From NCBI GenBank assembly GCA_045657265.1, contig JAZOSU010000010.1:3706-67705 (forward strand): a DNA stretch of 64,000 nt. The letters run 5' to 3'. Positions 1 to 64,000 of this stretch are shown one piece after another. The first letter of the stretch is position 1, and every line of letters starts with the position of its first letter. The notes beneath the pieces are model-generated. The model saw nothing but the letters and a program-made list of their open reading frames with translations, did no database searches and was not told the DNA's origin. The translations under genes were made by a program, and so were the position numbers. This DNA is from Eubacteriales bacterium (lineage in GTDB: Bacteria; Bacillota; Clostridia; Oscillospirales; QAKW01).

Positions 1-2000
1 CGTTTGATGCTTATATTATAGAATCTGAGTCACTGTTAGTTGATGAGTATGACGTAACTTCAAGGGGGACCGTTGAAAAAAGAGTCGGTGTGATTTCTGA
101 TTTGAACGCTCCTATAACTGAAGCTTACAATATGGTTTTTTCAGGAAGTTATGTAATTAGTGGTCATGCTAAAGTTGTTGTTACTGATGTAGGTAAACGT
201 GTTTACGTATCCAAAATTCATAAACAAAAAACATTCAATAAAAAATACGCGACGAAAATCACTGATTTTTCAAAGCTGTTACTTTTTGTTTTCTGTTTGC
301 TTGCTGTGGTGTTTACTGTAATTTGTTCATTTTTGTCAGGAAACTATGTTAATGCTATCAGTTCAATTTTAATATTTTTCTCATTACTATTTTCTGATTT
401 TCTCACTAAATATATTTTTATTTCTTTTTCTAATACTTTTCTTGGACTTTCTAAAGAAAAAATATATTTAAAAAATCCATCGGTTATTGAGAAAATAAAC
501 AATAGTGATTTAATTATTTTTAATCAGGATTCGATTTTTAAAAATGATATTTCTATTACCGGTTTTTCTGATTATAATAACCGTTTTTCAGATGTTGGTG
601 AAATTGGCAAAAATAATTTTGAGACTTTTGTTTATGCAGCACTTTGTTCTGAGAAAACAGATGATTACCGTAATTATTCATTTAATAAATCAATAATTAA
701 AATTCTTAAAAAAATTGGTATTGATTTTAAAGATATTGATTCAATGTGTCCTATGATTTCATATCTTGATGTTCCGTCTGAATTATATGAAATTTGTGGC
801 AGAGTTTACGATGGAAACAATCTTTTGATTGTTAAAGGTGATTTTAACAAGATTTTAGAATTGTGTTCTAAATCTAAAAACGATATACCCGAAGATGTTC
901 TGAATAAACTATACTCTGATTCCACTGAAGTGATTGGTGTTGCTATCAAAAACGTTGATATTATTCCAGATGATCTTTCTGAGCAAACTGATGCCTTTAC
1001 TTTGTTAGGTTTTATTTCTGTTAAAAAATCAATCAGAAAGGATACAGCTCAGAAAATTTCTGAATTACTTATCCGTGGATATAAAAGCGTTATTCTTTAT
1101 TCAGGTAATAAAATTTCAGCTGAATTCATATCTGAAAAGTTGGGTCTTAAATCATTCTCATATAACACCATAGACAATTTAAATAAGAATGATTTTGACT
1201 GCGGTTGTATAATTTACGATTATACGGGTGATGAACGCCGTTTGATATCTAAGATTACATCTTTTAATTTTAAATCTGTTTTTTGTGGTAGATTCAATAC
1301 GTTGAATCAGAAAGTTATTTATTTTGATTCTTTTGACTCAAGCGCTTATCATCAGAAAGAGTGTGATGTTGTTTGTAAGCCTTCGTTTGATAAGTATTTT
1401 AAAGTATTTAATTGTGTAGATAAGACGTACTCTTATATAAACTATATTTTTGAAAATATAATTACTTTTATTGCAATTTACGTTATTTGCGGTACTCTTT
1501 ACACTATTCTTTTTAAAAAAGTTTTATTTAACACTGCTTTATTATCACTTGTAACTTTTATTGCTTTATTAATTCCGTGTCTTTGTGTTTTATATTGCAG
1601 TAAATTCACAAGACTGTGTGATAACAAAAAATTTGCTTCCGAGCCGATACAGTATGCGAATATGATAAATGCAATGTTGATTACATTTTTCTTTATTGTT
1701 GCTATTGTTTTTTTGAAACTGATAAATAAATCAGATATTATTAGCGGTATTTTAGTTGTTGCTTTTGCAGCCTATTTACCATATTTACAACTGAAAAACA
1801 TCTTGAAATTAAACAATGTTTTATCTATTTTACCGTCAATCGTTTTAGGCATTTTGTTTATTTTGCCGATTTCAAACATTTTTGGTATACATGGATTTAA
1901 TTTTATTCATTTATTGATTTCGATTTGTCTTGGTGTATCTTTAAGATTTTTGATAAATAAGTTTAATAAAATTATTGTTAATAAAGGATCATTAATATGA
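1..2000 (+). CDS. Degenerate P2-type (Ca2+/cation) P-type ATPase-like membrane protein, 5'-truncated by the window; catalytic motifs lost
   Basis: Frame is open from nt 3 (FDAYIIESESLLVDEYDVTSRGTVEK...NMVFSGSYVISGHAKVVVTDVG), matching the P2 actuator-domain pattern. It also has a TM hairpin, N-domain LIVKGD (KGA), LLGFISVKKSIR (GMIDPPR) and about 6 C-terminal TM helices. DKTGT reads NQDSI (522-536), TGES reads TSRG and PEGL reads SDFL. Confidence 0.75.
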   Translation, partial: FDAYIIESESLLVDEYDVTSRGTVEKRVGVISDLNAPITEAYNMVFSGSYVISGHAKVVVTDVGKRVYVSKIHKQKTFNKKYATKITDFSKLLLFVFCLLAVVFTVICSFLSGNYVNAISSILIFFSLLFSDFLTKYIFISFSNTFLGLSKEKIYLKNPSVIEKINNSDLIIFNQDSIFKNDISITGFSDYNNRFSDVGEIGKNNFETFVYAALCSEKTDDYRNYSFNKSIIKILKKIGIDFKDIDSMCPMISYLDVPSELYEICGRVYDGNNLLIVKGDFNKILELCSKSKNDIPEDVLNKLYSDSTEVIGVAIKNVDIIPDDLSEQTDAFTLLGFISVKKSIRKDTAQKISELLIRGYKSVILYSGNKISAEFISEKLGLKSFSYNTIDNLNKNDFDCGCIIYDYTGDERRLISKITSFNFKSVFCGRFNTLNQKVIYFDSFDSSAYHQKECDVVCKPSFDKYFKVFNCVDKTYSYINYIFENIITFIAIYVICGTLYTILFKKVLFNTALLSLVTFIALLIPCLCVLYCSKFTRLCDNKKFASEPIQYANMINAMLITFFFIVAIVFLKLINKSDIISGILVVAFAAYLPYLQLKNILKLNNVLSILPSIVLGILFILPISNIFGIHGFNFIHLLISICLGVSLRFLINKFNKIIVNKGSLI

Positions 2001-2740
2001 TTGAAGAAAAAAGAAATGACGGATATATTTTTGGGAGAAATAATGTTATAGAAGCTCTTCGTTCAGATAGAGAAATTGATAAACTTTTTGTTGTTGATTC
2101 ATCTGGTGGTAGTTTATCAAAGATTATTTCTCTTGCATCAGAAAAGAGAATTCCTATAATAAGAATAAGTTCCCAAAAACTTGATTCCAAATTCCCAGGT
2201 GAGAATCATCAGGGGGTTGCTGCGATTGCAGCAGTAAAAGATTATTCTACTATTGATGACATCTTTGAACTTGCAAATTCACGAAATGAAAGACCTTTTA
2301 TTTTGATTGCTGATGAAATAGCTGATCCACACAATTTGGGTGCTATTATTAGATCAGCGGAGTGTTTCGGTGCGCATGGTGTTATTATTTCAAAAAGAAG
2401 AGCGGTAGGTCTTACTGCATCTGTAGAGAAAACAGCAGGAGGCGCTCTTAATTATATGCCTGTTGTTAAGGTTACAAATTTAGCTTCTACAGTTGAAGAA
2501 CTAAAAGAACGTGGAATTTGGGTTTATTGTTGTGATATGGACGGGGATAGAACGTATTTTGAAGAAAAATATGATACTTCTCTTGCTCTTATAGTTGGAA
2601 GTGAGGGTAAAGGAGTTTCTCCGCTACTAAAAAAGAAATGTGATTTTGTAGTTAACATTCCGATGAAAGGTAATGTTAGCTGTCTTAATGCTTCGGTTGC
2701 CGCAGCAGTTGTTATGCAGGAAATTGCTAAAAACAGATAA
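1997..2740 (+). CDS. rlmB: 23S rRNA (guanosine-2251-2'-O)-methyltransferase, TrmH/SpoU family
   Basis: IFGRNNVIEAL N-terminus, HQGVAA, DPHNLGAIIRSA, GSEGKG and CLNASVAAAV SPOUT motifs. Confidence 0.93.
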   Translation: MIEEKRNDGYIFGRNNVIEALRSDREIDKLFVVDSSGGSLSKIISLASEKRIPIIRISSQKLDSKFPGENHQGVAAIAAVKDYSTIDDIFELANSRNERPFILIADEIADPHNLGAIIRSAECFGAHGVIISKRRAVGLTASVEKTAGGALNYMPVVKVTNLASTVEELKERGIWVYCCDMDGDRTYFEEKYDTSLALIVGSEGKGVSPLLKKKCDFVVNIPMKGNVSCLNASVAAAVVMQEIAKNR

Positions 2741-2755
2741 TTGGGGATTTGGGCT

Positions 2756-4954
2756 ATGGATGAAAAATTTAATCTTGATGATTTAAAGCAAATGATTTCG
2801 GATTACGATACTCGTAAAACCGAATTCACTTTGGATGATATAATTAAAACCGAACAGGAAATTGAAGACATTAAGCCTTCAAATGAAATAAACAGTGATG
2901 TTATTAAACCGGATAGTGTTTCTATTACAGGGGCTTTTGAAGCTATCAGATCTGAAAAATCAAATCATTCAAATGATATTACAGTAAAATCGGTTGAGCC
3001 TCAGATCAATAAAGATTACGAAATTGAAGATGATAATATTGTAGAAAATGATGCTAAGCCTTCTGTTGAAATAGTTGCAGAAATTGAACCTAAACGCTAT
3101 TTCAATACAGAACAATTTGAATCTATTAAGAATAAAGAGTCAGTAGATATGAAAGAATCTATAGCTTCGTTTACCAAGGGTCTGGAAGAAGAGGACGACG
3201 GAGAAGAAGAGTATATCAATTCTTTTGATGAAACTGAAGAAATAGACGATTTTGAAACATTGGATGAAAGAGAAGATATTCTTTTAGATCTTAAAAAAAT
3301 GAATTCATCCGCTGCTTTTAAATCATCACTTACGTTTATTTTAACTCTTATTTCGGGTCTTATGTTTTTGGCTTTACAGCTTGGTGTCTCTGTACCGGGA
3401 CTTGCTATTACTTCCGGTTCTAAATTGTTTTTAACATTTGTTTTGTCGATTTCTGTTGTAGCATCTATAGTTAATATTAATTCTTTATTTAAAGGTTTAT
3501 TATCACTTGTAAAATTGAAATGTACTCCGGAAACAATGATTTTTCTTGCTTTTGTTTCCAATACTTTATTGAATCTTTTTTATCTTTTAGGAAATACAAG
3601 TTTTAATGGTGATTTTATTTCTTTCGATTTTGTTTATATGCTTCTTTTGATGTTTAATATTATGTCAAAGAAAATTTTAGCAAAAAACATACTTAAGAAC
3701 TTTATGATTGCTTCTTCAGAAGGTCAAAAAACAGTTGTAGACAGACCTGAAATGGAAGAAATTGCAAATGATATAATCCTTGAAACCGGCAATGGCGGAG
3801 ATATATTATATGCGACTAAGAGCAGATTTGTGACTGATTTTATACATAATAGTTTTAAAGATTTCGATATTTGCAGTAAACATTCTCCCTTTTATACTTT
3901 TTGTTGTGTTATAATTTTTGCTCTTTCGGTTCTTACATATTTTCTTACTAAAAACTTCGTTCATATGTTAGCATATTCTGCAGGAGCTTTTTGTGTTGTA
4001 ACACCGCTTTTACTTACGTTTTCTCAAGCTGTACCTATTTTTAACAATAGTAACAGAGCACGACGTTTTGGTGGCGCTATTGTAGGAAGTGAAAGTGCAT
4101 ATGCATTGGAAGATGCTCAGACTCTTATTGTTGATGATAGCGATGTTTTTAATGTTGCGTTAAACGGTATCCGTATGTTTGGAGATACAGAAATTGACGA
4201 ATGTATTTTGTATTTATGTTCTCTTTATAATACTGTAGGAGGTCCTCTTAAGAATTTATTTACTGATATGCTCAGTGAAAGTATTCCTTCCATCCCGAGA
4301 TGTGATGAAGTTTATTATCACGAGACCATGGGTTTTTCTTGTCTTATACATTCAAAGGTTTTTGTTGTGGGTAATAAGAATCTTATGAATCATTTTGGCA
4401 TTGAAGTTGATGATAGTGAGTTTGAGATCATTTATCAACAAAAATCAAAGAATGTTTTATTTGTTGCATACGATGGTAAATTAATGGGCGTATTCCTTTT
4501 GACTTATTCTTTGTCTCACGGTGTTTCTAAAGCTTTTTCACTTTTTGAAAACGATCAGATTAATGTTGCTATTGCAGAAAGAGATGCTAATATTACTACA
4601 TCGCTGTTATACAATAATTTTAAAACATCTGATAAATCACTGTTCTCTATTATGAATTTTAGAACAGCCAGAAACTGTTTTAGTAAATTTGAACTTAAAA
4701 ACAAAACTCCTTCTATTTTACTATCCAACACAGGTTTGAAGGGTATAGCAGCAGCTTTCCATGGTTGTAGGGCGATGCTTTTTGCGATGAAAGCAAATCA
4801 GGTTATTAAGACAATATCTTCCCTTATGGCGATAGTTTTGATTACATTTTTACTTGTGTTTTCTGCACCGTCTCTTTCATTGCCTATGCATATAATTGCA
4901 TATCAGCTACTTTGGTCTTTGCCTATACTTTTTGTATCTTTGTTTTCTAAATAA
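2756..4954 (+). CDS. Degenerate P1B-type (heavy-metal) ATPase-like membrane protein with long acidic N-terminal region
   Basis: ATG at 2756 behind GGGGA (ORF track starts at TTG 2741). About 180 aa of acidic, low-complexity N-terminus, several TM helices, then P1B-like segments: FCVVTPLLL (CPC helix), GGAIVGSESAYALEDAQTLIVDDSDVF (GILIKG..LE...TVVFDKTGT), GGPL (SEHPL), VVGNKNLM, LFVAYDGKLMGVF, and two C-terminal TMs. Confidence 0.7.
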   Translation: MDEKFNLDDLKQMISDYDTRKTEFTLDDIIKTEQEIEDIKPSNEINSDVIKPDSVSITGAFEAIRSEKSNHSNDITVKSVEPQINKDYEIEDDNIVENDAKPSVEIVAEIEPKRYFNTEQFESIKNKESVDMKESIASFTKGLEEEDDGEEEYINSFDETEEIDDFETLDEREDILLDLKKMNSSAAFKSSLTFILTLISGLMFLALQLGVSVPGLAITSGSKLFLTFVLSISVVASIVNINSLFKGLLSLVKLKCTPETMIFLAFVSNTLLNLFYLLGNTSFNGDFISFDFVYMLLLMFNIMSKKILAKNILKNFMIASSEGQKTVVDRPEMEEIANDIILETGNGGDILYATKSRFVTDFIHNSFKDFDICSKHSPFYTFCCVIIFALSVLTYFLTKNFVHMLAYSAGAFCVVTPLLLTFSQAVPIFNNSNRARRFGGAIVGSESAYALEDAQTLIVDDSDVFNVALNGIRMFGDTEIDECILYLCSLYNTVGGPLKNLFTDMLSESIPSIPRCDEVYYHETMGFSCLIHSKVFVVGNKNLMNHFGIEVDDSEFEIIYQQKSKNVLFVAYDGKLMGVFLLTYSLSHGVSKAFSLFENDQINVAIAERDANITTSLLYNNFKTSDKSLFSIMNFRTARNCFSKFELKNKTPSILLSNTGLKGIAAAFHGCRAMLFAMKANQVIKTISSLMAIVLITFLLVFSAPSLSLPMHIIAYQLLWSLPILFVSLFSK

Positions 4955-4957
4955 TAC

Positions 4958-4986
4958 TTGAAAATATTAATATAATAATATATAAT
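4958..4986 (+). promoter_or_regulatory. sigma-A promoter for SRP RNA (TTGAAA-N17-TATAAT)
   Basis: TTGAAA at 4958-4963 and TATAAT at 4981-4986, 17-bp spacing; the predicted start lies just before the precursor stem at 4994. Confidence 0.8.
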
Positions 4987-4993
4987 TACTTTA

Positions 4994-5294
4994 TTGTGGC
5001 ATGAAATGGAATCACACTATCCGGGGCGTTAGCGGTGCCTTGTACCTACAGTCCGCTATAGTAGGGGAGAATGCTTGACTGAGGATATTTCTTGGTGCGG
5101 CAAGCCGCAAACTGTGAATGTTGAGAAATAGGTTCGGCGCAATATCATGTTGTGAACCATGTCAGGCGGGGAACCGAGCAGCATTAAGCAAATTTTGGTA
5201 TGTGCCGCCGAGGTGCCTGTTTTGAGTTCATAGTTTGCTAAGCTCACATTGAGAGTATTCAAACCAAGCTGTGTGATTTCATCTCATGCCACAA
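4994..5294 (+). repeat. 24-bp inverted repeat (4994-5017 / 5271-5294) enclosing the SRP RNA; probable precursor processing stem
   Basis: ttgtggcatgaaatggaatcacac pairs with gtgtgatttcatctcatgccacaa: 22 Watson-Crick pairs, 1 G-U and 1 mismatch. A T7 run follows at 5296-5302. Confidence 0.85.
5018..5270 (+). ncRNA. ffs: Large bacterial signal recognition particle RNA (scRNA) with Alu domain; ends approximate
   Basis: Helix-8 motif GAACCATGTCAGG-CGG-GGAA-CCG-AGCAGC (about 5154-5182). The Alu domain has helix 3 (ggggcg/tgcctt), a UGU turn, helix 4 (cctac 5045-5049/gtagg 5061-5065) and loop-loop complementarity TAGCGG 5030-5035 / CCGCTA 5053-5058. Position upstream of dnaX-ebfC-recR matches Bacillus scr. 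Confidence 0.93.
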
Positions 5295-5313
5295 ATTTTT
5301 TTGGAGATTAATT

Positions 5314-6873
5314 ATGTATCAGGCTCTTTACAGAAAATACAGACCACTTGTTTTTGAAGATGTAATCGGTCAGGAACATGTTGTTAATACTGTTAAAAAT
5401 CAAATAGTAAATAATAAAATTTCTCATGCATATATGTTTACAGGGACAAGAGGTACAGGAAAGACTACATGTGCTAAAATATTAGCCAGAGCTGTAAACT
5501 GTGAAAATTCAGTTGACGGTAATCCTTGTAACGAATGCGAAACCTGTAAAGGAATTTTAAACGGCAGTTTATTGGATGTTTTTGAAATAGATGCCGCTTC
5601 TAATAATGGTGTTGATAATATCCGAGAACTGCGTGATGACGTTATTTTTACACCTGCATCTGCGAAGTATAAAGTTTATATTATAGATGAGGTTCATATG
5701 TTAAGTACGGCGGCTTTTAATGCTTTACTAAAAACACTTGAAGAACCTCCGGCACATATTATTTTTGTTTTTGCTACTACCGAAATTAATAAAGTGCCTC
5801 AAACAATCTTGTCAAGATGTCAGAGATTTGATTTTAAACGAATAACCGTAAACGATATTTGCGCAAGACTTAATTATGTTGCCAAAGCTGAAGGCTTCTC
5901 TATTGATGAAAAAGCTTGTCAGTTAATTGCCAAACTTGCTGACGGTGCTATGCGTGACGCGCTTTCTATATTAGATAGATGCGTAAGCGGTACAGATACT
6001 GTTACTTTAGAAACCGTTGAACATACTGTTGGCATTTGTCCGTATGAAGAAGTGGCTTTTGCTCTTGAATGCGTGGCTGATTCAAATACAGATGGTATAC
6101 TTAAATTTTATTCTGATTGTAGAAAAAATTCTAAAGATTCCGTTTCTTTATTTTCCGAACTGTGTTCGTATCTTCGTGATATGATAATCATTAAACTCAC
6201 TGATAATTCGGAAGAACTTTTGCCTTACGATGATGATAAATATGCAGAAGTAAAAAAACTTTCGGAAAATTTTGAGGTTTCTGCTTTGGTTCGTGCTATA
6301 AGCGTATTACAAAATGGTATATATGACATTTCAAAATTTAAAGATAAGCATATCATGGCAGAAATGACGCTTATTAAACTAACAAATCCACAAATTGGAC
6401 TTGATGCTCAATCCATTAACGAACGTTTATCAAGGCTTGAAAATGGAACTGTAAATGTTGCTTCTGTTACAAAACAACAGAATTTTAATGAAACTAAACC
6501 ATCACAGGGTCCAGTTTTAAATAAAACAGACAATAAACCGATTCAAAAAAGTTCAGTAGTTGCAGATGATTTTTGGAATCAGCTTATTGATAATTTGAAT
6601 AACGGCGGCGGCAGATCTTTTTCTGTATTTCTTAAAAATATTGAACATTCTGTAGATGAAAGTATTATTAAAATCAGATGTTCTAAAAACGAGTTTGCTT
6701 ATTCAGTTTTAAATATTCAGTCTAATATTGAACTGATAAAACAGGCAGCTAAAGCCATTACAAATATAGATTATTCTGTTGTTTTTAGTGATAAACAAGT
6801 TGTTAAAACTTATGAAAATGACAGCCTTAATGAACTTTTAAATAATGCTAATGATATTTTATATGAGGAGTAA
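5314..6873 (+). CDS. dnaX: DNA polymerase III subunit gamma/tau
   Basis: YQALYRKYRP, GTRGTGKTT Walker A, Zn-binding cysteines, EIDAASN, IIDEVHML, SRCQRF. Confidence 0.97.
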   Translation: MYQALYRKYRPLVFEDVIGQEHVVNTVKNQIVNNKISHAYMFTGTRGTGKTTCAKILARAVNCENSVDGNPCNECETCKGILNGSLLDVFEIDAASNNGVDNIRELRDDVIFTPASAKYKVYIIDEVHMLSTAAFNALLKTLEEPPAHIIFVFATTEINKVPQTILSRCQRFDFKRITVNDICARLNYVAKAEGFSIDEKACQLIAKLADGAMRDALSILDRCVSGTDTVTLETVEHTVGICPYEEVAFALECVADSNTDGILKFYSDCRKNSKDSVSLFSELCSYLRDMIIIKLTDNSEELLPYDDDKYAEVKKLSENFEVSALVRAISVLQNGIYDISKFKDKHIMAEMTLIKLTNPQIGLDAQSINERLSRLENGTVNVASVTKQQNFNETKPSQGPVLNKTDNKPIQKSSVVADDFWNQLIDNLNNGGGRSFSVFLKNIEHSVDESIIKIRCSKNEFAYSVLNIQSNIELIKQAAKAITNIDYSVVFSDKQVVKTYENDSLNELLNNANDILYEE

Positions 6874-6876
6874 ATT

Positions 6877-7224
6877 ATGAAAGCAAGATTACCTGAAGGA
6901 TATAATATGAAACAAGGCGATATGATGCGCAAAATGCAGAAAATGCAAGAAGATGTGGCTAATGCTCAAAAAGAAGTTGAAGAATCTGTTATTGAAGCTA
7001 AATCCGGCGGCGGTATGGTTTGTGTAAAAATGACAGGTAAAAAAGAACTTGTTTCAATTAAAATTGAAAAAGAAGTAGTAGACCCTGATGATATTGAAAT
7101 GCTCGAAGATATGATCGTTGCTGCTGTAAATGAAGCGGGAAAAAACGTGGATTCTCTTCTTGAAGAAAAAATGAGTGCCGCAACCGGCGGTCTTAATTTA
7201 AATCTTCCGGGATTCGGTTTTTAA
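6877..7224 (+). CDS. ebfC: YbaB/EbfC family nucleoid-associated protein
   Basis: MQKMQE...SGGGMV...DPDDIEMLEDMIVAAVNEA; canonical dnaX-ybaB-recR order. Confidence 0.93.
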   Translation: MKARLPEGYNMKQGDMMRKMQKMQEDVANAQKEVEESVIEAKSGGGMVCVKMTGKKELVSIKIEKEVVDPDDIEMLEDMIVAAVNEAGKNVDSLLEEKMSAATGGLNLNLPGFGF

Positions 7225-7233
7225 GGAGTAACT

Positions 7234-7830
7234 ATGCAATTTGTTCCTGCTTTTGCAAAACTTGTAGAAGAATTTGAGAAATTGCCGGGTATAGGTTCAA
7301 AAACGGCACAAAAAATGGCGTATTATATTGTTGCTTCTGATAATTCGGTTGCAAATGAATTTGCAAGTGCATTGTTGGACGCTAAAAAGAATATCCATTT
7401 ATGTAACGTTTGTCAGAATCTTACGGACAGTGATGTCTGTTCGGTGTGTTCTAACGATAAGCGTGATACTTCAGTTATTTGTGTTGTTGAAAAACCAAGT
7501 GATATTGATGTCATTGAACGTACAAGGGATTATAATGGTCTTTATCATGTGTTGCACGGTTTAATTTCACCGATGAATGACGTGGGACCCGATGATATAA
7601 AACTTGCTGAACTTTTACATAGAGTTTCAGAAAATGACGTTAAAGAGGTAATTATGGCTACCAGTCCTAACGTAGAGGGGCAGGCCACAGCAATGTATAT
7701 TGCAAAATTGCTTAAACCTTTTGAGCTTAAGGTTACAGGTCTTGCACTTGGTATTCCTGTTGGTGGAAGCCTTGAATATTCTGATAGTATTACACTCGCA
7801 AGAGCAATAGAAAACAGAAGAGAAATTTAG
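7234..7830 (+). CDS. recR: Recombination mediator RecR
   Basis: LPGIGSKTAQK HhH, C4 zinc finger (CNVC...CSVC), Toprim domain (YHVLHG, EGQATA). Confidence 0.96.
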   Translation: MQFVPAFAKLVEEFEKLPGIGSKTAQKMAYYIVASDNSVANEFASALLDAKKNIHLCNVCQNLTDSDVCSVCSNDKRDTSVICVVEKPSDIDVIERTRDYNGLYHVLHGLISPMNDVGPDDIKLAELLHRVSENDVKEVIMATSPNVEGQATAMYIAKLLKPFELKVTGLALGIPVGGSLEYSDSITLARAIENRREI

Positions 7831-7845
7831 TTTAGGAGAATTTAG

Positions 7846-9567
7846 ATGAATCATTTACAAGAATATGACAGATGGCTGTCATGTCACCAACTCGATGAAA
7901 GAAATAAAGCAGAACTTATTTCTATACATAACAATCAGGATGAAATATATTCGAGGTTTTATACCACTTTAAATTTCGGAACTGCAGGTCTTAGAGGCTT
8001 AATGGGTGCCGGAACTAACAGAATGAATATTTATACTGTAAGACAGGCATCCTATGGATTTGGTAAATATATCTGTGATTTGGGACCTGATGCAATGAAA
8101 CGCGGCGTTGTTATTGCATATGATTCGAGAAACAACGGTGTTAAATTTGCTGAAAATGCAGCGCTTACTCTTTGTGATCTTGGAGTACGAGTTTTTATTT
8201 TTGATTCACTCAGACCTACTCCTGAACTTTCTTTTGCAATTAGATACCTTAATGCAATCGCAGGTATTAATATTACTGCATCTCATAATCCGAAGGAATA
8301 CAACGGATACAAAGCTTATTTTGAAGATGGAGCACAAATTGCAGGTCAACAAGCAAATATTATCTTTGATTATATGTGTAAAGTTGATCCCTTGACAGTT
8401 GAAGTTATGAATTATTCTGAAGCTGTTGAGTCGGGTCTTTATAATGTTGTTGGCTGTGAAATTGATGACGCTTATGTTAATTGTGTTTTGAATGAAAAAA
8501 TGGACATAGGTAAGATTTCAGAAGAAGCACAAAAAGTATCTATTGTATATTCTGCATTTCATGGTGCTGGTTATAAACTGGTTCCAAGAGTACTTGCAAA
8601 ACTTGGTGCAAATGTTACAATGCAACCGCAGCAGGCTATTCCTGATGGAGATTTTCCAACGCTTAAATCTCCAAATCCTGAAGAAAAAGAAGGTTTACAA
8701 AAGTCAATAGAACTTGCAAAAGAAATCGGTTCTGACCTTGTTATTGCAACTGATCCTGATGCTGACAGATGTGCGGCAGCTGTTATTATGCCTAATGGTG
8801 ATGTTGAACAAATTACAGGTAATCAGATGGGGGTTTTGCTTTGCGATTTTATTTCTCAAGTTTTGAATAAAACTGGTGAAATGCCAAGTTCTCCCGCTGT
8901 TATTTCAACTATTGTATCTACTTTGATGATAAAGAAAGTATGCGCTGTAAATAAGATTAAATATTTTGAGGTTCTTACAGGTTTTAAATATATAGGTGAA
9001 CTCATTGCAAGTTTTGAAAGAAATAATGATTATAATTTCTTGCTTGGTTTTGAAGAAAGTTACGGATATCTCAAAGGTACTTACGCAAGAGATAAAGATG
9101 CCATAGTTGCTTCTATGCTTATAACACAGATGGCTATGTATTATAAAAACAAAGGTATGAATCTTAAACAGGCTATGGATTCTCTTTATAAAAAATACGG
9201 TTATTTTTCAGAAAAAACAGTGAGTTTTTCAATTTCAGGCGCGGCGCCTATGGAAAAAGTTGCTGAAATTATGAAAAATTTGAGATCTAATGATAAAACC
9301 GATATTGACGGCACAAAAGTTTTAGCTTTCAGAGACTATAAGGCATCGACAATTCATAATTTTGAAACAGATCAGATTACAACCACAGGTCTTCCGGTTT
9401 CTGACGTTCTTTATTATGAACTTGAAAACGGTAGTAGTGTAATTATCAGACCTTCTGGTACTGAACCTAAAATTAAATTATATGTACTTGCTACAGGTGA
9501 AAACAGTTTTGCATGCTCAGAACTTATTAATAAATATGTTCAGTATTTTAATTCAAAAATCATTTAA
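7846..9567 (+). CDS. pgm: Phosphoglucomutase/phosphomannomutase (phospho-sugar mutase)
   Basis: FGTAGLRG, catalytic ITASHNP, metal loop DPDADR, FEESYG, RPSGTEPKIK. Confidence 0.92.
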   Translation: MNHLQEYDRWLSCHQLDERNKAELISIHNNQDEIYSRFYTTLNFGTAGLRGLMGAGTNRMNIYTVRQASYGFGKYICDLGPDAMKRGVVIAYDSRNNGVKFAENAALTLCDLGVRVFIFDSLRPTPELSFAIRYLNAIAGINITASHNPKEYNGYKAYFEDGAQIAGQQANIIFDYMCKVDPLTVEVMNYSEAVESGLYNVVGCEIDDAYVNCVLNEKMDIGKISEEAQKVSIVYSAFHGAGYKLVPRVLAKLGANVTMQPQQAIPDGDFPTLKSPNPEEKEGLQKSIELAKEIGSDLVIATDPDADRCAAAVIMPNGDVEQITGNQMGVLLCDFISQVLNKTGEMPSSPAVISTIVSTLMIKKVCAVNKIKYFEVLTGFKYIGELIASFERNNDYNFLLGFEESYGYLKGTYARDKDAIVASMLITQMAMYYKNKGMNLKQAMDSLYKKYGYFSEKTVSFSISGAAPMEKVAEIMKNLRSNDKTDIDGTKVLAFRDYKASTIHNFETDQITTTGLPVSDVLYYELENGSSVIIRPSGTEPKIKLYVLATGENSFACSELINKYVQYFNSKII

Positions 9568-9574
9568 ATAAATT

Positions 9575-9607
9575 AAAAATCCCGTTCTTTTATGGAACGG
9601 GATTTTT
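9575..9607. terminator. Bidirectional intrinsic terminator between pgm and tRNA-Thr
   Basis: AAAAATCCCGTTC-loop-GAACGGGATTTTT hairpin with A and T tracts on either side, between convergent genes. Confidence 0.85.
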
Positions 9608-9683
9608 TGGAGCTACTGGTCGGACTTGAACCGATGACCTGCTGATTACGAATCAGCTGCTCTACCAACTGAGCTACAGTAGC
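9608..9683 (-). tRNA. tRNA-Thr (anticodon CGT)
   Basis: Reverse complement GCTACTGTAGCTCAGTTGGTAGAGCAGCTGATT-CGT-AATCAGCAGGTCATCGGTTCAAGTCCGACCAGTAGCTCCA: 76 nt, cloverleaf, encoded CCA. Confidence 0.96.
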
Positions 9684-9696
9684 ACTCAATATGTTT

Positions 9697-9724
9697 ATTT
9701 TATCATAATTACTTAAAAAATCAA
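9697..9724 (-). promoter_or_regulatory. Putative sigma-A promoter of tRNA-Thr (TTGATT-N16-TAAAAT with TGn extension)
   Basis: On the minus strand, -35 TTGATT (9724-9719) and extended -10 TGA-TAAAAT (9705-9697). Confidence 0.55.
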
Positions 9725-9743
9725 GTGTTATGTTTTAAAATAC

Positions 9744-9772
9744 TTGCAATTTATTCGTTAAAATATTACAAT
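9744..9772 (+). promoter_or_regulatory. Putative sigma-A promoter of the HI0933-cmk-plsC-ispH/rpsA operon
   Basis: TTGCAA at 9744-9749 and TACAAT at 9767-9772, 17-bp spacing. Confidence 0.65.
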
Positions 9773-9817
9773 ACTTATTAGTGCATTTTAAATTTATAAG
9801 GAGTTCAGATTCCGTAA

Positions 9818-11044
9818 ATGAGTAAAAAAGTAATTGTAATCGGTGGCGGTCCTGCAGGTATGATAGCTGCCGGCACTGCAGCTAAAAACGGTTGCAATGT
9901 GATTCTGTTTGAAAAGAATACTATACTTGGAAAAAAGTTGCTTATTACAGGCAAAGGTAGATGTAATGTAACAAATTTTTGTGATGTTGATAATGTTCTT
10001 AAAAATATAAACAGTTCAAATCCAAAGTTTATGTATAAAGCGCTAAACACTTTTAGTTGTTATGATGCTTATGCTTTTTTTGAAGAATTAGGTGTGACGC
10101 TTAAAATTGAAAGAGGAAACAGAGTTTTTCCGGAAAGTGATTTAGCAGTAGATGTCAGAAATGCTTTCAAAAAATATCTGGCTCAAAATAATGTTACTAT
10201 TGTAAATGAAAAAGTAGAAAGTATTTCATCAAAACCTTTTGTAGTGACTACAGCATTTGATGAATATGAAGCTGACGCGGTTATTATCGCAACGGGAGGT
10301 TTGTCTTATCCTCTTACAGGAAGTACAGGTGACGGATATAAATTTGCTTCGAAATTCAAACATAGTATTAAAAAAACAGAACCTGCACTTGTTGCGCTTA
10401 TAGGTTCTAAAAAAATTTGTGAAAGACTTATGGGCCTTTCATTGAAAAATATTTCTGTGAATTTTTATGATAAAAACAATAAAAACGTTTATTCTGATTT
10501 TGGTGAAATGCTTTTTACTCATGAAGGAGTTTCGGGTCCTGTGATTTTATCTGCATCATCGAAACTTGAATTTGGTAAATCAGACTATAAACTTGTTATT
10601 GATCTTAAACCGGCTTTATCTTTAGATGAACTTGATAAAAGAATTTTAAGTGATTTTACTAAATATACAAATAAAGATTTTCTCAATTCATTGGGAGATT
10701 TATTGCCTAAAAAACTTATTCCCGTAATAATTGATTTATCGGGTATTGATCCGAGACAAAAAGTTAATACTATTACAAAACAGCAAAGATTAACACTTGT
10801 AAACATCATTAAAGGATTTGAAATCCGTCTTAATAATAAAGCCGGCTTTGAAGAAGCGATTATTACGTCAGGAGGTGTTCTTACAACTGAAATAAATCCT
10901 CAGACAATGGAATCCAAGATAGTTGAAAATCTTTATTTTGCAGGCGAAGTTATTGATGTTGATGCAAATACAGGCGGTTATAATCTGCAAATCGCATATT
11001 CGACAGGTTATCTTGCCGGAATATCATGCTCAGGAGGTAAATAA
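9818..11044 (+). CDS. HI0933/YhiN/BaiN family FAD-dependent oxidoreductase
   Basis: IGGGPAGMIAA, GKKLLITGKGRCNVTN, ATGGLSYPLTGSTGDGY, FTHEGVSGP, GEVIDVDANTGGYNLQ. Confidence 0.9.
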   Translation: MSKKVIVIGGGPAGMIAAGTAAKNGCNVILFEKNTILGKKLLITGKGRCNVTNFCDVDNVLKNINSSNPKFMYKALNTFSCYDAYAFFEELGVTLKIERGNRVFPESDLAVDVRNAFKKYLAQNNVTIVNEKVESISSKPFVVTTAFDEYEADAVIIATGGLSYPLTGSTGDGYKFASKFKHSIKKTEPALVALIGSKKICERLMGLSLKNISVNFYDKNNKNVYSDFGEMLFTHEGVSGPVILSASSKLEFGKSDYKLVIDLKPALSLDELDKRILSDFTKYTNKDFLNSLGDLLPKKLIPVIIDLSGIDPRQKVNTITKQQRLTLVNIIKGFEIRLNNKAGFEEAIITSGGVLTTEINPQTMESKIVENLYFAGEVIDVDANTGGYNLQIAYSTGYLAGISCSGGK

Positions 11045-11709
11045 TGAGTTATAACATTGCAATAGATGGACCAAGTGGTGCAGGTAAAAGCACTCTTTCT
11101 AAAGAACTTGCTAAAAAATTAGGCTTTTTGTATATTGATACAGGCGCTATTTATAGAACGGTAGGTTTATATGTTTATCGTAATAACATTGACCCCGAAA
11201 ATGAACAAGAAGTTTCACGAGTTTTAGATAAAATAGATGTTGATATTAAATATGAAAATAATGAACAACATGTAATTCTTAACGGCGAAGATGTTTCTTC
11301 TGACATCAGAATTCATCAGATTAGTGATTATGCTTCTAAAGTCAGTGCTATTACGTCTGTACGTGAATTTTTGCTTGAAAAACAGCGCGCACTTGCAAAA
11401 GCAAATAATTCTATTATGGATGGAAGAGATATAGGTACGGTTGTTTTGCCTGATGCCGATTTGAAGATTTTTCTTACCGCTTCTGCAAAGACCCGTGCTG
11501 ACAGACGTTTTCGTGAACTGAAAGAAAAAGGTCAGGATGTATCATACGACCAGATTTTAAAAGATATTATTGAGCGTGACGAAAGAGATTCAAACAGACC
11601 TGTGGCGCCTTTGAAAGCTGCCGACGATGCTGTGATTGTTGATAATTCAGATTGTACTTTCGATGAGTCTTTAGAAAAACTATTAAAAATTATTCAGGAG
11701 CATAGATAA
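11044..11709 (+). CDS. cmk: Cytidylate kinase
   Basis: IAIDGPSGAGKST, DTGAIYR, DGRDIGTVVLP, RDERDSNR. Confidence 0.96.
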   Translation: MSYNIAIDGPSGAGKSTLSKELAKKLGFLYIDTGAIYRTVGLYVYRNNIDPENEQEVSRVLDKIDVDIKYENNEQHVILNGEDVSSDIRIHQISDYASKVSAITSVREFLLEKQRALAKANNSIMDGRDIGTVVLPDADLKIFLTASAKTRADRRFRELKEKGQDVSYDQILKDIIERDERDSNRPVAPLKAADDAVIVDNSDCTFDESLEKLLKIIQEHR

Positions 11710-12305
11710 TGAGATTTTATAAAATAGCAAGAAAATTCGTTAAACTTATTTCGGCTGTTTTCTTTCCTGTAAAGGTAGTAGGGGATGTATCAAAATTACC
11801 AACAGATACGGGAGTTATTCTTTGTGCTAACCACATTTCTTATTTTGATGTTATTTTTTTAGCTATAACTTTTAAAAGACCTATTCATTTTTTAGCGAAA
11901 GATAAATATGCGAAAAAACCTGTTTTAAAACAGCTTTTTAAACTGCTCGGTGCATTTGGAATTGACCCTGAAAAAGCAGATATAACCGCAATAAAGAACT
12001 GCTTTTCTGTTTTGAAAAACAATGAGGTATTAGGCATTTTCCCTGAAGGTACAAGAATTATCAAAGGAAAGAAATCTGAGCCTATGCCAGGCACTGTTAT
12101 GATAGCGCACAAAACAAAATCTCCCATTTTTTATGTTAGAATAAAACCTGAAAATAATTCTTTCAAACTTTTTAGAAAGAATTATTTGTACATAGGTGAT
12201 TTGATAACAGTTGAAGACCTTGATGTCACAAACGGCAAGGGTAATGAATATAAAGAAGCTGCTGGAAAATTACTTGATAAAATTTATGCGTTGGGTGAAA
12301 TATGA
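11709..12305 (+). CDS. plsC: 1-acyl-sn-glycerol-3-phosphate acyltransferase
   Basis: NHISYFD (HX4D) and IFPEGTR motifs; cmk-plsC-ispH order typical of Clostridia. Confidence 0.88.
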   Translation: MRFYKIARKFVKLISAVFFPVKVVGDVSKLPTDTGVILCANHISYFDVIFLAITFKRPIHFLAKDKYAKKPVLKQLFKLLGAFGIDPEKADITAIKNCFSVLKNNEVLGIFPEGTRIIKGKKSEPMPGTVMIAHKTKSPIFYVRIKPENNSFKLFRKNYLYIGDLITVEDLDVTNGKGNEYKEAAGKLLDKIYALGEI

Positions 12306-14302
12306 GCGTAGAAATTATTAAAAATGCTGGTTTTTGTTTTGGCGTTTCAAGGGCTGTTGAACTTTTGTATAAAGAAATTGAAAAAAAGGATAAACAGATT
12401 TACACTTTAGGTGAAATAATACATAATCCGGATATAATCAACGAAGTTCAGACACTTGGCGTTAAAATTGCCGATAGTGCTAAAGATGTACAAAGCGGTT
12501 CTACCGTTGTTATAAGGGCACACGGTACAACTAAAGCTGAAAAAGAAATTCTTGATAGCAAAAACGTAAATGTAATTGATGCTACTTGTCCGTTTGTCTC
12601 TAAAATTCACGATATTGTCAAAGAACGTAGTGATTTAGGAGATTTCATTTTAATTGCAGGTGATAAGAATCATCCCGAAGTTGCGGGTATTATGAGTCAT
12701 GCCCAAAACTCAACTACTTTTGCAAATTATGACGAACTTTGCGAAATAGCTAAAAATAGAGAAGATTTATTGTTGAAATCGACTACATTTGTTTGGCAAA
12801 CTACGTTTAATTTGAATGAATATCATAAATGCATAAATTTTATAAAAAAAATATTTAAAAATGCAAAAGTTTATGATACAATATGTAATGCGACTGAAAA
12901 TAGACAAAAACAAACCGAAGAACTTGCAAAAAAATCAGATGCAATGATAATAATCGGTGGTAAAAAAAGTTCTAACACAACAAAACTTTTTAATGTTGCA
13001 AAAAAATTCTGCAAAAATACTTTTTTTGTAGAAAACCCAAATGAGTTACCAATTAAAATTCTATATAAATTCAAAAAAATTGGTATTGCGGCAGGAGCGT
13101 CAACTCCTAACCGCATAATTGAGGAGGTAAAACAAATTATGTCTGAACTGGCAAACAACACAATGGTTAACGAGGAAATGACCTTCGAGGAAATGCTTGA
13201 AAATTCCTTAAAAAAAGTAATTACAACAGGAGATAGAGTTAAGGGCATCGTAGTGGGTGTTAACCCCGCTGAAGTCAAGGTCGATCTTGGAACCAAACAG
13301 TCCGGATTTATTACCAAAGATAACTTCTCATCAGATCCCACCATCGATCTTATGTCTGCTGTAAAAATCGGCGATGAGCTCGATTGCGTTGCTCTTCGCG
13401 TTAATGATATTGAAGGCACAATAGCTCTTTCTAAAAAGAAAGTTGATTCACTTGCAGGTTTTGAAACAATTCAGAAAGCATTTGATGAAAAAGAAGTAGT
13501 TGAGGGTACTGTGAAAGAAGTTTCACAGGGAGGTATAGTTGTTCTTGTAAACAACGTTCGTGTTTTTGTTCCGAAATCACTTACAGGTAAACCTGTTTCA
13601 TTTGATTTTGATTCAATGAAAAACGAAACTGTACAACTTAACATTGTTGAATTTTCAATGAATCGTGGACGTAGAAAAATCATCGGCTCAATGAAAGCTC
13701 TTGAAATTGAGAAGAGAAAAGCTGCAAGAAAAGAATTCTGGGAAAACGTAGCTGAAGGTGACAGATTTGACGGTGTTGTTAAATCACTTACAACTTTCGG
13801 TGCTTTCGTTGATCTTGGATGCGTTGACGGTCTTCTCCATGTTACAGAACTTTCATGGAAAAAAATCGGTCATCCCAGCGATGTAATCAATGTTGGAGAT
13901 ACAATTTCTGTATATGTTAAAGCAATTGATGCTGAAAACAAAAAGATTTCACTCGGTTACAAAGATCCGAATGCAGATCCTTTTGTACTTTTCACAAATA
14001 ACTACAATGTAGATGATGTTGTAAAAGTTAAAATTGTTAGCCTTATGCCTTTTGGCGCATTTGCTAATATTGCTGACGGCGTAGACGGTCTTATCCATAT
14101 TTCACAGCTTTCAAACAAGAGAGTTAACAAACCTGCAGACGTTGTAAACGTAGGTGATGAAGTTGACGTTAAGATTGTTGATATCAATACAGAAACAAGA
14201 AAAATCGGTCTTTCAATGAGAGCTCTCATCGAAGAAAATGAAGAGGTTGTTGTTGAACCCGAAATTGAAGCTGAAGTTATTGTTGAAACTGAAGCTGAAT
14301 AA
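12302..14302 (+). CDS. ispH-rpsA: Bifunctional IspH (HMBPP reductase) / 30S ribosomal protein S1 fusion
   Basis: The IspH half has three Fe-S cysteines (GFCFGV, DATCPFV, DTICNAT), HPEV, SSNT and GASTP. The C-terminal half has four S1 repeats (e.g. FGAFVDLG..DGLLHVTELSW, FGAFANIADGVDGLIHISQLS). Confidence 0.95.
   Translation: MSVEIIKNAGFCFGVSRAVELLYKEIEKKDKQIYTLGEIIHNPDIINEVQTLGVKIADSAKDVQSGSTVVIRAHGTTKAEKEILDSKNVNVIDATCPFVSKIHDIVKERSDLGDFILIAGDKNHPEVAGIMSHAQNSTTFANYDELCEIAKNREDLLLKSTTFVWQTTFNLNEYHKCINFIKKIFKNAKVYDTICNATENRQKQTEELAKKSDAMIIIGGKKSSNTTKLFNVAKKFCKNTFFVENPNELPIKILYKFKKIGIAAGASTPNRIIEEVKQIMSELANNTMVNEEMTFEEMLENSLKKVITTGDRVKGIVVGVNPAEVKVDLGTKQSGFITKDNFSSDPTIDLMSAVKIGDELDCVALRVNDIEGTIALSKKKVDSLAGFETIQKAFDEKEVVEGTVKEVSQGGIVVLVNNVRVFVPKSLTGKPVSFDFDSMKNETVQLNIVEFSMNRGRRKIIGSMKALEIEKRKAARKEFWENVAEGDRFDGVVKSLTTFGAFVDLGCVDGLLHVTELSWKKIGHPSDVINVGDTISVYVKAIDAENKKISLGYKDPNADPFVLFTNNYNVDDVVKVKIVSLMPFGAFANIADGVDGLIHISQLSNKRVNKPADVVNVGDEVDVKIVDINTETRKIGLSMRALIEENEEVVVEPEIEAEVIVETEAE
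13121..13141 (+). promoter_or_regulatory. Internal Shine-Dalgarno (GAGGAGGT) plus in-frame ATG at the start of the S1 moiety
   Basis: GAGGAGGT at 13121-13128; ATG at 13139 is in frame with the fusion, at the IspH/S1 boundary (MSELANNTMVNEEMTFEEML). Confidence 0.65.
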
Positions 14303-14317
14303 TTATATTTAAATTTT

Positions 14318-14353
14318 AAACAGGTAAACTTAAGTTTACCTGTTTTTTCTTTT
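14318..14353 (+). terminator. Intrinsic terminator after ispH-rpsA
   Basis: Perfect palindrome AAACAGGTAAACTTAAGTTTACCTGTTT (14318-14345) followed by a T-rich tract. Confidence 0.88.
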
Positions 14354-14396
14354 GTAAAGCAAATAGCCTTTACAACAAAATATATTAAATATTATA

Positions 14397-14425
14397 TTTA
14401 CAATAAATATATTTAGTGTTATAAT
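14397..14425 (+). promoter_or_regulatory. sigma-A promoter of the miaB-mutSL-miaA-division operon
   Basis: TTTACA at 14397-14402, N17, TATAAT at 14420-14425 with TGn extension (TG at 14417-14418). Confidence 0.7.
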
Positions 14426-14455
14426 ATATATTATTTAATTTTGGAGTATAGTGAC

Positions 14456-15835
14456 TTGGATAAATTTAATTATAAAAAATACATATCATTACTTTCGGAG
14501 CACTTTAAATCTATTAATAAAATTCCTAAAGCTATGGTTATGACATATGGTTGTCAACAAAATACAAGTGACAGTGAAATAATAAAAGGACTACTTACTG
14601 AAATAGGGTATGAATTCTGCGAATGCTACGAAGATGCTGATTTAGTTGTGTTTAACACCTGCGCCGTGCGTGAACACGCTGAACTTAAAGTTTATGGAAA
14701 TATAGGTTCATTGAAACCTGTTAAGAAAAAGAACCCCGATTTAAAAATAGCGGTTTGCGGATGTATGATGCAACAGGAATCTGTTCAAAACGAAATTAAA
14801 AAAAGTTATAGACACGTAGATATTGTTTTTGGACCGTCTTTGATTTTTAAACTTCCCCAAATGCTTTATTTTTCAATTATGGATGGCAAAAAAATATTTG
14901 ACAGAACAGAAGTTCCGGATATAATCGAAAACATGCCTGTAAAGAGAGAAGAAAACGGCAAAGCTTGGGTTACTGTTATGTACGGCTGTAATAATTTTTG
15001 CACATATTGTATAGTTCCATATTTAAGAGGGCGGGAGCGTAGCAGAAAAATTGAGGATATTGTTGCCGAAGTGAAACAACTTGTTAATTCGGGTTTTAAA
15101 GATATAACTTTACTCGGACAAAATGTCAACTCATACGGTAAAGATTTAAATCTTGGATATGATTTTGCCGACTTGCTGTATAAGCTCAATGAAATAAATG
15201 GTGATTTTTGGCTTAGATTTATGACAAGTCATCCAAAAGACTGTACAACAAAACTTCTTGATGCTATGTCAAAGTGCGATAAAGTTTGTAAACAACTTCA
15301 TTTGCCTTTTCAAGCAGGGAATGACAGAGTTTTAAATGAGATGAACAGACGATATAATTCGTTACAATATAAAGAACTCATTAATTACGCTAAAGAAAAG
15401 ATGCCTGATATTACTTTGACAAGTGATGTTATCGTGGGATTTCCGGGTGAGTCTTTTGATGAGTTTATGGATACAGTTAAGCTTGTTGAAGAAATCGAGT
15501 TTGATAATCTATATACGTTTATTTATTCCAAAAGAAGCGGTACTCCTGCTGCGAATATGACAAATCAGATTGATAAACAGGAAAAATCAAAAAGATTTGA
15601 TATTTTACTAAGTGCTCTTCATCCTATATCTAAAAAGAAAAATGATTTGCTTCTTAATAAAGAATTGCGAGTATTTGTAGAAGGTGAAAGCAAAACAAAT
15701 AAAAACGTGCTCAGCGGTAAAACCGAGGGTGGAAAAACTGTTGATTTTATTGGAGACAAATCTTTGATAGGACAGTTTGCAAACGTTAAAATTATTGAAT
15801 GTAAGACATGGAGTCTTGTGGGAAAATTAATATAA
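14456..15835 (+). CDS. miaB: tRNA-i6A37 methylthiotransferase MiaB
   Basis: TYGCQQN, NTCAVRE, CGCMMQ, radical-SAM GCNNFCTYC, C-terminal TRAM domain. TTG 14456 follows GGAG (ORF track start 14441). Confidence 0.95.
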   Translation: MDKFNYKKYISLLSEHFKSINKIPKAMVMTYGCQQNTSDSEIIKGLLTEIGYEFCECYEDADLVVFNTCAVREHAELKVYGNIGSLKPVKKKNPDLKIAVCGCMMQQESVQNEIKKSYRHVDIVFGPSLIFKLPQMLYFSIMDGKKIFDRTEVPDIIENMPVKREENGKAWVTVMYGCNNFCTYCIVPYLRGRERSRKIEDIVAEVKQLVNSGFKDITLLGQNVNSYGKDLNLGYDFADLLYKLNEINGDFWLRFMTSHPKDCTTKLLDAMSKCDKVCKQLHLPFQAGNDRVLNEMNRRYNSLQYKELINYAKEKMPDITLTSDVIVGFPGESFDEFMDTVKLVEEIEFDNLYTFIYSKRSGTPAANMTNQIDKQEKSKRFDILLSALHPISKKKNDLLLNKELRVFVEGESKTNKNVLSGKTEGGKTVDFIGDKSLIGQFANVKIIECKTWSLVGKLI

Positions 15836-15851
15836 AACGGAGAATGAGAAA

Positions 15852-16256
15852 ATGGATAATATGACACAAATAATTGAAAAAGCTAAAGAACTTGGTGAAT
15901 TTATTAAAAACAGTGAACAGGTAAAATCACTTAATATTGCCAAAACAGCTTATGAAGAGAACAAAGAAATTCAGGAACTTATGGGACAGTTTAATATGCA
16001 TAAAATGTCAATAGCTATGCTTTCAAAACAAGAAAATCCTGATGAAAAACGCATAGCTGAACATGAAGATAAACTCAGAATCGCTTACGATAAAATTATG
16101 GAATCTGAACTTATGACTGAGTATCAACTTAAAAGTCAGGCAGTAGAATCTTTGATGGCTGAAATAAACAATATTCTTAACTTTTATATAACAGGAGAAA
16201 CTCCTCAGGGATGCACGGGTTCTTGTGCTACTTGTGGTGGTTGTTCAGGAAAATAA
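15852..16256 (+). CDS. YlbF/YmcA (Ric) family regulator with C-terminal Cys cluster
   Basis: IIEKAKELGEFIKNSE helical pattern and C-terminal GCTGSCATCGGC; miaB-ymcA-mutS-mutL order as in Bacillus. Confidence 0.8.
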   Translation: MDNMTQIIEKAKELGEFIKNSEQVKSLNIAKTAYEENKEIQELMGQFNMHKMSIAMLSKQENPDEKRIAEHEDKLRIAYDKIMESELMTEYQLKSQAVESLMAEINNILNFYITGETPQGCTGSCATCGGCSGK

Positions 16257-16272
16257 TTAAGAGGTTACAAAA

Positions 16273-18864
16273 ATGGCTAAAATTTCTCCAATGATGGAGC
16301 AATACTTTGAAATAAAAGAAAAATATAAAGACTATATACTTCTTTATAGAGTCGGAGATTTTTACGAAATGTTCTATGACGATGCAATTCTTGTATCTAA
16401 AGAGTTGGATATGACTCTGACCGGTAAAGATTGCGGACAAGCTGAACGTGCGCCTATGTGCGGAATGCCATATCACGCTTGTGAGAGTTATATTACAAGA
16501 CTTGTTTCAAATGGTCATAAAGTATGTATATGCGAACAAGTCGAAGATCCCAAAGCGGCTAAAGGCATTGTTAAAAGAGAAGTTGTTAAAATTGTAACAC
16601 CGGGTACAATAACTGACGGTAATATGTTGGAATCTTCAAAGAATAATTTCTTGGCGTCTATTTATACTGAGAATTCTTTTGCGTCTGTTTGTTTTGCTGA
16701 TATTTCTACAGGTGAAATATTTTTGACTACTTTTTCTGAATTTACACAGCAGGATATTATGAATGAACTGTGTAAATTTTCACCGTCTGAAGTTTTATTT
16801 GATACAGAAAACGTTGATCTCAAAGATGTTATAAATTATTGTCAGGAACGATTACATTCGCTTATAACTCCGTATACTGAAACACTAAATCCGGTTCATG
16901 CTGCCGAAAATGTTCTCAGACACTTTAAATCTAATTCTCTTACCGATATAGGTGTTGCTGAACAGACGGAATTATTTGTTTTATATATGACCATTACATA
17001 TGTCTCTTCTACTCAAAAAACAGATATTTCTTTTATGAATAAACTTGAAGTTTACTCTAAAAATCAGTATATGCAATTGGATTTGAGTACAAGACGTAAT
17101 CTTGAAATTACCGAAACAATGCGTAACGGAACAAAACAAGGTTCTCTCATTTATGTTCTTGATAAAACCAAAACCTCAATGGGTGGTAGAAAATTAAGAA
17201 CAATACTTGAACGTCCTTTGCTTAAAGTAAATGATATCAATAAACGTCTTTCTGCGGTTGAAGAACTTAAAAATAATATTATTAAACGTGATGAAATTTC
17301 AGGTTATCTTAAAAACATCAATGACCTTGAAAGACTTATGACAAGACTTATGCTTGGTTCTGGAAATGCAAAAGATTTAATGGCTTTTAAAAATGCTTTT
17401 TCAGTATTTCCAAAAATGAAAGATATTCTTTCGGGATTTGATTCTAAACTTTTGAATGAAATCAATAACCGTATTACAGTTCAGCGGGAATTGTATGATT
17501 TGATTGACAGTGCAATTGTAGATAACCCTCCTTTTACTGTAAAAGAAGGCGGAATAATTAAAGAAGGTTTTGATTCAATTGTTGATGAAAACAAACATCT
17601 TATGAAAGATGCTCACGTTCTTTTGCAACAACTTGAGCAAAAAGAAAAAGATAATACCGGAATTAAATCTCTTAAAATCAGTTATAACAGAGTTTTCGGT
17701 TACTATATTGAAGTTACAAAAATGTACTATGACCTTGTACCCGAAACATATATCAGAAAACAAACTCTTGCTAATTGTGAGCGTTTTATTACTCAGGAAC
17801 TTAAAGATATGGAAACGAAAATTCTTTATGCATCTGAACGTTTACAGGCAAGAGAATATGATTTATTCTGTCAGATCAGAGACAAAGTTAAAGATAAATT
17901 TACATTCATAAAACAGACAAGCGAAGCTATTGCTATGCTTGATGTTCTTATTTCTCTGGCAATAGTTGCACAGGAAAATAATTATGTTCGTCCTGATGTG
18001 GATAACAGTGATCAGATAAATATTATTGAAGGCAGACATCCGGTTGTAGAATCTGTTCTTAAAAATTCGTTTTTTGTGCCAAACGATACTAACCTTGATA
18101 ACAATAATAACAGGGTTATGGTTCTTACAGGACCGAATATGTCAGGTAAATCTACTTATATGAGACAGAATGCAACTATCATTCTTATGGCTCAGGTTGG
18201 TTCTTTTGTTCCTGCTAAAAGCGCTCATATAGGCGTAGTTGATAAAATATTTACACGTGTAGGTGCATCTGATGATTTGGCTTCAGGTCAGTCCACTTTT
18301 ATGCTTGAGATGCTTGAGGTTGCAAATATACTGAAAAATGCTACTTCATCGAGTTTTCTTGTTTTTGATGAAATAGGCAGAGGTACATCGACATATGACG
18401 GAATGAGTATTGCCAAAGCTGTTGTTGAATATGTTGCTGATGTTAAAAAATTAGGAGCTAAAACATTGTTTGCTACACATTATCATGAGCTTTGTGAATT
18501 GGCTCAAACAACTCAAGGTGTGGTCAACTATAACGTAGCTGTAAAAAAACGCGGTGACGATATTGTTTTTTTGAAGAAAATCGTTCCCGGAGGTACTGAT
18601 GACAGTTTTGGTATAGAAGTTGCAGCTTTGGCGGGTGTTGATCAGTGGATAGTTAAAAGAGCTAAACAGATTTTAAAAGAACTTGAAACTGAAGGTAAAG
18701 TTAAAATTGTTACAAGACTTGAATCTGAAGAAAATCAGATGAGTATGCTTGATCTTAATACAAGTTCGATTATAGACGAACTTAAAAATCTTGATGTAAA
18801 CACAATTACACCGATTGAATCACTTTCGATTTTATATAAATTATCAAAAATGGCTAAAGAATAG
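16273..18864 (+). CDS. mutS: DNA mismatch repair protein MutS
   Basis: PMMEQY, GDFYEMF, TGPNMSGKSTYMRQ, DEIGRGTST, FATHYHEL, C-terminal clamp motif QMSML. Confidence 0.98.
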   Translation: MAKISPMMEQYFEIKEKYKDYILLYRVGDFYEMFYDDAILVSKELDMTLTGKDCGQAERAPMCGMPYHACESYITRLVSNGHKVCICEQVEDPKAAKGIVKREVVKIVTPGTITDGNMLESSKNNFLASIYTENSFASVCFADISTGEIFLTTFSEFTQQDIMNELCKFSPSEVLFDTENVDLKDVINYCQERLHSLITPYTETLNPVHAAENVLRHFKSNSLTDIGVAEQTELFVLYMTITYVSSTQKTDISFMNKLEVYSKNQYMQLDLSTRRNLEITETMRNGTKQGSLIYVLDKTKTSMGGRKLRTILERPLLKVNDINKRLSAVEELKNNIIKRDEISGYLKNINDLERLMTRLMLGSGNAKDLMAFKNAFSVFPKMKDILSGFDSKLLNEINNRITVQRELYDLIDSAIVDNPPFTVKEGGIIKEGFDSIVDENKHLMKDAHVLLQQLEQKEKDNTGIKSLKISYNRVFGYYIEVTKMYYDLVPETYIRKQTLANCERFITQELKDMETKILYASERLQAREYDLFCQIRDKVKDKFTFIKQTSEAIAMLDVLISLAIVAQENNYVRPDVDNSDQINIIEGRHPVVESVLKNSFFVPNDTNLDNNNNRVMVLTGPNMSGKSTYMRQNATIILMAQVGSFVPAKSAHIGVVDKIFTRVGASDDLASGQSTFMLEMLEVANILKNATSSSFLVFDEIGRGTSTYDGMSIAKAVVEYVADVKKLGAKTLFATHYHELCELAQTTQGVVNYNVAVKKRGDDIVFLKKIVPGGTDDSFGIEVAALAGVDQWIVKRAKQILKELETEGKVKIVTRLESEENQMSMLDLNTSSIIDELKNLDVNTITPIESLSILYKLSKMAKE

Positions 18865-18876
18865 TTGGAGATAGCA

Positions 18877-20817
18877 ATGGGAAGAATCAATTTACTTGAT
18901 AGAGAATTAACAAATATGATTTCTGCCGGTGAGGTTGTTGAAAGACCTGCCAGCGTTGTTAAGGAATTGGTTGAAAATGCAATTGATGCTAAGGCTGATA
19001 CAATAATTGTAGAAATTAAAAATGGCGGTAAAACCTATATTCGCGTAACTGATAACGGAATAGGAATGAGTCTTGAAGATGCCCGTAAAGCTTTTATGTG
19101 CCATGCAACAAGTAAAATAAGAACAAAAGACGATCTTTTTAATATAAGTACAATGGGATTCAGAGGTGAAGCTGTTCCTGCTATTGCTTCTGTATCAAAA
19201 GTTGAACTTTTAACAGCGTCTAAAGATGATAAATTCGGCTGCAGACTTGTTTTTGATGCAGGTAATGAACTTTTTTATGAAGAGGTCGGCTTGGGCGTAG
19301 GAACAACATTTGTTGTAACAGATTTGTTTTATAATGTTCCTGCAAGACTTAAATTTTTAAAAAAAGATTCAACGGAGACTTCCAATATAGTTTCTCTTAT
19401 GAATAAATTCGTTATAGGTAACCCGGATATTTCTTTTCAACTTATTGTTGATGGCAAACTTTCTCTTTCTACGCAGAAAGATTCGTTGTTTTTAGATATA
19501 ATCTATACTGTTTTTGGAAGAGAAATAACAGAAAATCTTATTCCTATATCTTTTAATGATGATGTTCTTCACATTCAAGGTTATGTTGGAAAACCGAGGT
19601 GCAGTAGATCAAACAGAAATTTTCAACTTTTTTATGTAAACGGAAGAATGGTTAAAAATAAAACTATTGTAGCTGCTATTGACAGGGCTTATCATAATAG
19701 ACTTATGAATGGTAAATATCCTGTTGCGGTGTTAAAAATAATAGTTTCTCCCGGTAGTGTCGATGTTAATGTTCATCCCACCAAGACTGAAATCAGATTT
19801 ACTAACGATCAGAAAATATTTGATTCTGTTTATTATTCTGTTAAAAATGCATTGGATAATGAAAATACTCTTTTAGAAAATGCTTCGGAAGATGTTGCGC
19901 AGAGTGAAACTTTGTCTGATAGTGAAGCATACAAAAAAGCTGTTGATGATTATTATAATGGGGTTAATACACCTACAGTTAATGTTCCGGCTTATGATAT
20001 GTCTAAAATTAATGATACCGAAACAGAATCTCCTTTTAAGCCTAAACTTTCTGCGTTTGATACGGAAAATTATGTTGATAAAAATGATTCTTTTAATTTT
20101 TTAACTGCAAATAAAAATGTAGTTGATACCTGTAAAGATCCAGGCTTATATACAAGATATTCTAATATTTCAGCCGATGAATTATCAGCAACTTATATTG
20201 AAGATAACAGAAAAGAACTTTTGACTTTTTTTGAAAATGAAGTTGTTTTTAATTATGTCGGTGAATTATTTAAGACATATCTCATTGTTGAGTGTGGAAC
20301 TAATTTCTATTTTATAGATAAACATGCGGCTCATGAAAAAATTCTGTTTGATAAAATATCTGAGTCCTATAAAAGTTCGGAAAGATTTGCACAGACTTTG
20401 CTTTCGGGTGTTCCTGTTACTCTTACTCCCGAAGAAAACGATATTGCTTGGCTCAATAAAGATAAAATTACGGCTTTAGGCTTTGAATTTGACAAATTCG
20501 GGCGTTATGAGGTTGTTTTGCGAACAGTTCCGTATGTTATGAGCCCCGGTGATACTGTACCTACGTTTATTGAAATGTTAGATATACTTTCAAAACACAA
20601 AGATATAGAAATGACTGATTTTGAAAATAAAACAATTAAAATGCTTTCTTGTAGAGCTGCTATAAAAGCCGGCCATGATACGTCTGAATATGAACTCAGA
20701 CAATTCATTGAAAATATTATTAAGGCGGGTAATGTTAATTACTGTCCTCACGGAAGACCGATTATCTGTCAGTTTTCTAAAAAAGGTCTTGAAAAAGCTT
20801 TCAAGCGAATAGTGTAG
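18877..20817 (+). CDS. mutL: DNA mismatch repair endonuclease MutL
   Basis: ISAGEVVERPASVVKELVENAIDA, HATSKI, GFRGEA, VDVNVHPTK, DKHAAHE, CPHGRP. ATG at 18877 follows GGAG. Confidence 0.97.
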   Translation: MGRINLLDRELTNMISAGEVVERPASVVKELVENAIDAKADTIIVEIKNGGKTYIRVTDNGIGMSLEDARKAFMCHATSKIRTKDDLFNISTMGFRGEAVPAIASVSKVELLTASKDDKFGCRLVFDAGNELFYEEVGLGVGTTFVVTDLFYNVPARLKFLKKDSTETSNIVSLMNKFVIGNPDISFQLIVDGKLSLSTQKDSLFLDIIYTVFGREITENLIPISFNDDVLHIQGYVGKPRCSRSNRNFQLFYVNGRMVKNKTIVAAIDRAYHNRLMNGKYPVAVLKIIVSPGSVDVNVHPTKTEIRFTNDQKIFDSVYYSVKNALDNENTLLENASEDVAQSETLSDSEAYKKAVDDYYNGVNTPTVNVPAYDMSKINDTETESPFKPKLSAFDTENYVDKNDSFNFLTANKNVVDTCKDPGLYTRYSNISADELSATYIEDNRKELLTFFENEVVFNYVGELFKTYLIVECGTNFYFIDKHAAHEKILFDKISESYKSSERFAQTLLSGVPVTLTPEENDIAWLNKDKITALGFEFDKFGRYEVVLRTVPYVMSPGDTVPTFIEMLDILSKHKDIEMTDFENKTIKMLSCRAAIKAGHDTSEYELRQFIENIIKAGNVNYCPHGRPIICQFSKKGLEKAFKRIV

Positions 20818-20825
20818 GTGATTTT

Positions 20826-21755
20826 TTGTTTGATTTGATAGTGGTGTGCGGACCTACTGCTTCAGGTAAATCAGGTCTCGGCATTGAAATTGCCAAGAAA
20901 TTTGGCGGTGAAATAGTTTCTGCAGATTCAATGCAAATATATAAAGAAATGTCTATCGGTACTGCAAAACCCAGTACATCTGAAATGGAAGGCGTGATTC
21001 ATCATTTGATTGATATTATTTCAGTAAGTGATGAATACAATGTTTCTCAGTTTGTTTTTGATGCTCAAAAATGTATTGATGATATTATTTCAAAAAAAAG
21101 GCTTCCTGTAATTGTCGGCGGTACGGGCTTGTATATTGATAGTCTTATTAACAATGTTAATTTTCAAAGTACTGATGGCAGTGTTGAAATAAGAGAAGAT
21201 TTAAAAAGAGTTTTGTCTGAAAAAGGACCTGAATATCTTTATGATATGCTCTTAAAATATGATGCGGATGCTGCAAAGCAAATTCATAAAAACAATACTA
21301 AAAGAGTTATGAGAGCTTTGGAAATAGTTATTTCTACAGGTAAAACTCTTAAACAAGTAAATAACGAAAGTCTTAGGAAACGTAAATATTCTCCGCTTTT
21401 TATAGGGTTAAATTACTTAGAACGTGAGAATCTTTATAACAGAATTAATTGCCGCGTTGATTTAATGTTAGAACAAGGTCTTCTTGATGAAGTTAAATAT
21501 ATTTCAGGTCTTGATTTATCGTCTACAGCTTCGGGCGCAATAGGTTATAAAGAATTGTTTGATTATTTAAACGGGGAATGTTCATTAGAATCGGCAGTTG
21601 AACTTTTGAAACAAAAAACCCGTAATTATGCTAAACGTCAATTGACTTGGTTTAAAAGAAATAAAGAAATCAATTGGTTTTATCCTGATTCTTTTTCAGA
21701 TATGAAAAAATTTACCAGTTCGGTTTTGGAATTTATATCAAATTCAGAGGTGTAA
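20826..21755 (+). CDS. miaA: tRNA dimethylallyltransferase
   Basis: GPTASGKS, ADSMQIY, IGTAKP, VGGTGLY, AIGYKE, TRNYAKRQLTWF. Confidence 0.96.
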   Translation: MFDLIVVCGPTASGKSGLGIEIAKKFGGEIVSADSMQIYKEMSIGTAKPSTSEMEGVIHHLIDIISVSDEYNVSQFVFDAQKCIDDIISKKRLPVIVGGTGLYIDSLINNVNFQSTDGSVEIREDLKRVLSEKGPEYLYDMLLKYDADAAKQIHKNNTKRVMRALEIVISTGKTLKQVNNESLRKRKYSPLFIGLNYLERENLYNRINCRVDLMLEQGLLDEVKYISGLDLSSTASGAIGYKELFDYLNGECSLESAVELLKQKTRNYAKRQLTWFKRNKEINWFYPDSFSDMKKFTSSVLEFISNSEV

Positions 21756-21756
21756 A

Positions 21757-22977
21757 TTGAAATTCAGATTTAATTTTATAAAGTTAATATTGTCACTGTT
21801 TGGTGTTTTCATTTTGTTTGTTACGTTGTATCAAATATATAACTATCTTTATAAAACGCCCGGTACGGAATTTGCTGTTCAGATTCAGTGTGAAGAAAAA
21901 GTGAGCGTTAAAGGGTACTTTGTCAGAAATGAAAAGGTTATTAATTCAGGTGGCTCAAAGTATTATGATATAATTGTTTCAAATGGTGGTAAAATATCCA
22001 AAAACGGTACTATTGCAAATGTGTACAATACAGATAATGCTGCTAAAACGCAATCTGATATCCGTGATCTTCAAGCGCAAATTGATGAATTCAAGAAAAT
22101 TTTATCTACATCGTCAAAATATAAAGAAGATATTTCTTATAATTCGGAAATAAAAAAACACGCTTTGGAAATAGCGCAAAACGTATCTACTGATAATCTT
22201 AATGATGCGTTTCATTCAGCATCTGAGTTTACTACCAGTATTATTAAAAGTAAAATAGCTTCAGGGGAAATTACTGATTATTCTGATAAGTTAAAACAAC
22301 TTGAATCTCAAATGGAAAATCTTCATGCTCAGACTTCTTCAGCAGTGAAATATATTACGGCACCCGAATCGGGATATTTTTCTTACAAAGTTGACGGTTT
22401 AGAAGATAAACTTAATATTTCTATGACGGATGAAATTACTCCGGAGCTATTTGATGAAATTGTAAACCTTTCTTCTCAGATGACTGAAAATGTTTCAAGC
22501 ATAGGAAAAGTTGTTAAAGGAAGTGACTGGAGAGTATGCTTTAAAACAGATTCCGCTAAATTTGAGAATATTACGGTTGGTTCCACAATTTATATTCGTC
22601 TGCCTTCTGTAACGGAAGATAAAATTAAATGTACTGTTGTTGATTTTGAAAAGCAAGATGGACAAGTATATATTGTTCTTGAATCGAATATGGTTACCGG
22701 AGATTTGATCTCTCAACGTGTTTGCGATATGGATATTATCATTAATTCATATTCCGGACTTAGAATTGACAAAAATGCTATAAGAAAAATAGACGGAGAG
22801 GATGGCGTGTTTGTAAAGAGCAACGGTATTTTAAGATATAGAAAAGTAAATATTTTATATTTTTCTTCTACTTATGTTGTTGTTAAATACGAACCGCTTA
22901 ATGCATCGGGTGTGCAGGTCTTTGATGAAGTAATTGTTAGAGGTTCTGATTTGTATGACGGAAAGGTAATAGCATGA
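21757..22977 (+). CDS. HlyD/membrane-fusion-protein-like single-pass membrane protein, function unknown
   Basis: N-terminal TM helix, split barrel-sandwich-hybrid halves (VSNGGKISKNGTIANV ... YITAPESGYFSY) around a coiled coil, and a C-terminal GLRIDKNAI...GVFV...FDEVIV membrane-proximal pattern. Confidence 0.7.
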   Translation: MKFRFNFIKLILSLFGVFILFVTLYQIYNYLYKTPGTEFAVQIQCEEKVSVKGYFVRNEKVINSGGSKYYDIIVSNGGKISKNGTIANVYNTDNAAKTQSDIRDLQAQIDEFKKILSTSSKYKEDISYNSEIKKHALEIAQNVSTDNLNDAFHSASEFTTSIIKSKIASGEITDYSDKLKQLESQMENLHAQTSSAVKYITAPESGYFSYKVDGLEDKLNISMTDEITPELFDEIVNLSSQMTENVSSIGKVVKGSDWRVCFKTDSAKFENITVGSTIYIRLPSVTEDKIKCTVVDFEKQDGQVYIVLESNMVTGDLISQRVCDMDIIINSYSGLRIDKNAIRKIDGEDGVFVKSNGILRYRKVNILYFSSTYVVVKYEPLNASGVQVFDEVIVRGSDLYDGKVIA

Positions 22978-23654
22978 TTAATGATTTAAAACAAAATATT
23001 TTCGAATTAATTGAAGAAACTGATGCTGCAGGTGTAAAACTTATTGCGGTCACAAAGACAGTGCCTGTTGAAATTATAAACGAAGCTATTTCATATGGGG
23101 TTAAATGCATAGGCGAGAACAAAGTTCAGGAACTTCTTGAAAAATATGATAGTTTAAATAAAGATAATCTTGAAATTCATTTAATTGGACGTTTGCAGTC
23201 AAATAAAGTTAAATATATTATTGATAAAGTCGATTTAATTCATTCTGTTGATAGTGTGAAACTTGCTGCAACAATTGATAAATATGCAAAAAATCACGAC
23301 AAAATTCAGGATATTTTAGTTCAGGTAAACATTGCTATGGAAGAAACAAAAGGCGGAGTTGCTGCAGATGAAGTTGTTGATTTTGTCAGACAAATTTCAG
23401 ATTTTAAGAATATTAAAGTAAGAGGTCTTATGTGCATACCTACTCCAGAGCTTATCGAAGGCGAAAATGCTAAATATTTTGATTTGTTACATAAAATGTT
23501 TGTTGACATTAATAACGAAAAGATAGATAATGTATTTATGGATATACTTTCTATGGGTATGTCTAATGATTATAAAACAGCTATTAAATGTGGTACTACT
23601 GCCGTCAGAGTCGGCACAAAAATATTTGGTAAGAGAAATTATAAGGAGATTTAA
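22974..23654 (+). CDS. ylmE: YggS/YlmE pyridoxal phosphate homeostasis protein
   Basis: LIAVTK (PLP lysine), GENKVQE, HLIGRLQSNK, LSMGMSND, VRVGTKIFG. Confidence 0.94.
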   Translation: MINDLKQNIFELIEETDAAGVKLIAVTKTVPVEIINEAISYGVKCIGENKVQELLEKYDSLNKDNLEIHLIGRLQSNKVKYIIDKVDLIHSVDSVKLAATIDKYAKNHDKIQDILVQVNIAMEETKGGVAADEVVDFVRQISDFKNIKVRGLMCIPTPELIEGENAKYFDLLHKMFVDINNEKIDNVFMDILSMGMSNDYKTAIKCGTTAVRVGTKIFGKRNYKEI

Positions 23655-23656
23655 TT

Positions 23657-24094
23657 ATGAGTTTAATGGACCAATTAAGAAAATTTGCAGGTGTTGCAGG
23701 TGAAGAAGAAACTGAAGATACTGGCTATGAACCTATTGATATTGCAAAAGAGGACAAAGAAGAAGTAAAGCCTATTTTTGCAAAAAAAGACAAAAACTAT
23801 ATGAATATTAATACTACAGCTCAGCTTCAGGTGGTTTTGGTAAAGCCTGAAGTTTTTGAAGATGCTCAGGATATTGCTGATAATCTTATTTCAAAAAGAA
23901 CTGTTTTACTTAATATTGAGAATTTAAACAAAGATCTTTCGAGAAGACTTATTGATTTTCTCAGCGGTGTAGCTTATGCACAGGGCGGAAATATCAAAAG
24001 AGTCGCAAACAGAACTTATATCATTACCCCATATAACGTTGATATTCTCGGTGATGTTCTTGAAAGTATCAATTCCGATAATTTTGATTTCTAA
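23657..24094 (+). CDS. sepF: Cell division protein SepF
   Basis: PEVFEDAQDIADNL...RRLIDFLSGVAYA.GG.I.RV...YIITP. Confidence 0.95.
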   Translation: MSLMDQLRKFAGVAGEEETEDTGYEPIDIAKEDKEEVKPIFAKKDKNYMNINTTAQLQVVLVKPEVFEDAQDIADNLISKRTVLLNIENLNKDLSRRLIDFLSGVAYAQGGNIKRVANRTYIITPYNVDILGDVLESINSDNFDF

Positions 24095-24096
24095 TT

Positions 24097-24363
24097 ATGA
24101 ATATATTGTCGATTTTGTATTTGATTGTTGATATTGCAATTGAGTTTTTTGAATGGGTTCTGATTATTTATTGTGTATCTTCATGGGTAATAAGAGATCC
24201 TTTTAATAAATTTATGAGCATTTTATCAGCGATTGTTGATCCTGTATTGGATCCAATAAGAGTGGTGCTTGATAAAATTACTTTTCTTAAAGGCATACCT
24301 ATAGATTTTTCTGTTCTTGTAGCTTTTTTGCTTTGTAATGCTATTAGATCTATTATTTTTTAA
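24097..24363 (+). CDS. ylmG: YggT/YlmG family membrane protein
   Basis: Small hydrophobic protein with SWV...DPVLDPIR...IDFS; located after sepF. Confidence 0.88.
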   Translation: MNILSILYLIVDIAIEFFEWVLIIYCVSSWVIRDPFNKFMSILSAIVDPVLDPIRVVLDKITFLKGIPIDFSVLVAFLLCNAIRSIIF

Positions 24364-24365
24364 CT

Positions 24366-25103
24366 ATGGATAGTAATGATATTTTATTGTCAAAAACCAA
24401 AAACTTGATTTTGGCTGTTAATCGTGGTCGACCTTTTGCTTTTACGGATTTTTTAAGTTTTGAAGAACAAAAAATTGTTGAAAATTACTTCAAAAGCAAT
24501 AAAATGCAGTTTGTGTCTTATGGTGGATTTGATGATGCAGAACGTTTAATTTTTGCTCTGTATTCGGATTTTGAGCCATTAAAATCAGATTATCCGTTGA
24601 TTTCAATTACTTTTGAAATTCCTTCTAAAGCAAAAATTGAGCATAGAGATGTTTTAGGTGCACTTATGTCTCTTGGAATTAAAAGAGAGATGATAGGGGA
24701 TATAATTTTTTATCAGAGTAAGTGTATCTTTTTTGTGCTGAGTAAGATTGCTGAATATTTACTATTCAATTTTACTTCTGTCAAAAATATTACAGTCTCG
24801 CCTTGTGTTTATGGTGAGGAAATTATTTTTAAACGCGATTTTGAGGAATATGACGTGATTTGTACTTCAATGAGACTTGATTGTGTCTTGAGTGAAATTT
24901 TATGTTATTCTCGCAGCAAAACTTGTGACGTTATTGAAAGCGGTCTTGTTTATCTTAATGGGTTACAGATGATTAAGAAAGATAAACAATTGCAAGAAGG
25001 TGACGTTTTTTCTGTAAGAAAAAAAGGTAAATATAAAATTGATTCCGTGGTTGGCAAAACTAAAAAAGATAGAATTAAATTAAAAATATTTAAATATATA
25101 TAG
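24366..25103 (+). CDS. ylmH: YlmH family S4-domain RNA-binding protein
   Basis: TDFL, GGFDDAER, HRDVLGALMSLGIKREMIGDI, SMRLD S4 domain, TKKDRI. Confidence 0.92.
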   Translation: MDSNDILLSKTKNLILAVNRGRPFAFTDFLSFEEQKIVENYFKSNKMQFVSYGGFDDAERLIFALYSDFEPLKSDYPLISITFEIPSKAKIEHRDVLGALMSLGIKREMIGDIIFYQSKCIFFVLSKIAEYLLFNFTSVKNITVSPCVYGEEIIFKRDFEEYDVICTSMRLDCVLSEILCYSRSKTCDVIESGLVYLNGLQMIKKDKQLQEGDVFSVRKKGKYKIDSVVGKTKKDRIKLKIFKYI

Positions 25104-25113
25104 GAGATTTGGA

Positions 25114-25968
25114 ATGATAAAACCTAATGAAATCAGAACAACTGAATTTGATATGAGCGTAATTGGCGGTTATAAACGTGAAAGTGTTGATGTTTTTTTC
25201 AATTCTGTTGTTAACGACTATGAAAAACTTTATAATGAAAATTCAGAACTTGTGCAGAAATTAAAAGTTTGCATTGAGAAAATTGAAGAATATCAAAAAG
25301 ATGAAAAGTTTTTGAAAGCTGCAATTATTAATGCCGAAAAACTCAATGAGAATTCTTTGAAAGATATTGAAGCAAGAGAAAAAGAAATAGAAAATGCTGC
25401 TAAAGAAAAAGCTTCTAATATTATTGAAACTGCAAAAATTGAAGCTGAAAATATATTGAAAACTGCAAGAATTGAAGCCGCCGAAGCTATCCGCATCTGT
25501 GAAATAGAAAGCGCAGAAAAAATTTCTGAAATAAATGCAGGCGTTGAAATTGAAAACGAAAAACTTCAGGCTATCAAAAAAGAGGTTTCTGATTTTAAAG
25601 AAAGCGTTTTGAAACTTTATAAAGAACATCTCAATTCGCTTTCTAAACTTCCTGAATTCGTTCCGGAAAATAAAAAATCTGTTGCGGAACCAGTTAATGT
25701 TGCGGAACCATCTGAAGCAGAAATTGAAAATGAAGTTGTTTCACAGCCAGAAACTGTACAGGAAGTAGTTGGCGAAGAATATTCTGAAGATGCTATTGAG
25801 TCAGAACAAGAAACAAGTCTTATTCATGATTCACAAGGAGAAAAAACAGCTGAGTTTGTGATTGATAAAAAAGCCGATACAAAAGATAAAACTGATACGT
25901 TTGAAAAGAACTTCAAATTTCAGGGACTTAAATTCGGCGCTGATTTTGATATAAGAAACGACAAATGA
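25114..25968 (+). CDS. divIVA: DivIVA family cell division protein
   Basis: IKPNEIRTTEF...GGYKRESVDVFF N-terminal domain, long coiled coil, acidic tail. Confidence 0.9.
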   Translation: MIKPNEIRTTEFDMSVIGGYKRESVDVFFNSVVNDYEKLYNENSELVQKLKVCIEKIEEYQKDEKFLKAAIINAEKLNENSLKDIEAREKEIENAAKEKASNIIETAKIEAENILKTARIEAAEAIRICEIESAEKISEINAGVEIENEKLQAIKKEVSDFKESVLKLYKEHLNSLSKLPEFVPENKKSVAEPVNVAEPSEAEIENEVVSQPETVQEVVGEEYSEDAIESEQETSLIHDSQGEKTAEFVIDKKADTKDKTDTFEKNFKFQGLKFGADFDIRNDK

Positions 25969-26474
25969 TAAAGTTTTTATATTCCAAAAGTAAATTATTA
26001 TTTAATTTTTTGTGGGTCGCATTAACTTTACTTATAGTTTTTATTGATCAAATAACAAAGAGTCTGGTGGTTTCCAATATGGAATTGTATGATGAGATTA
26101 AAGTAATTGATGGTTTCTTTAATCTGTATTATGTTCGAAATCCCGGCGCTGGTTTAGGACTTCTTGCTAATGCAAGATGGCTTTTTATGTTTTTTACTTC
26201 GTTCGTTATAGTTTTTGCGATTGTTTTGCTCATAAAGAATTATTTTTCTCATTCATTGTCTTTTTTTGCTATTGTATTTATATTATCAGGCGGAATTGGT
26301 AATATGATTGACAGGATATTTTATGGTTCTGTTGTTGATTTCTTTCAATTCCAAATCAAATATTTTGATTTTATTTTCAATGTTGCTGATGTTTTTGTTA
26401 CTTTCGGTACGATAATGTTTGTAATTTACTATATTTTTCTCTACGAAGATAAAAAGGTGAAAAATAATGATTGA
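25965..26474 (+). CDS. lspA: Lipoprotein signal peptidase II
   Basis: DQITK, NPGAG, GGIGNMIDR, VVDF, FNVAD. Confidence 0.94.
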   Translation: MIKFLYSKSKLLFNFLWVALTLLIVFIDQITKSLVVSNMELYDEIKVIDGFFNLYYVRNPGAGLGLLANARWLFMFFTSFVIVFAIVLLIKNYFSHSLSFFAIVFILSGGIGNMIDRIFYGSVVDFFQFQIKYFDFIFNVADVFVTFGTIMFVIYYIFLYEDKKVKNND

Positions 26475-27402
26475 TGATTATCAGGAACACATGAATTTCA
26501 CTGTAAAGCAAAACGACTTAACACGTGTAGATAAGCTTATTTCACAGTGTTTACAGGATTTCACCCGTTCAAAGATATGTTCTTTTATTGATTCGGGCTA
26601 TGTTTTGGTTAACGGTGAAAAAACAGAGAAGAAATATAAAGTAAAGCTTGACGACGTTATTGATATTTATGTACCATATCCTCAAGAATACGAAGTTAAA
26701 GCCGAAAATATTGACCTTGATATAATTTTTGAGGATGACGATATAATTGTTGTTAATAAACCGAAAGGTATGGTTGTTCATCCTGCTCACGGCAATATGA
26801 ATGGCACTCTTGTTAACGCTCTTTTATGTCATTGTAAAGATAGTTTATCAGGTATTAACGGAATAATGAGACCGGGCATCGTTCATAGAATAGATAAAGA
26901 TACAAGCGGTTTACTTGTTGTGGCTAAAAATGATGTTGCTCATAATGCTCTTGCTCTTCAGTTTCATGATCATTCTATTGAAAGGGAATACAGAACTGTT
27001 GTTTTTGGATCTGTCAAAGAAGAACGCGGCACGGTAGATAAGCCCATTGGTAGACATCCTACTGATAGAAAAAAGATGTCTTGCAATGCCAATTCATCTA
27101 AAAGAGCTGTTACTCACTATGAAGTTATTGAACGATATAACGGTTTTACATATCTTAAATGTAATTTAGAAACAGGCAGAACTCATCAGATTAGAGTCCA
27201 TATGTCAAATATCGGTCATTTTGTTATAGGAGATATGGTGTATGGACGGAAAATAGATAAAATTAATGTTGATTTTGAAGGTCAATGTCTACATGCTAAA
27301 ACGCTTGGATTTATTCATCCTACAAAAGGGGAATTTTGCAGATTTGATAGTGAACTTCCTGAATATTTCGACAATATTCTTTCTAAAATTAATGGTATTT
27401 AA
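26467..27402 (+). CDS. rluD: RluA/RluD family 23S rRNA pseudouridine synthase
   Basis: S4 domain, NKPKGMVVHP, HRIDKDTSG (catalytic Asp), LETGRTHQIRVH. Confidence 0.9.
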   Translation: MIDDYQEHMNFTVKQNDLTRVDKLISQCLQDFTRSKICSFIDSGYVLVNGEKTEKKYKVKLDDVIDIYVPYPQEYEVKAENIDLDIIFEDDDIIVVNKPKGMVVHPAHGNMNGTLVNALLCHCKDSLSGINGIMRPGIVHRIDKDTSGLLVVAKNDVAHNALALQFHDHSIEREYRTVVFGSVKEERGTVDKPIGRHPTDRKKMSCNANSSKRAVTHYEVIERYNGFTYLKCNLETGRTHQIRVHMSNIGHFVIGDMVYGRKIDKINVDFEGQCLHAKTLGFIHPTKGEFCRFDSELPEYFDNILSKINGI

Positions 27403-27437
27403 ATAAGCTGCAATTTGTGGCTTATTTTTTATTTTTT
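27401..27437 (+). terminator. Probable intrinsic terminator after rluD
   Basis: AAATAAGCTGCA-att-TGTGGCTTATTT hairpin with G-U pairs, followed by T tracts. Confidence 0.65.
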
Positions 27438-27458
27438 ACATTAATTTTGCAATTGCTA

Positions 27459-27487
27459 TTTACAAATATATTATAATTTTATATTAT
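27459..27487 (+). promoter_or_regulatory. Putative sigma-A promoter of the pyrH operon
   Basis: TTTACA at 27459-27464, N17, TATTAT at 27482-27487. The region is very AT-rich, so alternatives exist. Confidence 0.45.
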
Positions 27488-27543
27488 TATATAGATAATG
27501 GAATTTTATAGTCAAAAACTAATATATTTAAAGGAGTAGTAAA

Positions 27544-28278
27544 ATGGCTGATAAACTTGCATACAAAAGAATTTTATTAAAATTAAGCGGAGAGGCTTTG
27601 TCCGGCTCAAAACCGACAGGCATTGATTTTGATTACGTTCTTGAAGTTTCAAAAACTATCAAGAAATGTGTTGATCTTGGTGCGCAGATTTCTATCGTTG
27701 TTGGTGGCGGCAACTATTGGAGAGGTCGTAGTAATCAGAATATGGACCGTACAAGAGCAGATCATATTGGTATGCTCGCTACTGCAATGAATGCTCTTAC
27801 ATTGCTTGACGGTCTTACTCAGGTTGGTGTTGATGCAAGAGTTCAAACTGCAATAGAAATGCGTCAGATTGCAGAACCTTATATTAGAAACAGAGCAGTC
27901 CGTCATCTTGAAAAAGGCAGAGTTGTTATTTTTGGATGCGGAACAGGTAATCCGTTCTTTTCAACAGATACTTGTGCAGCACTTCGTGCAGCTGAAATTG
28001 ATGCAGATATTATTTTTAAAGCTACTAATGTTGACGGCGTTTATACTGCCGACCCCAAAACTAATCCCGATGCTAAAAAATATCTCGAGCTTAGCTTTAT
28101 AGATGTTTTGAAAAACGAACTCAAGGTAATGGATATGCCTGCTGCTGCAATGTGCAACGACAATAATATCCCGATTTTAGTATTCGACCTTTCTGATCCC
28201 GAAAATATTATTCGAGCTCTTGAAGGTGAAAAAATAGGTACAATTGTTCATAAAGGAGGAACTACACATGTCAAATAA
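27544..28278 (+). CDS. pyrH: UMP kinase
   Basis: [42 protein letters not shown]. Confidence 0.97.
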
Positions 28279-28822
28279 ATATCCTGAAATTGACACAAAA
28301 ATGAATAAAGCGGTTGCTGTTTTGAATGAGCAGCTCCATACTGTAAGAGCTGGCAGAGCTAATCCTGCTGTTCTTGATAAAATAAGAGTTGAGTATTATG
28401 GCACACCTTCTAAAATTAATGAGGTTGCTGCTATTAGTGTTCCCGAACCGAGAATGCTTGTTATTCAGCCTTGGGATGCAAGTCTTATAAAAGAAATTGA
28501 AAAAGCTATACAAACTTCAGATATTGGTATTAATCCCGCAAACGATGGTAAAGTAATTCGTCTTCTTTTCCCGCAGCCTACTGAAGAACGTAGAAAAGAA
28601 CTTGTTAAAGAATCTAAAAAATACGGTGAAGATGCTAAAGTAGCTATCAGAAACATTAGACGTGATTTTATAGATAAATTTAAGAAAATGCAGAAAAATA
28701 ATGAAATTACTGAAGATGATTTGAAGAACTCTGAAACAGATATTCAGAAAATGACTGATAATTTTATTAAAGAAATCGATGCTATTATTTCAGATAAAGA
28801 AAAGGAAATAATGGCTGTTTAA
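28268..28822 (+). CDS. frr: Ribosome recycling factor
   Basis: [41 protein letters not shown] at 28268 follows AAGGAGG. Confidence 0.97.
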
Positions 28823-28835
28823 GGAGTATTAATTT

Positions 28836-29573
28836 ATGCCTGTTTTGAATAAACAGTTTAATAAAGCTGACCGTAGTTGTCTTCCAAACCATGTAGGTAT
28901 AATTATGGATGGTAATGGTCGTTGGGCGAAAAAACGTGGTCTTCCGAGAACGGCAGGCCATGCTGTTGGTGTTAAAGTTTTCAAAAAAATAGTATACTAT
29001 GCAAAAGATATGGGTATAAAAAATCTTACCGCGTATGCATTTTCTACAGAAAATTGGAAACGGCCAAAAGAAGAAGTTGATGTAATTATGTCACTTCTTG
29101 ACCAACTTATTGATGAGTCTATTAACGAACTTTTAGATCTTAAAGTCCGAATTCGTTTTTTGGGTGAGAGAACTAATATCAGTGAAGCATTACTTAAAAA
29201 AATTGACTACGTAACAGAAATATCAAAAGAATATACTGATACAACTCTTAATATTGCCTTGAATTACGGTGGACAGCAAGAAATTGTAAAAGCTGTTAAA
29301 AGCATTTCAAATAAATTAAAAAACGGCGAAATTACCGAAGAGGAAATCACTACAGAACTTATCGGTAAAAATTTATTTTTTGATGACTTGGATGCGGTTG
29401 ATTTAATTATCAGACCAAGCGGCGAATTCAGATTATCAAACTTTTTACTTTGGCAGTCAGCTTATTCTGAATTCTGGTTTTCAGATGTTCTTTGGCCCGA
29501 TTTTAAACCTGAACATTTAGAACAGGCTATTTATGATTTTCAAAAAAGAAACAGGAGGTTTGGCGGATTATGA
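28836..29573 (+). CDS. uppS: Undecaprenyl diphosphate synthase
   Basis: HVGIIMDGNGRWA, AFSTENWKRP, IRPSGEFRLSNFLLWQ, RRFGG. Confidence 0.97.
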   Translation: MPVLNKQFNKADRSCLPNHVGIIMDGNGRWAKKRGLPRTAGHAVGVKVFKKIVYYAKDMGIKNLTAYAFSTENWKRPKEEVDVIMSLLDQLIDESINELLDLKVRIRFLGERTNISEALLKKIDYVTEISKEYTDTTLNIALNYGGQQEIVKAVKSISNKLKNGEITEEEITTELIGKNLFFDDLDAVDLIIRPSGEFRLSNFLLWQSAYSEFWFSDVLWPDFKPEHLEQAIYDFQKRNRRFGGL

Positions 29574-30418
29574 TTAAGAGTTTTTTAACTCGTTTATTCA
29601 CTTCTTGTTTTATATTAATTATTTTTGCGGTTATCGTTGCTGCTTCATTTTTTGATTATGTATTTGAATTAACTATTTCTTTGCTTTCTGTTATGTGTGT
29701 TTATGAAGCTATAAATGCTATCGGCTTTTCTAAGAAGAAAACTATTTTGGTTTCTTCTATGGCCTACGCCTTGTTAGTACCGCTTTCTTTCACATTAACA
29801 GAAAAAATAGGAAAAAGTCCCTATTATTTGGTTATAGTTTTAACATTTTTGTTTCTTATCAGTTTCATAAGTGTTGCTATGATTAACTATGAACTGGTTA
29901 AATTCAATGATGCGGCAACTATTACATTTGCTTCTTTGGTTATAACGTGCTTTTTATCAAACATAATATTACTAAGACGTATACCGCAACATGGCTTGTT
30001 CTTAATGATACTTGCTATTGTATGTTTTTCTTGGTGTACAGACATTTTTGCGTATCTTGTAGGTATGTGTATAGGTAAACATAAATTTGCACCAAATATC
30101 AGTCCGAAGAAAACTATTGAAGGGTCAATAGGCGGTATGCTGTTTTCTATTGTGGCTTCTGTTATTGCTTTTATTATTTATGAAAAGCTTACAGGATGTG
30201 TAATTAATTATCCCCTTGGTATTTTTTACGCTTTCTTATGTTCTATAATAGGACAGATAGGCGATCTTTCGTTTTCTTATATTAAAAGAAGTTACGGAAT
30301 AAAGGATTTTGGTAAAATCCTTCCCGGACACGGCGGAGTTCTTGACAGACTTGATAGTCTTATTTTCCTTTGTCCGTTCCTTTATATGCTTACTACTTTT
30401 TATAACTTTATAAGTTAG
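29570..30418 (+). CDS. cdsA: Phosphatidate cytidylyltransferase
   Basis: Multi-TM protein; ISPKKTIEG, GDLSFSYIKR, IKDFGKILPGHGGVLDRLDS. Confidence 0.95.
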   Translation: MIKSFLTRLFTSCFILIIFAVIVAASFFDYVFELTISLLSVMCVYEAINAIGFSKKKTILVSSMAYALLVPLSFTLTEKIGKSPYYLVIVLTFLFLISFISVAMINYELVKFNDAATITFASLVITCFLSNIILLRRIPQHGLFLMILAIVCFSWCTDIFAYLVGMCIGKHKFAPNISPKKTIEGSIGGMLFSIVASVIAFIIYEKLTGCVINYPLGIFYAFLCSIIGQIGDLSFSYIKRSYGIKDFGKILPGHGGVLDRLDSLIFLCPFLYMLTTFYNFIS

Positions 30419-30427
30419 GGTTTTATT

Positions 30428-31567
30428 ATGATTTCTATTTCGATACTTGGGTCTACAGGTTCTATAGGAACGCAGACTCTGAATGTTTGCAGAGATCTGG
30501 ATATAAAAGTTGATGCAATTTCTGCGTTTTCAAATATTGATTTACTTGAAAAACAAGCAAGGGAGTTTGACGTTAAATTAGTTGGTGTTTACGACAAGGC
30601 GAAAGCTTATGAACTTCGTAAAAGACTTTCTGATACTGATATCAAGGTTGTTCCTGGAGAAGAAGGTAATATCGCAGTTGCAACTTATGAAACATCAGAT
30701 ACCGTTGTTACTGCTATGTCAGGTATGATTGGTCTTGTACCTACAATATCGGCAATAAAAGCTAAAAAAAGAATTGCGCTTGCAAATAAGGAAACTCTCG
30801 TTTGCGCAGGTCATATTATTATGGATCTTGCCAAAGAATACGGAGTTGATATTTTGCCTGTCGATTCTGAACATAGCGCAATATTTCAGTGTCTTAACGG
30901 CAAACAAGATAATAAAATCAAAAAAATTATTTTAACAGCATCTGGCGGTCCTTTTTTTGGTAAAACAATTGAACAGCTGTCTGACATAAAAAAAGAAGAT
31001 GCACTTAAACATCCGAACTGGTCAATGGGAAATAAGATTACCATTGATAGTGCTACTTTAATGAACAAGGGTCTTGAAATGATTGAGGCTAAATGGTTGT
31101 TTGATGTGAGTCTTGATGATATTGAAGTTGTTATTCATAGGGAAAGTATTGTTCATTCAGCTGTGGAATTTGAAGATGATTCCGTTATAGCTCAACTTGG
31201 CGTTCCACAAATGTATTTGCCTATTAAATATGCTTTGACTTATCCTCAGAGAGTTTCGAGCGGTAATCATAATCTTTCCTTGTTTGGTAAAAACTTGTCT
31301 TTTTTTGAACCTGACAGAAAAGTGTTTAAAGCGTTGGATATTTGCATTAAAGCTTCAAAAATGGGCGGATTGTATCCGACAGTGATGAATTCAGCAAATG
31401 AAGAGGCAGTCGGATTATTTTTGAAAGATAAAATAAAGTTTACCGAAATTACTGATTTTGTTGACAAAGCATTGGATGAGATAAAACCTGATTTTGATAT
31501 TTTCAGCGTTGATTCAATTTTAAAAACTGATAAAATTACCCGCGAGTTTATCAATGATTTAATTTAG
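30428..31567 (+). CDS. dxr: 1-deoxy-D-xylulose 5-phosphate reductoisomerase
   Basis: LGSTGSIG, LANKETLV, PVDSEHSAIFQ, HPNWSMG.KITIDSAT. Confidence 0.97.
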   Translation: MISISILGSTGSIGTQTLNVCRDLDIKVDAISAFSNIDLLEKQAREFDVKLVGVYDKAKAYELRKRLSDTDIKVVPGEEGNIAVATYETSDTVVTAMSGMIGLVPTISAIKAKKRIALANKETLVCAGHIIMDLAKEYGVDILPVDSEHSAIFQCLNGKQDNKIKKIILTASGGPFFGKTIEQLSDIKKEDALKHPNWSMGNKITIDSATLMNKGLEMIEAKWLFDVSLDDIEVVIHRESIVHSAVEFEDDSVIAQLGVPQMYLPIKYALTYPQRVSSGNHNLSLFGKNLSFFEPDRKVFKALDICIKASKMGGLYPTVMNSANEEAVGLFLKDKIKFTEITDFVDKALDEIKPDFDIFSVDSILKTDKITREFINDLI

Positions 31568-31574
31568 GAGTAAT

Positions 31575-32603
31575 ATGCAAACATTTATAAATATTTTAGT
31601 TACTGTTCTTGTGTTTGGATTTCTTATCCTTGCACATGAAGCCGGTCATTTTTTTATGGCTAAGCTTTTCAAAGTTAAAGTTAATGAATTTGCGATTGGT
31701 ATGGGCCCTGCTATTTTTAAAAAGCAGGGCAAGTCTACTTTATACAGTATAAGAGCATTGCCTATTGGCGGTTATGTACAGATGGATGGGGAAGACGGTA
31801 ACGGTGAATCTGAACATTCATTTAATAAGAAAGCTTACTGGAAACGTTTTCTTATACTTGTAACCGGTGCGCTTATGAATATTTTCTTGGGCTTTGTTTT
31901 AATTTGTATTGTTAACTCTCAAGTTAAAAATTTGCCTACAACTGTCGTCGGAGCTTTTTTGGAAGATTCTACATCAAATTTATCCGGACTTCAGGTTGAT
32001 GATGAAATTATAAAAATTAATAAGTATGGCATTAATAGTTATTTAGATATTTCGTATGCTCTCTCAACTGCAGGAACTGATCCTGTTGATGTTCTTGTGG
32101 TCAGAGATGGTAATGAACAAATTCTGAAAGATGTTGTTTTTCCAATTGAAAAAGATGAAAATATTGGTGAATATTTAACAGTTGATTTTCAGGTGTATGG
32201 CGAAAAACGTTCTTTTATAAGTACAATTAAATATTCTTTTGAATGGACCATCTCTATTTCTAAATCAATTTATTCGTTTTTTGGTTCTCTTTTTACAGGA
32301 AAAGCGGATGTTTCTCAGGTTTCAGGACCTGTTGGTACTACTGTTGCCATAGGTGAAAGTGTTAAGTATGGTCTTGATTCATTACTTCTTATTGTTGCAT
32401 TGATTTCTATAAATTTAGGAATTGTTAATTTATTGCCGTTTCCTGCGCTTGATGGTGGAAGAACGCTTTTACTTGCCGTTGAAGCTATAAGACGTAAACC
32501 ACTTGGAGAAAAGGTTGAAGTTGCTATCAACGCGGTCGGTATGATTATTTTGTTTGGTCTTATGATTATTGTTTCCATTAAGGATGTATTTAATTTGTTT
32601 TGA
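31575..32603 (+). CDS. rseP: Site-2 intramembrane zinc metalloprotease RseP/RasP
   Basis: HEAGH, FAIGMGP, PIGGYV, PDZ-like segment, NLLPFPALDGG. Confidence 0.94.
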   Translation: MQTFINILVTVLVFGFLILAHEAGHFFMAKLFKVKVNEFAIGMGPAIFKKQGKSTLYSIRALPIGGYVQMDGEDGNGESEHSFNKKAYWKRFLILVTGALMNIFLGFVLICIVNSQVKNLPTTVVGAFLEDSTSNLSGLQVDDEIIKINKYGINSYLDISYALSTAGTDPVDVLVVRDGNEQILKDVVFPIEKDENIGEYLTVDFQVYGEKRSFISTIKYSFEWTISISKSIYSFFGSLFTGKADVSQVSGPVGTTVAIGESVKYGLDSLLLIVALISINLGIVNLLPFPALDGGRTLLLAVEAIRRKPLGEKVEVAINAVGMIILFGLMIIVSIKDVFNLF

Positions 32604-32614
32604 GGTAACTTGAT

Positions 32615-33652
32615 TTGATTAAAAAAGTTAAAGTTGGAAATTTAATACTTGGTGATAAAAAAGAAATTTATGTTCAGTCAATGTTATCTACGCGGCGTGA
32701 TGATGTTGATGGTGGTGTCAGACAGGCATTGGCGTTGGAAAAAGCGGGTTGTAAAATCATCAGACTTGCTATACCTGATGTTAAATCAGTTGAAACAATA
32801 TACGCTTTGAAACAAAACGTTAAAATACCTGTTGTTGCCGACATACATTTTGATTATAAATTAGCTTTGGAAGCTGTAGCTGCAGGCATAGATAAAATCC
32901 GAATAAATCCCGGAAATATCGGCAGTGATGACAAGGTTAAAAAGGTAGCTGACACTTGTAAAAATGCTGGTGTTCCTATACGTATCGGTGTAAACGGCGG
33001 TTCTTTGGAAAAGAACATTCTTGCAAAATATGGTTCTGCTTGCGCAGATGCTTTGGTCGAAAGCGCTCTCTATCACGTTTCACTTTTGGAAAAATTTGAT
33101 TTTGATGATATTATTATTTCTATAAAATCATCGGATGTACACACAATGGTTGATGGATATCGAAAATTGTCAAAGTCTTGTAATTATCCACTTCATCTCG
33201 GTGTTACAGAGGCAGGAACATTACATATGGGTGTTTTAAAAAATGCTATCGGGATCGGCTCACTTTTGTTAGACGGTATTGGTGATACGTTAAGGGTTTC
33301 TCTTACTGCTGATCCGATTAAAGAAGTAGAAGCTGGATATGACATTTTGTCAGCTCTTGGAATGGCTGAAAACAGAATTAAATTTGTGTCTTGTCCTACT
33401 TGTGGCAGATGTCAGATAAATTTGATTCCCCTTGCAGAAAAAATAGAAAATGCTTTAAAAAATGTTAATAAAAACTTAAAAGTCGCAGTTATGGGCTGTG
33501 CAGTCAATGGACCTGGTGAGGCAAGAGATGCTGATATCGGTATTGCAGGCGGCAAAGATGAGGGCTTAATTTTTATTAAAGGTGAAATAATAAAAAAAGT
33601 ACCTTACGATGTATTGTTTGATGAATTTATGAAAGAAATAGACAAAATGTAG
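32615..33652 (+). CDS. ispG: HMBPP synthase (flavodoxin/ferredoxin-dependent)
   Basis: VADIHFD, RINPGNIG, HLGVTEAG, SCPTCGR, MGCAVNGPGEA. Confidence 0.97.
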   Translation: MIKKVKVGNLILGDKKEIYVQSMLSTRRDDVDGGVRQALALEKAGCKIIRLAIPDVKSVETIYALKQNVKIPVVADIHFDYKLALEAVAAGIDKIRINPGNIGSDDKVKKVADTCKNAGVPIRIGVNGGSLEKNILAKYGSACADALVESALYHVSLLEKFDFDDIIISIKSSDVHTMVDGYRKLSKSCNYPLHLGVTEAGTLHMGVLKNAIGIGSLLLDGIGDTLRVSLTADPIKEVEAGYDILSALGMAENRIKFVSCPTCGRCQINLIPLAEKIENALKNVNKNLKVAVMGCAVNGPGEARDADIGIAGGKDEGLIFIKGEIIKKVPYDVLFDEFMKEIDKM

Positions 33653-33661
33653 GTTGTATAA

Positions 33662-36600
33662 ATGGCTGATAAGAAATTACTTGATCTTTTTAATAAATGT
33701 TCTTTTGATGAACAACTTAATAATATTTTTTCAGATGCTGTTGTAACTCGTGTTGCTGCTAACAGGGAACACCGTGCATTGAAGGTTGAAATTATTTTAA
33801 ATAATTATATTTCTCACAAACAGTATTCTGAATTTATTAATTTGGTAAAAGAAATATATAATTTAAATATTTTTGAGGCTAATTATAAATACAATGGAAT
33901 AGATTTTTCTTTGGATTATTGGAATGATATTGTAGATGATCTTAAAATATTGAAACCGGGCTCTAATGGTTTTTTAACTGGTTCAAAGCCAAAACTGGAA
34001 CAAAATTCCCTTGTTGTTTCGTTAACTCACGGTGGAAAAATATTGCTTGATGATTTAGGTGTAGCAATGTTTTTGACAAGTCTTATTAATAATCGTTTTT
34101 CTGCTAATTTGAAAGTTAGTTTTGATGAGTCTGAAACTAAAATATCAGGTCCGGGAAATGATTTTTATGTAAGCGAAAATATTCCACTTCCCGAAGCTCC
34201 TCCTGTAGCTCGTGAAGTCAAGCAAGAAACTGCGCCAAAATCAGATAATTTTTACAGAAAACCTTCTTATAAAGGACCGCTTGTAGTTACAACTCCGTTT
34301 GAGGTTACAGACGAAATGATTTTGGGCACCAAACTCAGTAATAATTTTGCTGTAATCAGTGAAAATACTGACAGCGATATTAACAATATAACTATTGTAG
34401 GTGAAGTGTTTAAATACGATTCAAAACCTACTTTTGATAATTCTAAAAAACGTTGTTTTATTTATCTATACGATACAACCGGATCTATAATTGTTAAAGT
34501 TACTTTGCCTTTAGAAAAAGCGGAAGAAATAGAAAGTAATTTTAAACCCGGTAAATGTCTTGCTGTATCTGGCGGTATTTCATATGATAAATATGAAGAA
34601 GATTACGTGTTTAATCCTAAAGCTATAGCTTTGGCTAAAAATAAGAAAAAACAGGATTTGGCTCAGACCAAGCGTGTCGAACTCCATCTTCACAGTAATA
34701 TGTCAGCGATGGATGCTACAAACGATATTGGAGATTTTGTTAAAACTGCGGCAGCGTGGGGCCATAAGGCTATTGCGATTACTGACCACGGAAGTCTTCA
34801 GGGGTATCCGTCAGCTCAGGCAGCTGCGTCTGATAACGGCATAAAAATGATTTATGGTGTTGAAGGTTATCTTGTTGATGATTGCTTGTTCGATGAATAT
34901 ATCGTTTTTGATATAGAAACAACAGGTCTAAAATGTTCTGTTGAAAAAATCACCGAAATCGGCGCTTGTAAAGTCAGAGATGGTAAGGTGATTGACAAAT
35001 TCCAAACATTTGTTAATCCCGAAAAACACATTCCCGAAGAAATAACACAGCTTACCGGTATTACTGATGATATGGTTAAAGATGCACCGAAAATTGCTGA
35101 AGCATTAGGTGAATTTATATCTTTTTGTGGAAATAATCCTACACTTGTTGCGCATAATTCCAAATTTGACTGTTCATTCATTTCTGCAGCTTGTGATTTA
35201 TGCGGAATTAATTTTGAATATAAACAAATAGACACTGTACCACTTTGCAGAGAAGCATTTCCTGATCTTCAGAAAGTTAAACTTAATATTGTAGCAGAAT
35301 ATCTTGGCTTTACAGATTTTAATCATCATAGAGCAATTGATGATGCAATTATGCTTTCTAAGATTTTTTCTGTTTTACTTTCCAAAGGTGTTGTTAAAAC
35401 AAAGGGAAAAGCATATGTTAACCCTGATTTTAATTTTAAATCAAAAGATGCAGAGCGTTATCATATAATTATACTTGTTAAGAATAAACAAGGCCTTAAA
35501 AACTTATACGAACTTGTTACTTATTCAGAAATAAACCATTTTTATCGCAAACCTTTAATGTACAGAAGCGAGATAGAAAGGCTCAGAGAAGGTTTGATTA
35601 TCGGAAGTGCATGTGAAGCAGGAGAACTTTACAGAGCTATTCTTGCAGGTAAATCAGATGAAGAATGTCTTGATATAGCAAGTTTTTACGATGTTCTTGA
35701 AATTCAACCGCTTGGTAATAATGCTTATCTCGTAAGAGATGGTTACGTGCAAAGTGAACTCGATCTTCAAAGAATTAACATTAAAATAATAAATCTTGCT
35801 GATAAACTTGGAGTTCCTGTTGTGGCAACCGGTGACGTGCACTTTTTGAAAAAAGAAGATGAATGTTTCAGAAGAATTCTTATGGCGGGTCAAGGTTTTA
35901 CCGATGCGGATTCTCAACCTCCTCTTTATTTTAGAACTACAAATGAAATGCTCGAAGAATTTTCATATCTGAGTCCGGAAGATGCAAAAAGAGTGGTTGT
36001 TGATAATCCAAATCTTATTGCTGATATGGTTGAAGAAATTCAGCCTATTCCTGTAGGAATGCATGCGCCTGAACTTGAGGGTTGTGAGCAGGAACTTCGA
36101 GATATTGCGATGAATAATTGCAAGAATATATATGGTGATCCTATTCCTGAATATGTTGAAAAACGCTTAGTCAGAGAACTTGATTCTATTATCAATAACG
36201 GCTATTCAGTTATGTACATGATAGCTCAGAAACTCGTTAAAAAATCTAACGATGATGGATTTTCTGTAGGATCAAGAGGATCTGTTGGTTCTTCATTTGT
36301 AGCTTCAATGGTTGGTATTTCTGAGGTTAATCCTCTCGTTCCTCACTATATCTGCAACAAATGTAAATATAGTGAATTTATTCACGATGGATCTGTTGGT
36401 TCAGGGTTTGACCTTGATGATAAAAACTGTCCCGTATGTGGAGAAAAACTGCGTACTGACGGACATGATATTCCTTTTGAAACATTCCTTGGTTTCAAAG
36501 GAGATAAAGTTCCTGATATTGACCTTAACTTTTCCGGTATATATCAGGCAAAAGCTCATAAATACGTTGAAGAACTTTTTGGTGAAGGCTATGTTTTCAA

Positions 36601-37939
36601 AGCAGGTACTATAGGTACACTTGCAGATAAAACTGCTTACGGTTTTGTTAAAAAATATCTCGATTCAAAAAATGCCATATGCAATAAAGCTGAAATTCAA
36701 CGTTTGGTGGACGGTTGTGTTGGTGTAAGAAGAACAACAGGTCAGCATCCTGGCGGAATGGTTGTAATTCCGAAGAAATACAGCGTTTATGACTTTTGTC
36801 CTATTCAGCATCCCGCAGATGATCAGACAAGTGATATACTTACAACCCACTTTGACTTCCATTCACTTCATGATACTATTTTGAAGCTTGATATACTCGG
36901 TCATGACGTACCGACTATGCTTAAATATCTTAATGATATTCAGGATGTTCAGTTTGAAGATATTCCAATGAACGATAAAGATGTTTACAGTCTTCTTACA
37001 AGCCCTGCAAAACTTGGCGTAACACCTCAGGACATCAACTGTGAAACAGGTACTCTTGCACTCCCTGAAATGGGTACAGGATTTGTACGTCAGATGATGG
37101 TCGAAGCCAAACCAAAAAACTTTTCGGAACTTTTACAGATATCAGGTTTGTCCCATGGTACAGACGTTTGGATAGGAAATGCTCAGGAGCTGATTAAAGA
37201 TGGTACATGTGTTATCAGTGAAGTTATAGGTACTCGTGATAACATTATGGTTTATCTTATGCAAAAAGGACTTGATCCAAGTCTTGCATTTAAAATTATG
37301 GAGATTGTTCGTAAGGGTAAAGCAACTAAACAACTTACTCCCGAAATGATTGATGAAATGAGAAATCATAACGTACCTGAATGGTATATCGATTCTTGTA
37401 TGAAAATTAAGTATATGTTCCCGAAAGCACATGCTGCGGCATATGTTATTTCTGCCATGAGGCTCGGTTGGTATAAAATAAACAGGCCTCTTGAATTTTA
37501 TACTGTGTATTTTTCAGTTCGACCTGATGGGTTTAATGCTGTAGATGTAATGAAAGGCAAACAGTACATTGCAGATATCATTAAAAACTTGCAATCTCAA
37601 GGCAAACTTAAACAAAAAGATGCAGAAGTTGTCACTACATATCAGATAGTTATAGAAGCAATGGCGCGCGGTATTGAATTTTTGCCTGTGGATGTATATA
37701 AATCTGATGCTTTTGATTTTAAAATTGAAGACGGAAAAATCAGAATGCCGTTTTCTGTGTTCAGCGGTGTTGGAACGAATGCTGCAGAAAGCATTGTGAA
37801 ATCAAGAGATGCAGGTCCATATATTTCGCAGGAAGAATTTAGGACAAGATCAGGTGTTTCTGCGACCGTAATTGATATGTTTAATGATGCGGGTGTATTT
37901 GGTGATATTCCCAGAACAAGTCAAATTTCACTATTTTAA
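33662..37939 (+). CDS. polC: DNA polymerase III PolC-type
   Basis: OB fold; PHP domain (ELHLHSNMS, ITDH) interrupted by the exonuclease (VFDIETTG, AHNSKFD, HHRAIDDA); GSRGSVGSS; PDIDLNF; C-terminal QISLF. Confidence 0.98.
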   Translation: MADKKLLDLFNKCSFDEQLNNIFSDAVVTRVAANREHRALKVEIILNNYISHKQYSEFINLVKEIYNLNIFEANYKYNGIDFSLDYWNDIVDDLKILKPGSNGFLTGSKPKLEQNSLVVSLTHGGKILLDDLGVAMFLTSLINNRFSANLKVSFDESETKISGPGNDFYVSENIPLPEAPPVAREVKQETAPKSDNFYRKPSYKGPLVVTTPFEVTDEMILGTKLSNNFAVISENTDSDINNITIVGEVFKYDSKPTFDNSKKRCFIYLYDTTGSIIVKVTLPLEKAEEIESNFKPGKCLAVSGGISYDKYEEDYVFNPKAIALAKNKKKQDLAQTKRVELHLHSNMSAMDATNDIGDFVKTAAAWGHKAIAITDHGSLQGYPSAQAAASDNGIKMIYGVEGYLVDDCLFDEYIVFDIETTGLKCSVEKITEIGACKVRDGKVIDKFQTFVNPEKHIPEEITQLTGITDDMVKDAPKIAEALGEFISFCGNNPTLVAHNSKFDCSFISAACDLCGINFEYKQIDTVPLCREAFPDLQKVKLNIVAEYLGFTDFNHHRAIDDAIMLSKIFSVLLSKGVVKTKGKAYVNPDFNFKSKDAERYHIIILVKNKQGLKNLYELVTYSEINHFYRKPLMYRSEIERLREGLIIGSACEAGELYRAILAGKSDEECLDIASFYDVLEIQPLGNNAYLVRDGYVQSELDLQRINIKIINLADKLGVPVVATGDVHFLKKEDECFRRILMAGQGFTDADSQPPLYFRTTNEMLEEFSYLSPEDAKRVVVDNPNLIADMVEEIQPIPVGMHAPELEGCEQELRDIAMNNCKNIYGDPIPEYVEKRLVRELDSIINNGYSVMYMIAQKLVKKSNDDGFSVGSRGSVGSSFVASMVGISEVNPLVPHYICNKCKYSEFIHDGSVGSGFDLDDKNCPVCGEKLRTDGHDIPFETFLGFKGDKVPDIDLNFSGIYQAKAHKYVEELFGEGYVFKAGTIGTLADKTAYGFVKKYLDSKNAICNKAEIQRLVDGCVGVRRTTGQHPGGMVVIPKKYSVYDFCPIQHPADDQTSDILTTHFDFHSLHDTILKLDILGHDVPTMLKYLNDIQDVQFEDIPMNDKDVYSLLTSPAKLGVTPQDINCETGTLALPEMGTGFVRQMMVEAKPKNFSELLQISGLSHGTDVWIGNAQELIKDGTCVISEVIGTRDNIMVYLMQKGLDPSLAFKIMEIVRKGKATKQLTPEMIDEMRNHNVPEWYIDSCMKIKYMFPKAHAAAYVISAMRLGWYKINRPLEFYTVYFSVRPDGFNAVDVMKGKQYIADIIKNLQSQGKLKQKDAEVVTTYQIVIEAMARGIEFLPVDVYKSDAFDFKIEDGKIRMPFSVFSGVGTNAAESIVKSRDAGPYISQEEFRTRSGVSATVIDMFNDAGVFGDIPRTSQISLF

Positions 37940-37950
37940 TGGAGATTTAA

Positions 37951-38844
37951 ATGAATAATTTATTGCAGTTTTTTCAACAAAACAATATAGAGTGTAATAC
38001 TGATGTTTCTTTAAAGTCTATTTCAACTTTTAAAATAGGAGGAAACGCTGATATAATTTGTTATCCTTCAAGTGCAAAACAAATTTCTGATATTGTGAAA
38101 TTTTGCAAACAAAACAATATTCATTATTATAGTTTTGGTAAATGTTCAAATGTTGTTTTTTCTGATGAAGGTATAAGCTCTCTTATCATAAAAACGGATA
38201 AATTAGATGATGTTGTTTTAGAAGATGGTGTTTTTCAATTTGGTGCAGGTGTGATGCTTGCAAAAGCATCTAAATTCTCTATTGATTCCGGTTACAAAGG
38301 TATGGAATTTGCTTACGGTATCCCTGGTAGTGTCGGTGGCGCCGTTTATATGAACGCTGGTGCTTACGGTGGTGAGATGTCTTTTTGTGTTGAAAAAACT
38401 GAATATGTTGATGACAACGGAAGTATTTGCTATCTTGAAAAAAATATGCATGATTTCAGTCCAAGACATTCCTATTTTTCTGACAAAAATTACATTATAA
38501 CCAAAACTTACGTTAAGCTTGAAAAAGGTGATAAGGATGAATCGTTTGCATTGGTAGATGAGTTTCAAAATGCAAGAAAAGCAAAACAACCGCTTGACTT
38601 TCCCAGTGCAGGTTCTGTGTTTAAAAGACCCATTGGTTATTTTGCGGGTAAACTTATCCAGGATTGTGGTCTTAAAGGTTTCAGCATAGGTGGGGCTATG
38701 GTTAGTGAAAAACATTCAGGTTTTATAATTAATTTTGATAATGCCTCTTGTCAGGATGTCAAAAATCTTGTTGAATATATAAAACATAAGGTTTTTGATG
38801 AATTCGGTGTTGAACTTGAATGCGAAATTAAATTCATATCGTAA
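37951..38844 (+). CDS. murB: UDP-N-acetylenolpyruvoylglucosamine reductase
   Basis: TFKIGG, GIPGSVGGAVYMNAGAYG, QPLDFPSAGSVFKRP, SEKHSGF. Confidence 0.96.
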   Translation: MNNLLQFFQQNNIECNTDVSLKSISTFKIGGNADIICYPSSAKQISDIVKFCKQNNIHYYSFGKCSNVVFSDEGISSLIIKTDKLDDVVLEDGVFQFGAGVMLAKASKFSIDSGYKGMEFAYGIPGSVGGAVYMNAGAYGGEMSFCVEKTEYVDDNGSICYLEKNMHDFSPRHSYFSDKNYIITKTYVKLEKGDKDESFALVDEFQNARKAKQPLDFPSAGSVFKRPIGYFAGKLIQDCGLKGFSIGGAMVSEKHSGFIINFDNASCQDVKNLVEYIKHKVFDEFGVELECEIKFIS

Positions 38845-38854
38845 GTGGTGTAGT

Positions 38855-39757
38855 ATGTCTTTTTCTTTTGATACAAAATGTGAAATATGTGATGATATCT
38901 TAAAAAAGCAATGCTGTAAAGCGTCTCAACTTTACGGTATGGCTTTGTTTGCTCAGCATATAGAGTTGGATTATATGAAGCTAACAACAGAAAATGTTAT
39001 GGTTATTAATATCCTTAATAATCTGGCGAACGAAATATTTAACATTAATTTCAATATTGGTGAAAATGTTAATTCCTATTATGCTTATCTTGAAGGACAA
39101 CGTCTCCAAAAACTTTATGACGAATTTTTTATAAATATTAACGGCAAAATCAATTTTTCGATTAGTAACGTTTTAACAGAAAATATATGTTGTAGCTATG
39201 CATTTTTAAAAGGTGCTTTTTTGTCTGCAGGTTATATCTCAAACCCCGAAAGTAGTTATCACTTTGAAATCTCAACACCTTACTATCCTTTAGCAAAATC
39301 TTTGGAAAGCTTTATGCAAAGATTGGATTTCCCGGCCAAAACTGTTGTGAGAAAATCTAATTACGTTGTGTACATGAAAGGAAGCGAGCAAATTGAGCGT
39401 TTTTTGTGTTATGTAGGTGCTAATTCGTCTGCTTTTTCTTTTATGGATGCTAAAATATACAAAGAAATGAACAATTACAGCAACCGAATAAACAATACAA
39501 AATTACATAACATTGAAAAGACTTTAAATAAATCTGTTGAACAGATCAAAGCAATTAATCTTATTGAAACGAAAATTGGCCTTGATTCATTAGAGTCAGA
39601 TCTTGCTTTTGCGGCATTGTTAAGAAAAGAAAATCCGGATAAATCTTTAAATGAATTAGTTGTTTTGTGTGACAATAAATTCAGTAGATCAAGTCTTAAC
39701 AGAAAGCTAAGTAAATTGTCTGAAATTGCCTTGAAACTTGGAGAAAATAATGAGTGA
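38855..39757 (+). CDS. whiA: DNA-binding protein WhiA
   Basis: MSFSFDTK start (ATG 38855), FLKGAFLSAGYISNPESSYHFEI, VVYMK, NRINN...NIEKT, C-terminal HTH. Confidence 0.9.
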   Translation: MSFSFDTKCEICDDILKKQCCKASQLYGMALFAQHIELDYMKLTTENVMVINILNNLANEIFNINFNIGENVNSYYAYLEGQRLQKLYDEFFININGKINFSISNVLTENICCSYAFLKGAFLSAGYISNPESSYHFEISTPYYPLAKSLESFMQRLDFPAKTVVRKSNYVVYMKGSEQIERFLCYVGANSSAFSFMDAKIYKEMNNYSNRINNTKLHNIEKTLNKSVEQIKAINLIETKIGLDSLESDLAFAALLRKENPDKSLNELVVLCDNKFSRSSLNRKLSKLSEIALKLGENNE

Positions 39758-42700
39758 ATTTGTACATCTTCATGTTCATACTGAGTACAGTTTATTAGAT
39801 GGTGCCTGTAAACTGGACAAGCTTATAGACCGAGTGAAACAACTTGGTCAGAATTCTGTTGCCATAACCGACCACGGAGTTATGTTTGGAGTGGCAGAGT
39901 TTTATAAAAAAGCTGTTTCTAAAGGTGTAAAACCAATTATTGGTTGTGAAGTGTATGTCGCACCAAGAACTCGTTTTTTAAAAGATAATACCCTTGATGT
40001 CAAATACAGTCATCTCATTTTATTGGCAAAAAATGTTGAAGGTTATAATAATTTAGTCAAAATTGTCAGTAATTCTTTTACAGAAGGATTTTATTATAAA
40101 CCGAGAACAGATATGGACGATTTAAAGCGATATAGTGGCGGAATTATTGCTTTATCAGGATGTGTTGCAGGCTCTGTTCAGCGCTTGATTCTGGAAGGCG
40201 ATATAAATGCTGCCACAAAAAACGCTTTGGAATACAAAGAAATTTTTGGTGATGACTATTACCTTGAAGTTCAAAATCACGGTTTAGAAGAAGATTTTAA
40301 AATTATATCGGGATTAAAAGAAATCTCTTTTAATACAGGAATTCCTCTTGTTGCAACAAATGATACACATTATATATCTAAAGATGATTATGAAATTCAA
40401 AAAGTGCTTATGTGTATCAATATGAACAAAAGCATATACGAAGATAATAATTTATTTTTTCCTACGAACGAATTTTATATTAAATCATATGATGAAATGC
40501 TAAATGCTTTTTCTGATATGCCGGATGTTTTAGAAAACACAGTCAAGATTGCAGATAAATGTGATGTTAAACTTGATTTTGATGAAATGCATTTACCGAA
40601 ATTTGATATACCGGAGAATATTACAGGTTTTGAATATCTAAAAAAACTTTGCTATCAAGGACTTGATCTGCGCTACGGAAACAGGAAGTTTCAAGATAGA
40701 CTTGACTTCGAATTGTCTGTTATTAATCAAATGCATTTTGTTGATTATTTTCTGATTGTCAGTGATTTTATAAGATATGCCAAAAATCAAAATATAGCAG
40801 TAGGACCGGGTAGGGGAAGTGCTACAGGGTCTTTGGTTTCTTATTGTCTTGGAATAACTGATATTGACCCTATGAAATATGACTTGATTTTTGAAAGATT
40901 TTTGAATCCAAGCAGAGTTTCTATGCCTGATATTGATATAGATTTTTGCGTAGAAAGAAGACAGGAAGTTCTAAATTATATTATTGAAAAATACGGTGTT
41001 CAAAGTGTCAGCCAAATTATAACGTTTGGTACGCTTGCGGCCAGAGCTGCTATAAAAGATGTTGGACGAGTTATGGAAATTCCATACAATGTTGTAGAGT
41101 CTGTATCTAAACATTTTTCTCAGAAACCCGGAACTACAATACAGGGAACACTTGATTCTGATGAGGATTTACAAAATAGATATCAAAATAATGAGACTAT
41201 TAAGAAACTGATTGATACAGCTCTGCAGGTTGAAGGAATGCCAAGACACAGTTCTACTCACGCAGCGGGTGTTGTTATTACTGAAGGTCCTGTTAGTGAT
41301 TTTATTCCTGTTGCGAAAAATGACGATATTGTTGTTACGCAGTATCAAAAGACTGAAGTAGAACAATTAGGTTTATTGAAAATTGACCTTTTAGGTCTTA
41401 GAAATATTACAGTTATTGATAAAACTGTTAAATTGATTAGAGAATTTAATCCCGATTTCAATCTTAAAAATATACCTTCCGACGATGTAAAAACTTTTGA
41501 GATGATATCAGATGGAAATACTTTCGGTGTTTTTCAATTGGAAAGTGCCGGTATGCGTAAACTTCTTATTAATCTAAAACCTACTTGCATCGATGATATT
41601 ATCGCTGCGGTTTCATTATACAGACCCGGACCTATGGACTCTATCCCAATATATCTTAAAAATAGAAGTCAGCCTGAAAAAATTAAATATAAATGTGAAA
41701 AATTAAAACCTATACTTGAAAGTACGTATGGTTGTATTGTTTATCAGGAACAGGTTATGCAAATTGCCCGGGAAATAGCAGGATATTCTATGGGCCATGC
41801 AGATATTTTGCGCGCTGCTATGAGTAAAAAGAAATATGACGTTATGGAAAACGAACGCAAACTTTTTATTAACGGTGCAATAAAACAAGGAATATCTAAA
41901 AAAATAGCTGTTGAAATTTTTGAGGATATGAGTGAATTTGCAAAGTATGGATTTAATAAATCTCATGCCGCAGGTTATGCTGTTATTGCTTATCAGACAG
42001 CTTATCTTAAAGCAAATTATCCCGAAATGTATATGGCTTCTTTGCTCACAAGTGTTTCTGGTAATACTTCAAAAATCAAAGAGTATATTGATGAATCTCA
42101 AAGAATCGGAATACACGTTTGTCCGCCAAATGTTAACCGCAGTTCATCGGATTTTGTATCTGAAAAATATTTGATTTATTATTCATTAGCTGCTGTAAAA
42201 AACGTCGGTAAACGCTTTGCAGACAAAATTTACGAAGAACGTTTAAAAAACGGAGAATATAAAAGCTACGTGGATTTTTTGATGCGTTTACCTATTGAAG
42301 ATCTGAACAAAAGAGCAATAGAATCGCTTGTTAAATGCGGTGCCTTTGATTGTTTTGGTTATTCAAGAAAACATATGCTTTCGGTTTATGATAAGGTTTT
42401 GTTTGATGTTTCAATGTCTAAGCGTCAGGCACTCGAAAATCAAATGAGTTTTTTTGGTAATGATGATGTTTCATATAATTTTGATTATTTTTCAAATGCT
42501 GTTTCGGAATTTGAAGTCTCAAAAAAACTTATGTACGAAAAGGATAGCTTAGGTCTTTATTTATCTGAACATCCTTTAAATCGTTTTAAATCTTATTACC
42601 AAAAAGAAAAATTTGATTTAATTGAAGAAATAAAAAAAGGATATAAAGCCGATACTAAAGTGAAGATATTCGGTATTGTTGATACTGTCAGAGTTATCGA

Positions 42701-43139
42701 AACAAAAACCATGAAAGATATGGCATATCTGAATTTTGAAGATATAACAGGCGATGCTGAAATTGTTGTTTTTCCAAAACAATTTTCAAAATATTCATAT
42801 CAGTTAGAATCCGGAGCTTATGCCGTAGTAAATGGAAGTGTTTCTGAAAAAGATGGTGAGTCTAAACAGATTATTTGTGATGGTATTAATTTTATTGATG
42901 AAGAATCCATACTTGAAGATTTAAAAAAAGTTTATATTAAATTCCCATCTGAAAATTCAGAAATTTTTTATAAAGTTATGGAAATATTAAAACAATATGT
43001 TGGTAATAATGCGTGTGTGTTTTATTTTGAAGATAAATCCAAAACAGTTATTCCAAAAAATCTGAACATTCAGATTCATCAGGGAATGATCAAAGAAATA
43101 AAAAACTTAGTTGGCGATAAAAATATTGTTGTAAAATAG
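39750..43139 (+). CDS. dnaE: DNA polymerase III alpha subunit DnaE
   Basis: FVHLHVHTEYSLLDG PHP domain, GPGRGSA, MPDIDIDF, YGFNKSH, QMSFF clamp motif, OB fold. ATG at 39750 follows GGAG. Confidence 0.97.
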   Translation: MSEFVHLHVHTEYSLLDGACKLDKLIDRVKQLGQNSVAITDHGVMFGVAEFYKKAVSKGVKPIIGCEVYVAPRTRFLKDNTLDVKYSHLILLAKNVEGYNNLVKIVSNSFTEGFYYKPRTDMDDLKRYSGGIIALSGCVAGSVQRLILEGDINAATKNALEYKEIFGDDYYLEVQNHGLEEDFKIISGLKEISFNTGIPLVATNDTHYISKDDYEIQKVLMCINMNKSIYEDNNLFFPTNEFYIKSYDEMLNAFSDMPDVLENTVKIADKCDVKLDFDEMHLPKFDIPENITGFEYLKKLCYQGLDLRYGNRKFQDRLDFELSVINQMHFVDYFLIVSDFIRYAKNQNIAVGPGRGSATGSLVSYCLGITDIDPMKYDLIFERFLNPSRVSMPDIDIDFCVERRQEVLNYIIEKYGVQSVSQIITFGTLAARAAIKDVGRVMEIPYNVVESVSKHFSQKPGTTIQGTLDSDEDLQNRYQNNETIKKLIDTALQVEGMPRHSSTHAAGVVITEGPVSDFIPVAKNDDIVVTQYQKTEVEQLGLLKIDLLGLRNITVIDKTVKLIREFNPDFNLKNIPSDDVKTFEMISDGNTFGVFQLESAGMRKLLINLKPTCIDDIIAAVSLYRPGPMDSIPIYLKNRSQPEKIKYKCEKLKPILESTYGCIVYQEQVMQIAREIAGYSMGHADILRAAMSKKKYDVMENERKLFINGAIKQGISKKIAVEIFEDMSEFAKYGFNKSHAAGYAVIAYQTAYLKANYPEMYMASLLTSVSGNTSKIKEYIDESQRIGIHVCPPNVNRSSSDFVSEKYLIYYSLAAVKNVGKRFADKIYEERLKNGEYKSYVDFLMRLPIEDLNKRAIESLVKCGAFDCFGYSRKHMLSVYDKVLFDVSMSKRQALENQMSFFGNDDVSYNFDYFSNAVSEFEVSKKLMYEKDSLGLYLSEHPLNRFKSYYQKEKFDLIEEIKKGYKADTKVKIFGIVDTVRVIETKTMKDMAYLNFEDITGDAEIVVFPKQFSKYSYQLESGAYAVVNGSVSEKDGESKQIICDGINFIDEESILEDLKKVYIKFPSENSEIFYKVMEILKQYVGNNACVFYFEDKSKTVIPKNLNIQIHQGMIKEIKNLVGDKNIVVK

Positions 43140-43168
43140 TTGATTTTTTGATTTCTATGGTATAAAAT
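43140..43168 (+). promoter_or_regulatory. Putative sigma-A promoter of pfkA
   Basis: TTGATT at 43140-43145, N17, TAAAAT at 43163-43168. Confidence 0.55.
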
Positions 43169-43207
43169 CATTATTTGGTAGTATTTAGATTTATGGAGGA
43201 TTAGAAA

Positions 43208-44179
43208 ATGTCAATTGAAATGAAAAAAATTGGTGTCCTTACAAGTGGTGGCGATGCTCCCGGTATGAACGCTGCAGTAAGAGCTGTTACACGTACAGCG
43301 CTTAACAAAGGGCTGGAAGTAGTTGGTATTAAATGTGGTTATCAAGGTCTTATCGACGGTGATTTTATCGAAATGACTTATACAACTGTTTCACATATAA
43401 TTAACCGTGGTGGTACATTCCTTTTCTCTGCAAGATGTGAAGAATTTAGACATAAAGAGGGTATTCAGAAAGCTGTTGATATGTGTAAGAAACACGGCAT
43501 TGATGGTATTGTTTGTATTGGTGGCGACGGTACTTTCAGAGGTGCTGCAGATCTTTCTGCTATGGGAGTTCCTTGCATAGGTGTTCCTGCTACAATTGAT
43601 AATGATATCGGTGTAAGCGAATATACAATCGGTTTTGATACAGCTATTAACTGTGTTATTGATATGGTTGACAGACTTCGTGATACAATGGAATCACATG
43701 CAAGATGTTCAGTGGTAGAAGTAATGGGTAGAAACGCAGGTTATCTTGCACTTCATTCTGCGATTTCTACAGGTGCTACTGCAGTTGTTGTACCCGAAAT
43801 TGAATATTCATATGAAAATGTTCTTGCTAAAATTAAAGATTCTATGGCAGCAGGAAAACGTCACTTTATAGTTATTATAGCAGAAGGTAATGATATGGCT
43901 TCTGAACTTGCTAAGAACATTCAGAGAGATACAGGAATTGATACACGTTGTACAATTCTCGGTCATGTACAGCGTGGCGGCGCACCTACAGCCGACGATA
44001 GAGTTAAAGCTACAATTCTTGGTAATTATGCTGTTGAACTTCTTATGGCAGGTTACAGTAATAAAGTTTGTGGTATGAATAGCGGAAAGCTCGTTAATTT
44101 TGACGTACAGGAAGCTTTGACTATTAAAAAGCCTTTCCCAACTGATTTGTATGAAATATTTATGAACACAAGCAAATAA
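43208..44179 (+). CDS. pfkA: ATP-dependent 6-phosphofructokinase
   Basis: LTSGGDAPGMNAA, IGGDGT, TIDND, EVMGRNAG, LGHVQRGG. Confidence 0.97.
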   Translation: MSIEMKKIGVLTSGGDAPGMNAAVRAVTRTALNKGLEVVGIKCGYQGLIDGDFIEMTYTTVSHIINRGGTFLFSARCEEFRHKEGIQKAVDMCKKHGIDGIVCIGGDGTFRGAADLSAMGVPCIGVPATIDNDIGVSEYTIGFDTAINCVIDMVDRLRDTMESHARCSVVEVMGRNAGYLALHSAISTGATAVVVPEIEYSYENVLAKIKDSMAAGKRHFIVIIAEGNDMASELAKNIQRDTGIDTRCTILGHVQRGGAPTADDRVKATILGNYAVELLMAGYSNKVCGMNSGKLVNFDVQEALTIKKPFPTDLYEIFMNTSK

Positions 44180-44194
44180 TTTTACAAAATAGTA

Positions 44195-44223
44195 TTGATA
44201 TTTTTATTTTGATAATATATAAT
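44195..44223 (+). promoter_or_regulatory. sigma-A promoter of tRNA-Leu
   Basis: TTGATA at 44195-44200, N17, TATAAT at 44218-44223. Confidence 0.72.
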
Positions 44224-44236
44224 ATTAATACTTTTT

Positions 44237-44323
44237 GCCGGTGTGATGGAATTGGCAGACGTGCTGGACTCAAAATCCAGTGGTAGCGATACCGTACCGG
44301 TTCGACCCCGGTCACCGGCACCA
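44237..44323 (+). tRNA. tRNA-Leu (anticodon CAA)
   Basis: GCCGGTG acceptor stem pairs with CACCGGC, anticodon arm CTGGA-CT-CAA-AA-TCCAG, long variable arm, GTTCGA, encoded CCA; 87 nt. Confidence 0.96.
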
Positions 44324-44328
44324 CTAAT

Positions 44329-44371
44329 AAGAGATAACATTCTTTTATGTTATCTCTTTGTTTTTTATTTT
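44329..44371 (+). terminator. Intrinsic terminator after tRNA-Leu
   Basis: AAGAGATAACAT (44329-44340) / ATGTTATCTCTT (44347-44358) 12-bp stem followed by a T-rich tract. Confidence 0.85.
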
Positions 44372-44382
44372 GGAGTGAAGTT

Positions 44383-45168
44383 GTGAAAATAGCGTATTTT
44401 GGTTTTGATTTGTTTTATGACTGTCTTGAATATTTATCTAAATCTAATGAAATAGTTAAAATATTTACTTGTAAAGTCGATGGCGTATTTGAAACAAACT
44501 CAAAGGTATTTACACTTGCTAAAGAATTTAATATTCCTGTTACGGACGTTAAACCTACACAAAAAGATATTGATGATCTTTTGTATCTTGAATGCGATTT
44601 AATGGTCAGCGCAGGATATTATCATTTAATTCCAGTGAATAAAAATATTAAAGCTATAAACATTCATCCGTCGCTTTTACCTGAAGGAAGAGGTCCTTGG
44701 CCTATGCCACTTGTAATTTTAAACGGATATAATTTGACTGGTATTACTGCACACGAAATTACAGATAGCTTTGATGCAGGAGACATAATTCATCAACTTG
44801 ATGTTATTGTTAAACCCGAGGATAACCTTGAAAGTCTTACTGAAAAATTACAGAGAAAAGCAGTAAAACTTCTTGTGGAGTTATTTGCTGATTTCGAAAA
44901 CTTTTGGATGAACAAAAAGTCACAGAAATTTGGAAGTTATTGGCCCGAACCAAGTGTAAAGCAAATGACATTTACATTAAAAGATGGCTTGGAAAAGATT
45001 GATAAAATAACGAGAGCGTTCTACGGATATAAATGTTTTTTAAAAACTGAAGATGAAATTGTTGAAATGACAAAAGCGATTTGCGTTAATGATAAAAAAT
45101 CTATTCCCGAGAATGTGTTTAAAACATATGAGTTGGATTTAGGATTTCTGTGTATACTAAATACTTGA
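44383..45168 (+). CDS. Fmt-like N10-formyltetrahydrofolate-dependent formyltransferase (paralogue, substrate unknown)
   Basis: MKIAYFG start (GTG 44383 after GGAG), DLMVSAGY, INIHPSLLPEGRGPWP, TGITAH, FDAGDII. Confidence 0.85.
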   Translation: MKIAYFGFDLFYDCLEYLSKSNEIVKIFTCKVDGVFETNSKVFTLAKEFNIPVTDVKPTQKDIDDLLYLECDLMVSAGYYHLIPVNKNIKAINIHPSLLPEGRGPWPMPLVILNGYNLTGITAHEITDSFDAGDIIHQLDVIVKPEDNLESLTEKLQRKAVKLLVELFADFENFWMNKKSQKFGSYWPEPSVKQMTFTLKDGLEKIDKITRAFYGYKCFLKTEDEIVEMTKAICVNDKKSIPENVFKTYELDLGFLCILNT

Positions 45169-45193
45169 CAACATATGATGTGTTTATTATAAT
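45165..45193 (+). promoter_or_regulatory. Consensus sigma-A promoter of glutamine synthetase
   Basis: TTGACA at 45165-45170, N17, TATAAT at 45188-45193. Confidence 0.85.
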
Positions 45194-45223
45194 TATTTAA
45201 ATATTTATTTTTTGGAGGCTAAT

Positions 45224-47311
45224 ATGGGTATACCTGAGCTTTTCGGCGCTAAAGTGTTTAACGATAAAGAAATGCGTAAAAGATTGTCTGATGAAATTTA
45301 TGAATCGTTGAACAATACTATCGAACAGCACAAGGAATTAGATATCAAAATCGCTAACGAAGTCGCAAATGCAATGAAAGAATGGGCCATTGAAAACGGT
45401 GCTACTCATTATACACATTGGTTTCAGCCTATGACGGGGATTTCTGCCGAAAAACATGACGGCTTTATTTCTCCGACTGCAGATGGTTCTGTAATTATGG
45501 AATTCAGCGGCAAAGAACTTATTAAAGGTGAGGCGGATGCTTCAAGTTTTCCGTCAGGCGGTATCAGAGCAACCTTTGAAGCAAGAGGTTATACTGCGTG
45601 GGATCCTACCTCGTACGCTTTTATAAAGGACGATTCTCTTTGTATTCCTACGGTGTTTTGTTCTTATACCGGAGAAATGCTTGATGAGAAAACACCACTT
45701 CTTAAATCTGTTGAACTTATAAATAATGAGTCTTTACGCTTACTTAGATTATTTGGTGACACTGAAACTTTACGCGTAATTCCAACGGTTGGTGCAGAAC
45801 AAGAATATTTTCTTATTGACAAAAATCTTTATGACAAACGAAAAGACCTGATTTTTACAGGCAGAACTTTATTTGGTGCTCCTGCACCTAAAGGTCAGGA
45901 ACTTGAAGATCATTATTACGGTGTTATTAAACCCCGCGTAAAAGCTTATATGAAAGAACTTGATGAAGAGCTTTGGAAACTTGGTGTTTATGCTAAAACC
46001 GAACATAATGAAGTTGCACCTGCTCAGCACGAATTAGCTCCGGTTTTTTGTACTACAAATATTGCCACAGATCATAATCAGCTTACAATGGAACTTATGA
46101 AAAAAGTTGCTTTAAGACACGGACTTGTTTGTTTACTTCACGAAAAGCCTTTTAAATTCGTAAACGGTAGCGGTAAGCATAATAACTGGTCTTTGTCTAC
46201 AGATACGGGTATTAATCTTTTTAAACCCGGCAAAAAGCCTTATGAAAACAAGCTGTTTTTAACTTTTCTTGCTGCAGTTGTCAGAGCGGTTGATGAACAT
46301 CAGGATTTGCTTCGTTTTTCTGTTGCGAGTGCGGGTAACGATCATAGACTTGGTGGTGATGAAGCTCCGCCGTCTATTATTTCGATTTATCTTGGACAGT
46401 ATCTTGAAGAAATAATCAATTGTATAATCAAAGGCATATCTTTTGAAGGTTTAAGCGTTTCTAAAATGCATACAGGTCTTGACGTTTTGCCGGATTTCAA
46501 AGTTGATACATCTGACAGAAACAGAACTTCTCCGTTTGCTTTTACAGGAAATAAATTTGAATTCAGAATGGTTGGCTCTTCAATGTCGATTTCGTCAGCT
46601 AACGTGGTGCTTAACACTATAACTGCAGATGTTATCGGTGATTTTGTGAGCAGATTAGAAAATGCTGATGATTTTGATTCTGAACTTGATAAACTTCTCA
46701 AAGATACGTTTACTAAACATAGCAGAATAATTTTCAGCGGAAACAATTATTCTCAGGACTGGGTTGAGGAAGCTGGCAAACGTGGCTTACTTAACTTACC
46801 ATCAACAGTAGATGTTTTGCCTTATTTTTCATCTGATAAAAACATTGAGTTATTTAAAAAGCACAATTTGTTCAGCGCTGTTGAAGTTAATGCGAGAAGC
46901 GAAATTGCTTATGAAAACTATACAAAAACAGTCAATATTGAAGCTCATACTGCTCTTGAAATGGCGAGAAAAGAAATTTTACCCGCTGTATTCGAATACT
47001 GTGGTAAACTTTCGCAAAATATTTATTTTAAGAATAAAATCGGCATAGGTGATTGTAAAGATGCATCAAATGTTGTTGTGGAAAAAATCAACTCACTTTC
47101 TAACGAATTTTATTTAAAAATTGAATCTCTTGAAAATGATTTGAACAACGCACCTTGTATTTCTGATGCTGTTAAATGCGCTGAATATTATGCACATATA
47201 ATAATTCCTGATATGGACAAGCTCAGGGAGGTTTCTGATATTCTTGAAACTATGATACCGTCAGAAAATTGGCCGTTTCCGACTTATTCAGATCTTCTTT
47301 TTAACGTTTAA
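45224..47311 (+). CDS. glnA: Glutamine synthetase type III
   Basis: About 695 aa; GATHYTHWFQP, DASSFPSGG.RATFEARGYTAWD, HNEVAPAQHE, NGSGKHNNWS, DRNRTSPFAFTGNKFEFR, WPFPTY. ATG at 45224 follows GGAGG. Confidence 0.95.
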   Translation: MGIPELFGAKVFNDKEMRKRLSDEIYESLNNTIEQHKELDIKIANEVANAMKEWAIENGATHYTHWFQPMTGISAEKHDGFISPTADGSVIMEFSGKELIKGEADASSFPSGGIRATFEARGYTAWDPTSYAFIKDDSLCIPTVFCSYTGEMLDEKTPLLKSVELINNESLRLLRLFGDTETLRVIPTVGAEQEYFLIDKNLYDKRKDLIFTGRTLFGAPAPKGQELEDHYYGVIKPRVKAYMKELDEELWKLGVYAKTEHNEVAPAQHELAPVFCTTNIATDHNQLTMELMKKVALRHGLVCLLHEKPFKFVNGSGKHNNWSLSTDTGINLFKPGKKPYENKLFLTFLAAVVRAVDEHQDLLRFSVASAGNDHRLGGDEAPPSIISIYLGQYLEEIINCIIKGISFEGLSVSKMHTGLDVLPDFKVDTSDRNRTSPFAFTGNKFEFRMVGSSMSISSANVVLNTITADVIGDFVSRLENADDFDSELDKLLKDTFTKHSRIIFSGNNYSQDWVEEAGKRGLLNLPSTVDVLPYFSSDKNIELFKKHNLFSAVEVNARSEIAYENYTKTVNIEAHTALEMARKEILPAVFEYCGKLSQNIYFKNKIGIGDCKDASNVVVEKINSLSNEFYLKIESLENDLNNAPCISDAVKCAEYYAHIIIPDMDKLREVSDILETMIPSENWPFPTYSDLLFNV

Positions 47312-47324
47312 TATCTGTTTAATC

Positions 47325-47366
47325 AGAGCCAAAAATGAATTATATTCATTTTTGGCTCTTTTATTT
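47325..47366 (+). terminator. Intrinsic terminator after glnA
   Basis: Perfect 16-bp stem AGAGCCAAAAATGAAT / ATTCATTTTTGGCTCT followed by TTTATTT. Confidence 0.88.
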
Positions 47367-47376
47367 ATATATATTA

Positions 47377-47405
47377 TTGACAAATATTAATATTAGTTAT
47401 ATTAT
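47377..47405 (+). promoter_or_regulatory. sigma-A promoter of the yloC-gmk-rpoZ-priA...prkC operon
   Basis: TTGACA at 47377-47382, N17, TATTAT at 47400-47405. Confidence 0.75.
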
Positions 47406-47436
47406 ATATATTAATTTGAAAAATAGGAGTGTAAGT

Positions 47437-48321
47437 ATGTCAGTAAAAAGTATGACCGGATATGGCAGGGCAGTTAAATCTTTTGATGGAAGAGATATTT
47501 CTATTGATATAAAATCTGTTAACCATAGATATTTTGATTTTAATTCTAAAATTTCTAAAGATTACTTTTTTCTTGAAGATAAAATTAAATCTAAAATCAA
47601 TGAACATATCGTAAGAGGTAAAGTTGATTTTTATCTCTATATTGATTCAGACAAACAGGCAGGGTATGAAGTTGTTATTAATGAACAACTTGCTAAAGGA
47701 TATAGTGATGCGTTTAAACTTCTGAGTAAAAAATTCAAAGTAAAAAACGATTTGTCTGCAACATTCTTTTCGAGAGTTTCTGACGTTATAAAGCTTAAAA
47801 AAGCTGAGATAGATGAAGGGGAACTTACGCAACAGGTTATGGAAGTTTTGGACGAAGCTATCTTATCGTTTAATCAGATGCGTACTATCGAAGGCAACAA
47901 GCTTTGCGAATATATTTTTGAGAATCTCGATATCATTCTTAAAACTGTATCCGAAATTGAAAGTTTAGCTCCTGAATCTATTGAAAAATATAAAATTCGG
48001 CTTAAAGCAAAACTTGATGAAGCTTTGGAAGGTAGAGAATATGACGAACAGAGAGTTATTACAGAAACCGCTATTTTTGCTGACAAAATTGATGTTGGTG
48101 AAGAAATGGTACGTCTGAGAAGTCATATTTCTCAGTTTAGAGATTTACTTAATTCAAACGGTGTTGCTGTTGGCAAGAAACTTGATTTTATTGTTCAGGA
48201 AATGAACAGGGAAATAAACACTATCGGCTCTAAATGTAACAGCATTGAAATCACTCAGAGAGTTGTTGATACTAAATCTGTTATTGAAAAAATAAGAGAA
48301 CAGATTCAGAATATAGAATAG
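47437..48321 (+). CDS. yloC: YicC/YloC family endoribonuclease
   Basis: [64 protein letters not shown] at 47437 follows AGGAG. Confidence 0.94.
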
Positions 48322-48331
48322 AGGCTATCTT

Positions 48332-48595
48332 ATGAAACTTATAAATATAGGATTCGGTAATATGGTCAGCGCATCAAGAGTTATTGCAATAATAAGTCCG
48401 GAAAGCGCGCCTGTTAAAAGAATTATACAGGAAGCAAGAGATAACAGGGTTTTGGTTGATGCTACTTACGGAAGAAGAACGAGAGCAGTTATAATAACAG
48501 ACAGTGACCATGTTATTCTTTCTTCTTTACAACCCGAAACTGTAGCAAACAGACTTAATGACAGTTATGACGATGAGGATTTAGAAGATGAATAA
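48332..48595 (+). CDS. remA: RemA/YlzA (DUF370) family regulator
   Basis: [23 protein letters not shown]...[11 protein letters not shown]...LSSLQPET. Confidence 0.92.
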
Positions 48596-49163
48596 AGGTT
48601 TACTGGTTGTTGTTTCGGGTCCTTCGGGCGTAGGTAAAGGGACAGTTCTTGCTGAAATCTTCAAGCACGATTCTAACTTGGTTTATTCTGTTTCTTGTAC
48701 TACAAGACATCCAAGACCCGGAGAAATTGATGGTATTCAATATTTTTTTCTTACTAAGGAAGAGTTTGAAGATAATATTGCTAATGGAAAAATGCTTGAA
48801 TATGCAAAGTACTGTGATAATTATTATGGTACAAAAGCTGAATATGTTGAAACGCAGAGAAACTCAGGTTTTGATGTGATATTGGAAATTGACACGCAAG
48901 GTGCTTTGCAAATTATGAAAATGTGTCCGGATGCTGTAACAATTTTTATAGCTCCGCCGTCATTTGATAAATTGAAATCAAGACTTGAAGGCAGAGGAAC
49001 CGAAGAGTCTGATATAATTCAGAAACGAGTAGATGCTGCTCGTGAAGAATTATCGCGTTCTGAAAGTTATCAGTACATAGTTGTTAATGATGATTTGATA
49101 GATGCGGTTGAAGAAATTAAGGCTATTTTAAAAGCTGAAAGAATTAAAAATTATAGTAAATAA
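48588..49163 (+). CDS. gmk: Guanylate kinase
   Basis: [35 protein letters not shown]. Confidence 0.97.
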
Positions 49164-49190
49164 TAAAATAAATTTTAGAGGTGCATAAAA

Positions 49191-49415
49191 ATGATGTTAT
49201 ATCCCCCAATAAGCGAACTTGAAAACGTTACAAAAAGCAGATACGCTCTTGTTATTGTTACTGCTAAAAGAGCAAGACAATTACTTGAACTGTCTGAAAA
49301 TAACAAAGTTGAACTTACAGATAAACCTGTAAAACTTGCCATTGACGATATTGCAAATGGTAAAGTCAAATGTAAAGAAATCGATATTGAATCTGTTGAG
49401 GAAATAGCTGAGTAA
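49191..49415 (+). CDS. rpoZ: RNA polymerase omega subunit
   Basis: MLYPPI..L....SRYALV...AKRARQL...KPV..A..I; located after gmk. Confidence 0.93.
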   Translation: MMLYPPISELENVTKSRYALVIVTAKRARQLLELSENNKVELTDKPVKLAIDDIANGKVKCKEIDIESVEEIAE

Positions 49416-49416
49416 T

Positions 49417-51834
49417 ATGGCACTGTGCGTAAAGGTAGTAATTGATGATATAGTCAATAAAATTGACAAATTATATGATTACTATGTTCCACAGGAACTT
49501 GATGTTGATGTTCAGGTTGGAATAAGGGTAGTTGTTCCTTTTTCAAGATCAAATATGCGAAAAAATGCATTTGTTATTGAAATGTATTCTTCTGAGGAGA
49601 TTTCGGGACTTAAGCCTGTGATTTCAATTGTTGATCAAAAACCATTGATTAATGAATGTCAAATTAAAATATTAAAGCTACTCAAAAACAGATATTTTAT
49701 CACTTATTATCGTGCGCTTAAATCAATAGTACCAAGAGGTATAGATGTTGTATCAAAAGAAAAGTTTCTTTTAGATGATAGTGTTTGTGTTACCCATCCT
49801 GAATTTTATTCTTTTTTTAAAAAAACAAAGGGTGAGTTCAGTGTATCTGAGCTTGATTCGGAACAATTAAAAATTTTTAATAGTTTAACCGATGACGGTC
49901 GTATCAGTAAAGAAATAGTTACTAAACAAAAAATTTCGGATAAAACAGAGAAAAAGTTAGTTGTTAATCTTTTACATGGTGAAATAGAAGATGTAATTTC
50001 AAAACTTGAAAAAAGATTTTCAAAACAACAGGATTTGTTGTCTGTTTTTCTTGACTATAAAGAACTTTCTTTGAAAGATGCTCTTTACTACAGCGGTTGC
50101 AGCGAAAGTACAGTGAATACTCTTGTGAAAAAAGGTATTATTGAAATTGTCAACGAGAAGGTAAGTCGAAATCCGTATAAGGATATCGAAAAAAGATTTG
50201 ATATTACTCAGATTAATCTTAGCAGTGAACAAACTGTTGTTTATGAAAACATCTGTAAACAACTTGATGAGTATAAAACACACTTGGTTCACGGTGTAAC
50301 AGGTAGCGGAAAAACACTTTTGTACATTTCCATCCTTGATAAAATTATCAAGCAAGGTAAATCTGCGATTTTTATGGTTCCTGAAATTTCATTAACTCCG
50401 CAGATGCTTGAAAGATTTTACACTCGTTATGGAGAAATGGTTGCTGTAATTCACAGTGGTCTTACTCCAGGGGAGCGTACTGACGAATGGAAAAAAATTA
50501 AAGACAGTAAACAAAGTGTTGTTGTTGGAACACGAAGTGCTGTGTTTTCTCCGATAAATAATTTAGGTATTATTATCATTGACGAAGAACACGAATCGAG
50601 TTATAAATCCGAAAGTACACCTAAATATCACGCAAGAGATATATCAAAATATATTTGTAAAATCAATAATATTCCTTTAATTCTTGGTTCTGCGACGCCT
50701 TCGATAGAAAGTTTCTATTATGCCCAAAAAGGAATATACAACTATAATCTGCTAAGTAAACGTTTTAACAATAATCCTCTGCCAATGGCTGAGATTGTTG
50801 ATATGAAAACATCTTTTACTGAATGTGAACAATCGTTTCTTAGTGATAGATTAGCTGAAGAAATAGAAATTAATTTAAAAAATAAAGAACAAACAATTTT
50901 GTTCCTTAACAGAAGAGGCGCTAACACTCTTGTGGGATGCAGAAGTTGTGGTTATGTTGAAAAATGTCCTAATTGCGGAATTGCTTTAACGTATCATTCT
51001 GCAAATGGCAGATGTATGTGCCATTATTGTGGCTACAACATTAAAATGTTTGAAAAATGCCCGTCTTGTTCAAGTGAACATATAAAGCGTCTTGGAGTGG
51101 GTACACAGCTTGTTTGTTCTGAACTTAGTGAAAAGTTTCCTGATGCTAAGATATTAAGAATGGATTTCGATACCGTTGGATCATACGTTGAATACGGTAC
51201 AAAATTAAGTTCTTTTAAAAACGGTGATTACGATATAATGCTCGGAACGCAGATGGTTGCAAAAGGGCTTGATTTTCCAAATGTAACTTTAGTTGGTGTT
51301 CTTAATGCTGATCTTTCTTTATACGTTGAAGATTTCAGAGCAAATGAAAGAACTTTTTCGCTTCTGACTCAGGTTTGCGGAAGATCAGGCAGAGCAGGCA
51401 AAGAAGGAAGAGCTTTGATTCAAACTTATTCTTCTGATTCTGAAATAATAAGATATGCCAAGGAACAGGATTACAACAGATATTTTGATTTTGAAATCAC
51501 GTTCAGAAAAGCAATGAACTATCCGCCATTTTGCGATTTGGTCCAATTTACTGTTTCTTCTTTCAGCGAAAGTAAAGCGTATAAAGACGTTATGGAATTA
51601 TATAAATATATAGATAACGAATGTAAAAATACTTATTCGGATATTCCTGTTCGTCTTTTGCATCCTGTTGCTCCGAAAATTGCAAAATTTAATAAAAAAT
51701 ACAGATATAATCTTACGATTAAAACCAAAATTTCAAATAGGCTGTATGAATTTCTTAATGATATTTATGAACATTTTGATGTAAAAGATTTTTCTGATGT
51801 TTCTTTAAATATTAATCCAATGAACAATATATGA
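49417..51834 (+). CDS. priA: Primosomal protein N' (replication restart helicase)
   Basis: GVTGSGKT, VPEISLTPQ, DEEHE, GSATPS, two C4 zinc clusters, GTQMVAKGLDFP, QVCGRSGR. Confidence 0.96.
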   Translation: MALCVKVVIDDIVNKIDKLYDYYVPQELDVDVQVGIRVVVPFSRSNMRKNAFVIEMYSSEEISGLKPVISIVDQKPLINECQIKILKLLKNRYFITYYRALKSIVPRGIDVVSKEKFLLDDSVCVTHPEFYSFFKKTKGEFSVSELDSEQLKIFNSLTDDGRISKEIVTKQKISDKTEKKLVVNLLHGEIEDVISKLEKRFSKQQDLLSVFLDYKELSLKDALYYSGCSESTVNTLVKKGIIEIVNEKVSRNPYKDIEKRFDITQINLSSEQTVVYENICKQLDEYKTHLVHGVTGSGKTLLYISILDKIIKQGKSAIFMVPEISLTPQMLERFYTRYGEMVAVIHSGLTPGERTDEWKKIKDSKQSVVVGTRSAVFSPINNLGIIIIDEEHESSYKSESTPKYHARDISKYICKINNIPLILGSATPSIESFYYAQKGIYNYNLLSKRFNNNPLPMAEIVDMKTSFTECEQSFLSDRLAEEIEINLKNKEQTILFLNRRGANTLVGCRSCGYVEKCPNCGIALTYHSANGRCMCHYCGYNIKMFEKCPSCSSEHIKRLGVGTQLVCSELSEKFPDAKILRMDFDTVGSYVEYGTKLSSFKNGDYDIMLGTQMVAKGLDFPNVTLVGVLNADLSLYVEDFRANERTFSLLTQVCGRSGRAGKEGRALIQTYSSDSEIIRYAKEQDYNRYFDFEITFRKAMNYPPFCDLVQFTVSSFSESKAYKDVMELYKYIDNECKNTYSDIPVRLLHPVAPKIAKFNKKYRYNLTIKTKISNRLYEFLNDIYEHFDVKDFSDVSLNINPMNNI

Positions 51835-51841
51835 GGTTAAA

Positions 51842-52303
51842 ATGGCAATAAGAGAAATTGTTAAAAATAATCTTGATTTTTTATCAAAAAAATCAAGACC
51901 TGTTGAAAAAATTGATGAAAGAATCATTCAACTTGTTGAAGATATGAAAGATACACTTATAAAATCCGGCGGCGTTGGTCTTGCTGCACCGCAGGTTGGT
52001 GTACTTAAACGTATATTTATTGTTGATGTAGGTAATGACGAGCCTGAACTAATTGAATTTATTAATCCTAAAATTTTAAAACAAAAAGGTAAAAACGATA
52101 AATATATTGAAGGTTGTCTTTCTTTTCCCGGAAGAAGCTTTAAAATCACAAGACCGCACAAAGTTACTTTAGAGGCACAAAATATAAAAGGTGAGTGGTT
52201 TACTATGGAGGCGGAAGATTTTATTGCAAGAGCATTTATGCATGAAAATGACCATCTTGATGGAATTACAATTCCACAAATCGGTAATGAGGTTTTTGAA
52301 TAA
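51842..52303 (+). CDS. def: Peptide deformylase
   Basis: GVGLAAPQVG, EGCLS, HENDHLDG. Confidence 0.97.
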   Translation: MAIREIVKNNLDFLSKKSRPVEKIDERIIQLVEDMKDTLIKSGGVGLAAPQVGVLKRIFIVDVGNDEPELIEFINPKILKQKGKNDKYIEGCLSFPGRSFKITRPHKVTLEAQNIKGEWFTMEAEDFIARAFMHENDHLDGITIPQIGNEVFE

Positions 52304-53250
52304 TGCAGATTAAAGACTTAAAAATTATTTTTATGGGAACACCTGATTTTGCATTGCCGTCATTAAAGGTTTTATATGAAACTTGCAATGTTTCTGCTGT
52401 GTTTTGTCAGCCTGATAAAGTTAATTCAAGAGGCAATAAAGTAATTTATGGACCAGTAAAAGAGTTTGCGCTTGAGAATAATATTCCGGTCTATCAGCCC
52501 GAAACATTTAAAAACGAATCCTGCCTTGAGCTTTTAAAAGAATTAGCTCCTGATATGATTGTTGTTGCGGCATATGGCAAAATATTACCGAAATACGTTC
52601 TTGATTATCCGAAATATGGCTGTATTAACATTCACGGTTCTATTTTACCAAAATACAGAGGTGCATCACCAATACAGGCAGCTATTCTTAACGGTGATAA
52701 AGAAACCGGAATAACCATTATGAAAATTTCTGAAGGTCTTGATTCCGGCGATATAATTTATGTTAAGAAAATTGATATAAAACAATACGAGACAACAGGT
52801 GAACTTTTTGACAGAATGAGCGTTCTCGGTTCTTGCTGTATATTGGAAGCTATTGAACTGATTATATCAGGCAAAGCAACATATACTAAACAAAACGATG
52901 CTGAAAGTTCTCACGTTTCAATGATTACCAAGGATAAAGGAAATCTTGATTTTACTAAATCTGCCAAAGAAACGCTTTATCTTATACACGGACTTAATCC
53001 TTGGCCCTCTGCTTTTGTAAATACAGTATATGGACCGCTTAAGATTCATCGTGCCATAGAAGGCGGAAATACAAACGAAAAGCCAGGTGTGGTTATAAGC
53101 ATTTCTAAAACGGGTATAGAAGTTGCCTGTGCAGACGGCAAGAGTGTAATTATAACAGAACTTCAAAAACCGGGTAAAAAGAAAACAGATGCGTTTTCTT
53201 TCTCGCTTGGTACAAAAATTGATGCGGGAACTCTTTTGTCTGATATTTAG
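52303..53250 (+). CDS. fmt: Methionyl-tRNA formyltransferase
   Basis: IIFMGTPDFA, VAAYGKILP, NIHGSILPKYRGASP, LDSGD, GLNPWP; def-fmt order. Confidence 0.96.
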   Translation: MQIKDLKIIFMGTPDFALPSLKVLYETCNVSAVFCQPDKVNSRGNKVIYGPVKEFALENNIPVYQPETFKNESCLELLKELAPDMIVVAAYGKILPKYVLDYPKYGCINIHGSILPKYRGASPIQAAILNGDKETGITIMKISEGLDSGDIIYVKKIDIKQYETTGELFDRMSVLGSCCILEAIELIISGKATYTKQNDAESSHVSMITKDKGNLDFTKSAKETLYLIHGLNPWPSAFVNTVYGPLKIHRAIEGGNTNEKPGVVISISKTGIEVACADGKSVIITELQKPGKKKTDAFSFSLGTKIDAGTLLSDI

Positions 53251-53258
53251 GAGAAAAT

Positions 53259-53939
53259 ATGTTTTATTATGATTATCAATCACTTGTAATTTTGTTTCCT
53301 TTAATGATTTTTTCTTTTATCATTCAAGGAATTATGAACTCAACTTATACCAAATATTCTAAAATTAACAATTCAAAAAACATTACAGGCGCACAAATTT
53401 CAAGAATGATACTTGAATCTGCAGGGATAAACAATGTTTCTGTTGAACTTGTAAGCGGAAGACTCAGCGACCATTTTGATCCCACTAAAAACGTTATACG
53501 TTTGTCTAACGATGTTTATAACGGCACTTCTGTATCAGCGATTGGTGTTGCGGCACACGAAACAGGCCACGCTTTGCAATACGCTAACGGCTATGTTCCT
53601 ATGAAAATTCGTTCCGCTGTTGTAGGTATTACAAATTTTAGTTCAAAACTTTTATATATTCTTATGATTTTGAGTATAATCATTGCAGTGCCTGTGATTT
53701 GCGATATAGCGGTGCTTTGTTTTGCTGTTCTTTTCTTTTTTCAACTTATTACTTTGCCTGTTGAATTTAATGCAAGTACCAAAGCAATAACTCAGATTAC
53801 AAAATTCGGATATACAGATAAAGACCTTTCGGGTGTTAAAAAAGTATTATTTGCCGCTGCTATGACCTATTTTGCGGCAATGCTTTATTCTTTAGGACAG
53901 TTAATTACATTCTTTATGAGGACACGAAACAGAAGATGA
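53259..53939 (+). CDS. YugP-family membrane zinc metallopeptidase
   Basis: LSDHFDP, AAHETGHALQ (HExxH), TLPVEFNAS, AAAMTY. Confidence 0.9.
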   Translation: MFYYDYQSLVILFPLMIFSFIIQGIMNSTYTKYSKINNSKNITGAQISRMILESAGINNVSVELVSGRLSDHFDPTKNVIRLSNDVYNGTSVSAIGVAAHETGHALQYANGYVPMKIRSAVVGITNFSSKLLYILMILSIIIAVPVICDIAVLCFAVLFFFQLITLPVEFNASTKAITQITKFGYTDKDLSGVKKVLFAAAMTYFAAMLYSLGQLITFFMRTRNRR

Positions 53940-55240
53940 AGATTGATGCAAGAAAATCAGTTCTTGATGCTTTAATTGAATACGAAAGAAACAGTACGTT
54001 TACAAATCTTGCACTCAAAAAATATTTGCGTGATGTCTTTGATGAACGTGATAAAAAGTTTATATCAGCTTTGTTTTACGGTGTTGTAGAAACAAAACTT
54101 TTACTTGATTACTATATATCTAAAGTATCAAGTGTTAAGCTTAAAAAAATAAATTTGGTTGTACTGAATATTTTGCGTATGGGGTTATATCAGATAATGT
54201 TTTTATCTGTGCCGAAAAGTGCAGCTTGCAATACGTCAGTTGAACTTGCTAAAAACAACGGACAGTATAAAAGTTCTGGTTTTGTTAATGCAATTCTCAG
54301 AAAATTAGCTGATAATTACGATAATATAAGTTTGCCAAATGAAAACACAAAAGAATATCTGTCTGTTAAATATTCTATTTCTGAAAAAAATCTTAATGTT
54401 TTGATTGACACTTTTGGTAAACAAGGCTTTATTGATTTCATGGAATCTGGCAAAGATATTCAGGATTCTGTTTACGCTGCAGTTAATCTTAAGAGAACAA
54501 CAGCTGATGATTTGATTAAAAACTTTGAAAAAGAAAAAATATCAGCCTCTAAAACTAATTTAGAAGGTTTGATTAAAATCAATAGTTCAATTAATGTTGA
54601 AAATTCCGACTCATATAAACAAGGATTGTTTCACGTCATTGGTTTTCCATCTTTTATAACTGCAATGAATGCAAAGCTCAATGATGGTGATATTGCTTTT
54701 GATATGTGTTCTGCTCCAGGTGGAAAAACTTTTGTTATGTCGTATAATTGTGATGATTCTTCAAAAATTTTCGCTTTTGATTTACACGAACATAAAATAA
54801 ACAATATGATTGATAGTTGTAAAAGACTTGGCATAAAAAATGTTTTTCCGAAAACTATGGATTCATCAGTTTTAAATAGCGAACTTTCTGAAAAAGCAGA
54901 TGTGATTTTATGTGATGTTCCTTGCAGTGGTCTTGGCATGATATTTAAAAAACCAGATATTAAATATAAAGAAGTTGATTTCGATTCGTTAACATCTGTT
55001 CAATATAAGATTCTCTCAAATGCTTCTGTATATTTAAAAAAAGGCGGAAGATTAATTTATTCAACTTGTACTGTAAATAAAAATGAAAACAATGTTATTA
55101 TAAATAAATTCCTTGAAAATAATAGAGATTTTTCTTTGGCTGATAGTGAAATTTATAATAATTTTTCTGGCGAGGCTCTATTTATGCCAAATCAGGATTT
55201 CAGTGATGGATTCTTTGTCGCTGTACTTTATAAAAATTAA
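53936..55240 (+). CDS. rsmB: 16S rRNA m5C967 methyltransferase RsmB/Sun
   Basis: NusB-like N-terminal domain (GFVNAILR), DMCSAPGGKT, DVPCSGLG, YSTCT, DGFFVA. Confidence 0.94.
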   Translation: MKIDARKSVLDALIEYERNSTFTNLALKKYLRDVFDERDKKFISALFYGVVETKLLLDYYISKVSSVKLKKINLVVLNILRMGLYQIMFLSVPKSAACNTSVELAKNNGQYKSSGFVNAILRKLADNYDNISLPNENTKEYLSVKYSISEKNLNVLIDTFGKQGFIDFMESGKDIQDSVYAAVNLKRTTADDLIKNFEKEKISASKTNLEGLIKINSSINVENSDSYKQGLFHVIGFPSFITAMNAKLNDGDIAFDMCSAPGGKTFVMSYNCDDSSKIFAFDLHEHKINNMIDSCKRLGIKNVFPKTMDSSVLNSELSEKADVILCDVPCSGLGMIFKKPDIKYKEVDFDSLTSVQYKILSNASVYLKKGGRLIYSTCTVNKNENNVIINKFLENNRDFSLADSEIYNNFSGEALFMPNQDFSDGFFVAVLYKN

Positions 55241-55245
55241 CTGAG

Positions 55246-56292
55246 GTGTTTAAAATCAAACCGGATATTCGTTCATTTACATATTCTGAACTTGAAAATT
55301 TTATAATTAATCTTAATTTACCAAAATTTAGGTGTAAACAAATTTTCAAATGGCTCCATACAGGTGTTGAAAGCTTAGACGAGATGACAAATCTTTCTAA
55401 AGATCTCAGATTAAAACTTTCTGAGGTTTCTGATATTTATCCTGTTAAAGTTTATAAGAAATTTGTTTCAAAACTTGATGGTACCGTAAAGTTTTTATAT
55501 GAACTTTACGATGGAAACTATATTGAAACTGTTGTTATGAAATATAATCACGGTTATTCAATTTGTGTTTCAAGTCAGGTTGGCTGCCGAATGGGTTGCG
55601 AATTTTGTCAATCTACTAAATCGGGTCTGATTCGCTCATTATATCCCGGTGAAATTTTAGGACAGATTTTTACTGCTCAAAAAGAACTTGGGATAAGAAT
55701 TTCAAATATCGTTATGATGGGAATCGGTGAACCACTCGATAACTATGATAATGTTGTTAAATTTCTGGAACTCGTTAATCATCCGGAAGGAATTAATATT
55801 GGCTATAGACATATATCACTTTCAACTTGTGGTTTGTGCGAAAAAATAATAAAACTCGCAGATTTGAATTTACCGATTACGCTTTCAATTTCTCTTCATT
55901 CAGCTTTTGATGAGAAACGTACTAAGATGATGCCAATTAATAAGAAATACAATATAAGCCAACTTTTAGATGCTTGTAAAAGTTATCAAAGTAAGACGGG
56001 TCGACGTATTTCTTTTGAATATGCTTTGATTTCAGGTGTTAATGATACTGCTGAAGATGCAGAGATGTTAGTTAAAAATTTAAATGGAATTATGCATCAT
56101 ATTAATATTATTCCTGTTAACAAAATTGAAAATGGTGTATATTGTCCTCCTGATATTAAAGCTGTTGATAAATTTTGTAAGAAATTAAACACTCTTGGTT
56201 CTAATTCAACTGTAAGACGAACTTTAGGTTCGGATATTTCTGCTTCATGTGGGCAGCTAAGAAGTAAATATGATAAAGAAAGAGGTGAGTGA
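55246..56292 (+). CDS. rlmN: Dual-specificity 23S rRNA m2A2503/tRNA methyltransferase RlmN (start codon uncertain)
   Basis: CVSSQVGCRMGCEFC radical-SAM motif, MMGIGEP, ISLHS, SASCGQL. Confidence 0.95.
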   Translation: MFKIKPDIRSFTYSELENFIINLNLPKFRCKQIFKWLHTGVESLDEMTNLSKDLRLKLSEVSDIYPVKVYKKFVSKLDGTVKFLYELYDGNYIETVVMKYNHGYSICVSSQVGCRMGCEFCQSTKSGLIRSLYPGEILGQIFTAQKELGIRISNIVMMGIGEPLDNYDNVVKFLELVNHPEGINIGYRHISLSTCGLCEKIIKLADLNLPITLSISLHSAFDEKRTKMMPINKKYNISQLLDACKSYQSKTGRRISFEYALISGVNDTAEDAEMLVKNLNGIMHHINIIPVNKIENGVYCPPDIKAVDKFCKKLNTLGSNSTVRRTLGSDISASCGQLRSKYDKERGE

Positions 56293-56294
56293 GC

Positions 56295-57023
56295 TTGGTA
56301 ATTTATGGTACCAGCAATGTTGGTAAAATTCGAAAAGATAATCAGGATTCTTATCTGTTTGATACTTTTGATACAAACTGCGGTTTTGCTGTGGTTTGTG
56401 ATGGTATGGGAGGTGCAAGCGGAGGAAAAACAGCAAGTCTGACAGCTGTCAATATTTTTGCTTCTAATCTTGCTAATCTTTCAGAAGATTGCTCAGGCGA
56501 TGATGTTTATGAAATATTAAATAAAGCTATAGATAAAGCTAATTTTGATATATATTCCAAAGCTATTAAGGATGATTCACTGCACGGGATGGGTACTACT
56601 CTTGTTTCTACAGTGATTGTAAACGATTCAGCTTATTTTACTAATATCGGAGATAGTAGGGCATATTTATTGCGTGATGGTAAACTAAAAAGAATAACGC
56701 GCGATCATTCTGCAGTGCAGGAACTTGTTGATCAGGGTCTTTTGACAGAACATCAAGCTCGTAATCATCCTAATAAAAATATTATTACTCGAGCTCTTGG
56801 CGTTGATAAAGTGATCAAATATGATTTTTTTGTCGAAAAACTTGAAAAAGATGATATTATAATAATGTGTACAGATGGAGTTACAAATCATGTAGACGAT
56901 TTGGAAATTCCTTTTGAAATAATCAAACAACAAAATTTAGAAACAGTTCCTCAGAAGCTGGTTGAACTTGCTAACCAAAGAGGCGGTTCAGATAATTCTA
57001 CTGTTGTAATAATCAAAATTTAG
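56295..57023 (+). CDS. prpC: PP2C-family Ser/Thr phosphatase PrpC/Stp1
   Basis: RKDNQD, VCDGMGG, GMGTT, NIGDSRAY, CTDG, GGSDNST. TTG 56295 is 7 nt after GAGGTG (ORF track uses GTG 56289). Confidence 0.94.
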   Translation: MVIYGTSNVGKIRKDNQDSYLFDTFDTNCGFAVVCDGMGGASGGKTASLTAVNIFASNLANLSEDCSGDDVYEILNKAIDKANFDIYSKAIKDDSLHGMGTTLVSTVIVNDSAYFTNIGDSRAYLLRDGKLKRITRDHSAVQELVDQGLLTEHQARNHPNKNIITRALGVDKVIKYDFFVEKLEKDDIIIMCTDGVTNHVDDLEIPFEIIKQQNLETVPQKLVELANQRGGSDNSTVVIIKI

Positions 57024-57036
57024 GAGGTTAAATCAA

Positions 57037-59091
57037 GTGGATAAATTTATCGGTAAAACATTAAATGACAGATATATATTAACAGAGATAATCGGTATTG
57101 GCGGAATGGCAGTTGTTTATAAAGCTTTTGATAGAGTTGTAAACAGAGTTGTAGCTGTAAAAATTCTTAAAGAAGAGTTTATGTCAGATGCTCAGTTCAG
57201 ACGTAGATTCACTAACGAATCAAAAGCAATCACTATGCTTTCTCAAAATAATATTGTTGACGTTTATGATGTATGTCTTGAAGGGGATATGATGTATATC
57301 GTTATGGAATACATAGACGGTATTACACTTAAAGAATATCTCGATAAAGTAAAAGTACTTGATTGGAAAGAAGCTGCTTTTTATATTAAGCAGATTTTAA
57401 AAGCTATGTCTCACGCTCATGAACGCGGCATTGTTCACAGAGATTTAAAACCTCATAATATTATGCTTCTTCGTGATGGCACAATTAAAGTGACTGATTT
57501 CGGTATTGCAAAGCTATCGAAATTTGATACTCAGACAATTACAGACAAAGCCATTGGTTCTGTTCATTATATTAGTCCTGAACAGGCAAGTGGTGACAGA
57601 ACAGATGAAAAGACAGATATTTATTCTGTTGGTGTAATGTTCTATGAAATGATCACGGGAACTTTGCCTTTCATAGCTGACAGCCCTGTTTCAGTTGCTT
57701 TGATGCAAGTTCAGGCTCAACCTAAACTTCCGAGAGAAATTAATCCCGAAATTCCTGCCGGTATCGAAGAGATCACAATTAAAGCCATGATGAAAAATCC
57801 CGAAATGCGTTATTCGTCTGCTCTTTTGATGTTTAATGACATTTTGGCTGTTGAAGAAAATCCGGAAATGGTATTTGGTTATCTTGATTTTTCTGAAGAA
57901 ATTGTTGATTTACCTGAAGAAAAATACTCTGACTACAATATTAATGAAAATACTGTTGAAGATGAAACGGCAACTGAATTTGAAGAGGATTCAGAAGAGG
58001 CAGAAGAATCAAAATTTAAAGCTTTCTGGATTCCTATTATCAGTGGTATTGGAACCGCTATATTAGTCGTTGCTTTGGTTGCTGCCGGAATTATATATTT
58101 CCCTGAACTTAAAAATTCTGTTGCTTCAACAACAGGTACAGTTGAAATGGTTACTGTACAGAATTATGTAGGTCAGGATTACGACGCTATTTTTAAAGAA
58201 AATGCTACAGGCCTTAAATTTGAAAAAGTAAATATTCTTAGTGAACAACCTAAAGGTCAGATTTTGTCACAAGAACCTGCAGCAAATACTGAAGTAGAAA
58301 AAGGTTCAACAATCACTTTCCAGGTAAGTACAGGCGTTGAAACAGTTCAGATTCCAGATGTCACAAACAAACACTATCAGGTAGCAATGGATGAACTTTT
58401 TGATTTAGGTATACTTTATAAAACAGCGTTTATTTCACACGATACAATTAAAGAAAACTATGTTGTAAAAACTGACCCTGCAGCATTCACAGAAATTCAG
58501 TCAGATTCAACAATTACAATTTATATTAGCTCAGGTCCCGATATTGTTACTGTCGAAGTACCTGATCTTATAAAGAGAAACGTTGATGACGCTGTTGAAA
58601 AGCTGTCTGCAGTTAATCTTAAAGCTGATAAACTTTATGAATATGATGAAACAGTTCCTGTAGATTGCATTATCAGTCAGAATAAAGAAGCAGGAGCAAT
58701 TGTTGAAGAAGGAACAACAATTGAAATTACAATAAGTCTCGGACCAAAACCTGAGGACGAGAAGAACCCTGAAGACGAGAAAAATCCTGAGGATGAAAAG
58801 AATCCTGAGGGTGAAAAGAACCCCGAAGACGAGAAAAATCCTGAGGGTGAAAAGAACCCCGAAGACGAGAAAAATCCTGAGGATGAAAAGAATCCTGAGG
58901 GTGAAAAGAACCCCGAAGACGAGAAGAATCCTGAGGATGAAAAAAATCCTGAAACAGATGCCCCCACTGATGGTGAGGTTGAAAATCCGGACGATAATTC
59001 AAACGAGGGAAATGAATCGACAGATGAAAATTCCAATGGTGAATCAGATGCTGAAAAGCCTTCTGATACCACAACAGCAGAGAATAATTAA
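57037..59091 (+). CDS. prkC: PASTA-domain Ser/Thr protein kinase PrkC/Stk1
   Basis: IGIGGMA, VAVK, HRDLKPHN, DFGIA, GSVHYISPEQA, one TM helix, three PASTA repeats, acidic repeat tail. Confidence 0.96.
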   Translation: MDKFIGKTLNDRYILTEIIGIGGMAVVYKAFDRVVNRVVAVKILKEEFMSDAQFRRRFTNESKAITMLSQNNIVDVYDVCLEGDMMYIVMEYIDGITLKEYLDKVKVLDWKEAAFYIKQILKAMSHAHERGIVHRDLKPHNIMLLRDGTIKVTDFGIAKLSKFDTQTITDKAIGSVHYISPEQASGDRTDEKTDIYSVGVMFYEMITGTLPFIADSPVSVALMQVQAQPKLPREINPEIPAGIEEITIKAMMKNPEMRYSSALLMFNDILAVEENPEMVFGYLDFSEEIVDLPEEKYSDYNINENTVEDETATEFEEDSEEAEESKFKAFWIPIISGIGTAILVVALVAAGIIYFPELKNSVASTTGTVEMVTVQNYVGQDYDAIFKENATGLKFEKVNILSEQPKGQILSQEPAANTEVEKGSTITFQVSTGVETVQIPDVTNKHYQVAMDELFDLGILYKTAFISHDTIKENYVVKTDPAAFTEIQSDSTITIYISSGPDIVTVEVPDLIKRNVDDAVEKLSAVNLKADKLYEYDETVPVDCIISQNKEAGAIVEEGTTIEITISLGPKPEDEKNPEDEKNPEDEKNPEGEKNPEDEKNPEGEKNPEDEKNPEDEKNPEGEKNPEDEKNPEDEKNPETDAPTDGEVENPDDNSNEGNESTDENSNGESDAEKPSDTTTAENN
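58750..58953 (+). repeat. 18-bp tandem repeat, 11 full copies plus a partial, encoding PE(D/G)EKN
   Basis: Units start every 18 nt from 58750 to 58930 (e.g. cctgaggatgaaaagaat, cctgagggtgaaaagaac, cccgaagacgagaaaaat); in frame within prkC. Confidence 0.97.
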
Positions 59092-59144
59092 TTCACATTA
59101 TCTCTGTTGTGGCGTTTAATGATATTTTAATAATCGGAGTAATT

Positions 59145-59543
59145 ATGAATAGAACTAAAGAAAGAATTGCGGCATTTGAAATTATTTTTACTTTTCCATT
59201 TAACAGTGAAAAGAATATCAATGAAATATTAATTAGTTATTGTCAGCATAAAGAAGAATTTCAACTTACAGAGTATATCAGCACAACTGTAAAAGGTGTT
59301 GCTGATAATATTGAAAAAATTGATATTCTTATTAAGAATAATATTAAATCAAGAAAATTCGAGCGACTTGATAATGTGTGTCTTGCCGTTATGCGTCTTG
59401 GTGTGTACGAAATGTTATTTAATGATGACATCCCTACAAGTGTCGCAATAAACGAGGCTATAGAGATTATTAAAAAATATGATGATAGTCTTTCGGCTTT
59501 TGTGCATGGTAATCTTGCTATTATTTCTAAGGCTGAAATATGA
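59145..59543 (+). CDS. nusB: Transcription antitermination factor NusB
   Basis: MNRTKERIAAFEIIF, ERLDNV..AVMRLGVYEM, P.SVAINEAIEI.KKY, FVHGNL. ATG at 59145 follows GGAG. Confidence 0.92.
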   Translation: MNRTKERIAAFEIIFTFPFNSEKNINEILISYCQHKEEFQLTEYISTTVKGVADNIEKIDILIKNNIKSRKFERLDNVCLAVMRLGVYEMLFNDDIPTSVAINEAIEIIKKYDDSLSAFVHGNLAIISKAEI

Positions 59544-60472
59544 GTAAAATTTTATCTTTTGATACAAGTAACTATACAACTTCAGCTTGTGTATTTGATA
59601 CAAATTCAGGAATTGTTTGGGAGAACAGAATTATGTTACCTGTAACTACAGGTCAGTGCGGTTTACGACAAAGCGAAGCTGTTTTTTTACATAATAAAAA
59701 TCTAACTACGCTCTTTGACAACATTCCGAAATTTGATGTTGATTACGTTGCAGTAAGTAACTGTCCATCTGAACGTAGTAATTCATATATGCCTTGTTTT
59801 GTTGTCGGTACAAGCTTTGCAACAAGCATTTCACGAATTTTAGATGTACCGCTTTATATGTGTTCACATCAGAAAAACCATATTGGTGCAGCAGCTTATT
59901 CAGGAAGATGCACAGATATTTTGAAAGATGAATTTTTTGCTTTTCATATTTCAGGAGGCACCACTGATATTTTGCATTGTGTAAATAATAACGGTGTTGT
60001 TGAAATTCATAAAATCGGAGGTACTGCTGATATTAGCTGCGGTCAACTTATTGACAGAACAGGAGTTATGCTTGGTTTTTCTTTTCCGTGTGGAAGGTAC
60101 GTTGATGAGTGCTCAAATGGAAATCTTAGTGGTAAAATTAAGATTAGCAAAAACGAATTTTATTATAACTTTTCCGGTTTTGAAAATAAAATAGCTGAAT
60201 TCTATGATGAAGGTATGGATAAAACAGAAATTTGCAATTTCTCTTTAGATGTTGTATATACTTTTCTTTTTGATTCGATTATCAGTCTTAAAAAATATTA
60301 TAAAGATATACCTGTAATTTTATCCGGTGGTGTTATGTCTAACAAACATATTTCTTCTATGATTCTGGAAAAATTCAATGACGTATATTTTGCCGAAAAG
60401 AAATATTCTGTAGATAACTCTCTCGGTACTGCATATATGTGTGCTTTTGAAAGGGGACTGTTAAATGAGTGA
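59540..60472 (+). CDS. Kae1/TsaD (peptidase M22, ASKHA) family paralogue
   Basis: ILSFDTSNYTTS, HQKNH metal motif, ISGGTT, DISCGQLIDR..LGFSFPCG, NFSG, LSGGVMSN, SVDN. Confidence 0.82.
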   Translation: MSKILSFDTSNYTTSACVFDTNSGIVWENRIMLPVTTGQCGLRQSEAVFLHNKNLTTLFDNIPKFDVDYVAVSNCPSERSNSYMPCFVVGTSFATSISRILDVPLYMCSHQKNHIGAAAYSGRCTDILKDEFFAFHISGGTTDILHCVNNNGVVEIHKIGGTADISCGQLIDRTGVMLGFSFPCGRYVDECSNGNLSGKIKISKNEFYYNFSGFENKIAEFYDEGMDKTEICNFSLDVVYTFLFDSIISLKKYYKDIPVILSGGVMSNKHISSMILEKFNDVYFAEKKYSVDNSLGTAYMCAFERGLLNE

Positions 60473-61673
60473 AAATGTTATTACAGTTAGCGGTCTTACC
60501 AAATATATTAAAAATATATTAGAGAATGATAATAATTTGATATCTTTTACCGTATCAGGTGAAATTTCAAATCTTACTGTTCATAGGACAGGTCATTTAT
60601 ATTTTGCTTTAAAAGATGAACATGCTGTAATTAATGCCGTAATGTTCAGAAGCTGCGTTGCAGGACTTAAATTCAAACCTGAAAATGGAATGAAAGTAAT
60701 TGCTAAAGGAAAAATTACTGTTTTTGAACCTGCAGGCAGATATCAGATTTTGGTTACATCTATGCAAATTGACGGAATAGGCGATTTATACGTTGCTTAT
60801 GAGCTTTTAAAGAAGAAACTCGAAGCAGAAGGATTGTTTTCACAATCGCATAAAATACCTCTTCCTAAAATACCAAAAACAGTTGGTGTAATCACATCGC
60901 CAACAGGTGCGGCAATCAGAGATATAATAAATGTTTTAGGCAGACGTTTTCCGTATAGTGAAGTTTTACTTTATCCGTCTTTGGTACAAGGTGAAAATGC
61001 ACCTTCAGAGCTTATAAATGCTTTACGCTTTTTTGAAAAAACAAAGTGTGCAGAAGTCGTTATTATCGGAAGGGGTGGTGGCTCAATTGAAGATTTGTGG
61101 GCGTTTAATAATGAGCAACTTGCTCGCTATATTTTCGATATGACTGTTCCTATTGTTTCAGCGGTTGGTCACGAAATAGATTTTACTATTTGCGATTTTG
61201 TTGCAGATATGAGAGCACCTACGCCATCTGCTGCTGCAGAAATCGCGGTACCTGACACTAATGAACTTCTTACGAAATTTGATAATGTAAACAAACGATT
61301 AAAACTTAATTTGTTAAAACATACCGAAAATGCTCAAAATAAATTTGACAGTTTATTAAAATCCCGTGTTTTTACAGATTCTGATTTTATGTTTGAACAC
61401 AGAAATCTTTTGCTTGACCATAATAATGAAAAACTTTTTAAATCGCTGGAACTTTCTGTTGCAAAATCTGAATCTTCATTTGAAAAAATTGCTTCAAAAC
61501 TTGATGCGCTTAGTCCGTTGAAGATTATTTCAAGAGGATATTTGTTCGCAAGAAATTCTCAAAATGAAATTGTAAAATCAATAGATGATTTAAAAGAAAA
61601 TACAGGTATTAATTTAAAACTTTCTGACGGCAGTGCGAAATGCACTGTTGATCAGATAATTAAGGATGTATAA
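60465..61673 (+). CDS. xseA: Exodeoxyribonuclease VII large subunit
   Basis: GEISN...GHLYFALKD, GVITSPTGAAIRDI, RGGGSIEDLWAFN, VGHEIDFT..DFVAD.RAPTPSAAAE. Confidence 0.97.
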   Translation: MSENVITVSGLTKYIKNILENDNNLISFTVSGEISNLTVHRTGHLYFALKDEHAVINAVMFRSCVAGLKFKPENGMKVIAKGKITVFEPAGRYQILVTSMQIDGIGDLYVAYELLKKKLEAEGLFSQSHKIPLPKIPKTVGVITSPTGAAIRDIINVLGRRFPYSEVLLYPSLVQGENAPSELINALRFFEKTKCAEVVIIGRGGGSIEDLWAFNNEQLARYIFDMTVPIVSAVGHEIDFTICDFVADMRAPTPSAAAEIAVPDTNELLTKFDNVNKRLKLNLLKHTENAQNKFDSLLKSRVFTDSDFMFEHRNLLLDHNNEKLFKSLELSVAKSESSFEKIASKLDALSPLKIISRGYLFARNSQNEIVKSIDDLKENTGINLKLSDGSAKCTVDQIIKDV

Positions 61674-61674
61674 T

Positions 61675-61902
61675 ATGGAAAATAATATTACGTTTGAACA
61701 GGCTTTGGCAAAACTTGAAAAAATAGTTCGTGATCTTGAAAGCGGTGAAATACCGTTGGAAGAATCAATAAAGCTTTTTGAAGAAGGTGTTAAGCTTTCG
61801 GGTGTTTGTTCTTCTTTACTTAAAGAAGCTAAACAAAAAGTTGAAATTCTTATTGATAACGGAACTAACATTACAAAGGAAGCTTTTAAAGCCAATGAAT
61901 AA
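61675..61902 (+). CDS. xseB: Exodeoxyribonuclease VII small subunit
   Basis: FEQALAKLEKIVRDLESGEIPLEESIKLFEEG. Confidence 0.95.
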   Translation: MENNITFEQALAKLEKIVRDLESGEIPLEESIKLFEEGVKLSGVCSSLLKEAKQKVEILIDNGTNITKEAFKANE

Positions 61903-62761
61903 ATATAAATCTTTGATTGAAAAAATCAATAATCATTTAGATAAGATTTCTTTGTATGATAATTCTTCATTTGAAATTTTATCAAAGGCTCAGCGTTATT
62001 CTTTGATGTCTGGTGGAAAACATCTCAGGGCATTGATTTTGCTTCAGACGGCATCAATTGGTAAAATCAATGTTGATGATATACTTGATTTTGCATCTGC
62101 AATCGAAATGGTTCATACATATTCACTGATTCACGATGATTTACCGGAAATGGACAATGATGATTTAAGACGCGGTGTTGCAACCTGCCATAAAAAATTC
62201 GGTGCTGATATTGCTCTTTTAGCAGGTGATGCTTTACTTACTAAAGCTTTTAACGTCATTGCTAACAATTCTTCTTTTTCATCTGATATCAAACTTGAAT
62301 GTATTAAAATTCTTTCAGATGCTTGCGGTGAAAAAGGAATGCTCGCAGGTCAGACTATTGATAAAATCAGTGAAAACAAAAAAATCAGCTATGAGCAGTT
62401 ATCGGAATTGCACTCGAGAAAAACAGGCGATATGTTTTTAGCAAGTGTAAAAATGGGGTGTGTTTTAGGTAATGTAGATTGTAAAACATCAAGATTGCTT
62501 GAACAGTATATGTCTTTACTTGGTATAGCTTTTCAAATTAAAGATGATATTTTAGATGTCACCTCTACTCGGGAACAACTTGGCAAACCAATTAATAGTG
62601 ATATTGAGTGCCAAAAATCTACATTTGTTAGCCTTTTTGGTTTAGAAAAATCAAAAGAATTATTAAACGAGAAAATAAAACAAGCTTTGGAAATAGCAAA
62701 ACAAATAAACAATCAGTTTTTTGTTGATTTGGCGATTTTTTTTGAACAAAGAACTATGTGA
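61895..62761 (+). CDS. ispA: Farnesyl/geranylgeranyl diphosphate synthase
   Basis: GGKHLR, HTYSLIHDDLPEMDNDDLRRG (FARM), ALLAGDALL, KTG, AFQIKDDILD (SARM). ATG at 61895 overlaps xseB. Confidence 0.95.
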   Translation: MNKYKSLIEKINNHLDKISLYDNSSFEILSKAQRYSLMSGGKHLRALILLQTASIGKINVDDILDFASAIEMVHTYSLIHDDLPEMDNDDLRRGVATCHKKFGADIALLAGDALLTKAFNVIANNSSFSSDIKLECIKILSDACGEKGMLAGQTIDKISENKKISYEQLSELHSRKTGDMFLASVKMGCVLGNVDCKTSRLLEQYMSLLGIAFQIKDDILDVTSTREQLGKPINSDIECQKSTFVSLFGLEKSKELLNEKIKQALEIAKQINNQFFVDLAIFFEQRTM

Positions 62762-62775
62762 TTAATCGGGGTTAT

Positions 62776-64000
62776 ATGGAATATAGAATGCTTAAAAAAT
62801 TAAATAGCATAGATGTTCTTAAATCAATGAAAGTTGATGAACTAAAAAAACTTGCGGAAGAAATAAGAAATTCTCTTATTGTAAATGTTTCAAACACAGG
62901 CGGACATCTTGCAAGTAATTTGGGTGTTGTTGAACTTACTATTGCTGTACATAGAGTATTCAATTCTCCAAAAGATCAAATTGTTTTTGATGTTGGACAT
63001 CAATGTTATGTTCATAAAATTCTTACAGGCAGATATGAAGAATTTAAATCTCTTAGAAAAAAAGATGGGATTTCCGGATTTCCAAACCCTGATGAAAGTG
63101 TACATGATATTTTCAAATCGGGACACAGCTCAACTTCAATTTCAGCAGCTTTAGGACTTGCAAGTGCTAACAGTATAAATAATGTTGATTCTACAACCGT
63201 TGCAGTTATAGGTGATGGTTCAATGACGGGCGGTCTTGCATATGAAGGTTTAAATAATGCGGGAAATTCGGGTAAAAAATTAGTTGTTATTCTCAATGAT
63301 AATAAAATGAGTATTTCCGAAAATGTCGGTTCCATTTCTAAAACCTTGCTTAGACTCAGAAGTAAAAGCGGTTATTTTAAAGTTAAAGATTTTTTATCTG
63401 ACATTTCAACTAAAACTCCGTGTATAGGCAAACCACTTTACAGATGGTTGGTCAAACTAAAATCAGCTATAAAGCATTATTTTTATTCTCCTAATATATT
63501 TGAAAGTATGGGCTTTAAATATTTAGGACCTATTGATGGACACAATATTGAATTATTAGTCAGAATGTTAGATAGAGCTAAGTCATTGGAATGTCCGGTA
63601 CTTATTCATGTTAAAACCAAGAAGGGAAAAGGTTATAGTTTTGCTGAAAACCAACCTCATAAATTCCATGGTGTTGGCGAATTTGATATAGGTACAGGAA
63701 CAACTAATGCATCTGAAATTGTTACTTTTTCCGATGCATTTGGAAGAAGTCTTCTGTCTTTAAGCGATAAAAATAATAAAATTTGCGCTATTACTGCCGC
63801 TATGGGTGATAGCTGCGGTTTAAAAACATTTAAGTTCAAATATCCCGACCGTTATTTTGATGTTGGTATAGCAGAACAACATGCGGTTACTTTTGCGTGT
63901 GGTCTTGCTAAAAACGGATTTATTCCGGTTTTTGCTGTCTATTCTACATTTTTGCAAAGAGCATATGATCAGATTATTCACGATATTTCTTTGCAAAAGT
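62776..64000 (+). CDS. dxs: 1-deoxy-D-xylulose-5-phosphate synthase (3'-truncated by window end; missing from the ORF track)
   Basis: ATG at 62776, frame open to the window end: GGHLASNLGVVELT, FDVGHQCYVHKILTGR, GHSSTSISAALG, IGDGSMTGGLAYEGLNN, GPIDGHN, DVGIAEQHAVT, YSTFLQRAYDQ. Confidence 0.96.
   Translation, partial: MEYRMLKKLNSIDVLKSMKVDELKKLAEEIRNSLIVNVSNTGGHLASNLGVVELTIAVHRVFNSPKDQIVFDVGHQCYVHKILTGRYEEFKSLRKKDGISGFPNPDESVHDIFKSGHSSTSISAALGLASANSINNVDSTTVAVIGDGSMTGGLAYEGLNNAGNSGKKLVVILNDNKMSISENVGSISKTLLRLRSKSGYFKVKDFLSDISTKTPCIGKPLYRWLVKLKSAIKHYFYSPNIFESMGFKYLGPIDGHNIELLVRMLDRAKSLECPVLIHVKTKKGKGYSFAENQPHKFHGVGEFDIGTGTTNASEIVTFSDAFGRSLLSLSDKNNKICAITAAMGDSCGLKTFKFKYPDRYFDVGIAEQHAVTFACGLAKNGFIPVFAVYSTFLQRAYDQIIHDISLQK

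Follow-up and report, generated by a model that had tools for sequence, protein, structure and literature searches.

Few membrane enzymes have been studied as thoroughly as the P-type ATPases, and the locus described here raises the question of why two of their descendants, dead as pumps and drawn from different subfamilies, stand in one operon-like block around the rRNA methylase gene rlmB. We call the whole 64,000-nt stretch that was analysed the window and the two pump-like genes A and B; the block is laid out as follows.

1..2000, + strand: gene A, P2-type pseudo-ATPase of 815 aa, of which the window holds residues 151-815 (ORF, PF00122, AF2, Foldseek)
1997..2740, + strand: rlmB, 23S rRNA Gm2251 2'-O-methyltransferase, 247 aa (TIGR00186, PF00588, PF08032)
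2756..4954, + strand: gene B, P1B-type pseudo-ATPase, 732 aa from its ATG (AF2, Foldseek, VIA, family profile)
5012-5276, + strand: SRP RNA, given as context and as the end of the block in the window's genus (RF01854, 170.5 bits)

A sequence-only reading had placed rlmB between an overlapping upstream frame and a closely spaced downstream one, with the SRP RNA gene beyond, and this arrangement stands. The ATGA at the junction of A and rlmB holds both the TGA stop of the one and the ATG of the other, and the TAA stop of rlmB is followed by 15 nt containing a GGGGA stretch and then by the ATG of B at 2756; counted from an in-frame TTG at 2741, the frame of B comes to 737 aa. What has to be amended is the extent of A, which is not whole in the window. 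Its frame (3..2000, +) is open at the 5' edge, and its start lies 448 nt further upstream, at G000:C10:3258, the full-length protein carrying the usual 'cation ATPase N' helix at its N-terminus. Judged by its profile scores, the gene between A and B is a true RlmB, exceeding the TIGR00186 equivalog cut-off (245.3 bits against 160.15) and matching both the SpoU methylase domain PF00588 (142.5 bits) and the substrate-binding domain PF08032 (64.5 bits). A scan of the region returned six terminator-like sites against 2.8 expected from shuffles, none of them convincing between the genes, and 38 promoter-like sites against 34.2 expected, which is no excess. Of these promoter-like sites, no commoner than in shuffles, the best is found immediately before the SRP RNA.

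Two P-type folds without pump residues

A is a catalytically dead P-type ATPase descendant with a P2A Ca-pump-like ancestor. Its former motifs, read like those of B off alignments with true pumps, are these.

51..71, + strand: former TGES loop of the A-domain, now DVTSRGT (TSRG at TGES), residues 167-173 (alignment with true P2 pumps)
390..404, + strand: former PEGLP ion-site motif of M4, now FSDFL, residues 280-284 (alignment)
519..539, + strand: former DKTGT phosphorylation site, now FNQDSIF, residues 323-329 (alignment)
1284..1307, + strand: former GDGxND hinge motif (Mg2+ site), now CGRFNTLN, residues 578-585 (alignment)

The architecture of A is complete, with an N-terminal helix, an A-domain barrel, ten predicted TM helices and P and N domains, and in this it resembles P2A Ca2+-ATPases such as Listeria LMCA1, SERCA and SPCA1. 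Its AF2 model (pLDDT 86, pTM 0.82) returns LMCA1, SPCA1, SERCA and Na,K-ATPase as the top Foldseek matches, with E values down to 4.5e-32 (6zhh) and TMq up to 0.79 (8iwr), and PF00122 is matched above its cut-off at 36.1 bits in the window part and 71.9 bits in the genome scan. PF00702, PF00689 and PF13246, each present in every true pump compared, went undetected in A, and NCBIfam models reach only 25-41 bits against cut-offs of 610-975. Unlike the P2A pumps, A has Gln at the position of the phosphorylated Asp (NQDSI for DKTGT), lacks TGES, GDGxND and PEGLP, and has had its M5/M6 Ca2+ ligands replaced, the aligned M6 N-x-x-T-D reading T-x-x-A-L. All four motifs are absent from 10 of 10 close relatives and from nine more distant ones, and each of the 19 A-family rows taken from genera g1 and g2 lacks DKTGT. 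Between these two genera A retains 17-19% identity and is thus fast-evolving, so that the constraint upon it may be little beyond the fold.

B is likewise a catalytically dead P-type ATPase descendant, with a P1B heavy-metal-pump ancestor. Its features are listed below.

2756..3250, + strand: acidic disordered N-terminal arm, residues 1-165 (AF2 pLDDT)
2768-2785, + strand: short arm motif FNLDDL (motif search)
2825-2845, + strand: short arm motif FTLDDII (motif search)
3995..4012, + strand: former M4 CPC metal site, now VVTPLL (CPC to TPL), with only the Pro retained (alignment)
4130..4150, + strand: former DKTGT site, now VDDSDVF (DDSDV) (alignment)
4235..4378, + strand: N-domain, with SEHPL changed to VGGPL (alignment)
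4574..4591, + strand: TGDN remnant AERDAN, the subsequent GDGxND stretch being deleted (alignment)

No Pfam model matches B, the HMA model PF00403 included, and TIGR01525 scores 28.5 bits, below its cut-off of 346.25. Structure and family profile place it nonetheless, since its AF2 model (pLDDT 82.5) finds Legionella CopA (4bbj) by Foldseek at E 2.9e-18 and the B-family profile matches the same genome's intact CopA-like pump at E 8.6e-33. The VIA Z scores are 19.4 for ATP7B and LpCopA, 18.4 for ZntA and 16.8 for CadA, against 13.1 for KdpB and about 11 for P2/P3 pumps; this closeness in fold to the P1B pumps supports the subfamily assignment. B shares with the P1B ATPases (CopA 3rfu/4bbj, ATP7B, ZntA, CadA) the eight-helix core and P1B-type P and N domains, and its N-domain superposes on that of ATP7A with Z 14.5 and an rmsd of 2.1 A over 119 residues. 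The initial claim that the TM segments of B are kept is borne out by eight predicted helices, including the two extra N-terminal ones, but the A-domain has shrunk to about 55 residues and its TGE loop is absent. B further differs from P1B ATPases in having lost CPC, DKTGT, the HP dipeptide (48 of 62 rows carry Gly for His) and GDGxND, and M5 YN and M6 MSFSS (MxxSS) have become SS and QLLWS. The place of the metal-binding HMA domain is taken by the unrelated arm, where pLDDT lies below 50 across most of residues 32-160. A short peptide recurs there, F-x-[LIVM]-[DE]-[DE]-[ILV]-[LIMV] being found in 36 of 177 B-family proteins against 2.9 expected from shuffles, with every occurrence of this F-x-L-D-D-I-L type inside the first 120 residues.

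The catalytic-motif losses of B are common to all its close relatives and to a 62-sequence sample of the wider family. In that sample some positions are well kept, namely P417 of M4 (55/62), D610 of the TGD remnant (61/62) and the N-domain glycines G526 (60/62) and G539 (62/62), and at the old active site D460 is found in 30 sequences, D461 in 36 and D463 in 40 (with Glu in 14 more), none of them invariant. A HAD-phosphatase-like DxDx[TV] reading of DDSDV was rejected because none of its Asp positions is conserved across the family.

Motif alignments, Foldseek and VIA thus agree with the original proposal that two catalytically dead P-type ATPase derivatives of different subfamilies flank rlmB, the comparison with SERCA/LMCA1 and CopA having returned P-type folds for both proteins. 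DKTGT, TGE(S) and GDGxND, the marks of a working P-type ATPase, are all missing from A and from B; by fold and by sequence or profile similarity both belong to the P-type ATPases by descent. From the residues lost, A and B would be unable to run the phospho-aspartate (Post-Albers) cycle or to bind the ancestral cation, and on that ground would not be pumps. The literature that we searched gave no account of catalytically dead P-type ATPases kept by selection, and a keyword look-up in a 2023 review (PMC10654040) brought up no P-type ATPase pseudo-pump.

Selection, linkage and a possible intermediate form

The loss of every catalytic motif, the rapid divergence of A and the half-degenerate look of its form in the sister genus would all suit pseudogenes on their way out. 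The substitution pattern speaks otherwise. Of 32 pairs computed, after pairs with RlmB identity below 80% had been left out, 27 were unusable (for one gene or more, dS exceeded 1.9 or could not be computed), and the five unsaturated pairs (dS 0.49-1.10) gave dN/dS of 0.100-0.169 for A, 0.052-0.096 for B and 0.023-0.081 for RlmB; three of the five share loci (L038, L041, L042), so the pairs are not independent. Values this low indicate that neither gene is decaying. Full-length open frames persist at every locus reaching the gene, even at 17-30% identity, B is single-copy in nearly all genomes sampled, and both models fold with high confidence. A and B are under purifying selection, kept intact beside five working pumps (DKTGT plus GDGxND) of the same genome, in keeping with the early view that they are not decaying pseudogenes; simple decay of either gene is already contradicted, and we give it next to no weight.

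In an order of gut Clostridia B is nearly universal, an old gene present as a single copy immediately downstream of rlmB. Exactly one match (E<=1e-55) was found in 115 of the 121 sampled genomes of the order and at least one in each of the 30 families sampled within it; among 300 genomes scored in the class sample, only the 11 that belong to the order gave full-length matches. At all 15 loci compared, drawn from ten families, rlmB is the gene immediately preceding B. An EF-G paralogue without the catalytic histidine comes after B in many relatives. With at least 1487 cluster representatives (E<=1e-30) to its profile, B defines a family without a Pfam model that is near-universal as a single copy in the order, and it points to a membrane function, conserved yet unexplained, in bacteria abundant in the gut; the ESM Atlas returned unnamed or automatically named clusters only.

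A is the younger pseudo-pump and is confined to the window's family, full-length A being present in only five of the 121 genomes of the order, all from that family. There the order A-rlmB-B recurs: among loci extending far enough upstream it is seen in 7 of 7 from g1 and in 14 of 14 g2-like ones, and all 3 loci of the sister genus g3 show it with a single small gene interposed. The overlapping or near-touching genes conserved in g1 and g2 lend some appeal to the earlier suggestion that A and B form one membrane module of this lineage, and the recurrence of the block is real, but most of the genomes with B have no full-length A. Outside the family, B comes after rlmB at all 12 loci, and nothing A-like lies within some 7 kb of it; therefore B works without A, and a near-universal gene and a family-restricted one are no obligate pair. 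The two also change at unequal rates between g1 and g2, B retaining about 30% identity and A far less. That A and B make up an obligate heteromeric membrane module is accordingly improbable.

The motif losses are not peculiar to the window, as all close relatives lack DKTGT and TGE, and the g3 positional counterpart of A shows a partial loss. It retains DKTG, reading CSDKTGTLT, CVDKTGILT or CVDKTGVLT, and has lost TGES and GDGxND; a single genome retains the two Asp positions of the hinge that bind Mg. This form looks like an intermediate, half-degenerate stage, and the locus then offers a natural series for the change from pump to pseudoenzyme, from intact pump through half-degenerate to fully dead. 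A quick tree, the only phylogeny consulted for the A forms, puts the g3 form within the ordinary pumps and connects the g1 and g2 forms through long branches, with a warning of long-branch attraction between them, so the orthology of the three A forms rests on gene position.

The DKTG of g3 and its hinge Asp positions bear on whether A and B might still be transporters or enzymes by some other mechanism, as a passive channel or carrier or through a ligand-binding or phosphatase-like site. In B the kept P417, D610, G526 and G539 and the acidic residues at the old DKTGT place could be read in the same way. All known M4-M6 cation ligands are replaced in both proteins, however, and in B the old active site holds no invariant acidic residue, the HAD motif IV region is deleted and the A-domain is shortened, and we consider such a mechanism unlikely.

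A possible scaffold role

Without any of the residues that a pump needs, and yet under selection, A and B would have some non-pumping job. That they are independently derived, dead P-type descendants kept by selection, with the separate histories given above, we hold with high confidence. Our best guess at the job, put forward tentatively, is that both act as non-catalytic membrane scaffolds or adaptors, and the explanation taken whole, descent and histories together with this role, we rate a little short of an even chance. Pseudokinases and iRhoms are pseudoenzymes whose retained fold serves in scaffolding or regulation, and A and B resemble them in having lost catalytic residues while retaining fold and purifying selection. 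The eight-helix membrane core of B and its shell of P and N domains would serve as a platform, from which the acidic disordered arm, with the conserved F-x-L-D-D-I-L peptide at its tip, may tether a cytosolic partner to the membrane. Through its tight coupling to rlmB, B would be expressed at the level of a ribosome-biogenesis gene, and A would have joined the rlmB-B transcription unit as an addition specific to its lineage.

Many pseudoenzymes pair with active paralogues and tune them, and A and B could instead be regulatory subunits of working pumps, A with an 870-aa Ca-pump-like protein (contig C5) and B with an 816-aa CopA-like protein (contig C31). Intact paralogues of both subfamilies do occur in the genome, that nearest to A being an intact P2A-type pump (195 bits to the A profile), the membrane domains of both proteins are retained, and PDB entries of dimeric MgtA (8uy7, 8uy8) are among the fold matches. 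Neither gene adjoins a working pump, B is tied to rlmB at every locus compared, and the metallochaperone/HMA part of B has given way to an unrelated acidic arm. Regulation of pump paralogues seems to us a minor candidate beside the scaffold or adaptor role.

Speculatively, and with little expectation of being right, the scaffold could be taken further: B would anchor at the membrane an undescribed module of gut Clostridia linked to the ribosome or to translation, its arm tip docking RlmB or the EF-G paralogue, with A recruited in the window's family. If this were so, ribosome maturation or a translation factor would be tied to the membrane, and a second, independently killed Ca-pump would have joined the unit of B in the window's family. 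Co-folding of B with RlmB scored 0.00 (mark 0.32), which weighs neither way on binding.

The linkage of B to rlmB may be merely historical, which counts against the scaffold explanation as we have framed it. Finally, the D460/D461/D463 cluster of B, its near-invariant D610 and the invariant N-domain Gly could mean a residual ligand site rather than a pure scaffold.

Layout of the locus

Gene A, the P2-type pseudo-ATPase gene, and gene B, its P1B-type counterpart, lie on either side of rlmB in a 1.56-Mb genome of 35 contigs, estimated to be 95% complete. In window coordinates the block reads:

3..2000, +, gene A frame as an ORF call, open at the 5′ edge of the window
1997..2740, +, rlmB, a 247-aa ORF
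2741 (TTG), with ATG at 2756, to 4954, +, gene B, a 737-aa frame
5012-5276, SRP RNA, 3′ of gene B, followed by dnaX and then ybaB

Sequence upstream of the window, which spans C10:3706-67705 of the source contig, places the true start of gene A at C10:3258, giving a product of 815 aa. RlmB is identified by TIGR00186 (245.3 bits, cut-off 160.15), with PF00588 and PF08032 also matching. The TGA stop of gene A overlaps the rlmB ATG, and 15 nt containing a GGGGA separate the rlmB TAA from the gene B ATG at 2756, so that both junctions are as the sequence-only reading had described them. This ATG is supported as the start of gene B by the N-terminus M-[SD]-[DE]-K-F-[ND]-L-D conserved in its relatives. 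Just 5′ of the window lies a GtrA-like small membrane ORF of 146 aa (L003:2831-3271), which shares 14 nt of overlap with the beginning of gene A; the ORF is found again 5′ of A in loci of g1, a genus of the window's own family, and is absent from those of a second genus, g2. Given this overlap and recurrence, the transcription unit here may comprise four genes, the GtrA-like ORF included. A tRNA gene (9611-9683, -, 67.4 bits) lies further downstream on the strand opposite to its neighbours.

Pump folds and lost catalytic sites

The A-domain family PF00122 is the sole Pfam match of gene A (36.1 bits for the part in the window, 71.9 bits in the genome scan), and NCBIfam Mg/Ca pump models score 25-41 bits, under their cut-offs of 610-975. 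Its AF2 model (pLDDT 86.0, pTM 0.82) matches the structures of LMCA1 (E 4.5e-32), SPCA1 (TMq 0.79), SERCA, Na,K-ATPase and MgtA, and gene A is, as modelled, a complete P2-type fold. Gene A was aligned, together with nine of its close relatives (32-43% identity), with four true pumps; none of TGES, PEGLP, DKTGT and GDGxND was found in gene A or the nine, and the M5/M6 cation ligands were replaced in all ten. The nearest known kind is the P2A Ca2+-ATPases, whose fold gene A shares but whose catalytic features it lacks without exception.

Gene B matches no Pfam family and reaches 28.5 bits with TIGR01525, for which the cut-off is 346. Its AF2 model, built with 62 diverse relatives (pLDDT 82.5, pTM 0.74), has residues 1-165 disordered, followed by eight long helices and P and N domains, with a cytoplasmic insert of ~55 residues at the place of the A-domain. 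P1B pumps rank first in Foldseek (LpCopA 4bbj, E 2.9e-18) and in VIA-align, where Z is 19.4 for ATP7B and LpCopA, 18.4 for ZntA and 16.8 for CadA, against 13.1 for KdpB and ~11 for P2/P3 pumps; the N-domain alone aligns with that of ATP7A over 119 residues (Z 14.5, rmsd 2.1 Å). The B-family profile also finds the genome's own CopA-like pump (C31:5965-8415; E 8.6e-33, profile positions 384-657). Within this fold CPC has become TPL, DKTGT has become DDSDV, SEHPL has become VGGPL, the GDGxND stretch is deleted and the M5/M6 ligands are replaced. The old active-site Asp positions hold Asp in 30, 36 and 40 of the 62 B-family rows, and P417, G526, G539, D610, L498 and F502 are near-invariant across the 62 members. 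The nearest known kind is the P1B Cu/Zn pumps, again shared in fold but in none of the catalytic features that define them.

To judge from these motifs, phosphorylation at the canonical Asp and binding of the ancestral cation are out of reach for both A and B, which weighs against a residual transporter or ligand-binding protein as a rival explanation. B does keep its membrane core, the N-domain shape, one Asp and some invariant glycines, a pattern that points to a structural role or else, in favour of that rival, to a ligand site that has been remodelled.

In place of a metal-binding head, gene B carries a long acidic disordered arm. Near the start of this arm lies F-x-[LIVM]-[DE]-[DE]-[ILV]-[LIMV], which 36 of 177 family proteins contain where shuffles would give 2.9. 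In every case it falls within the first 120 residues, and several of the order's families have it. The present gene B has F-x-L-D-D-I-L twice (window 2768-2785 and 2825-2845), and the peptide looks like a candidate short protein-docking motif. The length of the arm is highly variable, B proteins in the sampled loci spanning 690-1169 aa around a constant pump-derived part, as illustrated by these B proteins:

L056:7509-11018, -
L048:8525-11530, +
L058:6953-9883, -

Selection, linkage and proposed role

Nei-Gojobori dN/dS was calculated for A, rlmB and B over 32 locus pairs with RlmB identity of at least 80%; dS was usable (0.49-1.10) in five pairs, three of which share loci and so are not independent.

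dN/dS in the five locus pairs with usable dS
Pair; A; RlmB; B
L029/L030; 0.119; 0.081; 0.096
L038/L041; 0.150; 0.030; 0.073
L038/L042; 0.146; 0.039; 0.071
L041/L042; 0.169; 0.038; 0.062
L044/L045; 0.100; 0.023; 0.052

Purifying selection clearly acts on both genes, with the looser constraint on A. A ratio near 1 had been named beforehand as the mark of simple decay; the values for A and B are far from it, and simple decay is excluded by these five pairs. Furthermore, the genome holds five intact pump ORFs with DKTGT and GDGxND, namely one P2A-like (870 aa, TGES and PEGLP present), one of 855 aa with PEGLP, and three P1B with CPC (816, 640 and 606 aa), so that the dead genes are extra copies and not the cell's sole pumps. 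Their presence leaves room for a rival explanation, in which A and B would regulate the intact pumps.

A word-seeded search with B returned one distant relative besides 27 close ones (45-67% identity), none with a precomputed Pfam domain. Against 1.84 billion cluster representatives the B profile matched 3278 proteins at E<=1e-3, of which 1487 reached E<=1e-30; the top 150 have lengths of 439-1311 aa and mostly cover most of the profile, and among 11 sampled matches Pfam found nothing in 10 and PF00702 under its cut-off in one. Full-length B matches (250-811 bits) were confined, among 300 scored genomes of the class, to the 11 that belong to the window's order; class genomes outside it gave at best partial matches (<=135 bits, positions about 384-661), the same pattern that the source genome's own CopA-like pump gives. 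Within the order, exactly one match (E<=1e-55) was present in 115 of 121 genomes (97 of the 102 of good quality), with at least one in all 30 families sampled. Those B records that carry a name come from MAGs of animal and human gut origin, under the label Eubacteriales bacterium or Clostridia bacterium. A wider set of 15 additional loci, drawn from ten families of the order, has rlmB immediately 5′ of B on the same strand without exception (15/15), and this invariable position implies a predicted co-expression of B with rlmB.

Gene A is far more narrowly distributed. A word-seeded search gave ten close relatives (one partial, 658 aa) and then true pumps from E 7e-24. With a profile that included more distant forms, full-length matches (676-991 bits) came from 5 of the 121 genomes sampled from the order, each a member of the window's family (g1 and g2). 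Two of these matches were flagged with one or two internal stops, which we read as terminal since their open frames of 737 and 752 aa are already full length for g2; the remaining matches cover only about profile positions 1-323, in ORFs of 860-930 aa, like ordinary pumps. The order A-rlmB-B-dnaX holds in all seven g1 loci with enough upstream sequence; in one more, A is truncated at a contig edge. In g2-like loci an A-like ORF of 698-751 aa, rlmB and B follow in succession in 14 of the 14 that reach upstream (a fifteenth begins at rlmB), these A forms sharing 17-19% identity with the A of the window and lacking every motif. Such constancy would suit A and B as an obligate pair, a further rival explanation; against it, an A-like ORF accompanies B in only three of the 15 wider loci, those of g3, a third genus of the same family.

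A paralogue of EF-G in which the catalytic His of DxPGH is missing was also seen, as DVPGN in the g2-like locus L041 (7775-9859), directly 3′ of B, and as DTPGF in the source genome (C24:8429-10489), on another contig and unlinked from B; the two are 64% identical. Many other loci of g2, g3 and the wider order also have an ORF of about 680-710 aa after B, the EF-G identity coming from L041 only.

We favour a role for A and B as putative non-catalytic scaffolds or adaptors, on the grounds of the lost phosphorylation and cation sites, the kept core, the acidic arm with its motif, the position at rlmB and the EF-G paralogue. Full-text literature searches, with subscription journals outside their coverage, yielded no description of P-type pseudo-pumps, nor did keyword look-up in a 2023 review (PMC10654040).

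Half-degenerate forms and the origin of gene A

The g3 counterparts of A are 871-873 aa long and lie 5′ of rlmB-B, from which a single small ORF on the opposite strand separates them; they score 244-284 bits against the whole A profile.

Motif sites in the g3 counterparts of gene A
Locus (genome); DKTG site; TGES place; GDGxND place
L048 (G013); CSDKTGTLT; TGKP; TGDVVSD
L061 (G015); CVDKTGILT; TSEN; TGESVDD
L062 (G019); CVDKTGVLT; SDAT; TGNKASD

PEGL is kept in L062 only. The TGES string of the L061 protein sits in the GDGxND-place stretch and so is not the A-domain TGES. A quick tree sets the g3 proteins amid the order's ordinary P2A pumps and joins the g1 and g2 forms to each other through branches 1.5-1.7 substitutions per site long, a join that may reflect long-branch attraction. 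Taking position more than the tree as the basis, we read these forms as one Ca-pump paralogue lineage, parked 5′ of rlmB-B, with stepwise loss of motifs.

Degenerate P2-type proteins that do not adjoin rlmB-B were also seen in other families, at L063 (G180:C23:11000-16000) and L064 (G432:C22:361500-366500). One of the pair (858 aa) keeps DKTGI and has lost TGES and GDGxND; the other (856 aa) has lost all motifs and sits on a very long branch. Decay from pump to pseudo-pump may be recurrent in the order, or A may derive from an older paralogue line.
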